Positions 1 to 32,511 are shown, numbered from the stretch's first letter. The stretch: DNA of 32,511 nucleotides from an uncultured Gammaproteobacteria bacterium (GCA_964485315.1 CAZAIV010000113.1:1-32511); one strand, 5' to 3'. Translations and numbers: made by a program. The notes: generated by a model from the letters alone, not told the origin.

Positions 1-6701: not shown

Positions 6702-7250
6702 ATGAAGCAACAAGATACCATATTCCGGAAAAAGGACATTATCTTTATAGAATTAATACCGAACGAAAAGATTCTTTCCATTGAACGGCAACATTGGATT
6801 ACGCTTCTGATTACGTTTTTGACACATACGGGAATTGTATTCGTTTTATTCGGAATTTCTATAATATTTTTTCTATTTGATTTTCCCTCATTTTCTTATT
6901 ATCTTTTTTTTTATATGATCCTTGCGCTTCTCTGTCTCATGGCAGTCATTGGGACATACACATGCATGGATTGGTATTACACGTATTATATTGTAACGAC
7001 GAAGCGGGTCATTATCCGCCACTTTTTTAAAATTATTGGTGAATATTATAAAGAAGTCTATCTGCAGATAGGAGTTCGATATGAAGTAGAAAGAATTGCA
7101 AGCAATTTACTTTTTGATGTGCTTGATATAGAAAGTATATATATTGATTTTCGCCAGTTGAACGTGTCTGAACCGTTCATTTTTGATCTCCCGCAACACC
7201 CCGAGAATATTGAACGAGCGTTATATGCTATCGAAGAGATGAATGAATAA
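6702..7250 (+). CDS. Membrane protein with a YdbS/YdbT-like bacterial PH (bPH) organisation, copy 1
   Basis: 182 aa from Met25, with AGGAG at 6684-6688. It shows the typical 'L.P.EKIL...R.HW' entry, then two TM helices, then MDWYYTYYIVTTKRVIIRHF. It is a paralog of 8600-9325. Confidence 0.65.
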   Translation: MKQQDTIFRKKDIIFIELIPNEKILSIERQHWITLLITFLTHTGIVFVLFGISIIFFLFDFPSFSYYLFFYMILALLCLMAVIGTYTCMDWYYTYYIVTTKRVIIRHFFKIIGEYYKEVYLQIGVRYEVERIASNLLFDVLDIESIYIDFRQLNVSEPFIFDLPQHPENIERALYAIEEMNE

Positions 7251-7252
7251 AT

Positions 7253-7462
7253 ATGTTTCTTGTACCATTCTTTGTCATACAGACATTTTTCATATTTCTT
7301 ATCTTTCTGATCATGCTTTCATACTGGCAGGTGCTTGCGAAGGTGCACCGTGCTGAAAGAAAATCAAAAAAACATATTCCCTCTTTCTGGCAAGATATTC
7401 TTTCATTCAATTTTTTCCTTATGCTGCTCTCTATCGTTCTTATTATTATTGTCCACCCTTGA
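7253..7462 (+). CDS. Small 2-TM membrane protein (69 aa), partner of bPH copy 1
   Basis: It starts 2 nt after the preceding stop. Two hydrophobic helices are separated by a basic loop (HRAERKSKKH). The same arrangement recurs at 9331-9531. Confidence 0.45.
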   Translation: MFLVPFFVIQTFFIFLIFLIMLSYWQVLAKVHRAERKSKKHIPSFWQDILSFNFFLMLLSIVLIIIVHP

Positions 7463-7463
7463 A

Positions 7464-8441
7464 TTACGCCGCGACTGCCTGATCGATCGTAATTTCCGCT
7501 ATATTCATGATATACCCGCGCAAACGGTCGAAACTGTCATTGATCAGATTCCATGCAAATGATCTCTTCTCTTCGATTTTTTTTTCAGCGAAAATTGCGT
7601 TTTCAATCGCCTTGTTTGTGTCCAGAACAGTATGCGCAAGATGCTTATCAAGTGTTCGTACCATTTTAGCGGATGTATCCAGAAGGTGCATAATTTTTTT
7701 TTCGATTTCATTCACAAGTCTTTCATCCACAACGATAAGCTCTTTATCAGCGGAAGCCACAATCCTCCCGATCTTTACCGCGTGATCCGCGATCCTTTCC
7801 AGTTGTGTCGCTACATTTCCGTAGTAATAAAAATCCGTTTCCCGCAACCCTGACTCTTCTTGAGAAACTTTATTTCTGATGTTGACATATAGTTGCCTTG
7901 TTATTGCCAGATAGAGTTTATCTATTTCAATATCTCTGCTGACGAGATCTTTGGCGAGTATCATGTCTTTTTGCAACAGCGCCTGAAATGCATCAGAAAC
8001 CATGGATTTCGAGATAAGAAACATTTTCTCGATATTTTCCGACATGGGGAATTTTGCAGGATCAAATATATTTTTTAGAATAATTCCTCCGGACGAATCA
8101 TCGACCAACTCAAAACCAATGAGACTATTACAGATAGTTCTGATTTTATTTCTTTGCTCAGAAAGAGACGTCGTGCTCCGGATGATAATTTCATCAACTC
8201 CCGAAATGTACTGCGCCAGGATCTCTCTTTCCAAAATATTATTCGTGAGTGTATCAGACTTTATCGTCGCTTTAAAGACTTGTTTCTTCGCGCTCGCGGG
8301 CTGGATAATCAATGTATTCGGCCCTTCCGGAAGTATTTTGACGAGATCTTTATCCTGCAATTTCGCATCATCAAGCCACTTTTTAGGAAGCGTAATAGTG
8401 AGACTTGAACCACCTGTTCGTTGTAACCTTCGTATTTCCAT
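7464..8441 (-). CDS. AbrB/SpoVT-domain plus PhoU-domain regulator
   Basis: 325-aa ORF. The N-terminus MEIRRLQRTGGSSLTITLPKKWLDDAKL is an AbrB-type swapped-hairpin motif. It is followed by two PhoU-like helical repeats (…DIEIDKLYLAITRQL…, …ATQLERIADHAVKIGRIV…). Confidence 0.8.
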   Translation of the reverse strand: MEIRRLQRTGGSSLTITLPKKWLDDAKLQDKDLVKILPEGPNTLIIQPASAKKQVFKATIKSDTLTNNILEREILAQYISGVDEIIIRSTTSLSEQRNKIRTICNSLIGFELVDDSSGGIILKNIFDPAKFPMSENIEKMFLISKSMVSDAFQALLQKDMILAKDLVSRDIEIDKLYLAITRQLYVNIRNKVSQEESGLRETDFYYYGNVATQLERIADHAVKIGRIVASADKELIVVDERLVNEIEKKIMHLLDTSAKMVRTLDKHLAHTVLDTNKAIENAIFAEKKIEEKRSFAWNLINDSFDRLRGYIMNIAEITIDQAVAA

Positions 8442-8519
8442 CCTGTATATATTCTATATATCACATAGCACAAATAAATGCAACGGTCTTTTTGCCTGAG
8501 TAAGATATAGAATAATCTA

Positions 8520-8548
8520 TTGACATACGCGCTTGAAGTATATATTAT
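8520..8548 (+). promoter_or_regulatory. Sigma70-like promoter for the 8600-9531 cassette
   Basis: TTGACA (8520-8525), a 17-nt spacer, then TATTAT (8543-8548), in the divergent spacer between the PhoU-like gene and bPH copy 2. Confidence 0.45.
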
Positions 8549-8599
8549 ATTACCAAAGTATATATATTTGTAGGTTTTATATACTATTTGTAAAACTAC

Positions 8600-9325
8600 A
8601 TGAATACTTCAGATCAACAGTTTCTGCAGATGTATAACGGGTTGAGAAATTTTCTTACATTACCCGGAGAAAAACTTCTTTTTGCGAAACGAAAACATTT
8701 CCTTATTCTTCTGATGCCGATCTGCATGATCATACTTATGTTTTTTGTGATACTGAGTATACTGTTTGTTTTTGTAGGACTATTTCTTCCTTCCGAATAT
8801 AAAGTGCTCATTGGAATAAACTCGTTATTTCTTCTTGTTTCCGTAAGCCTGATCGGAAAGCTTATGGTAGACTGGTACTTTCATTTATACGTGATCACAA
8901 ATCGAAAAATTCTTGATGTTTCGTATAGCCCGTTTTTTTCAAAAAATATTACTGCCGTATCGTTAGATCAGGTACGATGCATAGAAACATCCGTCAAGAT
9001 ACAAGGACCGCTGGAGACATATTTAGACATAGGAGATGTGACTCTTCACCTCGACATGCTTACTCACGAAAGTACGTTTGTCCTCCCCAGCATTGGCACA
9101 GCACATAAAATAGGCGTTTCTATCGGAGATCGGTTAAACGCCATCATTGCCACAAGGTCACAATCTTCTACCTTTACGGCCTCTCTTCAGCAGGATGAAA
9201 ATAATATTATCGGCAGTTACAATCTTCCCGTGGGAAAATCAGAAGCGCAACTCACGACCAAATCAGGGCAAACGAGAAGACCGGGGTATACGATGATACC
9301 ACGCCACTCACTCGGAATAGGATAA
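8600..9325 (+). CDS. Membrane protein with bPH-like organisation, copy 2
   Basis: 241-aa ORF with LPGEKLLFAKRKHFLILLMPI, two TM helices, then VDWYFHLYVITNRKILDVSY. It is alignable with copy 1 and has an extra ~60-aa polar tail. Confidence 0.65.
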   Translation: MNTSDQQFLQMYNGLRNFLTLPGEKLLFAKRKHFLILLMPICMIILMFFVILSILFVFVGLFLPSEYKVLIGINSLFLLVSVSLIGKLMVDWYFHLYVITNRKILDVSYSPFFSKNITAVSLDQVRCIETSVKIQGPLETYLDIGDVTLHLDMLTHESTFVLPSIGTAHKIGVSIGDRLNAIIATRSQSSTFTASLQQDENNIIGSYNLPVGKSEAQLTTKSGQTRRPGYTMIPRHSLGIG

Positions 9326-9330
9326 AACCT

Positions 9331-9531
9331 ATGATTATCTTTTATCTGGTGTGTTTTTTGATCGTCGTAGTCATTGGCTTATATAACTGGTTTTATTTCA
9401 GTCAGATAAAAAAAGCTGATCAATTGGTCGGTTTTAAGCTGCACAAAGTAATAGAAAAAACGTTTGTTTCAATTCTTATTCTTTCGGTAGCAATCGCTCT
9501 ATTTTGGGTAATTGTTTTATTTAATGCATAA
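9331..9531 (+). CDS. Small 2-TM membrane protein (66 aa), partner of bPH copy 2
   Basis: It starts 5 nt after the preceding stop and has the same size and topology as 7253-7462. Confidence 0.45.
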   Translation: MIIFYLVCFLIVVVIGLYNWFYFSQIKKADQLVGFKLHKVIEKTFVSILILSVAIALFWVIVLFNA

Positions 9532-9557
9532 AACGCAATTGATAAACCGCATGTTTC

Positions 9558-10184
9558 ATGGTAAGATGCTCATCAATGGCATTAACACAATTAAAACAAA
9601 CAACATTCGATGGCATTTCGTATGTTTGTCCTACATGGGAGCAGATGGGCATATACAATTTCGACTTGGCGAAACAAATCAGCTCATCAGGACAATCCTT
9701 CGATAGAATCATCGCCCTGGCGCGGGGAGGATGGACATGGGCAAGAGATCTTTCCGACGGCTTACGAATTCCTGAGATTTCCTCTTTACGAATCAAATCA
9801 TATACAAACGTACATGAATCTCAAGCGCCAAAAATTGTCCAACCATTAACGGACGCAATTACCGGAGAAGAAATACTTTTGTTTGATGAAGTGATCGACT
9901 CGGGGGAAACAATTAAAAAGGCAAAAGACTATATAAAAGTAATGGGGGCAAAAAAAATAAAAACCGCAGCGCTTTGTTATAAACCCCGTTCTGTTGTAAA
10001 ACCTGATTTTTTCGCGTTCAGTACGGATGTATGGGTCGTTTTTCCACATGAAATCAGGGAGTTCATAGAGGGATGTTCGAATACATGGATGTCCGCGGGC
10101 ATATCAAATAAAGAAATCAAAAAAAGATGTATCAAAATCGGAATTCCCAAAGAACAGGTAGAATTCTATTGCTCCTTATATTAA
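9558..10184 (+). CDS. Purine (xanthine-guanine type) phosphoribosyltransferase-like protein
   Basis: PRPP-binding motif ILLFDEVIDSGETI, and ALARGGW...ISSLRIKSY colinear with the Gpt-type PRTases. The start may instead be Met7 (9576). Confidence 0.75.
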   Translation: MVRCSSMALTQLKQTTFDGISYVCPTWEQMGIYNFDLAKQISSSGQSFDRIIALARGGWTWARDLSDGLRIPEISSLRIKSYTNVHESQAPKIVQPLTDAITGEEILLFDEVIDSGETIKKAKDYIKVMGAKKIKTAALCYKPRSVVKPDFFAFSTDVWVVFPHEIREFIEGCSNTWMSAGISNKEIKKRCIKIGIPKEQVEFYCSLY

Positions 10185-10222
10185 ATAATTCCATAATATG
10201 CATTTTTAAACGAAACTTTTTT

Positions 10223-10552
10223 TTATGCACTTCTTCTAATTCCTTTAGGAGTACCCAAAATCAACCCTTTACGCCGTGCAGAATCACGAAGCATTGCTAA
10301 TACAGCTGCTCCATTTTCGTATCCCAATCTTTTATATGCTTCATTTTTATTGCATGTCAATAAATAAACTATTTTCTCCGCCTGTTTATCTTTGAAGCTT
10401 TGTCTTCGATCCATGCCTCTCAATACACATTTCGGCGGTAATCCTCTCTTCTCAGCATCGTAGCGCTCTTTCGCGGTTCCGCGATCCATTGGATAATTTC
10501 CTTCGCTCTCCACTATTTTACTAAATCTTCCCATAGTACGGAAATATAGCAT
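10223..10552 (-). CDS. Hypothetical basic protein (109 aa)
   Basis: It is the only sizeable ORF in this gap and is co-directional with the upstream nusA-infB-DHH genes. I recognise no motif. The start is uncertain (Met1 at 10552 or Met7 at 10534). Confidence 0.4.
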   Translation of the reverse strand: MLYFRTMGRFSKIVESEGNYPMDRGTAKERYDAEKRGLPPKCVLRGMDRRQSFKDKQAEKIVYLLTCNKNEAYKRLGYENGAAVLAMLRDSARRKGLILGTPKGIRRSA

Positions 10553-10609
10553 ATATTATGAAGTCTATCAAGCAAGTAAGCTACGTATTTATCTTATCTA
10601 GTCTAGAAC

Positions 10610-11668
10610 CTATACATTAGTGGAACCTTTGTAAACCTTTGGCGTTAACCAATCAGCCGGAGGGTTCATATTGTCATCAGTCTGATTTGTTATCGGTTGC
10701 TGTACCGGTGCGGTTCGGGTTTGCGTTTGTGCAGGACGCACCTGTTGTGATGGTTGCTGTCTTACCATATTCTCGCTTTGCTGTCTGCTGTCAACACTTC
10801 GTTGTAACTGATCCAGCCATGCATCATTAGTCTGCGCAGGTTGAACCGAAGATCGCTGTACGGGCGTTTGACGCTGCGGCTGACGAGGTTGCACTCTCTG
10901 CACCGGCGCCTGGCCTTGATTGTTTGTCGTGATTCTCCTTGCGCCTTTTCTCAATAGAATTGCTGCGATCTCAAATGCCAAATAACTCGTACTTTGGCTT
11001 TGGAAATTGTCCGTTGCTGATGAAATACCGATAAGAAGATTTTGTGCCGTATCCGGGTCAAAGTCATATCCGAGTGAAAGCAGTAAATCTGCTACCTGTT
11101 CACTGACAGATGAAAATTTTGGAGAGACAAGCACGACATTTCCATAATTTTCGTTTTGATCCTTGTTATCAATATTGATAACCGTCGTGTTTCTATCATT
11201 TACCGCGTTATACAATGTTTGCACATCAGATAAACGAGAAATACCGACTGTGAAGAGCAATCCTGCCGTGCCTCCGCCTCCACCCGAACTGTATCTGACA
11301 TCCTGCTCCGTAAATGATAGCCCCTGTTCTCCTGCCTTGACGATAATGTTTAAGAATCCGTTTTCGATGGTATATGAGACCTTTTCAATTTCTCCTTCTT
11401 CTTTATATGGAAATGATACCGTCAAATCACCGCCTGTATTTGCTTGTAATTGCGTGGTAACCTTGTCGATGCCGACGAGCGAGGAATGCTCAACCAGGGG
11501 TTCTGTAACAGAAGCTACTGCGACCTTTTTACCGCTAGCCTGTAACGTGAGATACAAAGCAAGAGCAGCTGCCATATCATCTATCTTCGGATTACGCCCA
11601 ACGATAACAGAAACGTGGTCATTTCGGTCAACTATCTCTTTAATTTGTTGCAATGCCTGATTATCCAT
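10610..11668 (-). CDS. Degenerate DHH-family (NrnA-like) protein with a Q/P-rich tail in place of DHHA1
   Basis: It is colinear with the NrnA N-domain, but the catalytic motifs are altered. Motif I reads GRNPKIDDMAAA, motif III DHH reads DNK (nt 11162-11170), and motif IV GDTGRF reads SATDNF. The last ~107 aa are low-complexity Q/P/R. Its position after infB matches the known nusA-infB-(rbfA)-nrnA synteny. Confidence 0.7.
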   Translation of the reverse strand: MDNQALQQIKEIVDRNDHVSVIVGRNPKIDDMAAALALYLTLQASGKKVAVASVTEPLVEHSSLVGIDKVTTQLQANTGGDLTVSFPYKEEGEIEKVSYTIENGFLNIIVKAGEQGLSFTEQDVRYSSGGGGGTAGLLFTVGISRLSDVQTLYNAVNDRNTTVINIDNKDQNENYGNVVLVSPKFSSVSEQVADLLLSLGYDFDPDTAQNLLIGISSATDNFQSQSTSYLAFEIAAILLRKGARRITTNNQGQAPVQRVQPRQPQRQTPVQRSSVQPAQTNDAWLDQLQRSVDSRQQSENMVRQQPSQQVRPAQTQTRTAPVQQPITNQTDDNMNPPADWLTPKVYKGSTNV

Positions 11669-11679
11669 ATCCTATAAGA

Positions 11680-13143
11680 TTAACTGTGAGATAATATCAC
11701 ATCCCCCGGTAAAAAGTCAAGAGGAGCGCTCAACAAAACGCCGGCTTCATGACCTTTTTCAACTCTGGATTGTACCTCTTTTCCTACGCGAAGCGAAGAT
11801 ATGACAGCTTCACCTACTATAGTGTCTACACGCATGACACGCACTCTGTCTCCTCGCGCAATACGACCGTCTGTTACACTGACCCCAGCCACATAAGCCT
11901 TTTCGAAGGGAAACTTAGCCAGAACACGAGCCGTACCATAAATCTCTTCTACCATTGCAAGGCGCCTTCCTTCCATCACGTCGGTGATTTCATCAATCAT
12001 CTCATAGATAATATTGTAATTTTTTGCAAGAACCTTCTCGGTTATAGCTAATTTCTGTACGTTCGGCCGTATTTTTGTATTAAAACTGACAACAATTGCC
12101 CCGGTAGATTTTGCCATAAGTATATCCGCTTCAGACACTTCCCCTGTTTTTTTACTGATAATATCCACTTCCTTTGGCAAGGCGTGTTGTATGGCCTCTA
12201 GAGACCCCTGCGTGTCAGCGCAAATGATCAAACGCAGCTTAGACGTATCTTTCACCGGCGAATAGACTGCGGGCTCGGTCTCTTCAAATGGTATAACCAG
12301 CACTTCACGGTTATCTTTACCAGTAACGAGACTTCCTACACTGACGACCTGACTCATGCCAAGCAGTTCGGCAGCCTGACCTACAGAGACACTTTGTGCC
12401 TGTTCTCCGTTGGGGTTGATGAGATTTCGCACCCTGAATATGGCATCTTCACAAACAACTTCATCCCTGATATGCAGCATTCCGTTTTTGACGACCACTG
12501 TTGCGAGCGCTCCTCTCTTCGGATCCAGTTTCGATTCGATGACGATTGCCGATAATGGGGCTTCTAATGAAATAGAAGAGGAAATTTGACGCATATCAAA
12601 CGAAAGCAAAACGAGGCCTAATAACTCCTTTACGTTTAGTCCTGTTTTTGCTGAAACTTCCAGATAGGGAACATCGCCGCCTAATCCTTCAAGCATCACA
12701 CCCTCTTTCAAAAGTTGTTTCTTCACTTTTTCAATCATTTTTCCTTCAAGATCAGCCTTCGTTAAGGCAACGATGAAGGGCAACTGTGCATCCTGCAATA
12801 ATGTAATACCCTCACGAGTTTGCGGCATAACACCATCGACAGATGAAACAACCAAAATACCTATATCTGCTGCTTGAGCGCCTCGTGAACGCATAGCGGT
12901 AAATGCTTCATGTCCGGGTGTATCGATGAATGTTATGAAACGTTTCTGTCCATCATGCATGATTTCCACGCTTGACGCACCGATCTTCTGTGTAATTCCA
13001 CCGAATTCCCGCTCTGCGAGAGAGGATTTTCGAATCGCGTCCAGAAGTGTCGTTTTTCCATGATCCACATGGCCCAATACAGTTACGACAGGAGGAAAAT
13101 TCGTTGTAGAGTGAGACTGTGATATGTTTTGTGGTTTTTCCAT
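11680..13143 (-). CDS. infB: Translation initiation factor IF-2 (short form)
   Basis: 487-aa ORF with G-domain motifs VVTVLGHVDHGKTTLLD, DTPGHEAF and TKAD. Domains II and C1-C2 follow. The long N-terminal region of E. coli IF-2 is absent. Confidence 0.95.
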   Translation of the reverse strand: MEKPQNISQSHSTTNFPPVVTVLGHVDHGKTTLLDAIRKSSLAEREFGGITQKIGASSVEIMHDGQKRFITFIDTPGHEAFTAMRSRGAQAADIGILVVSSVDGVMPQTREGITLLQDAQLPFIVALTKADLEGKMIEKVKKQLLKEGVMLEGLGGDVPYLEVSAKTGLNVKELLGLVLLSFDMRQISSSISLEAPLSAIVIESKLDPKRGALATVVVKNGMLHIRDEVVCEDAIFRVRNLINPNGEQAQSVSVGQAAELLGMSQVVSVGSLVTGKDNREVLVIPFEETEPAVYSPVKDTSKLRLIICADTQGSLEAIQHALPKEVDIISKKTGEVSEADILMAKSTGAIVVSFNTKIRPNVQKLAITEKVLAKNYNIIYEMIDEITDVMEGRRLAMVEEIYGTARVLAKFPFEKAYVAGVSVTDGRIARGDRVRVMRVDTIVGEAVISSLRVGKEVQSRVEKGHEAGVLLSAPLDFLPGDVILSHS

Positions 13144-13173
13144 AGCTGTAAAGTATATATAGTATTTTTCATA

Positions 13174-13290
13174 TATTTCTAATTGAGCTAATTGCTTTAA
13201 TTTCTAAATGAACAAATCATGTCAATGTATTTTATCTTTAGAATTTGGGATTTTATTAGAATAATTAGAAATTAGCGTACTTAGAAATTA
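13174..13290. repeat. Cluster of TTAGAA / TTCTAA hexamers in the nusA-infB spacer
   Basis: TTAGAA occurs at 13238, 13256, 13265 and 13281. The complement TTCTAA occurs at 13177 and 13202. TAATTTCTAA and TTAGAAATTA can pair. Confidence 0.5.
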
Positions 13291-14367
13291 CTCTGCCGAC
13301 GCTGTCTTTTTTTCAATATCAGGATCCTCAGGTTTATCAACCTCGACGTCAACTGATGTTTCAGCGCCTTTTCCCTCTGCAATTTGCTCTTCGCTATTTA
13401 CAATCTCTTTTGCTTCCTCTTCCACTCCTGTAATTTCTACCCTATATCCAGTCAATCTTGAAGCCAAACGGACATTTTGTCCATCTTTCCCAATTGCGAG
13501 AGATAATTCATCCTGCGGAACAATAACATGGGCTACTTTATTCTCCTCGTCAATTTTTACTGTTACATGTTTTGCCGGAGAAAGAGCCTGTTCTACATAA
13601 AGCAACGACTCATCCTGCCACTGGATGATATCAATCTTTTCAAGACCGTTGAACTCCTGAATGATTGCCTGCACACGGACTCCTTTTTGTCCCACGCATG
13701 AACCGACCGGATCAATGCCTGACTGATTGGAGTATACCGCTACTTTTGCTCTGTTTCCGGGTTCTCTGACAATTGCTTTGATTTCCACACTTCCCGACGC
13801 GACCTCTGGTACTTCGCGCTTGAACAATCCTTCAAGCAATCCGTTATGTGCTCTCGAAACGATAATTTCATCTCCCCGTATACCCGGTTTAATTTCTACT
13901 ATATAAACAGTCAGACGTTGATTCAAATTATATTTTTCATTTGGAATTTGCTCATGCGGAGGCATAACTGCTTCTGTTTTTCCAATATCTACGATGATAT
14001 TCGGACCTGCAAAACGAAGCACCATTCCGTTAACGATTGTTCCTATGCGATCCCGATAATCGGTTAAAATCGCTTCTTTTTCTTTTTCCCTTATTTTTTG
14101 TAGGATAATTTGTTTGGCAGTTTGGGCTGCAATCCTACCGAATCCCGGAGGAGTGACATCTTTTCCGTTCTGAAGAATTTTTGCTTCACCGGTATTCGGA
14201 TTTAATTCCGCTTCAAATTCTTCGATAACGACGTCGGGATGATCTTTTCGATACGCTGCAAGAATCGCTGCTTTCACCGTATCGAGAACGACGGAAACAT
14301 CCACACCCCGCTCTGAGGCGACTTGATTAAGCGCGAGCGCGAATTCTGATCGTTGTATAGCCGGCAT
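13288..14367 (-). CDS. nusA: Transcription termination/antitermination factor NusA
   Basis: 359-aa ORF with the N-terminal NusA domain (EFALALNQVASERGV), an S1 domain and two KH domains (…GSCVGQKGVRVQAI…, …LAIGKDGQNVRLASRLTG…). It has an acidic tail and no AR1/AR2. Confidence 0.95.
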   Translation of the reverse strand: MPAIQRSEFALALNQVASERGVDVSVVLDTVKAAILAAYRKDHPDVVIEEFEAELNPNTGEAKILQNGKDVTPPGFGRIAAQTAKQIILQKIREKEKEAILTDYRDRIGTIVNGMVLRFAGPNIIVDIGKTEAVMPPHEQIPNEKYNLNQRLTVYIVEIKPGIRGDEIIVSRAHNGLLEGLFKREVPEVASGSVEIKAIVREPGNRAKVAVYSNQSGIDPVGSCVGQKGVRVQAIIQEFNGLEKIDIIQWQDESLLYVEQALSPAKHVTVKIDEENKVAHVIVPQDELSLAIGKDGQNVRLASRLTGYRVEITGVEEEAKEIVNSEEQIAEGKGAETSVDVEVDKPEDPDIEKKTASAE

Positions 14368-14445
14368 AGTATGCTTAGTATACCAGATTATGCCCGCTCA
14401 TTCAACCCGAGGAAAGTCAAATTTCACCAGCTATCATACTATAGG

Positions 14446-14474
14446 TTGATATTTTGTTCATTTTTTGCTATTAT
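14446..14474 (+). promoter_or_regulatory. Sigma70-like promoter candidate
   Basis: TTGATA (14446-14451), a 17-nt spacer, then TATTAT (14469-14474). The ATG at 14487 follows 12 nt later. Confidence 0.4.
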
Positions 14475-14486
14475 ATTTATGAATAT

Positions 14487-15206
14487 ATGAGATCAGAGGC
14501 AGAGCCAATTTACAGAGAAAGGCAACCCATTACTTGTGAGGGGGTAGCACGAAGAATTACAGACGTTGTAAGAGTTTATCAGGATGCTGGCTATGATCCT
14601 AGACTCATTGGCTTATTTGGCCGTCAAGCATCCCTTAATACTGACGTTCCTTCTGTCACTAGGAATAATGGAGCATATAGAGACATTGATCTGACAGTAC
14701 TATCAATACCTGCAGGGAGAGACATTGCCTCTTTAGATCATGAAGCGAGGCACATTGCATACCCAATTGGTCTTGATACGTTCAATTCTCTTTTTGTTAA
14801 TAATGCTAATGGAGCAACAAGTATAAGATATAAAGGTATCCTTCTTCCGATTGACCCAAAAGTTATTGAATCTAGAGAAGGACATTTAGCAGATGTAGCA
14901 ATTCCTACATTTAATCCCAGAACACTTTTTCATCTATCGGCATTATATATATCGATGAGATCAAAAGATAAAACATCGTTGCTGCAATTTGGAAGAAATA
15001 TGCGCAATGCAACCGATCTTTTGCCCGAAGAATTATTTGAACCTTTTCATCATATGATGGACATAAAAAGAAGAGAGTATCCTTTGGATATGTTCGTAGT
15101 TGCATTACACGACTTTTATTCTAATTACTGTCCCTCAACAATAAGGCAGAAATTACATCCCATCTTGGGAAAAGCTATCATGTCATTCTGGAACAGAGAT
15201 AGATGA
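14487..15206 (+). CDS. Hypothetical protein with a possible Pol-beta-type nucleotidyltransferase motif
   Basis: 239 aa from the first ATG; the 14454 start in the ORF track is a TTG inside the promoter. LIGLFGRQAS...YRDIDLTVL resembles the hG[GS]...DxD NTase signature. The 3' end overlaps the convergent Clp-like gene by 24 nt. Confidence 0.55.
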   Translation: MRSEAEPIYRERQPITCEGVARRITDVVRVYQDAGYDPRLIGLFGRQASLNTDVPSVTRNNGAYRDIDLTVLSIPAGRDIASLDHEARHIAYPIGLDTFNSLFVNNANGATSIRYKGILLPIDPKVIESREGHLADVAIPTFNPRTLFHLSALYISMRSKDKTSLLQFGRNMRNATDLLPEELFEPFHHMMDIKRREYPLDMFVVALHDFYSNYCPSTIRQKLHPILGKAIMSFWNRDR

Positions 15207-17600
15207 ATTTATGAAGGGTATTAACACAATATTGTTCCCGTCGTCAACCGTCATTACCAATTTGTCTCCGCGTTTGACTTGATCTTTTAATTTTCCCTGC
15301 GCGATCAGATCTTCCACGTGATCCTGAATATATCTTCTCATCGGTCTGGCGCCGAATTCCACATCCGCTCCCTCATTCACAATCTTTTGTATCAATTTCT
15401 CATCAAACACAAGAGTAATATCCTGCTCTTCAAGTTGTTTGGTAATACTTGTTAAGAGTAGCCCGACGATTTGCGTTAATTCCGGCACACCAAGCGGCTT
15501 AAACATGACGATTTCATCAAAACGATTCAATAATTCGGGTTTGAAGAGTTGTTTCTCCTGCAGATATTCCAACAATTTTCGCTGAAATGCCTTATCGATC
15601 TGTACTCCTTTAACCAGGTTCTCACGAACAAATTCCGCTCCTGCATTTGACGTTGCAATGATGATGCTGTTCACGAAAGAGACTGTTTTCCCTTTATTAT
15701 CCGTCAATCTCCCGTCCTCAAATACTTGAAGGAACAAATCCAGAATCCTCGGACTTGCTTTCTCAAATTCATCAAGCAAAACCAGAGAAAACGGATGATC
15801 ATGGATCTTATCGGTAAGTTCTCCTCTGTCATTTCCCTCGCCCGGCGCAGCCCCGAGCAGTCGTCTTTCTCCGTCACTATCAGAATACTCACTCATGTCA
15901 AGCCGAATCATGTTATTTTCGTCTCCGTAATATACTTGCGCCAATGCTTTCGCAGTTTCGGATTTTCCCACACCTGTCGGACCGAGGAACAAAAAAGAAA
16001 TCGGCCGTGTCGATGTCGTTAAACCGGAACGCAATCGCCTGATTGCTTCACTTATTGCCGAGATCGCATGCACCTGATCAATCACCCGAGCATGCAGTTT
16101 CTCTTCAAGATGGAGAAGTAAATCTTTTTCCTTCGCAGTCGGAGTACCGACATTCACATGAGTCTTCTTACTGATTTGCTCTTCGACATCCGATGCCAAG
16201 ACCATCTTTCCCTTCGCTAACGCAACGCTATTGGCAGTGTCATTCAAGAGTGTTACCGCGCTTCCCGGCAGCACGTCGTCCTGATCATATCTGTCTGCCA
16301 ATTCGACTGCCGAAATAACCGATAAATACGTAAGGGTAACTCCTTCATTCATCCGCTCAATCATATTTGATTTTTTCATAAGCATTTCCGTCGCGATATC
16401 CACACGCGGCTCATCAATAGTAATCACCGCAAAAACGTCTTTCAGAGGATTTTGCGCCAGATACGTTTTGAAATTCCCGGGAGTCATCGATGCAATAATC
16501 GCTAAATTACCGCTGTGCAGATACGGCATAAGCGCACCCGATACATCAAGTCCATACGAAGAAGAACCCATGAGATTTTGAAAATCCGGAATGTATAAAA
16601 TGACATTTTGTGAATGACTGACTTCCTCAATAATTGCCTGCAACCGTTCTTCAAGCTGGCTTCTCGTCTGCGCCCCCGCGATTAAAGGACCAACCATCAG
16701 CTCAAGCACTTTTTTGTAATTTAGCCGGGAAGAAAGAAACCCATAATAGCTGTCATCGGTTAATTTCGCGACTAAATTTTCTTTCCCGACACCCTGTTCG
16801 CCAACCAACATAACGTTATTCGTCTCACGTTTGCTTAAAGCCTCCAGCATTAACTTATACGATGTTTCTCTGCCTGCCAGAAATGGAATAATATTCGCCG
16901 CTCCATAAGTGAAATTCGCGGTGTACTTCTGTGTTTCCAGTGTCCATCCGCTCACCAATGATTCGCCAATTCCTTCACCCATAAAATGCACGCCTCCGGA
17001 CATCGGAAATTCCTCTTGTATATACTCTTTTCTTGCCCATTGCAGAATACGATAGACATCATCCGTTTTCAATTGGTGATTGAAAAATAGTTTCGTTTGC
17101 TCTTCAGTCATAAGAAGATAACTGATAAAAAAATCCATTGTCGTAATAAATTCACCTTTGACAGTTTTTACTATTTCCGTCGCTTCTGTCATGATCTGAT
17201 CTTTCTGTAAAGAGATACATGGTACATCTGCAGCAGTCATCCCCGATTTTCCGAGAAGAAAACGGATCTGTGGGTATGTGTAGAGTCGCTTCAGGCAATA
17301 TTGCATATCGACTGAAGATAGGTAGACACGTAAAAGCTCGGATGAACAGGATTCCAGATAATTCTTCTGTGTGTTTTTACTTAGAGACAATGTGGGATGG
17401 TAATGATACAGATGATACCGGAAAAAAAATTCAATGATCGTAAACCAGATGAGAAAGAAAAGAGGAAACTTGAATGACGCATGATGAACTACTTGACTGA
17501 ACAACAAAAAGACAATCAGGAAAATTATCAGCAATCGTATCACGCGAATCAATGCTGAAGTGTAAAAAAGATATAAACGTGTATATTGTTCACCTGTCAT
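15183..17600 (-). CDS. Membrane-anchored Hsp100/Clp-family ATPase with a degenerate NBD1 and an intact NBD2
   Basis: 805-aa ORF.
- Two N-terminal TM helices (aa ~15-60), followed by Clp_N-like repeats.
- NBD1 Walker A reads GEQGVGKE (nt 16779-16802; canonical GxPGVGKT).
- NBD1 Walker B reads ILYIPD (nt 16584-16601; canonical ILFIDE).
- The RRFQ arginine motif reads KDVFAV.
- NBD2 is canonical: GPTGVGKSE, LVLLDEFEKA, ATSN, ELLNRFDEIV, GARPMRR.
- There is no M-domain and no IG[FL] loop. Confidence 0.85.
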   Translation of the reverse strand: MTGEQYTRLYLFYTSALIRVIRLLIIFLIVFLLFSQVVHHASFKFPLFFLIWFTIIEFFFRYHLYHYHPTLSLSKNTQKNYLESCSSELLRVYLSSVDMQYCLKRLYTYPQIRFLLGKSGMTAADVPCISLQKDQIMTEATEIVKTVKGEFITTMDFFISYLLMTEEQTKLFFNHQLKTDDVYRILQWARKEYIQEEFPMSGGVHFMGEGIGESLVSGWTLETQKYTANFTYGAANIIPFLAGRETSYKLMLEALSKRETNNVMLVGEQGVGKENLVAKLTDDSYYGFLSSRLNYKKVLELMVGPLIAGAQTRSQLEERLQAIIEEVSHSQNVILYIPDFQNLMGSSSYGLDVSGALMPYLHSGNLAIIASMTPGNFKTYLAQNPLKDVFAVITIDEPRVDIATEMLMKKSNMIERMNEGVTLTYLSVISAVELADRYDQDDVLPGSAVTLLNDTANSVALAKGKMVLASDVEEQISKKTHVNVGTPTAKEKDLLLHLEEKLHARVIDQVHAISAISEAIRRLRSGLTTSTRPISFLFLGPTGVGKSETAKALAQVYYGDENNMIRLDMSEYSDSDGERRLLGAAPGEGNDRGELTDKIHDHPFSLVLLDEFEKASPRILDLFLQVFEDGRLTDNKGKTVSFVNSIIIATSNAGAEFVRENLVKGVQIDKAFQRKLLEYLQEKQLFKPELLNRFDEIVMFKPLGVPELTQIVGLLLTSITKQLEEQDITLVFDEKLIQKIVNEGADVEFGARPMRRYIQDHVEDLIAQGKLKDQVKRGDKLVMTVDDGNNIVLIPFINSSISVPE

Positions 17601-17929
17601 ACAGTAAAGAAAAGTAAGAAAAACGAAAAGAACGGCAAAAGTATAAAACCGAAGAGAAATAAGAACTCAAAGACAAGTAAGAGAATAAAAAGAAGCAGTG
17701 AAAAAAGAATCAGAACCGATTTTATGAACATCCCCATACCGATTGAAAATCCCACCAACCCCTGTCTGTATTCGTTTTTGATCGGCTGAAAAAATGTTTT
17801 GAGGAGCGCTGAAAATGAAAAAAAACGGAAAAAGGAGCTGTTCAAAGAACCGAAATAACTGACGAATGCAAGAGGCGCATCGATATACCAGAATTTCGCG
17901 ATAACCAATGGCAGGAGTGGATATTGCAT
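17597..17929 (-). CDS. Small polytopic membrane protein (110 aa), translationally coupled to the membrane-anchored Clp-like gene
   Basis: It is very hydrophobic and Phe/Leu-rich. Its TGA overlaps the downstream ATG in an ATGA (17597-17600). Confidence 0.55.
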   Translation of the reverse strand: MQYPLLPLVIAKFWYIDAPLAFVSYFGSLNSSFFRFFSFSALLKTFFQPIKNEYRQGLVGFSIGMGMFIKSVLILFSLLLFILLLVFEFLFLFGFILLPFFSFFLLFFTV

Positions 17930-17971
17930 ACTTACTCTAGTCTAGGCAATATAGCCTGAAAATGCAATCAA

Positions 17972-19819
17972 TTACTCGCAGGTAAATGTACAAAGCTGTA
18001 TGCTTCCGGTACCTGCTTGGCAGTGGCTTACCATTTTACATCCGTTTCTACTGACCCCTGTCGGCGCCGGAAGTAATGTATTTCCCTCTCCTTGCGGCGC
18101 TTCTGTAGTGACGGGTGTTGGTGTAAAAATAACTGTTGGCGTTACCGGGACATCCGCGCATGCAGGAACTTGTTCCTGAATTGATTCACATACCGGACCG
18201 TTTTGATCGTCTTCAGGCTGCTGATCAAGTTCTGTTGCCTGAAGTGCTGTCTCAACATTCTTGCACGTTGTCGAGCTGGCTGAATAGAGATCATTACAGC
18301 TAAGGAGTAGAGCAATGTACATATCTTTAAAATTCGCCGAGGGAGTGAGATACCGCGTAAGCGCACGATATTCTATCGCATAACTTTTATCACGACCTAT
18401 ACCGTTTATATGACACCCGTTGAAATCGCCTCCCTGAACCATGAGATAAAACGCTTTATTTGCAACACTCGTATTGGTATGCAGCCCGCCAGCATCATCA
18501 CTTCCGCATGCATAGAACGGTGAAAATAACCGGTCGGGCTGATTCCGTCTGGTCGGATCATCCAGATACCGAACCGGTGTCACCAAGCCCGGCACATGCA
18601 CATCTCCCGCAAGTTCCCATGTATCAGTCATTGCAGTCGCGAAAATATCTGACATGCTTTCATTCAGCGCTCCGGATTGATATGAATACATAAGTCCCGC
18701 TGTTGTTTTCGTTACGCCATGGGTCAATTCATGCATGACCATATCGGGTTCTACCATACCGTCACAGAACTGGACTGAACCGGAAACAAACGCTGCGTTG
18801 GGGCACGAATATCCCGCGATATCTATTCTATGTGCATATCCCTGTAAAACTGCTCCGTGATTATCATAACTGTCACGATTGAAGTGGTCATTATAAAACG
18901 CGTATACTCTGCCCAAGTAGGTATACAGATTATTTACGTCACTATCAATAATTGCGCTTTGCCCTTCGGATCTGGCCGCCGGACATGTATCTGTTTCATG
19001 ACAGTTATACACAATACGATTAAGTGCCTGTTCCAATTGTGACTCCTGATAGATAATCTTTCCGCTTTCCAGATCGATAAAATATTGCGTCGCAAAACTG
19101 ACAGGTAATTTTTCAGATGTCATTAATACCGCGAGTGTTCTGTATGTTGTTGTATCCTTTCCTCTGCCAAGAACTTGCAAATTAAGCGCGTACTCATGTG
19201 TGTTGGTAACTAAAAGAGCAATTCGACCACCGCTATCTTTTTGCGCCTGCGCTATTGCGGCACGAACCGCCTGTGTATTCGGAATATTTGCCTGTGACAA
19301 TCGATTGCTCATCACGAGGTTTCCCGTAGCGGCATAGATTTCGTCATTGTTTTTTATATGAACGGCAACCCGGGATCCGTACACGGGAAGTTTATCAATT
19401 GTCTGCTGGAAAAAATAATGTTCCGTATGAGGCAACTGATCGTCAGTCACACTTCGTGAAAGTAGTATCGACGACGAAAAATTATCGGGGAAAAGTTTTG
19501 GACCGAAAAACTGCTGCGGGTCTTGACGGATAAACTCGTATGCTGCCTGCAGATTCATAGATTTTGCTTTATAGATATATCCGGTAAGTTTATATAAAGA
19601 AAATGAACTCAAGTTTTCACGCGAAACCTGATATGAGCCGCTTCCGAATTGTTCAAGATTAATATATGTCTGCCCGCTGAGGTAAGAAATAAAAGAAGAA
19701 AGAAATAAAACAAAAAGAATAATAACTAAAATACGATTATGCAGAAGAAACGATTTTATCAATGAAAATGACATGTATTTATCATACAACATCACCGGGA
19801 AAAGTATCTCTGCGCTCAT
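17972..19819 (-). CDS. Thermolysin-family (M4) zinc metalloprotease with an N-terminal membrane anchor or signal and a Cys-rich C-terminus
   Basis: 615-aa ORF. HELTH lies at nt 18719-18733 within VMHELTHGVT. It is followed by GALNESMSDIFA and GGLHTNTSVANKAFYL, the three M4 signature blocks. The N-terminal hydrophobic segment is ILVIILFVLFLSSFISYL. The C-terminus has a Pro/Thr linker and a 4-Cys end (CKMVSHCQAGTGSIQLCTFTCE). Confidence 0.9.
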   Translation of the reverse strand: MSAEILFPVMLYDKYMSFSLIKSFLLHNRILVIILFVLFLSSFISYLSGQTYINLEQFGSGSYQVSRENLSSFSLYKLTGYIYKAKSMNLQAAYEFIRQDPQQFFGPKLFPDNFSSSILLSRSVTDDQLPHTEHYFFQQTIDKLPVYGSRVAVHIKNNDEIYAATGNLVMSNRLSQANIPNTQAVRAAIAQAQKDSGGRIALLVTNTHEYALNLQVLGRGKDTTTYRTLAVLMTSEKLPVSFATQYFIDLESGKIIYQESQLEQALNRIVYNCHETDTCPAARSEGQSAIIDSDVNNLYTYLGRVYAFYNDHFNRDSYDNHGAVLQGYAHRIDIAGYSCPNAAFVSGSVQFCDGMVEPDMVMHELTHGVTKTTAGLMYSYQSGALNESMSDIFATAMTDTWELAGDVHVPGLVTPVRYLDDPTRRNQPDRLFSPFYACGSDDAGGLHTNTSVANKAFYLMVQGGDFNGCHINGIGRDKSYAIEYRALTRYLTPSANFKDMYIALLLSCNDLYSASSTTCKNVETALQATELDQQPEDDQNGPVCESIQEQVPACADVPVTPTVIFTPTPVTTEAPQGEGNTLLPAPTGVSRNGCKMVSHCQAGTGSIQLCTFTCE

Positions 19820-19842
19820 GGAGCCATTCTTGATGCATGCAA

Positions 19843-20166
19843 TCAGTTTATGTTTCTCTTTCGTATCCTGGTAAAGTTGTATGCATCAAGAATAAACGGT
19901 TCGACACGCGTTATATCCTCTTGACCAACAACTTCTGTCTGCGCCCATGTTTTTCCGAAGTCAAATTTCTCAAATCCTGCGTCCAACGCTTCTGCAAATC
20001 CTGCGGGAGAAAGAATAAGCCACAAAAGTAAGATTTCGTTATCAATAACTTTATAGCCTCCGAATAAATTTTTACCCGTATAGACACATATCCACCCAAA
20101 GGAATTTGAATATCTGGTTGGTCCAAAACTATCTACTGTTCCGATAAATATATCCTCAAGTGTCAT
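19843..20166 (-). CDS. Hypothetical protein (107 aa)
   Basis: It fills the gap between the Clp-like gene and the M4 gene on the same strand (25-nt and 23-nt spacers). I recognise no motif. Confidence 0.5.
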   Translation of the reverse strand: MTLEDIFIGTVDSFGPTRYSNSFGWICVYTGKNLFGGYKVIDNEILLLWLILSPAGFAEALDAGFEKFDFGKTWAQTEVVGQEDITRVEPFILDAYNFTRIRKRNIN

Positions 20167-20191
20167 GCCCCTATTTTACCAGAAGTACGTA

Positions 20192-23161
20192 TTACGCGAA
20201 TTCAGTGGTCTCTTCATCCGTGTCATCCAATAGATTTGCCGCAGAGACAGCAGGCGGACTGAAACTCGCGGCGCTTACTGCAGGATTCACCGGAGATGCC
20301 GGTGGCATTTGATCAATGGGGGTAACCGGTTGTATAGCCGGTTGCGCGGGGGCGAGAATACCGACAGGCACTTCAGCGAGTCCGGGAGTTGCAGGTATTA
20401 ACTCAGGTTGCGGTACTCCGGGTGTGATGCCGATAACTGCTCCGGCCGGCACCGGTACCGGATTCACAGGAGCAGCTTGAGGTTGTCCCTGTTCTTGCAT
20501 CGGAACTGCTGCTGCAATATCATTCACGCTTGGCATAATTGTCTGAGAAGCAGCTTGCGGTGCAATTTGCTGCTGCGAAGAGCCTGACGTAACCGGTATC
20601 TGTTCCTCCTGGACAGTGTTTTGTTCAAGTTGCGCTGTAGGTTGTTGTTGAGAAGTCGGTGACACAGATGTTGCATTCGGCTGATCGGACTGAGCAGCTA
20701 CTTTCGTAAATACGAAGTTCGCCTGCTGATCGGAATAGTCAATTTGAATGGTATCTCCCTGAACAAATGTTTTATTGATAAGAAGCATCGCAATTGGATT
20801 TTCAATAGCAGTCTGAATCAGGCGACGAAGCGGTCTCGCGCCATATTGCGGATCATATCCGTCTTTGGCAAGTTTTTGTAATGCAGCATCCGTAACTTCC
20901 AACGTATATCCTTGGTCCTTGAGAAGTTTGCCTGTTTTCTCCACGCCGAGTTTAGCGATAAATTGCATATCTTCCTGACGAAGCGGCTTAAACATGACGA
21001 TTTCATCAAAACGATTCAGCAATTCCGGACGGAAGAATTTATGCAAGTCTTCAGATACTTTTGCCTGCATGTCCGCATACATTTTGTCAAACTCCTCTTT
21101 CAACTTTGTCGGCTTAGACAATTCCTCCTGAATATCCGTGCTTCCAATGTTTGACGTCGCGATGACAATCGTATTTTTGAAAGAAATAGTATTCCCTTTA
21201 TTATCTGTTAACCGTCCGTCTTCAAGAAGCTGTAAAAGAATATTAAAGACATCGGGGTGTGCTTTCTCAACTTCATCAAGAAGAACAATTGAATATGGTT
21301 TTGCGCGTACCGCTTCTGTCAATTGTCCGCCTTCTTCATATCCGACATACCCCGGAGGCGCGCCAATCAACTTGGCAACTTCATGTTTTTCCATATATTC
21401 TGACATGTCCAGCCGAACCATCGCATCATCCCGGCCGAATAAAATTTCCGCCAATGTCTTGGCCAATTCCGTTTTCCCTGTACCGGTCGGGCCTAGGAAA
21501 ATAAAAGATGCAATCGGACGGTTCGCTGCAGCCAAACCAATTCTCCCGCGCCGTACCGCTTCCGATACTGCCTCAACCGCCTGATCCTGATCAATTAATC
21601 GTTGATGAATTTTCTTATCCAATTCCAATAATTTCGCGCTTTCATCTTCAGTCAGTTTCGTAATCGGAATTCCTGTCCATGCGCTGACCACTCGTTCTAT
21701 ATCACTCTTGACAACGGTATTGTCTTCACGTTTACCGTCATTATGCTGCAGCCGCACATCTGCTGAGGCTTCATCCAAAAGGTCAACTGCCTTATCGGGA
21801 AGATATCTTTCCCCAATATATTTTTTGGACAGCTGTACGGCAGATCGCAATGCCTCGTCAGGAATTATCACAGAATGAAATTTCTCGTATTTCGGTTTCA
21901 GTACCTGCAGCATGAGAAACGCATTATCTTCATCAGGTTCTTCACAGACAATCGGCTGAAAACGGCGCGCAAATGCCTTATCCTTTTCGAAATATTTCCG
22001 GTATTCCGATGTCGTTGTTGTGCCAATAATCTGCAGCTGTCCACGCGCAAGATTGGGTTTAATGATATTTGACGCGTCAAGCGCACTGTCACTTTCTCCT
22101 GCACCTATTAGCGTATGAATCTCATCAATAAATAAAATAACCTGACCTGATACCGCCATAGCATCACGCATAATATTCCGCAAACGTTCTTCAAACTCTC
22201 CTCGGTGGCTTGCGCCTGCGACAAGAGAAGCAACATCCAGTTGGATAATCCGTTTATTTTGTAAGTCTTTCGGTACGGTTCCCGCAATGATTTGCTCTGC
22301 CAAACCCTCTATAATTGCCGTTTTCCCGACACCTGCTTCGCCGATAATAATAGGATTATTTTTCGTTCTTCGAAGTAAAATATGGATAAGCCGGTCTACT
22401 TCTTTTTCCCTTCCCGCGACAGGATCCAGCTCTCCGGCTTTCGCTTTTGCAGTGAGATCAACACCGAATTTATCCAGGACTGTTTTTCTTCCCTCAGCAT
22501 ACGTAGGCGATTTCTCCAGTTTTTCCACAATTGCTTCTTTCTGAACACCTTGCGCTTGCAACATAGCTGCTGTTGATAATCCGGAAGAGAAAAGAACAAC
22601 AAGAATATCTTCCGGAGCGATAAATGTACTTATGCGATCCTTTGCGTTTTTAAATGCTTCTTCAAAGATCTGCTTCACCTGGTCGCTCATGGTGGGTTGA
22701 CCCATGTAACTCCCCATTACTGCTTTGCTTTGCAGTTCACGCGACAACTTCGCTACATCAACTGAGAATTGTTCAAGTAGCTTATAAATCTCTTCATCAT
22801 ACAGAAGTCCAAATAATACTTGCTCCGGCATAATCATTGATTGTTTAATACGAGTTGTCTCTTGCTGGGCATGCGCGAGTACTTGCGTCGATCGGGCATC
22901 GAGGTGAGACAATGCTGAGAGATCTTCCCGTCTTGTCGGATCCATTGTCACCCCTCCTACCGGCGGATGAGAAGATGATCCGAATCCGGACATCATCGGA
23001 TTTGGTACAGAGCGTATTGGCATAACAGGAGCAGGGGAAACAGTTTGCACAGGCCCACCCGCGGAAATTCCCTGTGTGACTTGCCCTGGTTGCAGTGAAG
23101 TCGCCGCAGGTTCAGCATATGTTGTATCGTCTCTTTTTGTACCAAATAAATTTCCTAACAT
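20192..23161 (-). CDS. Two-ring Hsp100 ATPase with ClpA-type architecture (no M-domain, no ClpP-docking loop) and long disordered N- and C-terminal extensions
   Basis: 989-aa ORF.
- It has a Clp_N domain.
- NBD1 motifs: GEAGVGKTAI, ILFIDEIHTLIGAG, ARRFQPI.
- NBD2 motifs: GPTGTGKTELAK, IVLLDEVEKAH, ATSN, ELLNRFDEIV, GARPLRR.
- Only ~12 aa lie between DEASADVRLQ and VVKSDIERVVSAWTGIP, where ClpB carries a ~120-aa coiled coil.
- There is no [ILV]G[FL] tripeptide after sensor-1.
- The N-terminal extension is ~85 aa and P/G/S-rich.
- The C-terminal tail is 168 aa and P/Q/A/V-rich (nt 20195-20698), ending in the acidic DDTDEETTEFA. Confidence 0.9.
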   Translation of the reverse strand: MLGNLFGTKRDDTTYAEPAATSLQPGQVTQGISAGGPVQTVSPAPVMPIRSVPNPMMSGFGSSSHPPVGGVTMDPTRREDLSALSHLDARSTQVLAHAQQETTRIKQSMIMPEQVLFGLLYDEEIYKLLEQFSVDVAKLSRELQSKAVMGSYMGQPTMSDQVKQIFEEAFKNAKDRISTFIAPEDILVVLFSSGLSTAAMLQAQGVQKEAIVEKLEKSPTYAEGRKTVLDKFGVDLTAKAKAGELDPVAGREKEVDRLIHILLRRTKNNPIIIGEAGVGKTAIIEGLAEQIIAGTVPKDLQNKRIIQLDVASLVAGASHRGEFEERLRNIMRDAMAVSGQVILFIDEIHTLIGAGESDSALDASNIIKPNLARGQLQIIGTTTTSEYRKYFEKDKAFARRFQPIVCEEPDEDNAFLMLQVLKPKYEKFHSVIIPDEALRSAVQLSKKYIGERYLPDKAVDLLDEASADVRLQHNDGKREDNTVVKSDIERVVSAWTGIPITKLTEDESAKLLELDKKIHQRLIDQDQAVEAVSEAVRRGRIGLAAANRPIASFIFLGPTGTGKTELAKTLAEILFGRDDAMVRLDMSEYMEKHEVAKLIGAPPGYVGYEEGGQLTEAVRAKPYSIVLLDEVEKAHPDVFNILLQLLEDGRLTDNKGNTISFKNTIVIATSNIGSTDIQEELSKPTKLKEEFDKMYADMQAKVSEDLHKFFRPELLNRFDEIVMFKPLRQEDMQFIAKLGVEKTGKLLKDQGYTLEVTDAALQKLAKDGYDPQYGARPLRRLIQTAIENPIAMLLINKTFVQGDTIQIDYSDQQANFVFTKVAAQSDQPNATSVSPTSQQQPTAQLEQNTVQEEQIPVTSGSSQQQIAPQAASQTIMPSVNDIAAAVPMQEQGQPQAAPVNPVPVPAGAVIGITPGVPQPELIPATPGLAEVPVGILAPAQPAIQPVTPIDQMPPASPVNPAVSAASFSPPAVSAANLLDDTDEETTEFA

Positions 23162-23193
23162 ATATTCTATTCTTCAGGTTTTAGAAAAATAAG

Positions 23194-30475: not shown

Positions 30476-32366
30476 ACTCTACAACTTCGCCTTCAACAGG
30501 TTCATCCTTTTTAGTCTCTTCAGTCTTTCCTTCTTTTTCTTCTTTCTCGATTTCAGGTTCTGGTTGGCTGGACGGATTTTGTGACATAGCCGGACCGATT
30601 TTTTGTAAACTGTCAGATAATGCAGAAGTTTTACTTTCCAAATCTTCTTTACTCCCTGTATCTAAGATCTTTTTCAAATCAGAAATTTTTTCTTCTACTT
30701 CCTTCTTCAAATCGGCTCCTGCTTTATCTCCTGCGTCTTTCAATGATTTTTCCGCAGTAAAGATAAGTGAATCCGCTTGATTTCGCGCTTCTACTTTCTC
30801 TTTTTTCTCTTCATCTTCTTTCGCATGCGCTTCCGCATCCTTCGTCATTTTCTCCACTTCATCTTTCGACAATCCCGTTGAACCGGTAATTTTGATCTCT
30901 TGTACTTTTCCGCTTGCCTTATCCTGCGCTTTGACATGCAAAATACCGCTCGCGTCAATATCAAACGTTACTTCCACTTGCGGGACACCGCGGGGCGCCG
31001 GCGGAATACCGTCGAGAATAAACCGACCCAGCGATTTATTATCCGCTGCCATCGGCCGCTCTCCCTGCAGAACGTTTATCTCCACTTGTGTCTGATTGTC
31101 CGCTGCCGTCGAAAAGATTTGCGATTTCGTTGTCGGGACAGTCGTGTTACGCTGAATAAGCGGTGTCGAGACGCTCCCCATTGTTTCGAGCCCCAAGGTT
31201 AATGGCGTGACATCCAAAAGCAATACATCTTTCACGTCTCCTGCTAACACACCGGCTTGAATGGCGGCTCCGACTGCCACAACTTCATCAGGATTGACCG
31301 ACTTATTCGGTTCTTTCCCGAAAAATTTGGAGACCACTTCAATCACTTTCGGCATTCTCGTCATGCCGCCGACCAAAACGACTTCATGCACGTCTGCCGC
31401 CTTGATACCGGCATCTTTCAATGCCAATTCAACCGGCTTAAGTGTCTTCTGAATGAGATCATCAACGAGTTGTTCCAGTTTCGCCCGAGTCAACGTCATG
31501 GTCAAATGCAAAGGACCACTTGCGCCTTGTGTAATAAACGGCTGATTAATCTGCGCTTCCTGTGAGGAGGATAATTCTATTTTTGCTTTTTCTGCTGACT
31601 CACGAAGTCGTTGTAATGCCTGCGGATCTTTTCGTAAATCAACATTATTTTCCTTCTTAAATTCATCCGCCAAATAGTCGACAATTTTTTGATCGAAATC
31701 ATCCCCGCCCAAATGCGTGTCTCCGTTGGTTGACTTTACTTCCGTCACTCCTTCACCAAGTTCAAGAATGGAAATATCAAACGTTCCGCCTCCCAAATCA
31801 TACACCGCGATCGTGTGCGCCTGCTTTTTGTCAAGTCCATACGCCAATGCCGCTGCTGTGGGTTCATTGATAATACGCATGACTTCCAATCCAGCGATTT
31901 CTCCCGCTTGTTTGGTTGCCTGTCGTTGCGAGTCATCGAAATACGCGGGGACAGTGATAACCGCCTGTGTCACTTTATCGCCCAGATAAGATTCTGCATC
32001 TGCTTTAATTTTCTGCAAAATCATCGCGGAAACTTCCTGCGGTGTATATGTCTTTCCGTCAACCTCAATGACGGCCATATCATCACGGCCTGACTTCACA
32101 GTATAGGGTAGCCATTTCATGTCAAATTGCACTGATTTGTCATGGAATTTCTTCCCCATTAAACGCTTAATGGAATAAATCGTTTCTTTTGGTTTGAGAA
32201 CCAACTGCCGTTTTGCCACATCACCCACTACGTGAGTTTTCGGGTCAACCACTGAAGGAATTGTGTTGCGTCCTTCGGCAGAATGAATCACTTTCGGTGA
32301 CCCACCCTCCATGACAGCCACACATGAATTTGTTGTCCCTAAATCAATACCAATTATTTTTGCCAT
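30474..32366 (-). CDS. dnaK: Molecular chaperone DnaK (Hsp70)
   Basis: 630-aa ORF with [36 protein letters not shown] and a substrate-binding domain. The C-terminal tail is Glu/Lys-rich. Confidence 0.97.
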
Positions 32367-32390
32367 ATAAATAGTGTAAAGTTCAAAATG

Positions 32391-32459
32391 AAAAATTAAA
32401 AGTTAAGGATATAAATAATTAAAGATTCCTTCATTTTTAACTTTTCACTTTTAATTTTT
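32391..32459. repeat. 12-nt perfect AT-only inverted repeat upstream of dnaK
   Basis: 32391-32402 AAAAATTAAAAG and 32448-32459 CTTTTAATTTTT, with a 45-nt spacer. It lies between the stop of the partial upstream ORF and the dnaK ATG. It does not match the CIRCE consensus. Confidence 0.4.
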
Positions 32460-32467
32460 AACTTGTT

Positions 32468-32511
32468 TCATTCTCCCCAATCTTCTTCTACGCTAGGAGC
32501 TTGTTCGAGCG
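32468..32511 (-). CDS. 3' end of an unidentified upstream gene (partial, runs off the window)
   Basis: The minus-strand frame reads ...LEQAPSVEEDWGE followed by TGA (32468-32470). GC content jumps from spacer-like to coding-like. It is too short to identify; grpE would fit the synteny but is not demonstrable. Confidence 0.35.
   Translation of the reverse strand, partial: LEQAPSVEEDWGE

Follow-up and report, generated by a model that had tools for sequence, protein, structure and literature searches.

A conserved Patescibacteria gene pair predicted to encode a membrane-anchored Hsp100 paralogue with one catalytic ring and a small membrane partner

Hsp100/Clp proteins are classically known as soluble threading motors. 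In the window, a 32,511-nucleotide stretch of DNA (GCA_964485315.1, CAZAIV010000113.1:1-32511), a gene for such a protein starts with a strongly hydrophobic segment and overlaps the end of a gene for a small membrane protein, raising the question of what a two-ring Hsp100 might do at a membrane. A first-pass annotation proposed a membrane-tethered unfoldase with a single active ring, FtsH-like in concept, acting for the products of the neighbouring gene cluster. The two genes are:

15183..17600, minus strand: TMClp, 805-residue membrane-anchored class-I Clp/Hsp100 paralogue (open reading frame, profiles, alignments, AlphaFold2, Foldseek)
17597..17929, minus strand: p110, 110-residue membrane protein (open reading frame, ATGA overlap)

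Pfam profiles detected AAA_2 (6.9e-43) and ClpB_D2-small (2.2e-20) in TMClp, with AAA_lid_9 slightly below its cut-off (22.2 against 22.8 bits) and no match to Peptidase_M41. The protein is alignable end to end with ClpA, ClpC and ClpB; its best sequence match was ClpC (5.9e-112; the B. subtilis protein was used in the motif alignment), and Foldseek comparison with ClpC and ClpB protomers gave target-normalised TM-scores of ~0.8 (E 5.6e-54). The curated subfamily models scored far below their cut-offs: 387 bits against 993 for ClpA (TIGR02639, covering residues 127-782), 429 against 1232 for ClpB (TIGR03346) and 343 against 885 for ClpV (TIGR03345); no T6SS genes were seen among the examined neighbours. 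Judged by these comparisons, TMClp is a class-I Clp/Hsp100 with two tandem AAA+ modules and a C-terminal D2-small domain. With its putative N-domain, it shares the order N-domain, NBD1, NBD2, D2-small with ClpC and ClpA (e.g. PDB 3j3t, 7abr, 7uiv) and, like ClpA, has no long M-domain, residues 462-467 spanning the position of ClpC 405-471. Unlike ClpC and ClpA, it adds an N-terminal membrane hairpin and a small membrane partner, and lacks the NBD1 Walker-A Thr, Walker-B Asp and Arg fingers, the pore-loop tyrosines and the ClpP-docking [LIV]-G-[FL] loop (IGF/VGF). TMClp reads LVKGVQID there, with KGV at the VGF/IGF position, and the family consensus is E-K-G-T-A-I-D. ClpP (PF00574) had no match in the source genome, which is 75% complete, and just two genomes out of 61 from the order gave real ClpP-sized matches, in keeping with the first-pass view that the ATPase has no protease partner. 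TMClp resembles ClpB/Hsp104 as a two-ring Hsp100 working without a protease and in its very similar NBD2, but it lacks the coiled-coil M-domain on which Hsp70 docks, its NBD1 is dead, its pore tyrosines are gone, and it is predicted to be membrane-bound.

The region ahead of the first ring comprises:

17409..17600, minus strand: N-terminal amphipathic helix (residues 3-13) and membrane hairpin, residues 1-64 (hydropathy, alignment, AlphaFold2)
17010..17360, minus strand: entirely helical domain where Clps have their N-domain, residues 81-197 (AlphaFold2 and position)
16905..17009, minus strand: family-specific conserved loop GEGIGE..V.GWT.ET.KYT..FT, residues 198-232 (alignments)

Hydropathy analysis placed hydrophobic segments at residues 9-44 and 41-60, and AlphaFold2 predicted helices at 16-38 and 44-64 with pLDDT of at least 88 in each 10-residue block, bearing out the two N-terminal hydrophobic helices noticed at first. 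The K+R counts (3.6 at the N-terminus, 1.0 in the loop and 4.0 past helix 2) fit a two-helix hairpin of N-in/C-in topology. The open reading frame begins at the first start codon past the upstream stop, and no Shine-Dalgarno sequence is evident before this ATG, which would fit a real start further downstream and a soluble Clp. We regard the chance of such an annotation artefact as negligible. Residues 1-64 show protein-level conservation in 100 of 120 homologues; among these 100 close homologues, whose N-terminus is aligned, R22 and E57 never vary, which argues for a genuine membrane tether; the Met following the start is residue 99, within the N-domain; the Clp start overlaps or abuts the stop of the partner gene in many loci; and in-frame fusions of the two proteins keep membrane segments ahead of the N-domain.

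AlphaFold2 predicted eight helices over residues 81-197. Assignment of this region as the N-domain is purely structural and positional, because the Pfam Clp_N profile was not matched; the ClpA model joins TMClp from the second Clp_N repeat onward. In the loop that follows, G208, G210, G218, W219 and T220 are invariant in a 27-sequence set, and pLDDT is lower (68-70).

The motifs of the first ring were read by alignment with ClpC:

16206..16904, minus strand: NBD1, degenerate first AAA+ module, residues 233-465, with no M-domain insertion (alignments)
16779..16802, minus strand: NBD1 Walker A GEQGVGKE, residues 267-274, Thr replaced by Glu (alignment with ClpC GEPGVGKT)
16659..16676, minus strand: NBD1 pore-loop 1 GAQTRS, residues 309-314, Thr in place of the Tyr of K-Y-R (ClpC alignment)
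16584..16601, minus strand: NBD1 Walker B ILYIPD, residues 334-339, DE replaced by PD (alignment with ClpC ILFIDE)
16428..16442, minus strand: NBD1 Arg-finger position KDVFA, with RRFQ replaced by DVFA at 388-391 (ClpC alignment)

The three substitutions read by the first-pass annotation, in Walker A, Walker B and the arginine motif, proved to be in register with B. subtilis ClpC. NBD1 retains the P-loop glycines and Lys while its hydrolysis residues are gone; the Thr of Walker A, the Asp of Walker B and the two Arg fingers are missing family-wide. The replacements have become a fixed consensus of their own: among 120 homologues, 98 carry a GxxGxG[KR]E Walker A, 117 have Pro at the Walker-B Asp position, and none has Arg-Arg at the arginine motif. 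Substitutions conserved to this degree exceed chance. The P-loop glycines are invariant in a phylum-wide alignment of 109 sequences, and column entropy is lower in the NBD1 large domain than in the N-domain or the hairpin (1.51 against ~2.2 bits), meaning stronger conservation. The NBD1 P-loop is therefore under purifying selection. We also observed that Glu or Asp in Walker A co-occurs with the Walker-B Pro in 61 sequences, against 2 in which it occurs with Asp. The Glu was considered as a compensation for the Pro; we treat the two as co-occurring states and do not claim covariation, because the sequences are mostly close kin.

The second ring presents a different picture:

15231..16085, minus strand: NBD2, catalytically canonical second AAA+ module with D2-small, residues 506-790 (Pfam, alignments)
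15822..15845, minus strand: NBD2 pore-loop 2 PGEGNDRG, devoid of aromatics and shorter by two residues than GYVGYEEGG (ClpC alignment)

Walker A and B, sensor-1, the Arg finger R693 and sensor-2 are canonical in NBD2. At each catalytic position 108 or more of the 120 homologues keep the motif residue, R693 is invariant, and by column entropy NBD2 is the most conserved part of TMClp. A single catalytically competent ring, as first proposed, is supported. The accompanying statement that NBD2 keeps every canonical motif holds for the catalytic motifs and fails for the GYVG pore tyrosine: the loop reads APGEGNDRGE, where ClpC has PPGYVGYDEGGQ. This is a family trait, since pore-loop 1 is non-aromatic in 107 and pore-loop 2 in 101 of 109 family members, the latter loop being hypervariable in length and sequence. 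To our knowledge, no characterised Clp/Hsp100, FtsH or Msp1 that threads can do without an aromatic pore-loop residue; its absence does not strictly rule out translocation. Still, with neither ring carrying this residue and pore-loop 2 shortened and hypervariable, the designation "unfoldase" is not upheld.

A threading machine nevertheless deserves consideration, and we judge it plausible but rather unlikely: TMClp would be a membrane-tethered, single-motor unfoldase or dislocase, FtsH- or Msp1-like without a protease, pulling proteins that lie in or close to the membrane through its pore into the cytoplasm, with p110 as its adaptor or substrate receptor. NBD2 is fully catalytic, and the N-domain and NBD1, which form the entry face in Hsp100 rings, are tethered towards the membrane by a linker of ~15 residues in the AlphaFold2 model, an extractase geometry as in FtsH. 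The membrane helices are short and contain two invariant charges, R22 and E57, a combination that may thin the membrane, by analogy with dislocases. A subset of the TMClp family has a DnaJ-type CxxCxGxG-like zinc ribbon (below threshold), and dnaK-dnaJ adjoins the pair in Levybacteria; both hint at polypeptide clients. Set against this, both pore loops are without the aromatic residue of characterised threading machines, pore-loop 2 is unconserved within the family, which is unexpected for a substrate-gripping element, and threading would lack a purpose with neither a downstream protease nor an M-domain. FtsH and Msp1/ATAD1 share with TMClp an N-terminal anchor that sets the entry face of an AAA+ ring, presumed hexameric in TMClp, at the cytoplasmic membrane surface, but their single AAA module depends on an aromatic pore loop, whereas TMClp has two modules and no aromatic loop; FtsH, furthermore, carries an M41 protease domain.

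The end of the p110 open reading frame (...ACT GTA TGA) overlaps the start of TMClp (ATG ACA GGT), so that the ATGA at 17597-17600 and the upstream membrane ORF stand as first described. p110 has a K/R-rich N-terminal part, predicted to be cytoplasmic, with a helix at 3-36 and a conserved loop (...KTFFQPIKNEYRQG...), followed by an uninterrupted hydrophobic C-terminal helix at 59-109 in which Pro99 is near-invariant (AlphaFold2 pLDDT 95.6). No significant relatives were found in Pfam, NCBIfam, PDB sequences or PDB folds, and the family comprises about 2100 clusters at 50% identity. In 74 of 80 related loci the gene immediately upstream of Clp encodes a p110 homologue; these loci span Levy-, Saccharibacteria-, Parcubacteria-, Berkel-, Doudna- and Wirthbacteria-labelled assemblies, and p110 is single-copy and present in 183 of 301 sampled Patescibacteria genomes. 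The locus in the window shows all traits of the family: N-terminal membrane segments, an NBD1 without Arg fingers, non-aromatic pore loops, a canonical NBD2 and p110 upstream. Predicted promoters and terminators were no more numerous than in shuffled sequence, and past the TMClp stop there is only a weak hairpin (15170-15158). We found no published description of the p110-TMClp family, in a literature coverage that is incomplete and leaves such an absence unproven.

Both proteins were folded singly, and natural fusions were read for the contact between them. We read 29 in-frame p110::Clp fusions and counted their classes by hand, because automatic counting of membrane segments was unreliable. 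In the majority, the p110 membrane helix stands in for the first membrane helix of Clp; p110 therefore probably packs on the second. The majority and minority classes imply different membrane topologies of p110. Together with the upstream position in most loci, the fusions support the functional link first suggested for the two proteins, and on this comparative evidence p110-TMClp is a real, conserved Patescibacteria gene pair that forms a unit.

One working ring, the absence of substrate-gripping tyrosines and the constant company of p110 indicate that the pair probably does something other than classical unfolding. With modest confidence, we favour a two-subunit membrane AAA+ machine, Patescibacteria-specific and widespread there, in which NBD1 is a structural ring and NBD2 a motor that does not thread processively. 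The hairpin, N-in/C-in, would hold the two-tier TMClp protomer, assumed to be hexameric, at the cytoplasmic face of the membrane. NBD1, which we infer from its conservation to bind ATP, may, like NSF-D2 or PEX1/6-D1, serve as an assembly ring that does not hydrolyse the nucleotide, leaving NBD2 as the only motor. Since neither pore loop is aromatic, and pore-loop 2 is moreover short, hydrophilic and free to vary, hand-over-hand threading of polypeptides is not expected. The NBD2 ATP cycle could instead power a non-processive conformational change that the N-domain and the linker would relay to the membrane helices and to p110, whose K/R-rich N-terminal part would sit beside the Clp N-domain, so that something in or at the membrane would be remodelled or gated. 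A bolder version, which we rate as quite unlikely, is that of a new kind of machine and a Patescibacteria hallmark, an Hsp100-derived ring without threading whose motor moves its own and the p110 membrane helices; opening and closing a conduit, or displacing lipids or proteins at the membrane, are examples of what such a ring could do. Patescibacteria cells are host-dependent and lipid-auxotrophic.

Partial parallels exist elsewhere. NSF, PEX1/PEX6 and p97 likewise combine a structural nucleotide-binding ring with a motor ring, but they belong to the classical AAA clade, are soluble and have aromatic loops in the active ring, whereas TMClp belongs to the Clp/Hsp100 clade. Torsins are Hsp100-related proteins with non-aromatic pore loops that are thought not to thread substrates (PMC5425593). 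They resemble TMClp in their relation to Hsp100-D2, their N-terminal hydrophobic segment and their membrane-anchored partners LAP1/LULL1 (PMC5425593). However, torsins have a single AAA+ module that receives its Arg finger from a cofactor, whereas TMClp has two modules and its own NBD2 R693; torsins are eukaryotic and reside in the ER lumen, and the p110 fold is not AAA-like.

The favoured machine was also weighed against a largely non-enzymatic role, in which the pair would be a membrane platform controlling, for example, FtsH, Sec/YidC or division proteins, with ATP binding and hydrolysis serving as no more than an assembly switch. Both rings have lost their pore loops and one is degenerate, FtsH (encoded separately on two contigs) and Lon are the ATP-dependent proteases of the source genome, and the pair is single-copy and widely conserved, like housekeeping factors. 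We hold this role to be improbable: the NBD2 hydrolysis residues are retained and NBD2 is conserved above all other parts of the protein, which points to genuine ATP turnover, and no other gene consistently co-occurs with the pair. The source genome is ~0.8-1.1 Mb (0.81 Mb assembled), and a separate ClpB-like gene, on a third contig, has an insertion of ~130 residues at the M-domain position. Because so tiny a genome keeps three Hsp100 paralogues while ClpP was not found, a distinct and important job is suggested for TMClp.

An Hsp100 branch would thus have become membrane-embedded, lost its gripping loops in both rings and gained a membrane partner, sometimes fused to it, yet most of the lineages sampled in a very large, host-dependent, tiny-genome group retain it in single copy. 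Its job, once worked out, would widen the known functions of AAA+ rings and give a function to two widespread families now called "hypothetical" or misnamed "ATP-dependent Clp protease ATP-binding subunit"; the natural p110::Clp fusions could serve biochemistry and cryo-EM as ready-made single chains.

Finally, the neighbourhood bears on whether the pair is a dedicated accessory ATPase of the adjacent cluster (a pilin-like protein, a VirB6-like giant protein, Clp2 and an M4 protease), as part of a secretion or surface system. Between 28875 and 15183 every gene of the window is on the same strand and the spacers are short, and the order VirB6-like, Clp2, p110, TMClp recurs in seven loci, with dnaJ inserted between Clp2 and p110 in another. 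This reading is highly improbable, and the proposal that TMClp acts for the neighbouring cluster products does not stand: in many relatives the pair directly follows dnaJ or lies in other contexts without the VirB6-like, Clp2 and M4 genes, as in nearly all non-Levybacteria loci, and the M4 protease is essentially specific to the window, its sole match among the compared loci being a weak one of 38 residues in one of the seven. The 110-residue gene is the sole neighbour of TMClp shared across the phylum. Other neighbours vary with lineage, nusA-infB-DHH being specific to Levybacteria and PolX, MFS, NUDIX, L20 and IF3 genes occurring in non-Levybacteria lineages.

The gene for the membrane-anchored Clp/Hsp100 paralogue of the window (hereafter TMClp, with NBD1 and NBD2 denoting its first and second AAA+ modules) lies directly downstream of that for a small membrane protein, p110:

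15183-17600, minus strand, TMClp, 805 aa
17597-17929, minus strand, p110, 110 aa

Reading of the DNA (...TTT ACT GTA TGA CAG GTG...) shows that the p110 stop codon and the TMClp ATG share an ATGA at 17597-17600, bearing out the overlap proposed in the first-pass annotation. Pfam assigns the C-terminal half of TMClp to AAA_2 (6.9e-43) and ClpB_D2-small (2.2e-20), and gives no better than sub-threshold AAA matches in the first half. The NCBIfam models for ClpB, ClpA, ClpK/G and ClpV align to the protein, every score being far under the curated cut-off (429 vs 1232 bits for ClpB, 387 vs 993 bits for ClpA). An opposite-strand open reading frame of 250 aa (14454-15206, plus strand, TTG start) overlaps the 3' end of the TMClp gene by 24 nt; Pfam and NCBIfam gave no match to it and the related loci no homologue, and it may not be a real gene.

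Hydropathy analysis located two hydrophobic segments inside TMClp residues 9-60. AlphaFold2, supplied with a 109-sequence alignment (mean pLDDT 92.5, pTM 0.86), predicts helices at 3-13, 16-38 and 44-64, followed by a helical domain at 81-197 and the two AAA+ modules. The aligned N-terminus is present in 100 of the 120 best homologues; all of these 100 keep R22 and E57, and 94% have P69. A conserved start downstream of the hydrophobic segment, a doubt raised at first pass, was not found, the next methionine being residue 99, inside the N-domain. The hydrophobic N-terminus is real, as is the membrane anchor, and the annotated start codon is right; that we are dealing with an annotation artefact is a negligible prospect. 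In the N-terminus-aligned homologues, lysine plus arginine average 3.6 ahead of the first helix, 1.0 within the 9-residue loop and 4.0 beyond the second helix, a positive-inside pattern matched by a predicted N-in/C-in hairpin with a cytoplasmic ATPase. Between the N-domain and NBD1 lies a conserved, family-specific loop, GEGIGE..V.GWT.ET.KYT (residues 198-232; 16905-17009, minus strand), where G208, G210, G218, W219 and T220 are invariant among close relatives and model confidence is lower.

The motif register was set by residue-by-residue HMMER alignment to Bacillus subtilis ClpC. In NBD1, Walker A changes from GEPGVGKT in ClpC to GEQGVGKE in TMClp, Walker B from ILFIDE to ILYIPD, the Arg-Arg motif from LERRFQ to LKDVFA, and pore-loop 1 from AGTKYRGEFE to AGAQTRSQLE. 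This alignment, the check called for in the first-pass annotation, gives the same register, so the NBD1 substitutions and coordinates reported there are correct. The companion claim, that NBD2 keeps every canonical motif, holds for Walker A (GPTGVGKS), Walker B (LLDEFE), sensor-1 (ATSN), the Arg finger (NRFD) and sensor-2 (GARPMRR), and fails for the pore loop (GAAPGEGNDRGE vs GSPPGYVGYDEGGQ in ClpC), which is without tyrosine and two residues shorter. TMClp lacks an equivalent of the M-domain (ClpC residues 405-471), and the ClpP-docking tripeptide VGF of ClpC aligns to KGV.

The altered NBD1 states recur among the 120 closest homologues, which are 45-75% identical and either carry Levybacteria or Patescibacteria labels or are mislabelled MAGs. 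NBD1 Walker A reads G-x-x-G-x-G, then K (108) or R (12), then E (98); the Walker-B Asp position is Pro in 117 and is followed by E in 70 and D in 44; the RR position reads [K/R]-E/D-[V/A]-F-[T/E]; and N, D, S or T replaces the pore-loop Tyr. Anchor and altered NBD1 motifs are thus kept among homologues, and the motif changes are family traits rather than decay. At each catalytic position of NBD2 the motif is preserved in 108 or more of the 120, and we regard a role as mere scaffold or regulator as improbable. Column entropy is lowest in the NBD2 large domain (0.91 bits) and next lowest in the NBD1 large domain (1.51 bits), indicating that NBD1 is still under selection; the N-domain and hairpin reach ~2.2 bits. 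The three NBD1 P-loop glycines are invariant in the phylum-wide 109-sequence alignment. We infer that NBD1 would still bind nucleotide and that normal hydrolysis there would be impossible.

A phylum scan with one genome per species yielded 80 related loci from Patescibacteria (cited by L handles), labelled Levy-, Gottesman-, Davies-, Saccharibacteria-, Parcubacteria-, Berkel-, Doudna-, Uhr-, Morani-, Nealson-, Kuenen-, Yanofsky- and Wirthbacteria. Nearly all full-length family members carry N-terminal hydrophobic segments; the NBD1 Arg-Arg pair is retained in none, and the NBD2 Walker motifs are canonical throughout. Aromatic residues are absent from pore-loop 1 in 107 and from pore-loop 2 in 101 of 109 sequences, pore-loop 2 being free in both length and sequence. 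Since GKT and D-[DE] persist in NBD1 of some lineages (e.g. the L030, L038, L042 and L061 types), loss of the arginines and tyrosines looks older than the Walker changes of the window's TMClp. Contigs deposited as 'uncultured Gammaproteobacteria' or 'Methylomirabilota' (L003, L007, L008, L010, L012, L015, L017, L020-L023) show the Levybacteria-type synteny p110-TMClp-nusA-infB-DHH, and these MAGs appear to be taxonomically mislabelled.

Searched with an iterated p110 profile, 74 of the 80 loci gave a homologue, almost always immediately 5' of Clp on the same strand and often overlapping its start; the six loci without a match include ones cut by contig ends (e.g. L020, L025). In 64 of the gene pairs collected, p110 is unfused and adjacent to its Clp. 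When all neighbouring ORFs were clustered, p110 was the sole neighbour common to the whole phylum, the remainder being lineage-specific. The Levybacteria order is (dnaK-dnaJ), a variable insert, p110, TMClp, nusA, infB and DHH, and the VirB6-like, Clp2 (the second Hsp100 of the window) and M4-protease genes are one form of that insert. Locus comparison found all three missing from L004, L010, L013, L014 and L023; the link to neighbouring cluster products drawn at first pass is therefore rejected. These genes are not part of the p110-TMClp unit, and that TMClp is a cluster-specific accessory is very unlikely. The M4 (thermolysin-like) peptidase (17972-19819, minus strand, between Clp2 and p110) is essentially window-specific, its single match among the 80 loci being a weak 38-residue C-terminal one in L001.

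The p110 family comprises ~2100 clusters at 50% identity, annotated in the sources solely as "hypothetical protein", with no relative in Pfam, PDB sequences or PDB folds. Of the 301 phylum genomes sampled, 183 have p110, as a single copy; among the 262 of high quality the figure is 165. Motifs conserved in the family are W-[WH]-Y, FS...L.KTLF.PWKRD and SR..G...R, followed by a tail of 31-51 uninterrupted hydrophobic residues with W...P. AlphaFold2 (pLDDT 95.6) predicts a helix at 3-36, the conserved loop at 45-58 and a single continuous helix at 59-109.

In nine of the 80 loci (L009, L035, L044, L045, L053, L065, L070, L071, L079) the p110 module and Clp occupy one open frame, and 20 further single-frame fusions (L081-L100) were fetched from p110 matches in 700-930-aa open frames of the phylum sample. 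Such fusions provide Rosetta-stone evidence that p110 and Clp act together. On manual reading, in ~26 of the 29 the p110 tail leads through a short polar loop to one more membrane helix, all ahead of the Clp N-domain; the Levybacteria fusion L009 retains only the equivalent of Clp's second helix. Three (L045, L070, L099) have the tail alone, and none of the 29 combines the tail with both Clp helices as four membrane segments. With the ATPase necessarily in the cytoplasm, the majority class fits a p110 that would be N-in and C-out with one crossing, its helix replacing Clp's first. For the minority class, a hairpin or an anchor that does not cross the membrane is required; the two classes are topologically incompatible, and one topology cannot fit both.

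The first-pass picture of a machine without a protease partner agrees with the genome content. Neither ClpP nor ClpX was found in the source genome (75% complete), where FtsH and Lon are present, and a real ClpP-sized match occurs in only 2 of 61 genomes of the order (mostly >90% complete). The database name of the family, "ATP-dependent Clp protease ATP-binding subunit", is misleading in a genome without ClpP. No description of the family was found in the literature searched.

We lean towards p110-TMClp being a non-threading membrane machine. TMClp would, by homology, assemble as a hexamer, with NBD1 as a nucleotide-binding assembly tier and NBD2 as the only motor. With no gripping loops, and with one of the two loop positions unconstrained, processive threading would not take place, and movements powered by ATP might instead be relayed to p110 and the membrane helices. 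Functionally, the Torsin system is the nearest parallel: Torsins are Hsp100-related, membrane-associated, without aromatic pore loops and dependent on a membrane partner (PMC5425593). Unlike Torsins, TMClp contains two modules and supplies its own Arg finger. The leading alternative, a threading dislocase or unfoldase, is possible though rather unlikely given those loops; in its favour are the geometry, with the TMClp entry face towards the membrane, and a double CxxCxGxG-like zinc ribbon N-terminal to the hairpin in a subset of members (L031, L052, L056, L057, L062, L063, L068, L073, L078). The ribbon resembles the DnaJ central domain (sub-threshold vs PF00684, E 6e-5 to 0.05); it hints at polypeptide binding and supports an N-in topology.

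The source genome has three Hsp100 genes, TMClp and two others:

20192-23161, minus strand, Clp2, 989 aa, Walker and Arg-finger motifs canonical in both rings, without M-domain
contig C33 of the source genome, ClpB-like gene, ~130-aa insertion at the M-domain position

Clp2 has a normal pore-loop 2 (GYVGY) and SHR instead of KYR in pore-loop 1. It bears long P/Q-rich N- and C-terminal tails and occurs in some relatives only, beside a VirB6-like gene. A 38-nt stretch is identical in the two window Hsp100 genes (15492-15529 and 20981-21018; plus strand AAGCGGCTTAAACATGACGATTTCATCAAAACGATTCA) and encodes the shared segment ELLNRFDEIVMFKPL, the two proteins being only ~37% identical; it could stem from micro gene-conversion, or codons and amino acids may be strongly constrained here. 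A 403-aa ORF at 104-1315 (minus strand) matches just the AAA+ part of the Lon model (model positions 247-572) and may represent a Lon-like ATPase that lacks the protease domain; full-length Lon is encoded on another contig of the genome, C104.
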